A program made the position numbers and the translations under genes. This document shows positions 1 to 43,470 of a stretch of DNA of 43,470 bases, one piece after another (the stretch's first letter is position 1; each line of letters begins with the position of its first letter). Under the pieces are notes generated by a model, which did no database searches, had not been told where the DNA came from, and worked only from the letters and a program-made list of their open reading frames with translations. The stretch comes from Spirochaetia bacterium (GTDB lineage Bacteria > Spirochaetota > Spirochaetia > CADAEX01). The stretch lies in NCBI GenBank assembly GCA_045606105.1, contig JAZURI010000004.1:1-43470 (forward strand), in the 5' to 3' direction.

Positions 1-594
1 ATAAATATAGAAGAAACTATAAAATTCCTAAGGGAAAAAGAAGAGAGGCTTGATGAATTAAAATCTCGTTTGGATGGAAAAAAAATATTCGATTTTGAAA
101 ATTATATCAATTTATTATACGAAAAAGGTAAAACAGTCTCAAAATTGATTAGCGAAGACTTATCTTTACCAAATTTTAAGATTGAATATATTCAGAAGAC
201 AAATTCATTATTATCATCAATAGCTGTAGATATGGATAAAGAAGAAAATGTTATTAGAAATAAAATTTACCGTGGAAGTCAAGCAAGGTCTTCGCTTATT
301 CAATTATGTGGTTATTGCGCATTAAATATATTGATATCAAAAGTTAATAATTTACCATGTCTTCCCATTCTTGTAATAGATTATATTTCGAAACCCTTTG
401 ATGAAGATAACAAAAAGGCAATTGGAGAAATAATCAATGAATTTCTAAGAATTGTTGGAAAAAATAATTTTCAGGTCATAATGTTTGATTGTTCTGAACA
501 AAATAGTTTAAATATTTCCGCAGATAATTATCAATCACTAATAACAAATAATAAAACTGGTTTTATTCCATGGTATAAGCCCTCAAAAAGATAA
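1..594 (+). CDS. C-terminal part of an SMC/ABC-type ATPase (DUF3732/Lamassu LmuB-like), 5'-truncated by the window
   Basis: Frame is open from base 1 (INIEETIKFLREKEERLDELKSRL, coiled-coil-like). Degenerate signature GSQARSSLIQL, Walker-B-like PILVID followed by SKPFD, and final strand FQVIMFD. Very AT-rich. Confidence 0.55.
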   Translation: MNIEETIKFLREKEERLDELKSRLDGKKIFDFENYINLLYEKGKTVSKLISEDLSLPNFKIEYIQKTNSLLSSIAVDMDKEENVIRNKIYRGSQARSSLIQLCGYCALNILISKVNNLPCLPILVIDYISKPFDEDNKKAIGEIINEFLRIVGKNNFQVIMFDCSEQNSLNISADNYQSLITNNKTGFIPWYKPSKR

Positions 595-614
595 TACGGT
601 AAGGAAAAAATAGA

Positions 615-1961
615 ATGAAACTATCTGAATCCCAGTTAATCGAATACAAAGAATCTTGGCGTGATGAATATCTCAAATGGATCTGCGGTTTCGCAAATGC
701 GCAAGGCGGTGTGCTTTATATCGGAAAGCGAGATGATGGTTCTGTTTGTGGCGTTGCAGATTCAAAAAAGTTGATGGAAGATATTCCAAATAAAGTCCGA
801 GATGTTCTTGGACTGATAGTTGATGTTGACTTGATGAATGAAAACGGGCTGGATGTCATCAAAATTACCGTTGAAGAAAATCCGTACCCTGTGAACTACA
901 AGGGCGAGTACCACTATAGAACCGGAAGTACAAAACAGCTTTTGCAAGGTTCGGCATTGACAAATTTTCTTTTGCGGAAGACAGGTAAGAATTGGGATTC
1001 TGTTCCGTTTGAAAATGTAAGCGTAGACGACCTTGATAAAGAAAGTTTTGATATTTTTTACCGCGAAGCAATCCGTAGCGGTCGTATGAGTAAAGATGAT
1101 TTGAAGCTTTCAAATCTGGAACTGCTTGAAAAACTGAATTTGCTTGACGGAACTATGCTTAAGCGAGCTGCAGTTTTGCTTTTCCATCGTAATCCTGAAA
1201 AATGGATAACTGGGGCGTTTGTAAAAATCGGCTTCTTTGAAAATGACGCAGATTTACGCTATCAGGATGAAGTTCATGGGTCTCTTATGATTCAAGCTGA
1301 TCGCGTAATCGACTTACTTTATACAAAATATCTGACAGCAGAAATCTCTTACGATAATATTACACGCATAGAGCATTATCCGTTCCCTAAAGATGCAATT
1401 CGCGAGGCAATTTTTAATGCTCTTATTCATCAGGATTTTTCTGTAGGGGTACCTGTTCAAATCAGCGTGTATAGGGATAAACTTTACATCAGTAATGATT
1501 GTGTTTTTCCTGCCAATTGGACGGCTGAAACTTTAATGCAGAAACATCGTTCTTTGCCTCATAATCCAGATATTGCAAATACATTTTTCCGTGCCGGTTT
1601 TATAGAAAGCTGGGGACGCGGTGTAGAAAAAATTTGCCGACTTTGTAAAGAATATGGAATTTCTGAGCCTGAATATACTGTTCATCCTAACGACATTATG
1701 ATGATGTTCAAGGCGAATATGGATGTTGTTGCTCAGAAAGATGACACTGTAAATGACACTGTAAATGACACTGTAAATGACACTGTAAATGCAATTTTGG
1801 CACTGATAAAACAGAATCCTTCAATTACATACGAAGATCTGACGGAAAAGACCGGAAAGTCACGAAGAACAATCAGTAGAATTATAACTGAATTAAAAAC
1901 AACTGGCACTATTGTAAGGATAGGTTCGGACAAGACAGGACATTGGATGATAAATCAATGA
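615..1961 (+). CDS. AlbA_2 (Schlafen-like) + HATPase_c_4 + C-terminal wHTH ATP-binding protein
   Basis: ESQLIEYKES...ICGFANAQGGVLYIG (AlbA_2); AIREAIFNALIHQDF, NPDIANTF, IESWGRGV (HATPase_c_4); C-terminal RIGSDKTGHW. AAGGA RBS upstream. Confidence 0.9.
   Translation: MKLSESQLIEYKESWRDEYLKWICGFANAQGGVLYIGKRDDGSVCGVADSKKLMEDIPNKVRDVLGLIVDVDLMNENGLDVIKITVEENPYPVNYKGEYHYRTGSTKQLLQGSALTNFLLRKTGKNWDSVPFENVSVDDLDKESFDIFYREAIRSGRMSKDDLKLSNLELLEKLNLLDGTMLKRAAVLLFHRNPEKWITGAFVKIGFFENDADLRYQDEVHGSLMIQADRVIDLLYTKYLTAEISYDNITRIEHYPFPKDAIREAIFNALIHQDFSVGVPVQISVYRDKLYISNDCVFPANWTAETLMQKHRSLPHNPDIANTFFRAGFIESWGRGVEKICRLCKEYGISEPEYTVHPNDIMMMFKANMDVVAQKDDTVNDTVNDTVNDTVNAILALIKQNPSITYEDLTEKTGKSRRTISRIITELKTTGTIVRIGSDKTGHWMINQ
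1741..1791 (+). repeat. 12-bp tandem repeat ATGACACTGTAA x4.25, encoding (DTVN)4
   Basis: Exact copies start at 1741, 1753, 1765 and 1777, in the linker before the wHTH. Confidence 0.97.
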
Positions 1962-2140
1962 CAAAAGAACTCGACACAACCACAAATATCTCAAAACTCC
2001 ACAAAGAAATCAGTAACATCTTAAACACTGCTAGAGCTAATGCACTTCCAAAGCCCGAAGAACTTGCATATCAGATTAAGATGGACAGACTTCTGATTGA
2101 AAAGCGGATGAAGAGTTCGGAAGAAGAGAATGATAGATAA
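1958..2140 (+). pseudogene. Probable internally deleted yhcG/DUF1016 remnant (N- and C-termini fused)
   Basis: LHKEISNILNTARANA resembles a YhcG N-terminal helix; LPKPEELAYQIKMDRLLIE resembles a YhcG C-terminus (LP..EEL). ATGA overlap with the upstream gene. Confidence 0.55.
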
Positions 2141-3299
2141 TCTTATTGAATCCTTTAAACAATTTGCTCCAAACTTCTTAAATTCATATTGTATTATAAA
2201 TGGAAGTCTTCTTGAATTAGATAAGGTCGAAAAAAGGGGCTACAAAGAGTTTTCAAATCATTCTCGATCGTCTGTTCCATTGAGATTGTATAAATATTTT
2301 CCAAATAAAGTAACAGAAGAAAATGGAAATCCAGTAAACTATTCAATTCAGGCATTAAAAAATAATACCGTTTATTTGCAAACTCCTACTCAATTTGATG
2401 ATTGTTATGATTCTGATATTTCGATTGATTTTCCAGTATTTGAAAGAATAGCATTGATTGAATATTGTAACAGGTGTGGAATCTCCATAAATTCAGAATT
2501 AAGTACAAATGAAGTTGGAAACCAGTTCCTTGGTGCAATCGTAAAATCGCTAAATGAACATCAAAATTATGAAAATATATTTACTGTAAAACCACAAACA
2601 GAAATTGAAAAACTTGAAAATGAGATATTTTGTAAATCCTTAAATTTAGAAATGCAAAAAACACTTGATTTAGGACAGGCTGTTTCTAGAATAATTTCAA
2701 AAGAATATAGTGATTTATTAAAAAATTTAAAGTCAACTTTCCGAGTTTCTTGTTTTGCTACAGATCCATTTTCTCAGTTGATGTGGGGAGGTTCGTATGC
2801 AGATGAGCACAGAGGTTTTTGTCTTGAATATACAGTGTTACCGAATAATAAGGAATACACAGATATTTTCTATAATTTGTTTCCAATGATTTATTGCAAA
2901 TCACGAAAAGATATATCAGAAAAAATCGCTTTAATGAAAGGGAAAGAAACTTCTGAAGAATTATTGTGGAATATCTATTTTTATGGAGCATTGCGAAAAA
3001 GTATTGATTGGGCTTTTCAGAATGAATGGAGATTGCTACTGCCACTAAAGAGTAAAAATAAAATAGATTATAATGTAAAATTCTTTCCTATTACAAAAGT
3101 TTTTTTAGGAAATAGAATGTCAGCTGATAAAAGAAAAGAACTCATTGATATCTGCAAAGAAAAAAATATTCCGTATGTTGGGGTAAAAAAGAATAAAGAT
3201 TTTTTTGAAATGCAAGAGTGTGAAATAAAATGTGAAACTTGTCCAACTTATGTTTGGAATTCACATAGTGATACTCAAAATATAATTGGAGAAATATAA
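2130..3299 (+). CDS. DUF2971 family protein
   Basis: LYKY, PTQFDDCYD, VSCFA...LMWGGSYADEHRGFCLEY and KSIDWAFQNEWRLL motifs typical of DUF2971. AT-rich. Confidence 0.8.
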   Translation: MIDNLIESFKQFAPNFLNSYCIINGSLLELDKVEKRGYKEFSNHSRSSVPLRLYKYFPNKVTEENGNPVNYSIQALKNNTVYLQTPTQFDDCYDSDISIDFPVFERIALIEYCNRCGISINSELSTNEVGNQFLGAIVKSLNEHQNYENIFTVKPQTEIEKLENEIFCKSLNLEMQKTLDLGQAVSRIISKEYSDLLKNLKSTFRVSCFATDPFSQLMWGGSYADEHRGFCLEYTVLPNNKEYTDIFYNLFPMIYCKSRKDISEKIALMKGKETSEELLWNIYFYGALRKSIDWAFQNEWRLLLPLKSKNKIDYNVKFFPITKVFLGNRMSADKRKELIDICKEKNIPYVGVKKNKDFFEMQECEIKCETCPTYVWNSHSDTQNIIGEI

Positions 3300-3422
3300 T
3301 TCCCGAATTCCCGCAGAGAATTTATCCATTCCTTCATTATTTTTCTTTACTGACAGAACAGCAAATATCAACACAATTACCGCAATCAGAACAGCGATAT
3401 TCAACACCAAAAAAATATACAT
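3261..3422 (-). pseudogene. Small or truncated membrane-anchored ORF (53 aa, not in the ORF track)
   Basis: MYIFLVLNIAVLIAVIVLIFAVLSVKKNNEGMDKFSAGIRE..., with AGAGG RBS at 3431-3435 and TGTTATAAT extended -10 at 3441-3449. Its 3' end runs into the AT-rich island. Confidence 0.5.
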
Positions 3423-3511
3423 AATTCAAACCTCTGTTTTATTATAACACCGGACTGTTTCAAATAATGACACATGTTATAAAAAATTCAGAGATTGGTG
3501 CAGAAATTATA

Positions 3512-3967
3512 TTATCTGCCCTTCACTGCTTCCAGCAGTCCGCCGCAGCCTGCACATACCTGCTCCCAGGTTGTGTCAAAGTCGCCGGTAAAGTAGGGAT
3601 CTGCCACCTCTCCCGGCGAATCGGTGTAATCTCTCAGCATTGAAATCTTGTTCTGATAATCGCTTCCGATAATCTTCATTATTTCATGCTTGTTGAAATT
3701 ATCCATCAGAACAACATAATCGTAATATTCGTATTCCTTCTTTGAAATCTGATGAGCCGAATGTCCCTTGCAGCTTATGCCATGTTCCTTAAGCTTTCGG
3801 GCGGCCGGTGCATAGACAGGCTGACCCTGCTCCCATGCAGAAGTGGCTGCAGATGAAATTTCAAGACAACCGGAAAGGCCCTCTTTTTCTGCCAGATCCT
3901 TCATGACATATTCTGCCATGGGACTTCTGCAGATGTTTCCGTAACAGACGAAAATAATTTTTATCAT
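3512..3967 (-). CDS. Low-molecular-weight protein-tyrosine phosphatase
   Basis: P-loop VCYGNICRSPMAE and the DPY motif. Confidence 0.95.
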   Translation of the reverse strand: MIKIIFVCYGNICRSPMAEYVMKDLAEKEGLSGCLEISSAATSAWEQGQPVYAPAARKLKEHGISCKGHSAHQISKKEYEYYDYVVLMDNFNKHEIMKIIGSDYQNKISMLRDYTDSPGEVADPYFTGDFDTTWEQVCAGCGGLLEAVKGR

Positions 3968-3996
3968 ATTTACTCCGTGTAAAGTTCAGCCTTGTA

Positions 3997-4005
3997 TGAT
4001 ATAAT
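3997..4005 (+). promoter_or_regulatory. Extended -10 promoter (TGATATAAT) for ade
   Basis: TGn-TATAAT 9 nt before the ATG; no SD sequence. Confidence 0.55.
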
Positions 4006-4014
4006 CTGATTAGT

Positions 4015-5748
4015 ATGAAAACTTTATTCAAAAACGGAACCGTAGTCAATGTTTTTACCGGAGAACTGATAAAAACCAATGTCCTGATTGAGGATGACAG
4101 GATTATCGGGGTGGATAACTATCTCGACAACGAGGCTGATGATGTCAGGGATATTGAAGGATGCTTCATCTGTCCGGGCTTCATAGACGGCCATATACAT
4201 ATTGAAAGCACCATGCTTGTTCCCCATCAGCTGGCAAGGATAACAGTTCCCCACGGAACCACAACCATTATTGCCGATCCCCATGAAATAGCCAACGTAT
4301 GCGGAAGCAAAGGAATAGAGTACATGATTGAAGCAAGCCGGAATATTCCGTTCAATGTATATTTCATGCTGCCATCCTGTGTGCCTGCCACAGATATCGA
4401 TGAATCCGGAGCAGTACTGGAATCAGAGGAACTGGAAAAGCTTTACGGCTCGGAAAGGGTTCTGGGGCTTGCCGAAATGATGAATTTCCCGGGAGTAATA
4501 AACAGGGATGAGAGAGTGCTGAAAAAACTTCGGGCAGCACGGAATAAAAATGTCATCATAGATGGACATGCACCCCTTGTTTCAGGAAAATCATTGGACA
4601 GCTATATTTCCCGCGGTATTTATTCGGACCACGAGGTAACCTCTGTATCGGAAGCAACCGAAAAAATCAGAAAAGGGCAGTGGCTGATGATAAGAGAAGG
4701 CTCCTCCGCAAAGAACATGGATTCCCTCCTTGCCTTTTTCAATCCCCCTTACAGCCACCGCTGCATGCTTGTAACAGACGACAGAAACCCTGCCGATATC
4801 AGAAAAGAGGGGCAGATAGACAATATCATAAGAAGGGCGGTAAGCAAGGGTATCTCCCCTGTTACAGCCATTACCATGGCCACTCTGAATGCCGCCTCCT
4901 ACTTCAGGCTCCATGACAAGGGGGCCATAGCTCCCGGCTATGCTGCAGATTTCCTGATTCTCGACAACCTGGAAAAGGTACGGATAAAAGATGTCTGGAT
5001 AGGGGGAAAGGCAGTCTGTGAAAACGGCAGCATGAATGAGTCCGGGATTCCTCAGGTAAGGGCTGAGCTTGAAGATGCTGTCAGATACAGCATGAACATA
5101 GGAGAGCCGGAAGCAAAGGACTTTTTAATCGAAAACAAGGGAAATATATGCAGAGTCATAAACATCATTCCGGGACAGCTTATAACCGACGAACTGATAG
5201 CTGAGCTGGATTTTTCCTCCGGAAACGGAATTGATATCAAAAATGACATACTGAAGCTGGCTGTGCTGGAACGGCACAAGGGAACAGGCCATATGGGAAT
5301 AGGCTTTGTAAGAGGCCTGGGACTGAAGAAAGGGGCCATAGCCTCCAGCGTTTCCCACGACTCCCACAACATCATAACAGCCGGAACCAACGAATCCGAC
5401 ATGGCTGCCGCATGCAGGAGGCTCAAGGAAACAGGCGGAGGACTGGTTGCCGTAGCTGACGGAGAAATAGTGGCAGAGGTTCCTCTGAACATAGCCGGAA
5501 TAATGAGCGACTGCAATCCGGACGAGGTAATAGAAAAGCATGAAAAGCTGAAAAAAACGGTACATTCCGTCCTGGGTGTCTCCGGGAAAATAGAGCCTTT
5601 CATGATGCTATCCTTCCTGGCGCTCCCTGTTATACCGTCCCTGAAAATAACAACCAAGGGGCTTGTGGATGTCCTGAACCAGAAGCTTTGCGACACATGC
5701 TTCCTTCCGGAAGAGCTCCGCGACAACTCCATTATCCGCTTCAAATAA
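4015..5748 (+). CDS. ade: Adenine deaminase
   Basis: PGFIDGHIHIES, DPHEIANV, GLAEMMNFPGV, DGHAP, SDHE, REGS and SHDSHN motifs. Confidence 0.95.
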   Translation: MKTLFKNGTVVNVFTGELIKTNVLIEDDRIIGVDNYLDNEADDVRDIEGCFICPGFIDGHIHIESTMLVPHQLARITVPHGTTTIIADPHEIANVCGSKGIEYMIEASRNIPFNVYFMLPSCVPATDIDESGAVLESEELEKLYGSERVLGLAEMMNFPGVINRDERVLKKLRAARNKNVIIDGHAPLVSGKSLDSYISRGIYSDHEVTSVSEATEKIRKGQWLMIREGSSAKNMDSLLAFFNPPYSHRCMLVTDDRNPADIRKEGQIDNIIRRAVSKGISPVTAITMATLNAASYFRLHDKGAIAPGYAADFLILDNLEKVRIKDVWIGGKAVCENGSMNESGIPQVRAELEDAVRYSMNIGEPEAKDFLIENKGNICRVINIIPGQLITDELIAELDFSSGNGIDIKNDILKLAVLERHKGTGHMGIGFVRGLGLKKGAIASSVSHDSHNIITAGTNESDMAAACRRLKETGGGLVAVADGEIVAEVPLNIAGIMSDCNPDEVIEKHEKLKKTVHSVLGVSGKIEPFMMLSFLALPVIPSLKITTKGLVDVLNQKLCDTCFLPEELRDNSIIRFK

Positions 5749-5774
5749 AAAAACCGGGTCTTTCGGACCCGGTT
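5747..5774 (-). terminator. Intrinsic terminator between convergent genes
   Basis: Stem AACCGGGTC/GACCCGGTT (5752-5774), with an A-run on the left giving a U-tract on the minus strand. Confidence 0.8.
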
Positions 5775-5794
5775 CCTTCATATCATTTATTGTT

Positions 5795-6223
5795 TTACGG
5801 AGTTATATATCTGATATGAATTTCAAAATTCGTTTCTTTGCTCCACTGTACGGAAATAACCTCGCCTGTGTCTTTGGTCCATTCTGCATGATAGCCGGAA
5901 TTGGTCTTGTCAGCTACGAAATCGGAAACGATTTTCTTGGAGTTTCTTCCCAGCTGTTCATCAAATTCTTCTTCAAGATCCCTGCAGTTCTCAAAATTGC
6001 TCTTTCCCTTAGGAATATTGATAAAATAGCCTGATGTACCCAATACACCGTACTGACCGTCTTTGAGTTTTACCCTTTCAAAATCTTCTACCCAGACTTT
6101 GCTGGCATTATAGAAAGCATTTCTTGCTTCCCTGTAACTTTTAGTCATATCATCGTCATCTGCAAATGCGACAAAAGGACCAAGCACCATAAGGGTTAAA
6201 AATACAATCAAGAATTTTTTCAT
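5795..6223 (-). CDS. Hypothetical secreted protein
   Basis: Signal peptide MKKFLIVFLTLMVLGPFVAFA, GGAGG RBS, and candidate TTGACT-17-TATCTT promoter at 6267-6295. Confidence 0.8.
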   Translation of the reverse strand: MKKFLIVFLTLMVLGPFVAFADDDDMTKSYREARNAFYNASKVWVEDFERVKLKDGQYGVLGTSGYFINIPKGKSNFENCRDLEEEFDEQLGRNSKKIVSDFVADKTNSGYHAEWTKDTGEVISVQWSKETNFEIHIRYITP

Positions 6224-6316
6224 TTACTATGCCTCCTGTCGTTAGTCTAAACTAATCTTTTATTTAAAGATAACTATCCTTTTCAGGAAAGTCAACAAAA
6301 ATTTAAAAATTTTAAT

Positions 6317-6344
6317 AAAAAAACCCTGTACCGGAGTACAGGGT
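6317..6344 (-). terminator. Intrinsic terminator of the carB operon
   Basis: Stem ACCCTGTAC/GTACAGGGT (6323-6344) followed by a U-tract on the minus strand. Confidence 0.85.
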
Positions 6345-6364
6345 GATTACTTCTGAAAAACAGA

Positions 6365-9300
6365 TTATTTTATCATTGAGTGATAATCCTGGAGACTCTT
6401 TACGCCTCCCTCTCCGCCGAGACCGTTCTTTACGCTTTCGATTCCCTGAACCGCAGCCAGAGCTCCTGCCAGAGTTGTGATATAGGATACCTTGTACTTG
6501 AGACATACCTTGCGGATTGTCTTTCTGTCCTCGGCATAATTTCTCTTTGCCCTAGGTGTGTTGATTACCAGGCGCACATCCCTGTTCATGATAAGATCCA
6601 CCACGTCCGGACGTCCTGCTCCGATCTTGTTCACCACTTCGCACTTAACTCCGTGAGCATTGTAGAAATCGGCTGTTCCCTGGGTTGCAATAATGGTGAA
6701 GCCCAGCTTGGAAAGGGTTTTTCCGATAAAGATAACCTGATCCTTCTGAGATTCCCTGTCGCTGAGGGAGATAAGCACCTTCTTGTTTTCCCACGCTGCA
6801 GGGGCATGAGGAAGCTTGCTGCCAGCCGCCTCCTGGGCCTTGTAGAATGAGAGAGCATAGCTTTCAGCCATTCCCAGAACCTCTCCTGTGGAACGCATTT
6901 CAGGTCCGAGAATAGGGTCTACACCCGGGAATCTTGCCCATGGAAGAACTGCTTCCTTGGAGCCGAAATAAGGAATAACCTTGTCCTTGAGACCCAGGCT
7001 TTCCAGGCTTTCGCCCAGCATGAGGCGAGTTGCAAGTCTGGCCATCTGTGTATCGCACACCTTGGAAACCAGCGGTACGGTACGGCTTGCCCTTGGGTTT
7101 GCCTCGATAACGTATACCTTGCCGTCCTCGATTGCATACTGCATATTCATAAGTCCGCATACCTTCAGACTTTCTGCAATTCTTCTGGTATACTCCTTGA
7201 TTGTTTCAATATTTTCCTTGCTGATGGAAACAGGAGGAATAACGCAGGCACTGTCTCCGGAATGGATTCCGGCCAGCTCCACGTGTTCCATGACTGACGG
7301 AATATATACATGCTTTCCGTCTGCAAGGGCATCCGATTCGCATTCCAGAGCATTTTTCAGGAAGCGGTCGATAAGGAGCGGACGGTCCGGTGTAACACCT
7401 ACAGCCTTGGCAACATATTCCTTGAGAGTGGCTTCGTCGTAGATAACCTCCATACCGCGGCCGCCGAGAACAAAGCTTGGGCGGATCATGATAGGATAGC
7501 CGATTCTGTCTGCAATGGATCTTGCTTCGTCGAAATCAACTGCCATTCCGCTTTCAGGCATAGGAATTTCAAGCTTTTCCATCATATGACGGAAAATATC
7601 CCTGTCCTCTGCCGCATCGATGCTGTCGATGGATGTTCCGAGAACGTTTACCCCGTTTTCCTGGAGCTCCCTGGCAATATTGAGAGGTGTCTGTCCGCCG
7701 AACTGGACGATTACGCCCATCGGTTTCTCCTTTTCGTAGATCTGGAGAACATCCTCTGTGGTTACAGGCTCGAAATAGAGCTTGTCTGAAGTGTCGTAGT
7801 CTGTGGATACTGTTTCAGGGTTACAGTTTACGATGATTGTCTCGTATCCCATCTCCTTGAGCTGCATTGCCGCATGACAGCAGCAGTAGTCGAACTCGAT
7901 ACCCTGGCCGATTCTGTTCGGTCCGCCGCCCAGTACCATAATCTTCTTTGGATTGTCAGATGCAGGAGCCTTGTCTCCGGTATTGTAGCTGGAATAATAG
8001 TAGTTGGCATTCTCAACGCCGCTTACCGGAACTGCAAGCCATCCTTCCTTGATACCCAGCTCATAACGCCTTTTCCTGATATCCTTTTCGGCTACCTTGA
8101 GAATCTTGGCAAGGTACTTGTCGCTGAAGCCATCTTTCTTGGCCTTGATAAGAAGCTCGTCCGACGGAATGTGTCCCAGACCTCTGAGCAGTTCTTCCTC
8201 AAGCTCCACCAGTTCCTTGATTTCCCGGAGGAAATGCATCTTGATGTGTGTTATGCCGTTAAGCTTTTCGAGAGAAACACCTTTACGGATTGCTTCGTAA
8301 AGCTGGAAATATCTTTCGGAGCTGGCTGTCTTGAGCATTTCGCAGAGCTCGTCTCCGGTTTTCTTGTTGAAGTCCTTGGCAAAGCCCAGGCCGGCTCTTC
8401 CGTTTTCGAGACCGCGGATTGCCTTCTGGAAGGTTTCCTTGAAGGTCTTTCCGATAGCCATAACCTCACCTACAGCCTTCATGCTTGTTCCGAGGCTGTC
8501 TTCTGTACCGCGGAACTTCTCAAAAGCCCAGCGGGCAAACTTGAGTACCACATAATCTCCGTCGGGTGCACCGCCCGGTGTATATTTATCAAGTGTTCCT
8601 TCTCTCCAGTATGGAATTTCATCCAGTGTAAGACCGCTTGCCAGCTTTGCGGAAATAAGGGCAATAGGAAATCCGGTAGCCTTTGAGGCAAGGGCGGAGG
8701 AACGGCTTGTTCTTGGGTTGATTTCGATGATTACAACCCTGTCTGTCTTTCTGTTGTATGCGAACTGGACATTGGTTCCGCCGATGACACCGATAGATTC
8801 AACAATCCTGAATGCCATATCCTGAAGGCGTTCTTCCAGTTTCTTGTCTATGGTAAGGAAAGGGGCTGCACAGAATGAATCTCCTGTGTGGACACCTACC
8901 GCATCTATGTTTTCAATGAAACAGATAGCCACCATCTTGTTCTTGCTGTCGCGGACCACCTCCACCTCCAGCTCTTCCCAACCGAGAATGGATTCTTCGA
9001 TAAGGCACTGACGGGTCATGGAAAGATCGAGTCCGTTGGCAACAATGCTTCTGAGCTCCTCGATATTGTAGCAGAAACCTCCTCCCTGACCGCCCATTGT
9101 GTATGCGGGACGTACAACTACGGGAAATCCGATTTCGTCGGCTATTCTTTCAGCCTCTTCCACTGTGTGGCAGATTCCTGAACGAGGGGTATCGATTCCC
9201 AGGCTGTCCATTGTAGCCTTGAAAATTTCCCTGTCCTCTCCTCTTTCGATGGCATCCAGGTTTACACCGATGACCTTGACTCCGTATCTGTCCAGAACTC

Positions 9301-9613
9301 CTGCCTTGTTAAGCTCGCAGGCCAGGTTGAGTCCTGTCTGTCCTCCCAGGTTTGGAAGAAGTGCATCGGGACGTTCCTTTTCGATGATCTGGCTGAGTCT
9401 TTCCACATTGAGTGGTTCTATATAAGTTGCATCAGCCATTACCGGGTCTGTCATGATTGTAGCAGGATTGGAATTGACCAGCACGATGCTGTATCCCTGC
9501 TCCTTCAATGCCTTGCATGCCTGTGTGCCGGAGTAGTCAAACTCGCAGGCCTGTCCGATTACAATCGGGCCTGATCCGATTATCAGGACTTTTTTTATAT
9601 CTTCACGTTTCAT
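6365..9613 (-). CDS. carB: Carbamoyl-phosphate synthase large subunit
   Basis: IGSGPIVIGQACEFDYSGTQAC, second half GGGPNRIGQGIEFDYCC, C-terminal MGS domain; 1082 aa. Confidence 0.98.
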   Translation of the reverse strand: MKREDIKKVLIIGSGPIVIGQACEFDYSGTQACKALKEQGYSIVLVNSNPATIMTDPVMADATYIEPLNVERLSQIIEKERPDALLPNLGGQTGLNLACELNKAGVLDRYGVKVIGVNLDAIERGEDREIFKATMDSLGIDTPRSGICHTVEEAERIADEIGFPVVVRPAYTMGGQGGGFCYNIEELRSIVANGLDLSMTRQCLIEESILGWEELEVEVVRDSKNKMVAICFIENIDAVGVHTGDSFCAAPFLTIDKKLEERLQDMAFRIVESIGVIGGTNVQFAYNRKTDRVVIIEINPRTSRSSALASKATGFPIALISAKLASGLTLDEIPYWREGTLDKYTPGGAPDGDYVVLKFARWAFEKFRGTEDSLGTSMKAVGEVMAIGKTFKETFQKAIRGLENGRAGLGFAKDFNKKTGDELCEMLKTASSERYFQLYEAIRKGVSLEKLNGITHIKMHFLREIKELVELEEELLRGLGHIPSDELLIKAKKDGFSDKYLAKILKVAEKDIRKRRYELGIKEGWLAVPVSGVENANYYYSSYNTGDKAPASDNPKKIMVLGGGPNRIGQGIEFDYCCCHAAMQLKEMGYETIIVNCNPETVSTDYDTSDKLYFEPVTTEDVLQIYEKEKPMGVIVQFGGQTPLNIARELQENGVNVLGTSIDSIDAAEDRDIFRHMMEKLEIPMPESGMAVDFDEARSIADRIGYPIMIRPSFVLGGRGMEVIYDEATLKEYVAKAVGVTPDRPLLIDRFLKNALECESDALADGKHVYIPSVMEHVELAGIHSGDSACVIPPVSISKENIETIKEYTRRIAESLKVCGLMNMQYAIEDGKVYVIEANPRASRTVPLVSKVCDTQMARLATRLMLGESLESLGLKDKVIPYFGSKEAVLPWARFPGVDPILGPEMRSTGEVLGMAESYALSFYKAQEAAGSKLPHAPAAWENKKVLISLSDRESQKDQVIFIGKTLSKLGFTIIATQGTADFYNAHGVKCEVVNKIGAGRPDVVDLIMNRDVRLVINTPRAKRNYAEDRKTIRKVCLKYKVSYITTLAGALAAVQGIESVKNGLGGEGGVKSLQDYHSMIK

Positions 9614-9636
9614 AATTTATGCCCTAACTTATAAAG

Positions 9637-10815
9637 TTATATTATATTCTTTTTTTGTTCAAGGATAATCCCGCACATCACGGAAATACCGTTCTCCAGA
9701 GCACCGTCCTCGAAATCAAAATCCCCGCTGTGGAGACTGCAGTGGTTTTCTCCGATACCCAGACGGAAATAAACTCCCGGCACCTTCTCCAGAAAAAATC
9801 CGAAATCATCGCCGCACATGGAGCATTCCGCATCCGGGGCAAAGTTTCCGGCACCCACATATTTTTCTGCCACCTTTTCCAGATATCTGCATCCGGCGGC
9901 ATCGTTTACGGTAGCTGTATAATCCGGCAGAGGATAGGAAACACTCCAGCTTCCGCCGGCCTCTGCCACATACTTATCCAGAAGCTCCGACATCAGACGG
10001 TTTATCTGATTTCCGGTTTCGGGATAAAGAAACCTGCTTGTTCCCTTCAGCACCAGCTTTCCGGGAAAAACATTGAAGGCATCTCCGCCGCGGATGGAAC
10101 AGACTGAGAAAACAGCCGGTGCCTTTTCGGTGGAAAGAGCTGCAAGCTCCCTCTTCATGGCCGAGATGAAGCCGGCGGAGGCCCCTATGAGATCGCAGGC
10201 AAGATGGGGCATGGCACCGTGTCCGCCCGGTCCCGAAAGAGTTATTTCGAAATCCTCGGTGGAAGCCATGATAGGTCCTCTGCAAAACCTGATGAAACCG
10301 GTCTTCTCTCCCGGCCAGCCGTGAAGGGCAAAGGCCTCATCCACAGGATATTTTTCCAGATAGCCGGCTTCCACCAGCGCCTTCCCTCCTGCCACGCTTT
10401 CCTCTGCAGGCTGAAAAAGAAGCTGCACATTGCATCCAAGCTTCTCCCTGCAGCGGGAAAGGACTGCTGCTGTTCCCAGCAGCACGGCCATATGGCCGTC
10501 GTGGCCGCAGCTGTGGGCAAAGCCCGGTTTTTTTGATCTGTAAGGAAGCTCTGTGTTTTCGGTTATCGGAAGGGCATCCATATCAGCCCTGAGAAGAATA
10601 GTCCTGTCCGGATTGCCGGCCCCTTTTATAAAGGCTGTAACATCGGTACCGAGAACCGGAGGAAGAATTTCCGCACCGGTCCTGTCCAGGAATTCCCGGA
10701 TAAGGGCCGAGGTTTCATATTCACTGAAACCAATCTCCGGGATCTGATGCAGCCGGTGTCGGAGATCAGTAATTTCCGGAAGAATGGATTTAATCAGTTC
10801 TTTTACATCTTTCAT
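9637..10815 (-). CDS. M20D family amidohydrolase (hippurate/IAA-amino acid hydrolase-like)
   Basis: RHRLHQIPE, LRADMDALP, HSCGHDGH, FQPAEE, GGHGAMPH and LHS motifs. Confidence 0.92.
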   Translation of the reverse strand: MKDVKELIKSILPEITDLRHRLHQIPEIGFSEYETSALIREFLDRTGAEILPPVLGTDVTAFIKGAGNPDRTILLRADMDALPITENTELPYRSKKPGFAHSCGHDGHMAVLLGTAAVLSRCREKLGCNVQLLFQPAEESVAGGKALVEAGYLEKYPVDEAFALHGWPGEKTGFIRFCRGPIMASTEDFEITLSGPGGHGAMPHLACDLIGASAGFISAMKRELAALSTEKAPAVFSVCSIRGGDAFNVFPGKLVLKGTSRFLYPETGNQINRLMSELLDKYVAEAGGSWSVSYPLPDYTATVNDAAGCRYLEKVAEKYVGAGNFAPDAECSMCGDDFGFFLEKVPGVYFRLGIGENHCSLHSGDFDFEDGALENGISVMCGIILEQKKNII

Positions 10816-12119
10816 ATTTTACGGTTATCTATAACTCTCTTTGCCTTTCCTTCAGCAACAGGAAGTGAATTGCTCTGATGAAGCTCAACATTAGGTGAAA
10901 TAAAGATTGTTGCCTTCATCCTGTCCCTGATTCTGGCTTTAAGGGCATTGAGGTCTCTGGCATCGTCGCTGAAAACCTCTGAATTGATTTCGGTCTTGAC
11001 AGTTACCTGATCAAGTGCACCATTTTTGTCAACAACGATAAGATAGTTTGTTCCCACTTCCGGCATACGCATAAGAATTTCCTCAATCTGAGAAGGGAAA
11101 ACATTCACACCGTTGATAATAAGCATATCGTCGGTTCTACCTTTGATTCTTTCCAGTCTGCGGAAGGTTCTGCCGCATTCGCACTGTCCCGGAATCACCC
11201 TTGAAAGGTCGTGTGTCCTGTATCTGAGAAGCGGTGTGGCCTGACGGCAGAGAATTGAAAGAACAACCTCGCCCGGAACTCCGTCCTCAACCTCCTGATC
11301 TGTTTCAGGATCTATGATTTCCAGATAGAAGGCATCCTCGGAAACATGCATTCCGTTCTTGTATACACACTCTATCGCAACACCCGGACCGTTCATCTCG
11401 GAAAGACCGTAGTTGTTATAAACATCTACTCCGTAAAGATTTTCTATTTTTTTTGCAATGTCGGCACTGTACGGCTCTGCACCGGCTATTACTTTCTTTA
11501 TATGGAAATCGCTGAGTTTGAAGCCCTCTTCCTCAATCTTGGAATACATGTGGAGCATGTAGCTCGGAGTTGCGTGAACCACAGTGGCCTTGAAATCCCT
11601 GAGGAAGGAAAACTGCCGTCTTGTATTTCCGGAACTGGTAGGAACAACCATCATTCCCAGCCTCTCTCCGCCGTAATGAAGAGCAAGACCTCCTGTGAAA
11701 AGGCCATATGTCATCATGTTCTGGAGAATATCCTCGTTGGTGGCGCCGATAAGGGAAACTGCCCTGGCTACCAGCTCTGTCCAGCGATCGATATCGTGCT
11801 GATTGTGATAGATTACAGTAGGAATTCCGGTGGTTCCCGATGAAGCATGAAGTCTTACAACCTCGCTTTTAGGCACTGCAAGGAAGCCCTCCGGGAAACC
11901 GTCCCTGAGATCGTTCTTTGTAGTAAACGGAATTTTCTTTATATCTGCAAGTGTCTTGAGATCTTCGGGAGACTCAATTCCTACATTTTTCAGTCTCTCC
12001 TTGTAAAACGGGGTCCTGAGGGCATACTTTACCGTTTCCTTCAGACCTGCAAGCTGAACCTTGGCCAGCTCCTCCCGTGACATTGTCTCAATTTCCTTGT
12101 TCCTGTACTTGATTTCCAT
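10812..12119 (-). CDS. paaK: Phenylacetate-CoA ligase
   Basis: PFTTKNDLR, HASSGTTG, YGLFTGGL, YGLSE, PLLRYRT, GRTDDM and GKAKRVID motifs. Confidence 0.92.
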   Translation of the reverse strand: MEIKYRNKEIETMSREELAKVQLAGLKETVKYALRTPFYKERLKNVGIESPEDLKTLADIKKIPFTTKNDLRDGFPEGFLAVPKSEVVRLHASSGTTGIPTVIYHNQHDIDRWTELVARAVSLIGATNEDILQNMMTYGLFTGGLALHYGGERLGMMVVPTSSGNTRRQFSFLRDFKATVVHATPSYMLHMYSKIEEEGFKLSDFHIKKVIAGAEPYSADIAKKIENLYGVDVYNNYGLSEMNGPGVAIECVYKNGMHVSEDAFYLEIIDPETDQEVEDGVPGEVVLSILCRQATPLLRYRTHDLSRVIPGQCECGRTFRRLERIKGRTDDMLIINGVNVFPSQIEEILMRMPEVGTNYLIVVDKNGALDQVTVKTEINSEVFSDDARDLNALKARIRDRMKATIFISPNVELHQSNSLPVAEGKAKRVIDNRKI

Positions 12120-12129
12120 TATCTTTTCC

Positions 12130-12693
12130 TCATTTCAGACCAAGCTCGAAAGCCTTGATATTCAGGTCTACCAGATCCTGTCCCTTGGCTGCGAAAAGCT
12201 CTGTGATGGCAGCCTTGAGAGATTCCGCCTTTACAGGGAGAACAGATGCCGCCGCACCGATAACCACCATGTTCACGGCCCTTGCGTTTCCGGCCTCCTT
12301 GGCCAGTGCAACTGATTCAACCAGTCTTGAACCCTTGAACTCTTCCACCTTCCTGTAGATTTCCTCTGTGTCAGGATAGTTTGGAATGTTTACGAAAGGC
12401 TCCTTGGCAGTAATGATAACTCCTTCAGGTGAAAGGAATTCTGAATATCTGAGAACCTCCATCGGCTCCATGCCGAGAATAAGGTCTGCTGTTCCTTTTC
12501 TTACAAGGTCGCTGGAAATATCGGAATCTGAAAGACGGAGATGTGACATTACGGCACCTCCTCTCTGGGACATACCGTGAACCTCCGACTGTCTTACATT
12601 GAGGTTATCCTTCATGGCTCCCTTGGCTATGATTGCCGCCAAAGAGAGAACTCCCTGACCGCCTACTCCGGCAAGAATAATATCGTATTTCAT
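12130..12693 (-). CDS. iorB: Indolepyruvate:ferredoxin oxidoreductase beta subunit
   Basis: AGVGGQG and SEVHGMSQRGGAV motifs; coupled to iorA. Confidence 0.93.
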   Translation of the reverse strand: MKYDIILAGVGGQGVLSLAAIIAKGAMKDNLNVRQSEVHGMSQRGGAVMSHLRLSDSDISSDLVRKGTADLILGMEPMEVLRYSEFLSPEGVIITAKEPFVNIPNYPDTEEIYRKVEEFKGSRLVESVALAKEAGNARAVNMVVIGAAASVLPVKAESLKAAITELFAAKGQDLVDLNIKAFELGLK

Positions 12694-14291
12694 TTGTTAA
12701 GCTTCTCCCTTTTGATGCGTCTTTTTGCCTCTTCCAGACATTCCCTTACGGCAATGATTACTGAAAGACCTTCATATTCCAGCTCCTTCTTGATAGTTGC
12801 TGTATTTTCCTCAAGATTTTTCTTGATAGGATTGATCACCTTCACATGCTCCGGATCTGCACCGAGACCGATTACCAGGTTCACCAGCTTTGTTGACGGA
12901 AGAATGGTTGTCTGTCCGCCGGTCATGGCTACTGTTGAGTTATCAAGGATAACCACGGTGATAGGTGAATTGGCCGATGATGCATTGATAAGGGCTGTCA
13001 TACCGGAATGGTAGAATGTACTGTCTCCGATAACTGCAACCGCAGGCTTCAGGCCCACCTCTGCAGCACCCTGTGCAGTACCGATGGAAGCTCCCATACA
13101 GATGATTGTCTCAATGGCATTGTACGGAGGAAGCGCTCCCAGGGAATAGCATCCGATATCGGAAGCAACGATGCTTCTCGGATAATCCTTTATTGCATTG
13201 TTGATAGCCTCGTAGGAGTCGATATGCGGACATCCCTGACAAAGCTGAGGAGGACGGCCCGGAAGGTTATCCACCTTGACGGTATTGATTTCAGGAAGTC
13301 CCATGGCAGGTCTTACCACATCCGGATCAAGCTCTCCGGTCATAGGAATCTTTCCGTCCAGCTTACCTGAAATTTCAATATCCTGAGGAAGAATTCCCCT
13401 GAGTGATGTCTCAACCACAGGATATCCCTCTTCGATAATAAGCAGCTTCTTTACATGGGCTGCCAGCTTGTTGATCTTTTCCTTAGGCACAGGATAGAAG
13501 CCGATATGGAGATGAGAAGGATTGCTTCCCAGGTCTCCCAGGTTTTCTTCGTAATAGTTCTTTCCGAGACCTGTGGTAATGACACCCAGCTCTGTATCTG
13601 CCAGCTTCAGCGGGTTGAAACCGGTATCTTCGGAATAGGCTTCAAAAGCCTTGTTTGTTTCCAGAAGCTCGGTCCAGAGCTTTCTTGCAAGGGCAGGAAG
13701 AAGACGCCAGCCCTTTGTATCCTCAGGCTTGCAGATTTCGTTCTGCTCCCTGATATTTTCCCAAGGCCTGATTACGGCTCTTGAGTGGGCAAGCCTGGTT
13801 ACCATCCTGATAAGAACGGGAACATGATATTTTTCGGAAATATCGAAGGCCTCCCTGGTCATTTCATAAGCCTGCTGCTGGTTTACCGGCTCGAAGCACG
13901 GAACCTTTGCAAAATCGGCAAAGAAACGGGAATCCTGTTCTCCCTGTGACGAATGCATACCCGGATCGTCGGCAACAACAATTACCAGACCTCCGTTTAT
14001 CCTGAGCAGTGCGGAATTCATGAACGGATCTGCAGCCACGTTCAGTCCCACATGCTTCATTGTTACTATAGCCCTTCTTCCGGCAAAGGAAACTCCCAGC
14101 GCATTTTCATAGGCTGTCTTTTCATTGCTGCACCAGGATGCACGGAATGCCTTGGTTTTATCTGCAGTCTTGATGAGATATTCGAGAATTTCCGAGGATG
14201 GTGTTCCCGGATAACCGTATGCTCCCGATAATCCGGCGTGGATTGCTCCGAGAGCAACCGCTTCATCTCCCAAAAGTACCAAATCAGACAT
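12690..14291 (-). CDS. iorA: Indolepyruvate:ferredoxin oxidoreductase alpha subunit (short form, no C-terminal ferredoxin domain)
   Basis: GYPGTPSSE, NEK, MKHVGLNVAAD, RPPQLCQGCPH, DIGCY and TPP motif GDSTFYHSG...LDN. Confidence 0.93.
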   Translation of the reverse strand: MSDLVLLGDEAVALGAIHAGLSGAYGYPGTPSSEILEYLIKTADKTKAFRASWCSNEKTAYENALGVSFAGRRAIVTMKHVGLNVAADPFMNSALLRINGGLVIVVADDPGMHSSQGEQDSRFFADFAKVPCFEPVNQQQAYEMTREAFDISEKYHVPVLIRMVTRLAHSRAVIRPWENIREQNEICKPEDTKGWRLLPALARKLWTELLETNKAFEAYSEDTGFNPLKLADTELGVITTGLGKNYYEENLGDLGSNPSHLHIGFYPVPKEKINKLAAHVKKLLIIEEGYPVVETSLRGILPQDIEISGKLDGKIPMTGELDPDVVRPAMGLPEINTVKVDNLPGRPPQLCQGCPHIDSYEAINNAIKDYPRSIVASDIGCYSLGALPPYNAIETIICMGASIGTAQGAAEVGLKPAVAVIGDSTFYHSGMTALINASSANSPITVVILDNSTVAMTGGQTTILPSTKLVNLVIGLGADPEHVKVINPIKKNLEENTATIKKELEYEGLSVIIAVRECLEEAKRRIKREKLNK

Positions 14292-14349
14292 TAAACAGCT
14301 CCTTTATATTATATATGATTAAAAAATATTAACACAAATCAAAAATGTG

Positions 14350-15528
14350 TTAAAGTACTTTAAAAGCTCTCTCAAAGCCTTTTGCACTTCCTTCGATAAC
14401 AGAGTCGGCAACACAGAAAGCAATTCTGAAATAGCCCGGTGTTCCGAAACCGCGTCCCGGTACCACAAGGATATTCTCGTTCTGAAGCGCTTCCACTGCC
14501 TTCAGGTCATCTCCCCCCGGTGCCTTAACGAAAAGGTAGAAGGCTCCCTCAGGCTTGTTGAATTCGTATCCGATATTTCCCAGAATCTCGCAGAGCCTGT
14601 CCCTCTTTTTTCTGTAGAAATCGATATCCACGCTTTTGCCCAGCATTTCGGCAACCACCTTCTGCATTACGGCAGGGGCGTTTACATAACCCAGAACCCT
14701 GGTACACATTACGATTCCGTCGATAAGAAGCTTCACATCCTCGGCCTTCGGGCTTACTACTGTATAACCGATTCTCTGGCCCGGCAGGGAAAGATCCTTG
14801 GAGAAGGAAGTACTGATGATGGAGTTCTCATATTCGGCCATGATTCCCGGCACCTTGTTTCCGTCGAAAACTATCTTCTTGTATGGCTCGTCGCTGATAA
14901 GATAGATGGCATGGTCAAGCTCGCAGCTTTTCTTCCTGAGCATGTCAGCCAGCTTCTTAATTGTAGCTTCAGGATAGATGCGTCCCGATGGGTTGTTCGG
15001 GGAGTTGATGATCATGGCAACGGTATGCTTGTCGATAGCCTTTTCCACTGCATCCACATCGATATCCAGGTCATCCTTTGCCTTTACCGGAACAAGACGG
15101 CCGCCGTGGTTTGCAGCGTATGCTGTATATTCGGCAAAGAAAGGGGCACTTACCACCACGTTGTCCCCCGGATTGAGGATAGTCTTGAGGATGGAGTTCA
15201 TACCGCCGGCCGCACCGCAGGTCATGATTACATTTTCAGCGGAAAGTCTTACACCTTCCACACCGCCCACATATTCTGCAACCTTCTGCCTTACATCGGC
15301 ATATCCGGCATTTGCCATATAACCGTATTTTCCCTTGGCAGGGGACTTGATATATTCGATAAGCTTCTGCTCAAACTCGGCAGGAGGCTCGATGTTGGGA
15401 TTTCCGAGAGTAAAGTCATAGACATTCTCCGCACCGTATTTTGCCGCAAGCTCCGCACCTGCTTCAAACATCTTCCTGATCCAGGATGAGTTTTTCATTG
15501 CTTCTATTATCTGAAATGAAACAGCCAT
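14350..15528 (-). CDS. Class I/II PLP-dependent aminotransferase (AspB-like)
   Basis: SSWIRKMFE, INSPNNPSG, DEPY and PLP lysine in SFSKDLSLPGQRIG. Start placed at ATG 15528 (AGAGG RBS). Confidence 0.92.
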   Translation of the reverse strand: MAVSFQIIEAMKNSSWIRKMFEAGAELAAKYGAENVYDFTLGNPNIEPPAEFEQKLIEYIKSPAKGKYGYMANAGYADVRQKVAEYVGGVEGVRLSAENVIMTCGAAGGMNSILKTILNPGDNVVVSAPFFAEYTAYAANHGGRLVPVKAKDDLDIDVDAVEKAIDKHTVAMIINSPNNPSGRIYPEATIKKLADMLRKKSCELDHAIYLISDEPYKKIVFDGNKVPGIMAEYENSIISTSFSKDLSLPGQRIGYTVVSPKAEDVKLLIDGIVMCTRVLGYVNAPAVMQKVVAEMLGKSVDIDFYRKKRDRLCEILGNIGYEFNKPEGAFYLFVKAPGGDDLKAVEALQNENILVVPGRGFGTPGYFRIAFCVADSVIEGSAKGFERAFKVL

Positions 15529-15684
15529 ATATAAACCTCTTGATTTAATTGTTTTTTTAAAGCTTACCACATATGAAAACATCTTGCAATTTATTTAAAA
15601 TAATTCTTTTACCAAGCTAACTTGATATTTTATATAAAGAAATATAATATTCAATTTAATAATTCGGTTTCAGAGGAAATATTC

Positions 15685-16689
15685 ATGAAGATTGCCGTGC
15701 TTTTCGGAGGACAGAGCTCCGAAAGAGACGTATCAGCAGCCAGTGCATCACAGGTTTACATGGCTCTCAAAAGAAGGGGACATGAGGTTATGGCAGTAGA
15801 TACCGCCACAGGGCCGGTTACTCCGGAAAACGAGGCAGATTTTCTCAGCAGCACCATAAAACCGCTGCCGCCTGACACAGATTCCCTCCAGATGATGAAG
15901 GGAGGACTGATGCCTTTCATACAGAACGGCGGATTTGACGGTGTGGATATCTGTTTCCTGGCTCTTCACGGAGGAAGCGGAGAAAACGGAATGCTTCAGG
16001 GATTTCTGGACATCATGGGAATTCCTTATACAGGTACATCCCATCTTTCCAGCGCCTGTGCCATGGACAAGGATATAACCAAGACCCTTTTCCTCAGACA
16101 GGGAGTACCGACACCGAAATGGTGCATGCTTCCCGAAAGCTATGAGGAAATAAAGAAACAGCTTTCACTGCCTGTGGTAATCAAGCCCAACAAGGAGGGC
16201 TCCACCGTAGGTCTTACCGTGGTGAAAAAGGACGAGGACTACGAAGAGGCTGTAAGGACTGCACTGAAATATGACAGGGAGGTCATGGCAGAGGAATTCA
16301 TCGCCGGAAGGGAATTCACCGTAGGAGTTCTGGCGGGAGAGGCACTTGCCGCAGGAGAAATAATTCCAAAGCTGTCAGACATCTTTGATTATCAGAGCAA
16401 ATACATGCCGGGAGGTTCAGAAGAAATATTTCCGGCACCGATAGATGCGGAAACTGCGGACCGGATGAAAAAGCTGGCCCTGGAAGCAGCCAAGGCTGCA
16501 AAGATAGAAAGCTACTGCAGAGTGGATTTCAGAATGGATCCGGAAGGAAATCTCTTTGTATTGGAAATAAACACGCTGCCGGGTATGACCCGGGCAAGCC
16601 TTCTGCCGAAATCAGCTGCTGCTGCCGGCATAGAATTTGACGAACTCTGCGAAAGAATCTGCAGACTTGGACTTGAAAACAGAAAATAA
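15685..16689 (+). CDS. ddl: D-alanine--D-alanine ligase
   Basis: GGQSSERDVS, LHGGSGENG, MDK, EGST, FDYQSKY (omega-loop KY, D-Ala-D-Ala type) and LEINTLPG. GAGG RBS before ATG 15685. Confidence 0.93.
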   Translation: MKIAVLFGGQSSERDVSAASASQVYMALKRRGHEVMAVDTATGPVTPENEADFLSSTIKPLPPDTDSLQMMKGGLMPFIQNGGFDGVDICFLALHGGSGENGMLQGFLDIMGIPYTGTSHLSSACAMDKDITKTLFLRQGVPTPKWCMLPESYEEIKKQLSLPVVIKPNKEGSTVGLTVVKKDEDYEEAVRTALKYDREVMAEEFIAGREFTVGVLAGEALAAGEIIPKLSDIFDYQSKYMPGGSEEIFPAPIDAETADRMKKLALEAAKAAKIESYCRVDFRMDPEGNLFVLEINTLPGMTRASLLPKSAAAAGIEFDELCERICRLGLENRK

Positions 16690-16700
16690 CGGAGCATATT

Positions 16701-17207
16701 ATGGGAAAGAAGAATAACATTGTAGAAAGAAAAAAGATTGTAACAATCCAGTACACACTCAAGGATGAGCATGAAAATGTTCTGGAAACAGACAAGACAC
16801 TTACCTACCTCCACGGCTTCAAGAACATTCCGATCGGTCTTGAGGAAGCACTTGAGGGAAAAACAGTCGGAGACACATTGTCAGTGGCAGTTCCTCCTGA
16901 AAAAGCTTACGGAGACAGGAACGAAAACATGGTTTTCACCCTTCCTAAGGGAAATTTCCAGAATGACAACAGCGACATCACAGTAGGAATGGAATTTGAA
17001 ACCGTTGTTGATGATGTGCCTTATATCCTTACAGTAATAGAGGTAAGCGAGGAGAGCATTACTGTTGATGCAAACCATCCTCTTACAGGAAAAGCACTCT
17101 TCTTTGATGTAAAGATTACAGACATGAGAGAAGCATACAGCGACGAGCTTGTACAGGGATTTCCTATCTCAAAGGAAAACGACGTCAGACCGACAGAGAA
17201 GAAATAA
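16701..17207 (+). CDS. slyD: FKBP-type peptidyl-prolyl isomerase (SlyD-like, no His-rich tail)
   Basis: YLHG, GLEEALEG, PPEKAYG and VDANHPLTGK motifs. Confidence 0.85.
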   Translation: MGKKNNIVERKKIVTIQYTLKDEHENVLETDKTLTYLHGFKNIPIGLEEALEGKTVGDTLSVAVPPEKAYGDRNENMVFTLPKGNFQNDNSDITVGMEFETVVDDVPYILTVIEVSEESITVDANHPLTGKALFFDVKITDMREAYSDELVQGFPISKENDVRPTEKK

Positions 17208-17670
17208 TACTTCCGGAATAATCCAGGGTCAGAACGGTTCTGCAGGAAGGACACCTGAAGCGGCCGGCTCTGACACCCCGGAGCTTCCTGCTGCAGGAAG
17301 GACACGGAAAAACAACGGGAAATATCCTGCGAAGACCTGCCATGGCCTCTTCCGGAGAGCCGGCCGTCTTTATGAAACGGTCAAATCCAAGTCGGGTTAT
17401 GACCTCCATTGTCTCACTTCCGGCATTAATCACAACAGCATCAGTTTCTGCACATACATTTGCCAGGACACCGCATCCCGCATCGGTAACCGTATCGGTT
17501 TTTCCCAGGTCCAGAACAAAATGTCTGCATCCCAGGGCAGCGGCACGGGATATCTCCTGCCTGAACTGCTCTGCGGTAAAAAGATTCAGCACCCCGGACA
17601 CCTCTGCCCTCAGGGTATCCTCCATTTCACCGAACTTGAAAAAACTGATATTCAGATTGCTTTCAGCCAT
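17185..17670 (-). CDS. STAS (anti-anti-sigma) domain protein with C-terminal Zn ribbon
   Basis: STAS-like VLDL...AGCGVL...LGFDRF; C-terminal CPSC-x12-CPSC. TTGACA-17-TATTCT promoter at 17691-17719. Confidence 0.75.
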   Translation of the reverse strand: MAESNLNISFFKFGEMEDTLRAEVSGVLNLFTAEQFRQEISRAAALGCRHFVLDLGKTDTVTDAGCGVLANVCAETDAVVINAGSETMEVITRLGFDRFIKTAGSPEEAMAGLRRIFPVVFPCPSCSRKLRGVRAGRFRCPSCRTVLTLDYSGSIISSLSV

Positions 17671-17690
17671 AATTCCTTCCGTATTCCTAT

Positions 17691-17751
17691 AGAATAAGGG
17701 GTATATATTTTTTTGTCAAACCTTGATTATATCGGTGGATTGACTTAAAAT
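17691..17751. promoter_or_regulatory. Divergent sigma70-type promoters (STAS gene / ygiQ)
   Basis: Minus strand: TTGACA(17714-19)-17-TATTCT. Plus strand: TTGATT(17723-28)-17-TAAAAT(17746-51). Confidence 0.6.
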
Positions 17752-17768
17752 TTCATCAAGGAAGAAAT

Positions 17769-19550
17769 ATGAAGGATTTTTTGCCTGTTTCACAGGAAGA
17801 CATGAAAAAAAGGGGATGGGACAGCGTGGATTTTGTCCTGATTACCGGAGATGCCTATGTGGATCATCCCTCCTTCGGCACAGCCATCGTATCCAGGATA
17901 CTGGAAGCAGAGGGCTTCAGGATAGGTATTGTTCCCCAGCCCGACTGGAAGAATCCCGATTCCGTAAGGATTTTCGGAAAACCGGAAATTGCCTTTCTGA
18001 TAAATGCCGGCAACATGGATTCCATGGTGGCAAACTTTTCCTCCAGAACCAAAAGAAGGGGCTTTGATCAGTATTCACCCGGCGGCAGGAACAGACTGAG
18101 ACCGGACAGGGCACTGATAGTGTATACCTCGCTGGCAAAACAGGCCTTCAAGGGGGTTCCTGTGGTTATCGGGGGAATCGAGGCCTCCCTGCGCCGCCTG
18201 GCCCATTACGATTACTGGAGCGATTCACTCCGCCGGTCGGTTCTGGCCGATTCCAAGGCAGACCTGCTTATCTACGGCATGGGAGAAAGACCGTTGTGGG
18301 ATATCTCCACACAGCTGAAGCAGGGAAAAAAGATTACGGAAATCAAGGATGTACGGGGAACAGTGATCCGGTCATCGTCAATGCCTGAACAGGAGCATAT
18401 CAATCTTCCTTTCTTCGAGGAAATTCTCTCAGACAAAAAGCTTTTTGCGGAAAGCTTCGGAATACAGTACCGGAACACAGACCCGTTCAACGGGAAAATG
18501 CTGGTGGAAAAGACCGGAAACCAGTACATTATACAGAATCCGCCGGCAAGAATTCTCTCCACAGAGGAAATGGACAGGGTATATGCACTTCCGTATATGG
18601 GCACCTATCATCCTTCCTACGAAAAGGATGGTGGAATACCGGCCATCAAGGAAGTGGAATTCAGTCTGGTCAGTTCAAGAGGATGCTTCGGAAGCTGCAG
18701 TTTCTGTGCGCTGACCTTTCATCAGGGGCGTATTATCCAGGCCAGAAGCCACGAATCCATTCTGACCGAAGCTGCCCGGCTTACAAAAAAGAAGAATTTC
18801 AAGGGATATATAAACGATGTAGGGGGACCTACCGCCAATTTCAGACAGCCGGCCTGCAGGAAGCAGCTGGTTTCAGGGGCATGTCCAGACAGACGATGTC
18901 TTTTCCCTTCCCCTTGCCCCAATCTGGAGGTAAGCCACAGGGATTATCTGGAGCTGCTGCGGAAACTGAGGAAGCTGCCCGGAATCAAGAAGGTTTTTAT
19001 CAAGTCGGGAATAAGATTTGATTATCTCCTGGCCGATAAGGATATGTCTTTTTTCAAAGAGCTGTGCGAACATCACATAAGCGGACAGCTGAAAATTGCA
19101 CCGGAGCATATCTGTTCCAAGGTCCTGGAGCAGATGGGCAAACCAAAGGCCGAGGTCTACAAGCGGTTTGAAAAGCTTTTTGCCGAAGAAAACAGAAGAA
19201 TAGGAAAAAAGCAGTATCTGATTCCGTATCTTATTTCATCCCATCCCGGAAGCGATCTGAAGGCAGCCGTGGAACTGGCCGAATTTCTTCATGAAAAGCA
19301 TTTTATCCCGGATCAGGTACAGGATTTTTACCCTACTCCGGGTACTGTATCCACCTGCATGTATTACACAGGAATCAATCCTCTGACCGGGGAGAAGGTC
19401 TACGTACCCAGAACCGAGGAGGAAAAAGGGATGCAGAAGGCCCTTCTCCATTTCCACAAGCCCGAAAACCGGGAAAAGGTGCGCAAGGCCCTGATTGCAG
19501 CAGGCAGACAGGATCTGATAGGAAGATCTCCGAAGGCGCTGATAAGGTGA
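17769..19550 (+). CDS. ygiQ: YgiQ (UPF0313) family radical SAM protein
   Basis: [27 protein letters not shown] (CxxxCxxC), DVGGPTAN and QVQDFYPTP motifs. Confidence 0.93.
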
Positions 19551-20068
19551 CCAAGATGAATATCAGCATATACCGGTACATCTACCATACCCCTGACAGC
19601 TTTGATGATATGCTGATGAGTTCCGATGGCACTGTGCTTACAGGTCTTTGGTTCCAAGGCTCACCTGACCAGAAAAAACATAACGGGCTCTACACAGAAG
19701 AATACCTGCCGGTCTTTAAGGAGACCTGCCGGTGGCTTGACATCTACTTCTCTGGCAGACAGCCGGACTTTACCCCAATATACCAGCTCTATGGCCTAAC
19801 CCAGTTCCGCAGGGAAGTTTCGGAAATATTGTGCTCAATCCCCTTTGGCAAGACCAGGACATACGGCGACATCGCTGACCAGATTGCACAGAGCCGCGGT
19901 ATACCCAAGATGTCTGCACAGGCGGTGGGCGGTGCTGTAGGATGGAATCCTATATGCATCATCATCCCATGCCACAGAGTGCTGGGTGCAGGAGGCAACC
20001 TGACCGGCTACGGCGGCGGACTTGAGAACAAGAAGGCACTGCTGGAACTGGAAGGAGTAAAAATATAG
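19547..20068 (+). CDS. ogt: Methylated-DNA--protein-cysteine methyltransferase
   Basis: [22 protein letters not shown] and active site IPCHRV. GTGA overlap with the ygiQ stop. Confidence 0.95.
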
Positions 20069-20082
20069 GAAAGGAAAATTAT

Positions 20083-20114
20083 TTGTTGCATAATGCCACA
20101 ATACGTAGTATACT
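20083..20114 (+). promoter_or_regulatory. TA promoter with overlapping operator palindrome
   Basis: TTGCAT(20086-91)-17-TATACT(20109-14); inverted repeat TTGTTGCA-taa-TGCCACAA (20083-20101, 1 mismatch) over the -35; AAGGAGG RBS downstream. Confidence 0.7.
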
Positions 20115-20132
20115 GAAACAAAGGAGGATAAA

Positions 20133-20363
20133 ATGAGCAGTACTGTAGCAATCAGGCTTTCTGATACTCTTATACAGACAGCCACAAATTATGCAAATAT
20201 CAATTTTCGTACGGTTCCAAAACAGATAGAATACTGGGCTGTCTTGGGACGTTGCGCAGAAGATAATCCAGATCTTCCGCTCGGTTTTATAAAAGAATGC
20301 CTTCTGGCAAAAGAAGAAATCAGGCAAGGAAAAACCACAGAGTTTACTTTCAAGGAGAGTTGA
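20133..20363 (+). CDS. ParD-like antitoxin
   Basis: RHH-like start (VAIRLSDTL), RTVPKQIEYWA and EDNPDLP motifs. TGATG coupling to the toxin. Confidence 0.85.
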   Translation: MSSTVAIRLSDTLIQTATNYANINFRTVPKQIEYWAVLGRCAEDNPDLPLGFIKECLLAKEEIRQGKTTEFTFKES

Positions 20364-20635
20364 TGCAAATACGCCAGACCAATCAATTTGAAAAGGCATA
20401 TAGAAAACTCCATAAAAACCAGCTTAAAGATGCTAATAAAGCTATTAGTGAAATAATTGACAACCCCCTGATTGGCATTCAGAAAAAAGGTGACCTTTCT
20501 GATGTTCGAGTCCATAAATTCAAGATGGTTAACCAACTGACCCTTATTGCCTATATATATGAAGATGCTGAAATCATACTTACATTCCTTGCAATAGGCT
20601 CACACGAAAATTTTTATAAAGATATAAAATTATAG
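20363..20635 (+). CDS. RelE/ParE family toxin
   Basis: [33 protein letters not shown] and IGSHENFY motifs. Confidence 0.88.
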
Positions 20636-20663
20636 GCTATTGCTGATGAACAATACTATGACT

Positions 20664-20897
20664 GTACAGGATTTCTATCCGACACCCGGCACGGTATCCA
20701 CCTGCATGTATTACACAGGAATCAATCCGCTTACCATGGAAAAGGTCCATGTACCGAAAACTGAGGAAGAGAAAGGAATGCAGAGAGCCCTGCTCCATTT
20801 CCATAAGCCTGAAAACCGGGAAAAGGTCCGCAAGGCCCTGCTGGCAGCCGGAAGAAAGGATCTTATAGGAAAATCACCCAAGGCATTGATAAGGTAA
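20664..20897 (+). pseudogene. Orphan duplicate of the ygiQ 3' end (77 codons + stop)
   Basis: Hand alignment to 19317-19550: ungapped, about 38/234 nt mismatches, 7/77 aa differences. Confidence 0.92.
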
Positions 20898-20901
20898 AAA
20901 T

Positions 20902-21189
20902 ATGAACGCAAGAGAAACGCTGGCCATACTGTATCAGATGGCAAAAGAGGATAAGAATCTCAGGGAAAAGCTGCTGGAAACCGAAAAAAGTAAAAATTCG
21001 GCAGTAGATTTCTGCAGGATAAGCACTGAATACGGTTACCCTATGTCGGCCATGGATCTGGTAATGGAGGGAGAGGAAGCCTATGCCGAAATGTGCCGCA
21101 GCACCAACGGCGGCGGAGAGAACCACCCTCGCATACAGAATGCCGACGACCTGTACGAAATGTTCCTGGACTCCCTGAAAAAGCTCTGA
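20902..21189 (+). CDS. Hypothetical protein with Nif11-like N-terminal region and an RSTNGGGEN motif
   Basis: 95-aa ORF with host-like codon usage, starting 4 nt after the ygiQ duplicate stop. Confidence 0.7.
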   Translation: MNARETLAILYQMAKEDKNLREKLLETEKSKNSAVDFCRISTEYGYPMSAMDLVMEGEEAYAEMCRSTNGGGENHPRIQNADDLYEMFLDSLKKL

Positions 21190-21281
21190 TTCTCCTGTTC
21201 CGCCGGACAACAAATCACCTGATCTGCAAAAATACCAACCACAACAAACAAAAACAAGATGAGAGGAAAAAGCTTTTTCAT
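21081..21281 (-). pseudogene. Probable truncated secreted-protein gene
   Basis: Signal peptide MKKLFPLILFLFVVVGIFA directly after the upstream stop; the frame then runs antisense into the 20902-21189 gene. Confidence 0.4.
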
Positions 21282-21288
21282 ATCAATT

Positions 21289-21780
21289 CTAATTCAAGAA
21301 ATCATCTATTCCAGTGAAAGAGGTCGCATTATCAGCTTTTTTAATTAATTTAGTTACTGCATAAAAATCACCTTTCGGAGTCTTGCAATAATAATCATCG
21401 CTCCATGTTCCTATTTCATAAACTATATAATTCCCATCAATACATTTTGTCAGATTTTTCCCACTATTAATTTTTTTTGCTATACTATCCTTATTAACCT
21501 TTCCTGTTTCCTGAAAAAGGTATATTGAGCCATCATAAGTACCGTTTATCCCAATATGAGCTTTATAAATATAGAGTGTCCAATTTGCATCTTTAGCAAG
21601 GATATATAAATAACTATCATTAATCCCCCTTGCTAACTCATCAAACTTTTTTGAGGCCAAATCTCTTTCTACCGCTTTTGTTCCTGGTCCATCTTTACTA
21701 ACTTCATAGGTACCTTCTGCAAATGCGAATCCAATTGTTATAAGGAATAGAATTAAAACAAGCAGAACATTTCTTTTCAT
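21289..21780 (-). CDS. Hypothetical secreted protein
   Basis: Signal peptide MKRNVLLVLILFLITIGFAFA, GGAG RBS, ATGA overlap with the upstream ORF. AT-rich. Confidence 0.75.
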   Translation of the reverse strand: MKRNVLLVLILFLITIGFAFAEGTYEVSKDGPGTKAVERDLASKKFDELARGINDSYLYILAKDANWTLYIYKAHIGINGTYDGSIYLFQETGKVNKDSIAKKINSGKNLTKCIDGNYIVYEIGTWSDDYYCKTPKGDFYAVTKLIKKADNATSFTGIDDFLN

Positions 21781-22046
21781 TTTTTTCTCCAGCAAGAGCA
21801 GCAGTTATAATTATCAAGAATGTTTTTTGAGATGGAATCCCCCACTCTGTCATATCCCATTCCTTTAATTATGTTTGCTATAGTTCCATCATATTGATTG
21901 ATCTCTTGCTTAGAGATATTCCCTAAATATGTCTGATTTTTCTCGTTAAATAACCGCTCAATCACATAATGGGCATCAAAAATTGTACCAGGTTTAATTT
22001 CATCAATAATTTCACCTATGGCCTTTTTTAAAGCTGAACTATCCAT
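21777..22046 (-). CDS. Hypothetical protein
   Basis: 89 aa with AGGTGG RBS; part of a compact minus-strand operon. Confidence 0.7.
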   Translation of the reverse strand: MDSSALKKAIGEIIDEIKPGTIFDAHYVIERLFNEKNQTYLGNISKQEINQYDGTIANIIKGMGYDRVGDSISKNILDNYNCCSCWRKK

Positions 22047-22072
22047 ATAGCCACCTATAAATATATATATTT

Positions 22073-22291
22073 TTATATAGCAATAATTTTTAGAACAAAA
22101 AATACACAGATAAGAAAGAATATATACTTAACCCTCCGGTTTCGTCTTATTCGTTCTTTTTCTCTCTCATAATACTCTGGATGATTACTATACCAATCTT
22201 CTGCACAGCCTCCACTGCAGAATTCTCCATATAAACCATAGCCATCTTTCACAGGATAACGGTTTCCACATCTTAGACAATTTCTCCACAT
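22073..22291 (-). CDS. Small Zn-finger (CxxC...CxxxC) protein with C-terminal TM helix
   Basis: CLRC...FCSGGC, basic stretch, hydrophobic tail; GGGGAG RBS 9 nt from ATG 22291. Confidence 0.7.
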   Translation of the reverse strand: MWRNCLRCGNRYPVKDGYGLYGEFCSGGCAEDWYSNHPEYYEREKERIRRNRRVKYIFFLICVFFVLKIIAI

Positions 22292-22336
22292 CTCCAACTA
22301 CTCCCCTATTCACCATGTATGAAAAATTTCCTTATT

Positions 22337-22408
22337 AGTATAGAGTATTTATATATCGGTTGTCAATTCTTATTATCTTTTTGATAATGTAATATCATTT
22401 TGCATAAT
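22337..22408. promoter_or_regulatory. Divergent promoters with candidate XRE operator
   Basis: Minus strand: TTGACA(22361-66)-18-TATACT. Plus strand: TTGATA(22381-86)-16-CATAAT. Palindrome ATTATC-N5-GATAAT at 22372-22388. Confidence 0.5.
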
Positions 22409-22427
22409 GTACTCTGTAAATGTAAAA

Positions 22428-22712
22428 ATGATTGCGGATAAGATTAAAGATTTAAGAGAAACACATCATATGACTCAAAATGCGCTGGCAAAAAAGCTGA
22501 ACATAACCAGAGCCAGTGTTAATGCCTGGGAACAGGGAATTTCTGTACCAAGCACTCAATATCTTATCGAGCTTGCATCAATATTTAAGGTATCCACCGA
22601 CTATCTGCTCTCTGTCAAATCAAACCAGACCATAGATGTCTCTGGCCTCCAATCCAGACAAGTTGCCCTAATTACTGAATTAGTCAGCGAACTGAAAAAA
22701 GAAAAAAACTAA
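22428..22712 (+). CDS. XRE-family HTH transcriptional regulator
   Basis: IKDLRE..MTQNALAKKLNITRASVNAWEQG..P...LASIFKVSTDYLL; alternative start at 22407. Confidence 0.92.
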   Translation: MIADKIKDLRETHHMTQNALAKKLNITRASVNAWEQGISVPSTQYLIELASIFKVSTDYLLSVKSNQTIDVSGLQSRQVALITELVSELKKEKN

Positions 22713-22803
22713 TCACTCTAAAGAACTCAAACTTTTTTCTCAAAAATTGAAGCAGAATGAACTTTTTTTGTGTAAATAAGTAGACGATAGACAAAAAGGG
22801 GGG

Positions 22804-22831
22804 TTGACAATACGTATTACACGTATAGAAT
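22804..22831 (+). promoter_or_regulatory. hicAB promoter with perfect operator palindrome
   Basis: TTGACA(22804-09)-16-TAGAAT(22826-31); ATACGT-N5-ACGTAT at 22810-22826; no SD before hicA. Confidence 0.7.
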
Positions 22832-22834
22832 TAT

Positions 22835-23023
22835 ATGAAAGATAAAGATCTGCTTAAACTATTGCTCTACAATGGATGGAGGGTGAAAAGAATCTCTGGC
22901 AGCCATTATATTCTTTCAAAAGATGGCTTGATTGAAACCGTTCCCGTGCATGGAAAAGATGTTGCGCCAGGACTTCTGAATGCAATTCTTAAGCATACGG
23001 GATTAAAGAAGGAGAATTTATGA
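22835..23023 (+). CDS. hicA: HicA toxin
   Basis: GWRVKRISGSH and VPVHGKD motifs; 62 aa. Confidence 0.93.
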   Translation: MKDKDLLKLLLYNGWRVKRISGSHYILSKDGLIETVPVHGKDVAPGLLNAILKHTGLKKENL

Positions 23024-23403
23024 ACATTATTTATCCAGCAATTTTTCATAAAGAAGACGGGGAGTATTGGTGTGAGTTTCCAGATCTTCCTGGATGCTTC
23101 TCTCAAGATTCAACACTTATAGATGCTTTCAACAGCGCATCAGAGGCGCTGGAAGGCTATGTTCTTACCCTGCTGGAAGAGGGGAAAACATTACCCCAAA
23201 GCAGCAATTTGGAAGATATTAAAACTGATAAAAAATCTTTTGTGAATCTTATTTCAGCCCATGTATCCGATACTGGCAGAAAAATAAAGAAGACTCTGAC
23301 AATTCCTTTTTGGCTGGATAAGCGGGCACAGAAACTGAATATAAACTTCAGCAAAGTTCTGCAGGATGCCCTTCTCCAAGAAGTTTTAGGAACAAAAGCC
23401 TAA
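23020..23403 (+). CDS. hicB: HicB antitoxin
   Basis: YPAIF, FPDLPGCFSQ, KKTLTIP and INFSKVLQDAL motifs; ATGA overlap with hicA. Confidence 0.93.
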   Translation: MNIIYPAIFHKEDGEYWCEFPDLPGCFSQDSTLIDAFNSASEALEGYVLTLLEEGKTLPQSSNLEDIKTDKKSFVNLISAHVSDTGRKIKKTLTIPFWLDKRAQKLNINFSKVLQDALLQEVLGTKA

Positions 23404-23452
23404 GAAGCCGCCTATGAAAAAAACTTGAGCCCACCTAAAGGGCCCCTTGAGA

Positions 23453-23793
23453 TATTGGGCACCTCAGCAGAAGCCATCCCTGGCAGTGTTACAGCCACCG
23501 GCTGTAACACTGAGCAGGGTGGCTTACTGATGGGATGAATGCTTTACTGCAGGCGGTGCTTCGGGCAAGCCGCTGAAGTTTCCGGTCGCACAGAGGATGG
23601 CTGAACATATCAGCCGACTATCCCAATACAAAGATAAAAAGCCATCAGGTTGAGCCACGAAAGCGTCCGATACCTGATGGCCTTCTACAAATTCCTTCTA
23701 CGGTCGCCGGGGGCCGAACCCCGGTCGTATAGAGGAAGATGGGAGTTCAAGAGGGAAGAAACCACCTGCCGAAAAGGGGGTGTCGTCCCTCTT
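23453..23793. repeat. Cluster of inverted repeats (REP/MITE-like element or structured RNA)
   Basis: Perfect 13-bp stem 23484-23512, extended to 23464-23530. Further stems at 23599-23615, 23641-23681, 23692-23737 and 23749-23793. TATTGGG/CCCAATA closes 23453-23628. Confidence 0.6.
23636..23681 (-). terminator. Candidate terminator of the arg operon
   Basis: GCCATCAGGT/ACCTGATGGC 10-bp stem followed by a U-tract on the minus strand; the loop is unusually large (21 nt). Confidence 0.5.
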
Positions 23794-23798
23794 ATCTA

Positions 23799-25061
23799 TT
23801 ATTCAGTAGGCCTCTTCTTGAAGCTCTTGCTTTCAAGAATTGCCTGTCCCTCTCCGGTCTGCTGCTCCATGAGAGCCCTTACCTTGATAGGAAGACCGAA
23901 CAGAGTGATAAATCCGTTGGCATCCCTGTGGTTATAGAGCTCACCTGTTGTGAAGGAAGCAAGGTTCTCGTTGTAGAGGCTGTATTTTGAATTGGAGCCG
24001 GCACCGATGATTGAGCCCTTGTAAAGCTTTACCCTTGCCCAGCCGGTAACCTTTTCTTCAGCCTTGTCAACAAACGCCATGCAGGATTCCATGAGGGTTG
24101 TGAACCACTTTCCGTCGTAGATAAGCTCGGAAATCCTGATTGCCATTTCCTGCTTGTAGTGATATGTGTCCCTGTCAAGACAGAGATGATCCATCATTCT
24201 GTGAGCATAGTAGAGAATAGCTCCGCCCGGAGTTTCGTATACACCGCGGCTCTTCATTCCGACACATCTGTTCTCACAGATATCCACAAGACCCACACCG
24301 TTTCTTCCGCCGATCTCGTTCAGCTTGGAGAGAAGCGCAAGGGCATCCATCTTTTCACCGTTGAGTCCCACCGGAATACCTTTTTCAAATTCGATAGTCA
24401 CATATTCAGGCTTATCAGGTGCCTCTTCCGGAATTGTTGTATGCTGGAGCATATGCTTGTAGTTAGGTTCGTTTTCAGGATCCTCAAGCTCAAGCCCTTC
24501 GTGGGAAAGATGCCAGATGTTCTCGTCGCGGCTGTAGGACTGGCTCTTTTTCATAGGAACCTCAAGACCTCTGTCCTCAAGGAACTTGATCTCTGCCTCG
24601 CGGCTGTCCATATTCCACTTGTCATCACGCCATGCTGCTATTACCTTGAGGTCCGGAGCAAATGCCTTGATAGCAAGCTCAAAACGGATCTGGTCATTTC
24701 CCTTTCCTGTTGCACCGTGACAGATTGCCACAGCTCCCTCCTGGCGTGCATATTCAACCAGAATCTTTCCGATAAGCGGGCGGGCTGTTGAGGTTCCGAG
24801 AAGATATTCATCCTCGTAAACTGTGTTTGCCTTCAATGCAGGCCAGATATACTCTTCAATGTATTCCCTGCGTGCATCAACAACATAGCATGCGGAAGCT
24901 CCTGTCTTCACGGCTCTAGTCTTGATTGCTTCCCAGTCGTCGCCCTGACCTACGTCAACACAGACTGCAATAACCTCGTATGAATAATTTTCCTTGAGCC
25001 AAGGAATGATTACTGTTGTATCTAAACCGCCTGAGTAGGCAAGTATGATTTTATCTGCCAT
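23799..25061 (-). CDS. argG: Argininosuccinate synthase
   Basis: LAYSGGLDT, HGATGKGNDQIRFE and MKSRGVYETPGG motifs. Confidence 0.98.
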   Translation of the reverse strand: MADKIILAYSGGLDTTVIIPWLKENYSYEVIAVCVDVGQGDDWEAIKTRAVKTGASACYVVDARREYIEEYIWPALKANTVYEDEYLLGTSTARPLIGKILVEYARQEGAVAICHGATGKGNDQIRFELAIKAFAPDLKVIAAWRDDKWNMDSREAEIKFLEDRGLEVPMKKSQSYSRDENIWHLSHEGLELEDPENEPNYKHMLQHTTIPEEAPDKPEYVTIEFEKGIPVGLNGEKMDALALLSKLNEIGGRNGVGLVDICENRCVGMKSRGVYETPGGAILYYAHRMMDHLCLDRDTYHYKQEMAIRISELIYDGKWFTTLMESCMAFVDKAEEKVTGWARVKLYKGSIIGAGSNSKYSLYNENLASFTTGELYNHRDANGFITLFGLPIKVRALMEQQTGEGQAILESKSFKKRPTE

Positions 25062-26265
25062 ATACTTCTCCTATGAGTTTTGTAATTATTTCAAAGCCTT
25101 CATCCAGCTCTTTTTCAGAAATAATGAGAGGCGGTGCCATTCTGATCACATTTGTTCCGGCGTGAAGCAGAAGAAGTCCGTTGTTCTCACATTTTTTAAT
25201 GAGATCCTTTGAAAAATCTCCCTTGTATCCTTCAGGATTGTTAAGCTCGAAGCCTCTGAGCATTCCCTCGCCCCTGAGTTCTCCGATACAGTCGAACTGA
25301 GCTTTGAGAGCCTCCAGCTTTGATGCAAAATAAGCACCCTTTACCATTACTTCCATGATGAAAGGGGGATAAAGAAGGTGTTCCAGAACCTGGTTTGCAA
25401 CTGCACATGCCACCGGATTTCCTCCGAAAGTGGAACCGTGGTCACCAGGCTTGATAAGCTCGTTCACCTTTTCAGGGATAAGTGTTGCGGAAAGAGGAAG
25501 ACCTCCTGCAAGAGGCTTGGCCAGGGTTATGATGTCCGGATGAAGATCGACCAGCGCACATGCAAACGGATAACCGGTTCTTGTAAGACCTGTCTGAACC
25601 TCGTCTGCAATAAGGATAACATCGTTGGCAGCACATACCTCGTTGAGAGCAGCCGCAAATTCAGGTGTCATGCTCCTGAGTCCGCTTTCTCCCTGGATTA
25701 CCTCCACTATAACTGCGGCATAGGTGCTGTCTACTGTTTTTTTCAGTGCTTCCACATCGTTGTAAGGAAGAAATTCAACACCCGGCATTACCGGTGCCAC
25801 ATCTTCCCTGTAGTGCTTGTTGTATGTACATGCAAGAGCTCCCATGGTTCTTCCGTGGAAAGAGCCCTCGAATGCGATGATCTTGCTGTTGCCTGCTCCC
25901 TTTTTTCTCAGGGAATAAAGACGTGCATACTTGATTGCAGCTTCGTTGGCCTCTGTTCCGCTGTTTCCCAGGTGAACTGCCGCAAAGTTGCCGAAATTGA
26001 TAAGCTTGTCTGCCAGAAGAACAGTTTCGTCAGATGTATAAAGATTCGATGTATGGTTGATCTTCATCATCTGGTCGTATGCTGCCTTGGCCAGATCTTC
26101 CCTGCCGTGTCCCAGGGAGTTTACTGCGATTCCCGAACCGAAATCCAGATATTTCTTTCCGGTTGGGTCGTAGATATAGCATCCCTCTCCATGGTCGCAG
26201 ATAAGAAATTCCGATCCGTAGTTTTTAGGAAACGGTGATTTATAAAGTTTACTCTGAGGTATCAT
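25051..26265 (-). CDS. argD: Acetylornithine aminotransferase
   Basis: NSGTEANEAAIK, SFHGRT, DEVQTG, TLAKPLAGG and HGSTFGGNP motifs. Confidence 0.93.
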   Translation of the reverse strand: MIPQSKLYKSPFPKNYGSEFLICDHGEGCYIYDPTGKKYLDFGSGIAVNSLGHGREDLAKAAYDQMMKINHTSNLYTSDETVLLADKLINFGNFAAVHLGNSGTEANEAAIKYARLYSLRKKGAGNSKIIAFEGSFHGRTMGALACTYNKHYREDVAPVMPGVEFLPYNDVEALKKTVDSTYAAVIVEVIQGESGLRSMTPEFAAALNEVCAANDVILIADEVQTGLTRTGYPFACALVDLHPDIITLAKPLAGGLPLSATLIPEKVNELIKPGDHGSTFGGNPVACAVANQVLEHLLYPPFIMEVMVKGAYFASKLEALKAQFDCIGELRGEGMLRGFELNNPEGYKGDFSKDLIKKCENNGLLLLHAGTNVIRMAPPLIISEKELDEGFEIITKLIGEVYGR

Positions 26266-26274
26266 TTTATCTCC

Positions 26275-27039
26275 TTAAAGAACAATGCTTGTTCCGATTT
26301 CTCTTTTAATGGTCTTGTCCAGATCGCCGGCATTCCTGTATTCTCCGATACAGATTTCCCGTACACCCTCTTCAATGGCCTTTACAGAAGACCTTACCTT
26401 TGGAATCATTCCTCCGGAAATGACGCCTGCTTCAATCTCCGCCTCAGACTGCTCCTTGGTAAGGAGGCTGATTACACTGCCATCCTTGAGAACGCCCGGA
26501 ATATCGGAAATGAAGAACAGCTTGGCTGCCTTAAGGGCAGAAGAAACTGCCAGCGCCGCTTCGTCGGCATTTATGTTCAGAGCCTTTCCTCCGGCCTCCA
26601 TGGAAACGGATGAAACCACCGGCAGATAACCGTTTTCCAGAAGCTGCACCAGAAGCACCGGCTTTACATCGGTTACCTTTCCTGTATGGGATACGTCACT
26701 CAGGGCCTTGCCGAGAAAAATGCTTCCGTCGCAGCCGCAAAGTCCCACGGCATCAAGTCCGCAGCTGTTTCCCAGCCTTACCAGCTCCTTGTTCATCTTG
26801 CCGGCAAGTACCATATCGGCAATTTCCATTTCAGGCGGTGTGGTAAGCCTTACTCCGTCCTTGAATACAGGCTCCAGGTTGAAAACCTTGCTGACCCTGG
26901 AAAGCTCGGCACCGCCTCCGTGTACCAGTACAAAGTTAAAGGTTCCTGAAAGAGCTTTCATTTCCCTGAAAAGCTCGGTCATGGCATTCACGTCGGAGGC
27001 TGCCTTGCCCCCGGTCTTGATTACGACAATATCCTTCAT
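26275..27039 (-). CDS. argB: Acetylglutamate kinase
   Basis: VIKTGG, VHGGG, NINAD and GGMIPKV motifs. Confidence 0.95.
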   Translation of the reverse strand: MKDIVVIKTGGKAASDVNAMTELFREMKALSGTFNFVLVHGGGAELSRVSKVFNLEPVFKDGVRLTTPPEMEIADMVLAGKMNKELVRLGNSCGLDAVGLCGCDGSIFLGKALSDVSHTGKVTDVKPVLLVQLLENGYLPVVSSVSMEAGGKALNINADEAALAVSSALKAAKLFFISDIPGVLKDGSVISLLTKEQSEAEIEAGVISGGMIPKVRSSVKAIEEGVREICIGEYRNAGDLDKTIKREIGTSIVL

Positions 27040-28076
27040 CACAGCTCTCCGTAAAGGCTGAGGCCTGCTGTTTCCTTAAGCCCGAAACGGATGTTCATAT
27101 TTTGAACAGCCTGTCCGGATGCACCCTTTACCAGATTGTCGATAACAGAGAATAGCAGAATTGTGTTTCCCTGTACCTGGTAGCTGATATCACACCTGTT
27201 GGAGCCCCATACATGGGCGCTTTCAGGAAGATGTCCCGGTGTTACATTGATAAAAGGCTTGTCGCCGTAGAATTCCCCGTAGATTTTTCCCACTTCCTCG
27301 TCAGTTACAGGTTTTGCCAGGTCCACAACGGTGGTTACCTCCATTCCCCTTTTCAAAGGAACCAGGTGAGGAGTGAAGAACAGATCCAGGGAACTGTCAA
27401 AATTGCAGATCTGATCCATGATTTCTGTATAGTGGCGATGGGTCTTGCCCGGCAGATATGCACAGGTGTTTTCTGTTCTTTCGCAGAAAAGGCTCTGGAG
27501 CTTTGCCTTGCGGCCCGATCCTGAAATACCGGAAAGGGCGTTTGCCACAATCTTTCCCTTGAGCAGCCCCTTGGCCGCAAGAGGGAGAAGAGGAAGCAGG
27601 GTACATGTAGGATAACAGCCCGGATTGGCGATTATGTCTGCCTTCTTTATTGCCTCGCCGTTGATTTCGCAGAGACCGTAGGCTGAACCCGGAAGAAGAT
27701 CCGGGCGAGGAGGCTCCTGACCGTAAGCCTGCATGAAAAGTGCATGGTTCTTGATTCTGAAGTCTGCCGAAAGGTCGATTACCACGCTTTTTCCGAAAAA
27801 CGGTTCGCAGATCTTTGCAGATTCAAGATGAGGAAGTCCCGCAAATACCACGTCGGGATTCATTGCTGCCGCTTCCTCAAGGGTAACCAGATTTCCCTTG
27901 CAGAGATTCAGTTTTCCTTCTATAGATTTTCCGATACCGAAATCCACGGATGCTGCCGGATTCCCGAACCTGGTTGAGGAAACCGGAATAATTTCATCCA
28001 CATCGGGATGATCCGCCAGAAGGCGGAGAAGAAGCATACCTGTGTAGCCGGTTGTACCGAGAATAACTGCTTTCAT
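27039..28076 (-). CDS. argC: N-acetyl-gamma-glutamyl-phosphate reductase
   Basis: GTTGYTG, DLSADFR, ANPGCYPT and DNLVKGASGQA motifs. Confidence 0.97.
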   Translation of the reverse strand: MKAVILGTTGYTGMLLLRLLADHPDVDEIIPVSSTRFGNPAASVDFGIGKSIEGKLNLCKGNLVTLEEAAAMNPDVVFAGLPHLESAKICEPFFGKSVVIDLSADFRIKNHALFMQAYGQEPPRPDLLPGSAYGLCEINGEAIKKADIIANPGCYPTCTLLPLLPLAAKGLLKGKIVANALSGISGSGRKAKLQSLFCERTENTCAYLPGKTHRHYTEIMDQICNFDSSLDLFFTPHLVPLKRGMEVTTVVDLAKPVTDEEVGKIYGEFYGDKPFINVTPGHLPESAHVWGSNRCDISYQVQGNTILLFSVIDNLVKGASGQAVQNMNIRFGLKETAGLSLYGEL

Positions 28077-28078
28077 GT

Positions 28079-28534
28079 TTACTCCTGTAATATATGTAAT
28101 GAAGGAAGCATTCTGTCCAGAACACGGATAAATTCCGAGCCGGAAACCCCCTCCTTAAGTACCAGTATAATGGTATCGTCACCGGCCACGGTTCCCAGAA
28201 CCTCGTCGAAGCCGATGCTGTCAAAGGCTGCAGCCACTGTATTTGCGTACCCGGGCAGAGTCTTTATTACTCCCATATTAAGGGAAAATTCAATTGAGAT
28301 AAAGCCCCTTTCAATATCGCCGGCAAAAAGTTTTTCCTCGTTGAAGGAATAACGGTAACCTCCGTCCGGCTTATGGGTTTTTCCCACCTTGAGCGCCTTG
28401 AGATCCCTGGAAAGAGTGGCCTGGGTAACTTCCACCCCTCTTTTCTCCAGCATATCCTGAAGCTGCTCCTGACTTTCTATTTCACTGTTCAGAATCAGGG
28501 TCCTGATCAGATTGAGTCTTTTCTGTCTTTCCAT
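28079..28534 (-). CDS. argR: Arginine repressor
   Basis: VTQATLSRDL and GTVAGDDT motifs. Confidence 0.96.
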   Translation of the reverse strand: MERQKRLNLIRTLILNSEIESQEQLQDMLEKRGVEVTQATLSRDLKALKVGKTHKPDGGYRYSFNEEKLFAGDIERGFISIEFSLNMGVIKTLPGYANTVAAAFDSIGFDEVLGTVAGDDTIILVLKEGVSGSEFIRVLDRMLPSLHILQE

Positions 28535-28539
28535 AGCAC

Positions 28540-28577
28540 TTTGTATATTTATACTGCTTTATGCATATTTATGCAAT
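28540..28577 (-). promoter_or_regulatory. Tandem ARG boxes overlapping the arg operon promoter
   Basis: TATGCATATTTATGCAAT (28560-77) and TTTGTATATTTATACTGC (28540-57), 2 bp apart; minus-strand TTGCAT-17-TATAAA. Confidence 0.85.
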
Positions 28578-28594
28578 ATCCTGTATAGTGTTTC

Positions 28595-28622
28595 AAAAAA
28601 AATATCCCGCCGTAGCGGGATA
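28595..28622 (-). terminator. Intrinsic terminator of the fadL-like gene
   Basis: TATCCCGC-cgta-GCGGGATA followed by a U-tract on the minus strand. Confidence 0.85.
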
Positions 28623-28644
28623 GAAAAACATAGTCAGGTTAAAA

Positions 28645-29901
28645 TCAGAACATCTTGTATGTTACGCCGATTACACCTTCGAAAATGTCCTTGTCAAGCT
28701 CTGCATTCTTCCATGTCTCTTCGAAATACTGTACATAGAAACCGCCGAGATCGATTGTAAAGTCACCTGCAGAGATTTCAACACCGCCGCAGTATGTGAA
28801 GCTGTCGAGACTTGGAGCAGAGAAGCTGTTTCCTCCATCCTTGCTGTTGCATCCGATACTTGTATAGAAACCGCCGAGGCTCACTGCAAACATGTCGTTG
28901 ATCTGGTATTCACCTGCAAAGTTGATTTCAAATGCGTTGTCATAATCATATTCAGCAGCCTTGTTGAAGTAGATGTTTGATCCTGCTGCAAGATAGAGCT
29001 GGGAAGTTGCCTGCCAGCCGATACCGAAAGAGAGGTATGCAGGAATAACATAGTCGAATCTTGAATCCTCAACTACACCCATCATATTGCATACTGTGCT
29101 GTTTCCGGATACATCTGTGTATTCGTAATCGATGATTGATTCTGTGTGGTATGTTACGGCAAGGTCGATTGTATCAACAGGCTTGTAGTGAACGCTGAGG
29201 ATACCGCCTACTCCGAATCCGGAAGCCTCTGAGTCAAGGAGAGTCTTTTCTGTTCCAAGAAGCGAAGCAGTCAGATTAGGAGCATTATCAAGAGTAATTT
29301 CTCTTGTCTGCTTTCCGTAAAGAATCTTAACGGCAGCACCTACAGCAAGTCTGTCCTCCCAGAACTGATGTGACATACCTGTAACCCATCCCAGAACAGA
29401 TGATGATACATCAAGGGAATGACCCATAAGTTCATTTTTAACAAGTGGAGCCGCAGCAGACGGGATAGCACCACCGGCCACCAATCCGCCTACCATTGTG
29501 TCGATAGCTCCGATTGTATCTCCGTTACCTTTCTCATATTCCAGGGCACCGCCGCCTGCAAATACTGTCATACCTGTGAAAAGGGCTGTCTTATCCTTTT
29601 TCCACACTACTTCAAAGTTAGGATAAAGAAGTGTAGGAATGTCTGAAGAGTAATCCTTTCCGTTGATCTCGTTGGCATATTCCTTATAAAGGAACTGGTT
29701 ACCTACTTCAAAGTAGAGACCGTCTTCAAGGAATGCTGTACCTGCCGGGTTGTAGAACATTGCATCCGGTTTTTTACATTCTGTGTTTTTTGCAGGGAAT
29801 CTTACATAACCTGCAGACTGGTTGATCTTGTTTTCTGTTCCGCCGGCAAAAAGAGCGGTAGAAACGATCATGAAAGTGAGAAACAAAACAATTTTTTTCA
29901 T
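28645..29901 (-). CDS. FadL/OmpP1 family outer-membrane beta-barrel transporter
   Basis: Signal peptide, AMFYNPAG motif, amphipathic strands, C-terminal GVTYKMF. Confidence 0.8.
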   Translation of the reverse strand: MKKIVLFLTFMIVSTALFAGGTENKINQSAGYVRFPAKNTECKKPDAMFYNPAGTAFLEDGLYFEVGNQFLYKEYANEINGKDYSSDIPTLLYPNFEVVWKKDKTALFTGMTVFAGGGALEYEKGNGDTIGAIDTMVGGLVAGGAIPSAAAPLVKNELMGHSLDVSSSVLGWVTGMSHQFWEDRLAVGAAVKILYGKQTREITLDNAPNLTASLLGTEKTLLDSEASGFGVGGILSVHYKPVDTIDLAVTYHTESIIDYEYTDVSGNSTVCNMMGVVEDSRFDYVIPAYLSFGIGWQATSQLYLAAGSNIYFNKAAEYDYDNAFEINFAGEYQINDMFAVSLGGFYTSIGCNSKDGGNSFSAPSLDSFTYCGGVEISAGDFTIDLGGFYVQYFEETWKNAELDKDIFEGVIGVTYKMF

Positions 29902-30019
29902 TAGACAAAAATCCTCCGATAGTATTATGTCAGAAGCGGCGAGTATACCCTCCTGAACACTTTATCAGAAGAACCGGCGAATGCCGGGCAGCAAGATCTT
30001 CGTTAAAAGTAATAAAAAT

Positions 30020-30048
30020 AATCTATATCACACAAGGTTTAGTGTCAA
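30020..30048 (-). promoter_or_regulatory. Candidate promoter of the fadL-like gene
   Basis: TTGACA (30043-48, overlapping the parC stop)-17-TAGATT. Confidence 0.55.
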
Positions 30049-31946
30049 GATGAAAATTTAAGGGTTTTGACCGGCTTGGCTGTCAGACGGACACCTGAGG
30101 CCTTGAATCCCTTGGCATTATACTTTTCTATATCGAAGCTTTCTTCCTTGACCTTCATTCTCGGAGCCGGCTTGTAGACCAGATTTATCTTTCCCTGCTG
30201 CTTGTCTGTAAAGAAGATCAGCTTGCAGCCTTCGGGAAGGAAATCATAGCTCTTGTCGGACATGAACTTTTCCATGGCAAAACGCTTGATACAGTAATAT
30301 TTCTTGTCGGCAGTCTGGTATACCACGGTAAACACATGGCTTTTGTCCACTATGCCGCAGTAGAGCATTTCCTTATCCACAAACATCTTATCGGGAACGG
30401 AAGCCACGTTGAAGCTTCCGTTTTTCTTCATTATCAGCAGCTTGTCGTAACCGGAGGCCTCCAGGATAACGTCTCCTTTTGACACCTCGTATCCGATATA
30501 TCCGGTTTCCTTGTCGTAGCGTACCTTGAGGTCCTTGCGGGCCACTTCCCTTACATCCACACGGTTGAAGCCGGTAATGACTGTCCTGCGGGGATAAAGA
30601 GCTCCGTACTTTTCCTTTATGCCGGTTATGAATTCGGTTGCATATCCCACCAGGTCTCCCAGATGCTTCTGCACCAGCTTAAGCTGTGCCTTGATTTCGG
30701 CCATTTCCTTCCTGGCCTTGTTTATGTCGTAGAGGGAAATACGGCGAATAGGGATCTTGAGCAGGGTTTCCACGTTTTCTTCGGTGATTTCCCGCCTGAT
30801 CTGATCCATGAACGGCTCAAAACCATCCAATACTGCCTTGTTCACCGCTTCTTTGGTCTTCATCTCCTCGATGGCCTTGTAGATGCGCTCCTCAATAAAG
30901 ATTCTTTCCAGGGTACGGAGATGGAGCTTTTCCTGAAGCTTTGCCTCCTCCAGAAGGAGCTCTCTGCGGAGAATCTCCACCAGCTGATCTGCCTGATGCC
31001 GGATAACGTTGCCGACAGTCATCTGAACCGGTTTTCCGTCCTTGATTACCAGCAGATTGACAGAAACTGAGCTTTCGCACTCGGTAAAAGCGTAAAGGGC
31101 ATCCACAGCATCTGCCGACTGGACTCCCCTCGGAAGCTTGATTTCTATTTCCACCTTGTCGGTGGTGAAGTCGCTGATGGAAGCAACCTTGATTTTCCCC
31201 TTCTTGGCAGCCTTTTCTATGGAATCTATGAGAGTTTCCGTATTCTGACCGAAAGGAAGCTCCCTGATTATTATCTTTTTAGGGTCCGATGTATCCAGCT
31301 TGGCTCTGATAAGCACCTTGCCGTTTCCGTCTGCGTAGCCCGACACATCCAGAAGTCCTCCCGTAGGGAAATCGGGATATATCTCAGGTTCGCCGCCCCG
31401 GAGAGCAAGCACCATGGCATCCAGCACCTCGGTAAAGTTATGGGGAAGAATCTTGGTGGACATGCCGACCGCAATTCCCTCAGCCCCCATGATGAGTACC
31501 ACCGGAATCTTGGCCGGAAGCACCACAGGCTCCTTGGTCCTGCCGTCGTAGGATGGCTCGTATTCTGTGATTTCGGGATTGTAAAGCACCTCTTTTGCCA
31601 GAGGCAGAAGACGGCACTCGATGTATCTGGCAGCTGAAGCTCCGTCCCCGGTATAGAGGTTTCCGAAGTTTCCCTGCTTGTCTATGAAGAGATCCTTGTT
31701 GGCCAGGTTTACCAATGCATCCCCTATGCTGGCATCGCCGTGAGGATGGAGCTTCATGGTTTCGCCCACCACGTTGGCCACCTTGATGAACTTTCCGTCA
31801 TCCATATTGAAGAGAGTAGCCATTATACGGCGCTGTACCGGTTTCAGACCGTCTCCGAGATGAGGAATAGCCCTGTCCTTGATTACATAGGATGCATATT
31901 CCAGAAAATTCTGATCAAAAAGGGTATCCACATAATATGATGACAT
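30045..31946 (-). CDS. parC: DNA topoisomerase IV subunit A
   Basis: DRAIP..DGLKPVQRR, HPHGD and catalytic AARYIE; short CTD without an obvious GyrA box. Confidence 0.92.
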   Translation of the reverse strand: MSSYYVDTLFDQNFLEYASYVIKDRAIPHLGDGLKPVQRRIMATLFNMDDGKFIKVANVVGETMKLHPHGDASIGDALVNLANKDLFIDKQGNFGNLYTGDGASAARYIECRLLPLAKEVLYNPEITEYEPSYDGRTKEPVVLPAKIPVVLIMGAEGIAVGMSTKILPHNFTEVLDAMVLALRGGEPEIYPDFPTGGLLDVSGYADGNGKVLIRAKLDTSDPKKIIIRELPFGQNTETLIDSIEKAAKKGKIKVASISDFTTDKVEIEIKLPRGVQSADAVDALYAFTECESSVSVNLLVIKDGKPVQMTVGNVIRHQADQLVEILRRELLLEEAKLQEKLHLRTLERIFIEERIYKAIEEMKTKEAVNKAVLDGFEPFMDQIRREITEENVETLLKIPIRRISLYDINKARKEMAEIKAQLKLVQKHLGDLVGYATEFITGIKEKYGALYPRRTVITGFNRVDVREVARKDLKVRYDKETGYIGYEVSKGDVILEASGYDKLLIMKKNGSFNVASVPDKMFVDKEMLYCGIVDKSHVFTVVYQTADKKYYCIKRFAMEKFMSDKSYDFLPEGCKLIFFTDKQQGKINLVYKPAPRMKVKEESFDIEKYNAKGFKASGVRLTAKPVKTLKFSS

Positions 31947-33739
31947 CAGATCAAGTTCTCCATAATGTATTCTTTGCGTTTAGGGGTATTGCTTCCCATA
32001 TAGAAATCCAGCAGTCCCTGTACCTGCTGTCTGTTCTGGATTCCCACCTGCACAAGCCTGATATCGGCACCTATGAACTGTCCGAATTCATTCGGGGAAA
32101 TCTCTCCCAGTCCCTTGAAACGGGTAATTTCCGCATTGGCAATCTTCCTGGCCGCCGCATCCCTCTCCTTTTCGGAATAGCAGTATTTGGTCACTTTCTT
32201 GTTGCGCACACGGAAAAGAGGTGTTTCCAGCACATAGACCCTGCCTGCAGCCACCAGTTCCTCGTAATAGCTGAGGAAAAAGGTAAGAAGAAGGTTTCTG
32301 ATATGGAAGCCGTCGTTGTCGGCATCTGTTGCTATGACTATCTTGCCGTAACGGAGATCATCGATACTGTTTTCAATGCCCAGAGCCATGGTCATATTGT
32401 AGAATTCCTCATTCTTGTATATCTCGGTACGTCCCTTGCCGAAAACATTCAGCGGCTTTCCTCTGAGCGAGAAGATAGCCTGGGTATAGACATCCCTGGA
32501 GCCTACCATGGAACCGGAAGCAGACTGTCCCTCTGTAAGGAAAATCATGGAACCGGCACCCTTTTCCCCGTCCTGCAGATGGTACTTGCAGTCCTTAAGC
32601 TTCGGAATCTTGAGGGCTATCTTCTTTGCCGCCTCCTTGGCCTCTTTCTTGACCAGGTTCAGCTCCTTCCTGAGCTTTTCGTTACGGATAATTATATCTT
32701 CAAGCTTCTTGGCTTCATCCACATGCTTGTGAAGATAATCCTCCACGCCGCTTTTCACTTCGCTGACAATCCAGCTGCGGATTTCGGTATTGCCCAGCTT
32801 GTTCTTTGTCTGGCTTTCAAATACAGGCTCTCTCAGCTTGATGGAGATACAGCCTGCCATGCACTCCCTGACATCCTGCCCGGTATATGAGGTCTTGAAA
32901 TATTCGTTTATTCCCTTCAGAACCCCTTCCTTGAAGGCACTGAGATGGGTTCCTCCGTCACTGGTATACTGGCCGTTTACAAATGAAAAATAGGTTTCGC
33001 CGTAGTTGTGGGTATGGGTAAAAGCCACCTCAAGCCGTTCATTTCTGAAATAGACGGTTTCGTAATGGGTCTCCTCCCCCACCTCGCTCTGCAGCAGGTC
33101 ATAAAGCCCCTTGTCGGAAAAGAAGCTCTCCTTTCCGAGCACCAATGTAAGGCCCCGGTTCAGATAGGCATAGTTCCAGAGTCTTTTTCTTACAAAGTCA
33201 AGATTATATTCGTATTCCCCGAAAATCTCATTATCGGGAATAAATTCCATAAATACGCCGTTCCGTTCTTTGGTACCGCTTCCGCTTCTTTCGGAAATCA
33301 GCTTGCCCCTTTCGAAGATTGCCTCCTGAAAGTTGCCGTCCCTGACCGATACCACACGGAAATACCGGGAAAGGGCGTTTACCGCCTTGGTTCCCACACC
33401 GTTGAGTCCTACGGAGAACTGGAATACATCGTCGTTGTACTTGGCACCGGTATTGATGACGGAAACACATTCCACCACCTTTCCCAGAGGAATTCCCCGG
33501 CCGTAGTCCCTGACCTTGACCCGGTTATCCTTTATATCAACCACGATTTTCTTTCCGTAGCCCATGATATATTCGTCTATGCTGTTGTCGATTACTTCCT
33601 TCAGCAGGACATAGATTCCGTCATCGGGATTGTTTCCGTTTCCCAGACGGCCTATATACATTCCGCTTCTCTTGCGGATATGTTCGAGGGAGCTCAGTGT
33701 CTGTATTTTACTTTCGTCGTATTCCTGAGCCTTCTTCAT
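31946..33739 (-). CDS. parE: DNA topoisomerase IV subunit B
   Basis: EVIDNSIDE, DYGRGIP, GLNGVG, LRGK, DADNDG and RFKGLGE motifs. Confidence 0.92.
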   Translation of the reverse strand: MKKAQEYDESKIQTLSSLEHIRKRSGMYIGRLGNGNNPDDGIYVLLKEVIDNSIDEYIMGYGKKIVVDIKDNRVKVRDYGRGIPLGKVVECVSVINTGAKYNDDVFQFSVGLNGVGTKAVNALSRYFRVVSVRDGNFQEAIFERGKLISERSGSGTKERNGVFMEFIPDNEIFGEYEYNLDFVRKRLWNYAYLNRGLTLVLGKESFFSDKGLYDLLQSEVGEETHYETVYFRNERLEVAFTHTHNYGETYFSFVNGQYTSDGGTHLSAFKEGVLKGINEYFKTSYTGQDVRECMAGCISIKLREPVFESQTKNKLGNTEIRSWIVSEVKSGVEDYLHKHVDEAKKLEDIIIRNEKLRKELNLVKKEAKEAAKKIALKIPKLKDCKYHLQDGEKGAGSMIFLTEGQSASGSMVGSRDVYTQAIFSLRGKPLNVFGKGRTEIYKNEEFYNMTMALGIENSIDDLRYGKIVIATDADNDGFHIRNLLLTFFLSYYEELVAAGRVYVLETPLFRVRNKKVTKYCYSEKERDAAARKIANAEITRFKGLGEISPNEFGQFIGADIRLVQVGIQNRQQVQGLLDFYMGSNTPKRKEYIMENLI

Positions 33740-34341
33740 CAGAGATCTCCGAAACGTTCAAGAACCCAGCGGCCCTTTTCATAGGAAAAAACATTGAAGC
33801 TTGTGTTTCCGACCTTGAAGCAGCGACGGGCATTTACCGAAATTCCCAGTGCTATGCGGGTAAAGAAATCGACCCATCCCCTGTGTGTCACCACCAGGAT
33901 GTTCTCTCCGGCATGATTCTCGGCAGCATAGGCCATGAAATCGGAAATCATATCCACATATTCCTGCTTGCTCTGTCCTTCCGGAATTTTATAATCCATG
34001 TCATCAGAAACTGCTTTTTTGAAATCTTCAGGGAAATGCTCCTTCACATAGGCCCAGTTATGCCCCTCGAAGATTCCCATATTTCTTTCCATAAGCCGGG
34101 GATCGTCGGTAATTTCCAGCCCCAGGCTTTCATTTATGTATTCAGCTGTCTTTCTGGCTCTTCCCAGACTGCTTGTATAGATTTTTGCAAACTTCATGCC
34201 GGAAAGCTTCTGCCCCAGCAGCTTTGCATGCTCAATCCCTTTGAGAGTAAGCGGGCTGTCCTTGACCCCCTGCATCTTGTCCTCAAGATTCCATTCGGTT
34301 TCACCGTGTCTTACTATTGATATGCGAGTTATGTTTTCCAT
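33739..34341 (-). CDS. Histidine phosphatase (phosphoglycerate mutase family)
   Basis: RHGETEWN, SSLGRA, ERNMG and VTHRG motifs. Confidence 0.92.
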   Translation of the reverse strand: MENITRISIVRHGETEWNLEDKMQGVKDSPLTLKGIEHAKLLGQKLSGMKFAKIYTSSLGRARKTAEYINESLGLEITDDPRLMERNMGIFEGHNWAYVKEHFPEDFKKAVSDDMDYKIPEGQSKQEYVDMISDFMAYAAENHAGENILVVTHRGWVDFFTRIALGISVNARRCFKVGNTSFNVFSYEKGRWVLERFGDL

Positions 34342-34372
34342 TGGTTTTCTCCCGGTTGTTCAGAGGCCGGTC

Positions 34373-35221
34373 TTAAAAGCCCCGGTTTTTTCTTATTTTA
34401 TCATAAGCTTCCTGAATCTGTGCAAATTTTTTGTTTGCAAATTCGGTAAATTCTTCAGGAAGACCCTTTGAAGCTATAACATCGGGATGATATTCCTTGA
34501 TAAGCTTCTTATATTTTGTCTTGATAATATCTACACTGTCCTGCTCCGAGCAGCCCAGTACGGAATAGGCACCGCTTAACGAACCGGCACCTGCAGCAGA
34601 CTGATAGCCTGAATTCTGTCCGTAGCCGCTATCCCTTTCCCGGTTGCCCTGCTCCCGGTTCTGATTGTATTTATTCTTGAGCATTGTCACATTGTATGCC
34701 GGATACTGCAGGCACATGGCCACCTTGGCAATGAACTGTTCCTCTCTGGCATCAAGCACGCCGTCTGCACAGGCTACCCTTACCAGGATATCCATCATAA
34801 GATCCAGCATCTGGGTTTCGCCCCTGAAGCAATCGGCAAACTGCTCCGCAAATCTCTCAAAAGGCTCAGAGGAGGAGGCCGCAGTATCAAAAATCCTTAA
34901 TGCAAAATCCCTGTCCTGAGGATGAAATCTCAGTTCCTCCGTGATGAAGCGCTCGGTAATATCCCTTTCGCACCCCGATACCTTTCCGTCAGCTGCCGCA
35001 AGCTTGCCCAGAAGAGAAAAAGCTGCAACAAAGAAGGTCATCTGACGGTTCTGGTTGCCATTTCTCATCCCTTCTTCCCGGTACATTCCGGAATCATTTG
35101 CTTCAGAATATCTTTTTTTATTGTCAAAGCTGTGACCGATAGCCACACCCAGGACAGCTCCCAGCGGACCGAACAACATGGATCCGAAAATTCCGCCGAT
35201 TATTTTACCGCCTATAGCCAT
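34373..35221 (-). CDS. djlA: DjlA-like co-chaperone (TM + TerB-like + J domain)
   Basis: N-terminal GKIIG..GH.FD, two ADG motifs, C-terminal J domain with HPD. Confidence 0.85.
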   Translation of the reverse strand: MAIGGKIIGGIFGSMLFGPLGAVLGVAIGHSFDNKKRYSEANDSGMYREEGMRNGNQNRQMTFFVAAFSLLGKLAAADGKVSGCERDITERFITEELRFHPQDRDFALRIFDTAASSSEPFERFAEQFADCFRGETQMLDLMMDILVRVACADGVLDAREEQFIAKVAMCLQYPAYNVTMLKNKYNQNREQGNRERDSGYGQNSGYQSAAGAGSLSGAYSVLGCSEQDSVDIIKTKYKKLIKEYHPDVIASKGLPEEFTEFANKKFAQIQEAYDKIRKNRGF

Positions 35222-35310
35222 TATTTCCCCATAATTGTTATATTCTTAATAATTATATAGGTTTAACAACTGATTGACAAGGCTTTATGTTGAAATGTAA
35301 TCTACGATAA

Positions 35311-35892
35311 ATGGGAAGAAAATTATCTGAGTACATTATTTTTGCCGCAATGCTGATTCTGATATCAGGCTGCAGACTCAACTACAAGGAGGCTGACATA
35401 ACCGACACCTTCTCCGATTCGGTTCCCAACAGCATCCTTACCTCTTTTTCCCAGACTGTAGTGGAAAACAAGGCTACGGCATACACAGTGGAGGCTGACA
35501 GGGCCGAGCTTTACGACAAGACCTCCGCCACCTATTTTGAGAACATAAGCTTCAAGGAATTCGATTCCGAAGGAAATGTGGGAACCGAAGGAGCCGCACG
35601 GAAGGCCACCTATTACAGCAACAACGACAACATCATCTTTGACGGCGACATGATAATCAATTCCAAGGAGCAGGATTTCATAGTCCGCAGCAATTACATG
35701 GAATGGGACAACAAGAACAGAATACTCAAAAGCAGGGACGATACACCCGTAACCATAGAGCAGGGAGAAGGAACCTATATTTCAGGCAGGGGCTTCATTT
35801 CCGATGCAGCCTCAAAAACCTTCACATTCCTGGAAAAGGCTGAAGGAAGATTCTTCAAGGAAGAGGAAGAAAACGATGAAGAAAACAATTAG
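35311..35892 (+). CDS. lptC: LPS export protein LptC-like (lipoprotein-type N-terminus)
   Basis: LISGC lipobox, beta-rich sequence, position before lptA and lptB. Confidence 0.75.
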   Translation: MGRKLSEYIIFAAMLILISGCRLNYKEADITDTFSDSVPNSILTSFSQTVVENKATAYTVEADRAELYDKTSATYFENISFKEFDSEGNVGTEGAARKATYYSNNDNIIFDGDMIINSKEQDFIVRSNYMEWDNKNRILKSRDDTPVTIEQGEGTYISGRGFISDAASKTFTFLEKAEGRFFKEEEENDEENN

Positions 35893-36571
35893 TCTGCTGA
35901 TTCTGCTTGTACTCTTTGCCGGACAGCTTCATGCCTCCGACGATTTCTCTTTTTTCGGAGACAGGCTTTCTTCCGTCAGGGCAAAAGGGAGAGAACAGAC
36001 CGTTCTGCGGGGAAATGCGGGAATAGTTTCATCATCCACATCAATCAAGGCCGATTATATTGAAATCTTCGGAGATGACAATGAATTTGCCGAATGCACG
36101 GGCAATGTGGAGGTCCGGGACAACGAAAAGGGGATTTTCCTCAAGGCTGGAAAGCTTTTCTTCAACAGAGAGGATGATATAATCAGGGCAGAGGGCTCCG
36201 CTGTCATGGAGGATGCCAGAAACGAGGTGGTAGCCAGAGGAAATTTTCTGGAATACCGCGGCAAGGACGAAGTCTGCATGATACAGATCGGGGTCAGGAT
36301 CTTCAAGGATGAAATGGTATGCCGTTCGGAATTTGCGGAATACAGCAGGAATGACGAGATACTCAGGCTTTCGGGAATGCCGGTGGTTTATCGTGAGGAT
36401 GACGAATACAGGGCCCTGAGGATAATCATAGACATAGACAAGGATGAAATCACCCTGGAGGGAAGGGTTTCCGGAAAGATCTTCTCCGAAGATAATGAAA
36501 ACGATGAAACTGAGGAAATTGAGGAATCTGAAGAAACCGAAGAAGACGAGAAAGAGGAAGCAGAGGAATGA
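35876..36571 (+). CDS. lptA: LptA/OstA family protein
   Basis: Signal peptide MKKTISLL..., repeated GNA/GNV/GSA beta-jellyroll motifs, acidic tail. Confidence 0.78.
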   Translation: MKKTISLLILLVLFAGQLHASDDFSFFGDRLSSVRAKGREQTVLRGNAGIVSSSTSIKADYIEIFGDDNEFAECTGNVEVRDNEKGIFLKAGKLFFNREDDIIRAEGSAVMEDARNEVVARGNFLEYRGKDEVCMIQIGVRIFKDEMVCRSEFAEYSRNDEILRLSGMPVVYREDDEYRALRIIIDIDKDEITLEGRVSGKIFSEDNENDETEEIEESEETEEDEKEEAEE

Positions 36572-37314
36572 GCAATATTTTTGATGACGGCGAACATCTG
36601 ACCGTACGGGGTCTGAAAAAGGTTTTCGGCAGAAAAACAGCAGTTGCGGGAATAGATTTCACCATGTACAAAGGGGAAATCGTAGGCTTTCTCGGACAGA
36701 ACGGTGCAGGAAAAACCACAGCCTTCTACATGATTGCAGGATTTATCAAGCCTACCGACGGACAGATACTTCTGGGGGATACCGAAATATCAAAATACCC
36801 TATGTACAAACGGGCACAGATGGGAATATCTTACCTTCCTCAGGAGCCTTCCATTTTCAGGAAGCTTACCGTTGAAGAAAACATAAATGCGGTTCTGGAA
36901 ACCAGAAAGGATATTTCAAAGGAAGAAAAGAAGAGAATCCTTGAAGAGCTTATCGAGGAATTCGGAATAGGACATATCAGACGTCAGATGGCCTTTACTC
37001 TTTCGGGAGGAGAACGGCGAAGAACAGAAATAGCCAGAGCCCTTTCCATGAAGCCTAAATACCTGCTGCTGGATGAGCCCTTTTCGGGCATCGACCCTAT
37101 TGCCGTAGCAGAAATCAAGGGAATCATCAAGAAATTCTCCGACAAGAATATCGGTGTACTTATTACAGACCATAATGTCAGGGATACTCTGGATATCACA
37201 GACAGAGCCTACATCATCAGCAAGGGACAGATTGTGGTACAGGGAAGCAGGGACGATATCCTGGCTGATGAGCTTGCAAGAAAGACCTACCTGGGCGAAT
37301 CCTTCTCCATGTAA
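36568..37314 (+). CDS. lptB: LPS export ABC transporter ATPase
   Basis: GQNGAGKTT, YLPQEPSIFRKL, LSGGERRR, LLDEPFSGIDP and ITDHNVRDTL motifs. Confidence 0.96.
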   Translation: MSNIFDDGEHLTVRGLKKVFGRKTAVAGIDFTMYKGEIVGFLGQNGAGKTTAFYMIAGFIKPTDGQILLGDTEISKYPMYKRAQMGISYLPQEPSIFRKLTVEENINAVLETRKDISKEEKKRILEELIEEFGIGHIRRQMAFTLSGGERRRTEIARALSMKPKYLLLDEPFSGIDPIAVAEIKGIIKKFSDKNIGVLITDHNVRDTLDITDRAYIISKGQIVVQGSRDDILADELARKTYLGESFSM

Positions 37315-38309
37315 TCTTTCTCAGATTCGGTAAACATTGCAATTTCATGCAATTTAGCTCTAAGCAGATTTTTATCAGGCAGCTTAAATGTATAATCAGC
37401 AACCATTGCCGGGGAAAGACTGCTGCTTAAAGCATACTCGACAACTGTATCATCTTTACATGTGCAAAGAATCAGGCCGACACTGGGATTCTCATGTTCA
37501 TTCCTAACATCCCTATTCAATGCTTCCAGATAAAAATTCAGCTGTCCCAGATGTTCAGGTCTGAATTTACCAACCTTGAGTTCAACGGCAACAAGACACG
37601 AAAGAACCCGGTTATAAAATAACAAATCAACAAAAAAATCAGTATTTCCAACTTGAATTCTATATTCTTCATCTATAAAAGTAAAATCTTTGCCAAACTC
37701 CAGTATAAATTTTTTAAGATTTGCAATAATGGATTTTCTTAGATCTTTTTCTTTGAATTTTTTAGGAACATCTAAAAATTCCAGCACATAAAAATCTCTG
37801 AATGCTGCAACAGCAGGATATTGTTTTATAAGAGAATGGTGTTTAGATGCATATAGGATATTTCGTTCATAAAGCATACTGTCAATCTGTCTTTCCAATT
37901 CTCTTTTTCCGTAATTGTTATCAATACAAAGCCTGATATAAAATTCCTTGGCTTCATCTGTTTTACAATTAGACATGATGATCAGATTATTTGACCATGT
38001 AATTTCTCTCACCAGTGGTGAGAGTTTTTCATTTTGACTATAAGTTTCATAAAATTGCTTCATCCTCCAAATATTCTGAGAAGAAAATCCACTTGCAGAA
38101 GGGTATGTCTGTTTAAGAAAACATGAAAAATCCCTTACTACCCCTTTTCCCCAGCCATCAGAAGCTGCTTTTTCACTGACAAACTTACCTATCTGCCAAT
38201 ACATCTCAATCATTTCAGCATTTACGGCTTTAATGGCTCTTGTTTTAGCCCTTTCTATAATTTCAATTATATTATTAAAATCGTTGATATATCTGATTAT
38301 TTCTGTCAT
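37287..38309 (-). CDS. yhcG: YhcG/DUF1016 PD-(D/E)XK nuclease-family protein
   Basis: MYWQIG, GWG, GFS.QNIWRMKQFY, ITWSNN, YVLEFL, LEFGKDFTF, VDLLFY..VELK and GQLNFYL motifs. Confidence 0.93.
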   Translation of the reverse strand: MTEIIRYINDFNNIIEIIERAKTRAIKAVNAEMIEMYWQIGKFVSEKAASDGWGKGVVRDFSCFLKQTYPSASGFSSQNIWRMKQFYETYSQNEKLSPLVREITWSNNLIIMSNCKTDEAKEFYIRLCIDNNYGKRELERQIDSMLYERNILYASKHHSLIKQYPAVAAFRDFYVLEFLDVPKKFKEKDLRKSIIANLKKFILEFGKDFTFIDEEYRIQVGNTDFFVDLLFYNRVLSCLVAVELKVGKFRPEHLGQLNFYLEALNRDVRNEHENPSVGLILCTCKDDTVVEYALSSSLSPAMVADYTFKLPDKNLLRAKLHEIAMFTESEKDYMEKDSPR

Positions 38310-38381
38310 TTTTATGTCCGCTCATATCAAAAACAATAAAAAATGACAGTTTGATTCAATTTCGAATCCTTCTCCATGTAA
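37296..38381. mobile_element. Single-gene yhcG insert flanked by exact 19-bp direct repeats
   Basis: CGAATCCTTCTCCATGTAA at 37296-37314 (lptB 3' end including the stop) and at 38363-38381; AT-rich interior. Confidence 0.8.
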
Positions 38382-38388
38382 AAAGGAC

Positions 38389-38419
38389 AAAAAAAACTCT
38401 CACCGATGGTGAGAGTTTT
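38389..38419 (-). terminator. Intrinsic terminator after tRNA-Leu (possibly bidirectional)
   Basis: AAAACTCTCACC-gat-GGTGAGAGTTTT (38393-38419), with U-tracts on both strands. Confidence 0.85.
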
Positions 38420-38420
38420 A

Positions 38421-38504
38421 TACCGGCGGTCGGAGTCGAACCGACACAGAGTTGCCCCCGACAGATTTTGAGTCTGTTGCGTCTACCAATTTCGCCACGC
38501 CGGC
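38421..38504 (-). tRNA. tRNA-Leu(CAA), CCA not encoded
   Basis: Acceptor GCCGGCG/CGCCGGT-A, D-loop TGGTA, anticodon arm ACAGA-ctCAAaa-TCTGT, long variable arm, GGTTCGACTCC T-arm; 84 nt. Confidence 0.97.
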
Positions 38505-38520
38505 CTGTGTTGTATTTCAT

Positions 38521-38557
38521 AAACTACATTGACTTTTCTTTTTTGTCAATCAATAAT
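38521..38557. promoter_or_regulatory. Overlapping divergent promoters (tRNA / radical SAM gene)
   Basis: Minus strand: TTGACA(38544-49)-17-TAGTTT. Plus strand: TTGACT(38529-34)-17-AATAAT, ending 7 nt before ATG 38565. Confidence 0.6.
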
Positions 38558-38564
38558 ATCAACG

Positions 38565-39485
38565 ATGTATACCAATTGCTCATTATGTCCAAGAAAATGC
38601 GGCATTGACAGAACCGCCGGAAAAACCGGTTTCTGCAGAGCCGGAGAGAGAATACGCCTCTCCTGCGCCACACTCCACTACGGGGAAGAGCCACCTATTA
38701 CAGGCAAGGGGGGAAGCGGTACCCTTTTCTTTACAGGCTGTACACTTCAGTGCAGATTCTGTCAGAATCATCAAATAAGCAGAGGGGGAATCGGCCGGGA
38801 TATAAGCACCGGTGAATTTGCCGATATCTGTCTTCAGCTTCAGGACAGAGGAGCCGAAAACATAAACCTGGTTACAGGCACCATGTACATTCCGTCCATT
38901 GCGGAGGGAATAACCAAAGCCAGAAAATCGGGGCTGGAAATTCCGGTTCTGTGGAATTCATCCGGCTACGAGGATATGGATGCGCTGGATATCATCAACA
39001 GCTTTACCGACGTATATCTTCCCGACATAAAGACTCTGAACCACACCTTTGCACGCTATTTCTTCAATGCACCCGACTATCCGGAAAGGGCAAAGGAGGC
39101 AGTGGAAAAGATGGCCGGATTCGGAAAACCTGAATTCAGGAACGATAAGATAATAAAAGGAACCATAGTACGCCATCTGGTTATTCCGGGCTATGTGGAA
39201 ATGACTGAAAAGGTACTCAGATGGTATGCCGAAAAGCTTATGGACAAGGCGCTGATTTCCGTCATGTTCCAGTACTCTCCCGAAGCGGCGGAAGGAGACG
39301 GCTTTCCCGACAGAACCCTGTCAAAAAGTGAAATGGACATGGTTTACGCCCTGCTGGACGAATACGGCATAGAAGACGGCTTTATCCAGGAGGAAGAGAT
39401 TTCCGACGAATGGAACCCGGACTTCAACAACAGATCTCCTTTCCCGGGAGGAACAGGAAAAACAGTATGGCACTGGAAGGACTGA
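38565..39485 (+). CDS. PflX-like radical SAM protein
   Basis: CSLCPRKCG, HYGEEPPI.G..GSGT, CTLQCRFCQN, DVYLPDIK and IVRHLVIPG motifs. Confidence 0.88.
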   Translation: MYTNCSLCPRKCGIDRTAGKTGFCRAGERIRLSCATLHYGEEPPITGKGGSGTLFFTGCTLQCRFCQNHQISRGGIGRDISTGEFADICLQLQDRGAENINLVTGTMYIPSIAEGITKARKSGLEIPVLWNSSGYEDMDALDIINSFTDVYLPDIKTLNHTFARYFFNAPDYPERAKEAVEKMAGFGKPEFRNDKIIKGTIVRHLVIPGYVEMTEKVLRWYAEKLMDKALISVMFQYSPEAAEGDGFPDRTLSKSEMDMVYALLDEYGIEDGFIQEEEISDEWNPDFNNRSPFPGGTGKTVWHWKD

Positions 39486-40639
39486 AAAAAAAGCTGCTGA
39501 TTATTCTTTTTTCCACCGCAGTTGTACTTCAGGCTCATGGCGTAACGGTCAGGGAAATAGAGGTAGAGGGGCTTAAAAAGACAAATCCCGAAAGATTCAT
39601 GAAGCTTCTGGAACGGTACAAAGGGAAAGAAGCCGACACCGAAGCTGTTACGGAAACCATACTCCGGACAGGGATTTTCGAAACTCCCGAAACAGAAGTC
39701 ACCGAAGAGGGAACACTCCGTATCAAAGTAAAGGAAAAATTCTCCTTTCTCCCCATTCCCTTTGCCTCTGCATCATCAGGCACCTATATGGGGGGCTTGG
39801 TCATCATGGACAACAATGCCTTCGGTCTCATGAACAGTCTGGCGGCAGGAGGTTTCTTTTCAGACAGCTCCTACAGCTTTTTCGCCGGATACAGCCACAG
39901 ACAGGGTGCCGACGAACCATTCGGATGGCAGTTTGCAGTCAACAGCGGAAAAACCGATGCAGAAACAGAAAATGAATACGGCACCGTGCTTCATAGGTAC
40001 TCCGGCACCAAATACGGAATCTCGGGAGGCATCAGCTGCCGGCCGCTTCCGGGAATAAGGCTGGGAACCAAGGCAGGCTACAGGACCTTTGACGGCGAGC
40101 CTTCGGTTCCGGTATCTGTTTCGGCCTCTGCAGGGAAAAGCAGCTGGAACGGCATCTTCATGAATACATCCTCTCTGGACATAACGGCAGAACACTCCTT
40201 CGGCTCGGAAGACAGGAGCTTTTCTTCAATTACCGTAAAGGGACTCTGGGAACAGCCCCTGCCCGGCAGGCTCAGACTTACGGCAGAAGCCGGCTGGTTC
40301 CATGCCCCTGATATTCCCCCTGAATACGCAGAATCCCCTTCCGTAACCGGAATCTCCCTTCTGGGAAGCAGATACAAGGTTTCTTCCGCCGCCTCCTGCG
40401 GCGCCGGCCTGGAATGGTGTGCCCTGAATCTGCCTTTCGGGATGCTGACCCTTTACGGACAGTATCAGCTGGCATATCTGGAAAATGTGACTTACGGGGA
40501 AACTCCTGCTCACGGACCTGTGGCAGGAATAAGATTTTACCTGAAAAAAATAGCATTCCCGGCCATCAACATCTATACTTCGTACAATGCCGACACCGGG
40601 AATCTGCGCACCTCGGCAGGAGCAGGATTCAGCTTCTGA
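39467..40639 (+). CDS. Short Omp85/POTRA-containing outer-membrane beta-barrel protein
   Basis: Signal peptide, POTRA-like IEVEGLKKT...TGIFE...IKVKEK, barrel start LPIPF..D.NAFG, terminal GFSF. Confidence 0.7.
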   Translation: MALEGLKKKLLIILFSTAVVLQAHGVTVREIEVEGLKKTNPERFMKLLERYKGKEADTEAVTETILRTGIFETPETEVTEEGTLRIKVKEKFSFLPIPFASASSGTYMGGLVIMDNNAFGLMNSLAAGGFFSDSSYSFFAGYSHRQGADEPFGWQFAVNSGKTDAETENEYGTVLHRYSGTKYGISGGISCRPLPGIRLGTKAGYRTFDGEPSVPVSVSASAGKSSWNGIFMNTSSLDITAEHSFGSEDRSFSSITVKGLWEQPLPGRLRLTAEAGWFHAPDIPPEYAESPSVTGISLLGSRYKVSSAASCGAGLEWCALNLPFGMLTLYGQYQLAYLENVTYGETPAHGPVAGIRFYLKKIAFPAINIYTSYNADTGNLRTSAGAGFSF

Positions 40640-40640
40640 A

Positions 40641-42509
40641 TCAGAGAGCCTTTTCTGCCAGGCGGTTTACTCTCTTTATGAATGCCGCAGGATCCCGGAT
40701 AGGAGCTCCTTCTGCAAGTTTTGCTTCATCAAGAAGAATAAAGCTGATATCTTCGATTGTCTGACTCTCCTCTGTTGCAGCCAGTCTCTTTACGATCTCG
40801 TGATCCGGATTGATCTCAAGCACCGGTGCAAATTCGGCATCCTGCTGTCCGATGGAACGGAGAATTGCCTGCATCTGGATAGTAGGATCGTTTTCGTCGG
40901 CTACAATACAGGACGGAGAATCGCTGAGTCTGCTTGAAGCAATTACGCTCTTTACGGAATCTCCCAGAACCTCCTTGATCTTTTCAAGCAGCGGCTTGAT
41001 TGCCTCAGCCTTTTCTTCTGCCTTTTCATCCTTCAGCTCTTCGGCAGAGCCTTTTCTGTTTACGGAAACCAGATCGTATTCCTTGTATTTTCCGATGTTA
41101 GGAATAACAATTTCGTCAATCCTGTCATCCATTACCAGAACTTCATAACCCTTTGCCTTATAGGCTTCCACCAGAGGGGAATTCTTGAGGGCTGTCTCCT
41201 TTCCGCCGGAAATGTAGTAGATGGACTTCTGTCCTTCCTTCATTCTCTCCACATACTCTGCAAAGCTTGTAAAACCGTCCACAGCTGTGGATCTGAAGCG
41301 GATAAGATCCATGAGTGTATCCATGTTGGACCAGTCTGAATAGAGCCCTTCCTTGAGTACAGCGTTGTACTGCGCAATGAACTCGCCGTACTTTTCCTTG
41401 TTGGAGGTGCTGAGAGCCTTGAGCTCTGAAAGAATCTTCTTTACGGATGCGTTGCGGATTGCTGCCATTACCTTGTTCTGCTGGAGAATCTCACGGCTTA
41501 CGTTGAGAGGAAGATCCTCGGAATCGATCACGCCCCTGAGGAAACGGAGATATACAGGGAGAAGCTCCTGGTCGTCATCTGTAATGAAAACCCTGGAAAC
41601 ATAAAGCTTTACACCCGGCTTATAGTCCGCATGCAGCATATCGAACGGCGCCTTTTTCGGAATATAGAAAAGTGTTGTGTATTCCAGTGTACCTTCCGCC
41701 TTTGTGTGGATATAGAAAAGCGGATCCTCTGTATCGTGGGCAAAATTCTTGTAGAATTCGTTGTAATCCTCTTCTGTAAGCTCTGACTTGGAGCGCTTCC
41801 AGAGAGCTGATGCAGAGTTAATCTGCTGGATTTTCTTCTCACGGATTTCCTTAGGATCCTTTTCGTCCCCTTCGTATCTGATGGCTGTGTATTCGAGATA
41901 GATAGGAAATGAAATGTGGTCAGAATATTTCTTGATAAGCATTTCAAGCTGCCAGCGTACGGCAAATTCCTTTCCTTCGTCATTGAGAAACAGAGTGATT
42001 TCGGTTCCGTAGTTTTCCTTGGCAGCAGGAGAGATGTCAAATTCCCCCTTGCCCTCGCTGGACCATTTCCATGCCTGACTGTCGCCTGCCTTTCTGGAAA
42101 GAACCTCGATACGGTCCGCAACCATGAAGGCGGAGTAGAAACCTACACCGAACTGTCCGATAAGGTTGGAATCCTTTCTGGCATCTCCTGTAAGACCGGC
42201 CAGGAAGCTCTTGGTTCCTGACTTGGCAATGGTTCCGAGATTCTGAGCCAGATCCTTTTCGTCCATACCAAGACCTGTATCTGCAATTGTAAGAGTCTTT
42301 GCCTCTTCGTCAAAACGGATATCGATTCTGTATTCCTGATCCAGATTCTTGAACCTGTCATCTGTCAGGGCCAGATATTTGAGCTTGTCCAGGGCATCGG
42401 AAGCGTTGGAAACCAGCTCTCTCAGAAAAATTTCCTTGTTGGAATAAAGAGAATGAATGATGAGATGCAGAAGCTGTGAAACTTCTGTCTGAAACTGATG
42501 TGTCGCCAT
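40641..42509 (-). CDS. htpG: Chaperone HtpG (Hsp90)
   Basis: YSNKEIFLRELVSNASDA, IGQFGVGFYSAF and DLPLNVSRE motifs. Confidence 0.98.
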   Translation of the reverse strand: MATHQFQTEVSQLLHLIIHSLYSNKEIFLRELVSNASDALDKLKYLALTDDRFKNLDQEYRIDIRFDEEAKTLTIADTGLGMDEKDLAQNLGTIAKSGTKSFLAGLTGDARKDSNLIGQFGVGFYSAFMVADRIEVLSRKAGDSQAWKWSSEGKGEFDISPAAKENYGTEITLFLNDEGKEFAVRWQLEMLIKKYSDHISFPIYLEYTAIRYEGDEKDPKEIREKKIQQINSASALWKRSKSELTEEDYNEFYKNFAHDTEDPLFYIHTKAEGTLEYTTLFYIPKKAPFDMLHADYKPGVKLYVSRVFITDDDQELLPVYLRFLRGVIDSEDLPLNVSREILQQNKVMAAIRNASVKKILSELKALSTSNKEKYGEFIAQYNAVLKEGLYSDWSNMDTLMDLIRFRSTAVDGFTSFAEYVERMKEGQKSIYYISGGKETALKNSPLVEAYKAKGYEVLVMDDRIDEIVIPNIGKYKEYDLVSVNRKGSAEELKDEKAEEKAEAIKPLLEKIKEVLGDSVKSVIASSRLSDSPSCIVADENDPTIQMQAILRSIGQQDAEFAPVLEINPDHEIVKRLAATEESQTIEDISFILLDEAKLAEGAPIRDPAAFIKRVNRLAEKAL

Positions 42510-42576
42510 TTGAATTAAACTCCTTTATTAAAATATAATAAATTTAAGGTTTACAGGCAAGTTCTTTTCAAGGCAT

Positions 42577-42601
42577 AAAAAAACCCCGTCCGGAAACGGG
42601 G
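42577..42601 (-). terminator. Intrinsic terminator
   Basis: CCCCGT-ccggaa-ACGGGG followed by a U-tract on the minus strand. Confidence 0.75.
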
Positions 42602-42624
42602 CTTATTAAAGTCAGACCTTTAAA

Positions 42625-43470
42625 TCAGTAATCTATTCCGTCAACGGAAATAAATCCGTCTCCGTCGTTGCTTACATCTGCTTCGCTGCCGCGGAGTGTT
42701 GCACCTGTACAGGTTATTCTTCCGTCAGGGTTGTAGCTTTCGACATATGTTGCAAGTGCATAATGTCCGGTATATGTTCCCCCCTCAATTTCAACTGCTC
42801 CATTGTAGGATGCAACTACTGCAGTACCCTGCCAGTGTGCCTCTCCTACATAATTGGATGTTACGGTACAGTCCTTGATCTTAAATGCCTCTCCTGAAAG
42901 ATCTGAACGTGAAACTTCAATACATGCACCTTTTCTGGAAACAACTTCTGCTCCTTCAATTAAACCCTTGCATGCATAAAGGAAAATACAGTTTTCATTT
43001 CCGAAATAAGCATCATTGCTTGTCTTTTCAAAGTATCCGCCCTTGATTTCTACTGTAGCATAAGCCCAATGCATACAACCAGGCGCAAATGACCATGAAC
43101 AGAATTCATTTGCTTCTTCGTGAGCATAGGTGGTAATTACACTTTTACTTGCAACAGCCCTTACATCAGTCAGCTTGATTACAGGACCGTTGTCAGGGTC
43201 TTCTGTAGGGTTATAGAGGATAATAAGTCCGCAATGAGGTTTGTTTTCTCCGATAAGAGTTACGTTCTCGAGCTCAAGTGTTGCTCCCGGACCCACCTTG
43301 AAAAGGGCCTCCACCGGTTCGTTAGCTTCAATCACTGTTCCACCGGCTGCTCCGTCCTTCATTGACTTTCCGCTGCCTGCAGACTGTCCCTTGATTACAA
43401 GACTTCCTCCATCTTCAACAACGAATGCCGAACCGGAACCTTCATACTCGATTTCTGAATCGCCTGTAAG
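42625..43470 (-). CDS. C-terminal part of a probable beta-helix surface protein, 5'-truncated by the window
   Basis: Frame is open to the window end (LTGDSEIEYEGSGSAFVVEDGGSLVIKG...); repeated V.I.GG.F/Y-like turns. Confidence 0.6.
   Translation of the reverse strand, partial: LTGDSEIEYEGSGSAFVVEDGGSLVIKGQSAGSGKSMKDGAAGGTVIEANEPVEALFKVGPGATLELENVTLIGENKPHCGLIILYNPTEDPDNGPVIKLTDVRAVASKSVITTYAHEEANEFCSWSFAPGCMHWAYATVEIKGGYFEKTSNDAYFGNENCIFLYACKGLIEGAEVVSRKGACIEVSRSDLSGEAFKIKDCTVTSNYVGEAHWQGTAVVASYNGAVEIEGGTYTGHYALATYVESYNPDGRITCTGATLRGSEADVSNDGDGFISVDGIDY

Follow-up and report, generated by a model that had tools for sequence, protein, structure and literature searches.

A palindrome in the codons of YhcG/DUF1016 nuclease genes and its satellite copy beside a tRNA-Leu gene

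The yhcG gene of the window (the whole stretch of DNA analysed, 43,470 nt) carries in its coding sequence a short palindrome that recurs at the same codons in most members of the YhcG/DUF1016 family examined, and the 23-mer next to the neighbouring tRNA-Leu gene represents a satellite of the family element rather than an unrelated host hairpin. Within the family, paired changes in the two arms keep the symmetry, overriding codon choice and even amino acids. YhcG/DUF1016 proteins rank among the most common nuclease families yet to be characterised; E. coli K-12 encodes one, and others occur in defence islands and type I restriction operons. A signal that overrides codons and amino acids, together with sister copies at vacated sites, provides the first concrete handle on YhcG recognition. 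The relevant features of the locus are as follows.

36568..37314, plus strand: lptB (ABC ATPase), convergent with tRNA-Leu, 28-nt overlap with the yhcG ORF
37287..38309, minus strand: yhcG ORF, 340 aa, DUF1016_N and YhcG_C PD-(D/E)XK nuclease
37296..37314, plus strand: left 19-bp direct repeat, the true lptB 3' end including TAA (compare the lptB ends of congeners)
37315..38381: present/absent unit of low G+C, 1,067 bp comprising the insert and one repeat copy
38006..38028, minus strand: inner palindrome within yhcG, coding for K95-E102 (KLSPLVRE)
38363..38381, plus strand: right 19-bp direct repeat, the duplicated lptB end, 53 nt before the yhcG ATG
38393..38419 (23-mer 38397-38419): outer palindrome, satellite copy and predicted bidirectional terminator
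38421..38504, minus strand: tRNA-Leu(CAA), its 3' end adjoining the outer palindrome

Two copies of one palindrome

The inner 23-mer (CTCTCACCAGTGGTGAGAGTTTT, 38006-38028) and the outer 23-mer (CTCTCACCGATGGTGAGAGTTTT, 38397-38419) lie 391 bp apart and are, as the original prediction had it, near-duplicates with 21 of 23 identical positions (91%), the only differences being two loop bases. The inner palindrome is composed of 8-bp arms and a 3-nt loop, is followed by a T-run on the plus strand and is terminator-like by score on that strand; read on the sense strand, CTCTCACC-ACT-GGTGAGAG, it equals the family consensus. The predicted geometry was likewise borne out: the outer copy is located upstream of the yhcG start, 88-110 nt before the ATG, and begins 15 nt past the right 19-bp repeat, itself confirmed. 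A single base separates it from tRNA-Leu(CAA).

Searched with the pattern CTCTCACCNNTGGTGAGAG and up to two mismatches, the window contains these two places only (0.00 expected from 100 shuffles). The hairpin is also, as anticipated, not a genome-wide repeat, the genome of 1,464,972 bases harbouring two copies only and none of the reversed control pattern. A host terminator might merely have the same 8-bp stem as yhcG, and stand-alone terminators with this stem and no DUF1016 gene nearby do exist, 185,579 genomes yielding roughly 7 independent loci; however, such a rate of ca. 5 in 100,000 genomes contrasts with a genome whose only two copies are 391 bp apart, and coincidence is effectively refuted. 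Rfam, searched with E values up to 10, gave no match at either palindrome.

Several further sequence relationships were rejected. A 17-nt resemblance (88%) of the left junction to DNA adjoining the inner palindrome is ascribed to chance, about 20 repeats being of equal quality, and an exact 28-nt match including the GAT loop between the outer hairpin and that of locus L182 is not significant given the 22 fixed bases of the pattern. Contig breaks at 38004-38033 (runs X1 and X15), considered as an inversion, are read as assembly-graph branching instead, as is the X15 joint 38030 -> 38185, the 31-mer there being common to many DUF1016 genes.

The in-frame palindrome across the family

The original prediction took the segment to be variable and often palindromic at the DNA level. 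Its palindromic nature is found family-wide, with 77 perfect palindromes in 80 close-homologue loci at the same codons, and with palindromes in 61 of 80 independent relatives of E. coli YhcG, the arms of which differ from those of the window. In the latter set, a perfect palindrome at +200..+480 compares with a density of 0.18 per kb over the rest of the gene, and palindromes designated “loop 1” predominate. The element is located in the codons that immediately precede the conserved (I/L)xW motif, its centre falling on the initial base of a Leu/Val codon, and both its codon position and its frame are preserved in bacteria and archaea and in two subfamilies. Variability, in contrast, applies to the E. 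coli subfamily only, as the segment shows the least synonymous variation in the subfamily of the window. There, the codon entropy amounts to 0.17 at residues 94-100 versus a gene mean of 0.853, all 12 of the lowest codon-entropy windows fall between residues 88 and 109, and no second trough indicative of a conserved antisense promoter or a second constrained site was found. In the A-rich flanks, which are unpaired, E94, K95 and E102 are each encoded by one codon in 97-99%.

The paired changes were evaluated in an alignment of 81 sequences, in which 97.3% of 552 cells pair between the arms compared to 89.7 +/- 0.6 in shuffles (0/500 reach the observed value), pairing dropping to 36-58% when the partner is slid. 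Two-sided changes are present in 4 of the 8 pairs (23 cells); on a quick tree, at least four changes involve the CAGC/GCTG arm variant, and the arm variants CTGTCACC and CTCGCACC have two origins each. Tandem in-frame copies occur in some loci. The arms reach 15-18 nt in Escherichia while the palindrome is absent from the yhcG genes of Kluyvera and Citrobacter, close relatives of E. coli yhcG, and is thus dispensable there. Shuffling of N- and C-terminal halves at the palindrome is not apparent, pairwise identities correlating at 0.835 with no clear recombinants. A frameshift signal was rejected by reasoning, since GAA-AAA-C is no canonical slippery heptamer and the stem follows it without a spacer. 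Our search found no published description of an in-frame palindrome in the YhcG family.

Satellite copies in other genomes

Copies in the flanks are enriched in accordance with the original prediction, being detected in 24 of 80 loci versus 1-8 of 80 in shuffled controls, and they co-vary with the gene, as the flank copies match the resident arm variant in all four minority-variant loci (L056, L059, L057 and L065). By a strict count, satellites are found in 8 of 129 loci (five from Escherichia; permuted mean 2.8, maximum 6). In L042, L056 and L059 the satellite is placed at -67 to -102, i.e. 343-360 bp from the inner copy, L220 has satellites 83 nt upstream and 46 nt downstream in addition to its inner copy, and the satellite of L057 sits at the 3' end of hsdS. 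A search of 185,579 species genomes for AAACTCTCACC-NNN-GGTGAGAGTTT yielded 42 loci, of which 25 are inside a DUF1016 match and 8 within 465 nt of one; for the other 9 symmetric sites, the retrieved locus contains no DUF1016 gene. In L214 both family palindrome types stand side by side. The non-coding copies are longer perfect palindromes that mirror one flank (AAAAC..GTTTT or AATTC..GAATT).

These features bear on a purely mutational origin of the symmetry. Template switching in replication symmetrises quasi-palindromes (Ripley-type correction) and might keep the element symmetric, lengthen its arms and seed its copies with no dedicated function, the outer copy having been co-opted. The longer, perfect, flank-mirroring non-coding copies, the extended Escherichia arms next to relatives lacking the element, and the tandem in-frame copies and sporadic satellites all agree with such a process; moreover, third codon positions pair with the second position of the partner codon, so that any symmetrising force freezes synonymous sites. 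However, a by-product would hardly be kept at one codon and frame across bacteria and archaea and two subfamilies, nor show so strong an association with a single gene family (DUF1016 genes contain or adjoin 33 of the 42 symmetric sites), and the unpaired flanks are conserved too. We consider a mutational by-product rather improbable.

The outer hairpin as a predicted terminator

The outer palindrome, AAAACTCTCACC-GAT-GGTGAGAGTTTT, has a 12-bp stem (38393-38404 with 38408-38419) because the A/T flanks lengthen the pairing. With 5 G-C among its 12 pairs, the tail TTTTGTCCTT and a location directly 3' of tRNA-Leu, it is predicted from sequence to have Rho-independent form in both directions, for tRNA-Leu on the minus and for lptB on the plus strand; the calculated folding energies are -16.1 and -16.6 kcal/mol (z -5.6 and -5.3). 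The hairpin of a foreign element has here been taken over as the predicted terminator of a core tRNA gene.

Selection might act on a hairpin of the sense transcript, for 3'-end formation, processing or stability, the element being a terminator outside genes and an mRNA modulator within yhcG. The stem mismatches on the sense strand comprise 10 G:T versus 2 A:C (7 versus 0 at synonymous sites), a bias better predicted by a single-strand fold than by double-stranded recognition. The satellites at gene 3' ends (tRNA-Leu in the window, the E. coli genes gltD and yhcG, and hsdS of L057) and the textbook terminator form of the outer copy point in the same direction. However, the symmetry extends to the central base in about three quarters of the inner copies, the 9th pair, which is unusable in a hairpin, being A:T in 57 of 67 rows; in addition, the inner hairpin lacks a U-run in the sense orientation, the conserved A-rich flanks are unpaired, and a matching Rfam family is lacking. 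An RNA element appears rather unlikely.

Acquisition of the yhcG unit and the empty alleles

yhcG arrived on a low-GC unit of 1,067 bp that has its relatives among gut Bacillota genes and is delimited by a duplicated 19-bp stretch from the end of lptB. The exact direct repeat CGAATCCTTCTCCATGTAA recurs with a spacing of 1067, the G+C content is 0.30-0.34 within the unit and 0.42-0.52 outside, and yhcG is the sole gene, with no integrase or recombinase gene there. The nearest YhcG relatives belong to gut Bacillota (up to 82% amino acid identity), and homologues align to residues 1-329/332 only; the final nine codons of yhcG cross the left repeat and continue antisense to the end of lptB. Flanking repeats of at least 16 bp are found at 5 of 68 DUF1016 loci compared to 5 of 1,984 control placements, their length around DUF1016 units varying by locus from 14 to ~209 bp. 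In genome G005 the insert is 99.6% identical, versus 84.8% for lptB and 90.3% for the radical-SAM gene; the near-identical tract starts 29 nt to the left of the repeat and takes in the tRNA, which fits a transfer via homologous recombination.

An allele without yhcG is provided by a near-identical strain in the form of one contig of 587 nt and depth 5.4 (run X16), which joins 37314 to 38389 with AAAGGACA between. The 1,067-bp unit, i.e. the insert and exactly one copy of the 19-bp repeat, is gone and the hairpin is kept. In this allele the empty lptB/tRNA-Leu site carries the hairpin; in six congeners with an empty site the hairpin is absent. Genome G001 was rejected as an empty-site comparator as its synteny differs, and metagenome contigs searched with the lptB end and the hairpin/tRNA junction gave 0 matches each and hence no further empty or occupied alleles.

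A parallel situation exists in E. coli, where the order gltD-palindrome-nanQ without yhcG is realised in 946 of 5,426 genomes, and other strains have yhcG followed by the palindrome at that gltD/nanQ place. E. coli K-12 contains three palindromes, one 383 nt into yhcG, one 19 nt past the yhcG stop and one after gltD, and its gltF..yhcG segment is flanked by two of them. In BL21(DE3) yhcG is truncated directly after the palindrome and in GD33 an IS1 junction lies inside its left arm. These natural alleles offer occupied, empty and palindrome-broken states, and K-12 with its three palindromes allows a direct test of the question.

Empty alleles could be unoccupied targets if the palindrome pre-existed between lptB and tRNA-Leu and recognition by the nuclease directed the unit there. 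Retention of the hairpin in the X16 allele, the 946 E. coli genomes with an unaccompanied palindrome, the K-12 segment between two palindromes and the orphan palindromes (9 of 42 loci without a DUF1016 gene, L214 even with both types) are in line with such a landing pad, and the position of the outer hairpin beyond the 19-bp repeats is expected of a pre-existing target. However, the empty sites of the six congeners are devoid of the hairpin, so that the pad itself would need an earlier source, and none of eight other repeat-flanked DUF1016 loci has a matching palindrome within 150 bp. Moreover, the occupied allele retains the site and adds one in the gene, which precludes homing-type immunity, deletion between the 19-bp repeats equally yields empty alleles with a hairpin, and the near-identical tract of G005 fits transfer by homologous recombination. 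A landing pad seems unlikely.

The YhcG protein and a tentative mechanism

YhcG matches the Pfam families DUF1016_N (PF17761; 3.9e-45, 153.8 bits, cut-off 32.8) and YhcG_C (PF06250; 5.6e-54, 182.7 bits, cut-off 32.5) and the PADLOC candidate PDC-S02 (E 4e-125). With E values up to 10, Pfam assigns DUF1016_N alone to the N-domain, and a PDB sequence search with YhcG found no relative. The N-domain was modelled with a pLDDT of ~90 and has helices H96-102 and then H105-114; model quality is poor for the nuclease domain. In fold comparisons the N-domain scores highest with ParB-parS (Z 7.0, rmsd 5.6, 117 aligned) and Spo0J (Z 6.2, rmsd 2.5, 90 aligned), besides KorB-operator complexes (Z 5.8 and 5.6), although Z values up to 7 fall into the tool's caution range for helical models and may reflect a common helical arrangement. 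The C-domain scores highest with NucS (Z 6.6), AF1548 (6.0) and Hjc (4.8). Kosinski et al. 2005 (PMC1189080) place the nuclease domain closest to archaeal junction resolvases/YraN.

We tentatively favour, at somewhat less than an even chance, the palindrome as the cognate site of YhcG, with the inner and outer copies bound together and the nuclease acting there. The putative site would be bound by the ParB/KorB-like helical head, in which a short helix (residues 96-102) precedes the conserved W-helix, and which would be fused to a Holliday-junction-resolvase/NucS-like nuclease. YhcG might recognise the site as a symmetric dimer or in the form of an extruded cruciform. Joint binding of the two copies across 391 bp would give autoregulation or insulation, and nuclease action at palindromes would account for the clustering of new copies, truncations and indel end points there. 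Several findings count against a cognate site: the specificity of YhcG would have to shift with the arms unless shape is recognised, the outer hairpin is not enclosed by the 19-bp repeats, a DUF1016 gene is missing from the fetched locus at 9 of 42 symmetric sites, Kluyvera and Citrobacter do without the palindrome, the mismatch bias favours a single-strand fold, and the sporadic occurrence of satellites is a poor fit to a conserved operator layout.

A farther-reaching proposal, to which we attach low confidence, regards YhcG genes as self-addressed nuclease cassettes, whose shed sites would be footprints and landing pads for cassettes leaving and re-entering genomes, and would be reused by hosts as terminators. 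The palindrome or cruciform site would be written in the codons of the DNA-binding head, and site and reader would evolve as one.

Comparison with known systems

Some bacterial DNA-binding proteins offer precedents for single aspects of the YhcG palindrome. One B. subtilis parS site lies inside the spo0J coding sequence, and the OB operators of KorB are 13-bp palindromes with a central C/G. Like ParB and KorB, which also provide the best fold matches of the N-domain, YhcG is proposed to use a helical domain to bind a short palindrome as a dimer, and as with parS in spo0J the putative site is located within the gene of the protein that would read it, other copies lying outside that gene. Unlike these proteins, YhcG possesses a nuclease and not a CTPase/partition module, the fold match is weak (Z 5.6-7.0), and the arms of its putative site vary among homologues, dragging the encoded residues along. 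Intragenic auxiliary operators are known as lac O2 in lacZ, which pairs with O1, and gal OI in galE. The combination of upstream and in-gene copies is similar here (391 bp apart, and 343-360 bp in L042, L056 and L059), but the upstream copy is restricted to a minority of YhcG loci and binding by a regulator is our proposal.

RAYTs are HUH/Y1 enzymes associated with REPs that number tens to hundreds per genome and are not known to lie in frame in the RAYT gene. YhcG shares with the REP/REPIN-RAYT systems a nuclease-type gene beside hairpin-forming palindromes and orphan copies at gene ends; it differs in being a PD-(D/E)XK and no HUH-family enzyme, in having two copies in this genome and in carrying the palindrome in frame. 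Perfect inverted repeats of up to 284 bp in protein-coding sequence, with both arms coding, are described in PMC6649704 (2019), where they belong to many genes of one genome and not to a gene family across phyla, and are presented there without satellites. Like free-standing homing endonuclease genes and tRNA-adjacent integrative elements, the yhcG unit is a present/absent unit with one nuclease gene, adjacent to a tRNA and bounded by direct repeats. Unlike integrative elements, however, it has no integrase and the repeats of DUF1016 units range from 14 to ~209 bp between loci, and unlike in homing endonuclease genes the putative recognition site is not destroyed by insertion, as both alleles contain an unbroken hairpin and yhcG holds another copy. 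If true, a self-addressed cassette would constitute an organisation of mobile or defence genes without a described counterpart.

Results and Discussion

A palindrome pair in the window

The original prediction held that a palindrome inside yhcG nearly duplicates the hairpin next to tRNA-Leu, and both 23-mers were confirmed at their positions, far from chance.

Features of the yhcG locus
37287–38309, minus strand: yhcG ORF, 340 aa, with DUF1016_N and YhcG_C domains and a match to the PADLOC candidate PDC-S02
38006–38028: inner palindrome CTCTCACCAGTGGTGAGAGTTTT, codons K95–E102 (KLSPLVRE) of yhcG
38397–38419: outer palindrome CTCTCACCGATGGTGAGAGTTTT, ending 1 base from tRNA-Leu(CAA)
38421–38504, minus strand: tRNA-Leu(CAA)

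The two copies are 91% identical (repeat family D2). No third copy of the pattern was found in the window (0.00 expected from 100 shuffles) and no further one in the whole 1.46-Mb genome, where the reversed control pattern gave 0. As the pattern occurs at only these two places, a common genome-wide repeat unrelated to yhcG is ruled out, as is chance. In form and position the outer copy corresponds to a predicted tRNA-Leu/lptB terminator, with a 12-bp stem, a T-run and a terminator score directly after tRNA-Leu; for the inner copy a terminator-like score is obtained solely on the yhcG antisense strand.

The inner palindrome as a family element

The 24-nt stretch AAACTCTCACCACTGGTGAGAGAA hardly varies, even at third codon positions, among 80 homologous loci (50–82% amino acid identity) from many phyla, including some archaea. 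The arm variants (CTCTCAGC..GCTGAGAG, CTGTCACC..GGTGACAG, CTCGCACC..GGTGCGAG and CTCGCCCC..GGGGCGAG) are compensatory and occur even where S, P, V or R is changed. In the alignment 97.3% of 552 cells are paired versus 89.7 ± 0.6% in shuffles (none of 500 as high as observed), slid partners pair in only 36–58% of cells, and double changes are present in four of eight arm pairs (23 cells). According to a quick tree, calculated with the palindrome's residues masked and L077 left out, the arm variants arose repeatedly. We consider it improbable that the symmetry is kept by a mutation mechanism, as a by-product of template switching. Normalised codon entropy is 0.17 at residues 94–100 versus 0.853 for the whole gene, and all 12 lowest-entropy windows lie at residues 88–109. 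Because the symmetry in the alignment is centred on the first base of a Leu/Val codon, each third position pairs with the second position of the partner codon.

An independent sample of 80 relatives of E. coli YhcG (39–100% identity) contained a perfect palindrome with arms of at least 8 nt at +200..+480 in 61 cases; the density elsewhere in these genes is 0.18 per kb. The arms of this E. coli type (..CAGAC-A[C/G]T-GTCTG..) differ from the window type and reach 15–18 nt in Escherichia, and the palindrome is absent in some close relatives of E. coli yhcG. Near-identical palindromes were also observed in DUF1016 genes of Bathyarchaeota, Woesearchaeota, Nanoarchaeota and Methanosarcinales, which are nested among bacterial sequences (L053, L055 and several of L140–L172). 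Rfam holds no such palindrome family and full-text searches found no description in the published literature; as far as these searches reach, the phenomenon is undescribed in print.

Satellite copies outside the gene

Second copies with the resident gene's arms were found in 24 of 80 loci versus 1–8 of 80 for shuffled-arm palindromes, a count that takes in a second in-frame site ca. 183 nt downstream.

Extragenic copies (satellites) at other DUF1016 loci
L042, L056, L059: upstream, −67 to −102
L015, L016, L018, L019: just after the yhcG stop
L065, 2507–2890: three upstream copies of a 27-bp perfect palindrome, AATTCTC[T/G]CACCAGTGGTG[A/C]GAGAATT

Where the resident gene has a minority arm variant (four loci), its extragenic copy invariably has it as well. 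A strict count (perfect palindrome, arms of at least 8, same inner 5 nt) gave 8 of 129 loci, five of them Escherichia, versus a permuted mean of 2.8 and maximum of 6; the satellites are thus genuine, though sporadic. In 185,579 species genomes the pattern AAACTCTCACC-NNN-GGTGAGAGTTT was found at 42 loci, 25 inside a DUF1016 hit, 8 at 3–465 nt from one and 9 with no DUF1016 hit in the fetched locus; the latter include two orthologous pairs, and three of the nine adjoin tRNA genes. In locus L220 copies lie 83 nt upstream and 46 nt downstream, besides the inner one. The window pair is the family's inner palindrome plus a satellite. The original interpretation is partly supported.

Several loci show peculiar arrangements. 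The L065 copies sit in repeated units of ca. 145–212 bp, and the inner palindrome of this locus is degenerate. L057 (858–6967) contains a type I restriction operon, hsdM-hsdS-[AbiJ-like]-[DUF1016]-hsdR, in which a palindrome of the rare CGCAAC arm type occurs twice, once directly behind the hsdS stop and once within the DUF1016 gene. L214 (ca. 2900–2975), one of the nine loci lacking a DUF1016 hit (8 kb fetched), pairs an E. coli-type palindrome (..CTGCAGACAGTGTCTGCAG..) with a window-type one at a spacing of 7 nt; both are orphan or fossil sites.

Insertion of yhcG and its alleles

The yhcG block is low in GC (0.30–0.34 versus 0.42–0.52 outside) and flanked on each side by an identical 19-bp copy of the lptB 3′ end in direct orientation (37296–37314 and 38363–38381). 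The last nine codons of the ORF traverse the left repeat into lptB antisense, and homologues align to yhcG residues 1–329/332 only; as these codons represent lptB-end sequence in antisense, insertion cost the gene its native C-terminus and stop codon. The convergent yhcG/lptB overlap amounts to 28 nt (37287–37314), and the nine codons read DYMEKDSPR. The closest yhcG homologues, with up to 82% amino acid identity, belong to gut Bacillota, and the gene tree cuts across phyla.

Six of eight other species of the genus have the lptB stop, 5–8 nt and tRNA-Leu without the hairpin; in one (G001) synteny differs, and one (G005) has the same insert (1043/1047 identical). The lptB body and the radical-SAM gene of G005 share 84.8% and 90.3% identity with the window, and the near-identical tract begins 29 nt to the left of the repeat and takes in the tRNA. 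A near-identical insert between diverged flanking genes suggests that the entire segment has recently spread laterally; homologous recombination in the flanks would be the simplest route. Over window positions 35804–40600 identity to the G005 locus is mosaic (lptA-like 76%, lptB 85%, insert 99.6%, radical SAM 90%, next gene 98%), which suggests frequent recombination between the two species. The G005 yhcG carries a 1-nt deletion in its reading frame (L004, ca. window 37575) and a contig of sequencing run X12 lacks one base at the start codon (38309); both could reflect decay of yhcG in some lineages or, alternatively, errors of assembly.

Logan contigs were searched in four public animal-gut runs. 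In run X16, a single contig (587 nt, depth 5.4) links position 37314 to 38389 via AAAGGACA. It represents a site that has spacer, A-run and hairpin but not the 1,067-bp unit (the insert plus one repeat copy); yhcG contigs are present in this run, too. The unit is a present/absent polymorphism, either leaving the satellite behind or finding it there. In runs X1 and X15, contig ends or overlaps coincide exactly with the inner palindrome (38004–38033), probably because DUF1016 genes from many organisms within a metagenome have the same 31-mer in common.

Other DUF1016 genes, too, lie between direct repeats of host DNA.

Direct repeats around other DUF1016 units
L034: 160+22 bp, a whole small gene
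L039, 135–1402: 36 bp, the tRNA's terminator
L041, 704–2250: 44+19 bp, tRNA end plus terminator
L069: 24 bp
L076: ca. 136 bp
L049, L070, L051: 14–16 bp

Repeats of at least 16 bp bound 5 of 68 loci with full flanks versus 5 of 1,984 control placements. None of eight repeat-flanked loci has an own-type palindrome within 150 bp, so that insertion directed next to a matching palindrome, as originally proposed, does not stand as a general rule. That the window's palindrome pre-existed, one of the two histories compatible with the X16 contig, and that the unit was directed beside it, is in our view a minor possibility. In L039, L041 and L042 (290–560) the units lie directly 3′ of tRNA genes and the tRNA's terminator (in L041 also the tRNA 3′ end) is duplicated on both sides; a preference of DUF1016 units for tRNA/terminator proximity seems likely.

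Alleles in E. coli

In K-12 yhcG the inner palindrome is located at +383, with satellites 19 nt after the stop and 17 nt after gltD.

Alleles of the E. coli locus
K-12: gltF..yhcG between two palindromes
Strain 536: gltD-terminator-yhcG-palindrome-nanQ
yhcG-free: gltD-palindrome-nanQ, in 946 of 5,426 complete genomes, UTI89 included

In this second, unrelated lineage the yhcG-free allele thus retains a family palindrome at the indel border. Moreover, yhcG of BL21(DE3) (L179, 2129–2640) breaks off directly behind the inner palindrome, and in strain GD33 (L178, 2485–2520) the left arm of this palindrome contains an IS1 junction; breakpoints therefore fall at the inner palindrome. Beyond the truncation in BL21(DE3) comes foreign DNA that includes a transposase ORF.

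Possible function of the palindrome

On the sense strand G:T predominates among the stem mismatches (10 versus 2 A:C), which argues against a purely double-stranded reading and favours an RNA element selected as a hairpin in the sense transcript. However, symmetry extends to the central base in 57 of 67 cases and the unpaired A-rich flanks are conserved, both against a pure hairpin, and we regard the RNA element as unlikely. We infer from structural modelling that the palindrome is a putative DNA site of YhcG, which would thus carry its own site within its gene. The N-domain model (pLDDT ca. 90) places a short helix at 96–102 followed by a helix at 105–114, and its best structural matches are the ParB–parS, Spo0J and KorB–operator domains (Z 7.0–5.6, values that the tool itself advises to regard as weak). 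NucS, AF1548 and Hjc match the C-domain (Z 6.6–4.8, subject to the same caution), in agreement with Kosinski et al. 2005 (PMC1189080).
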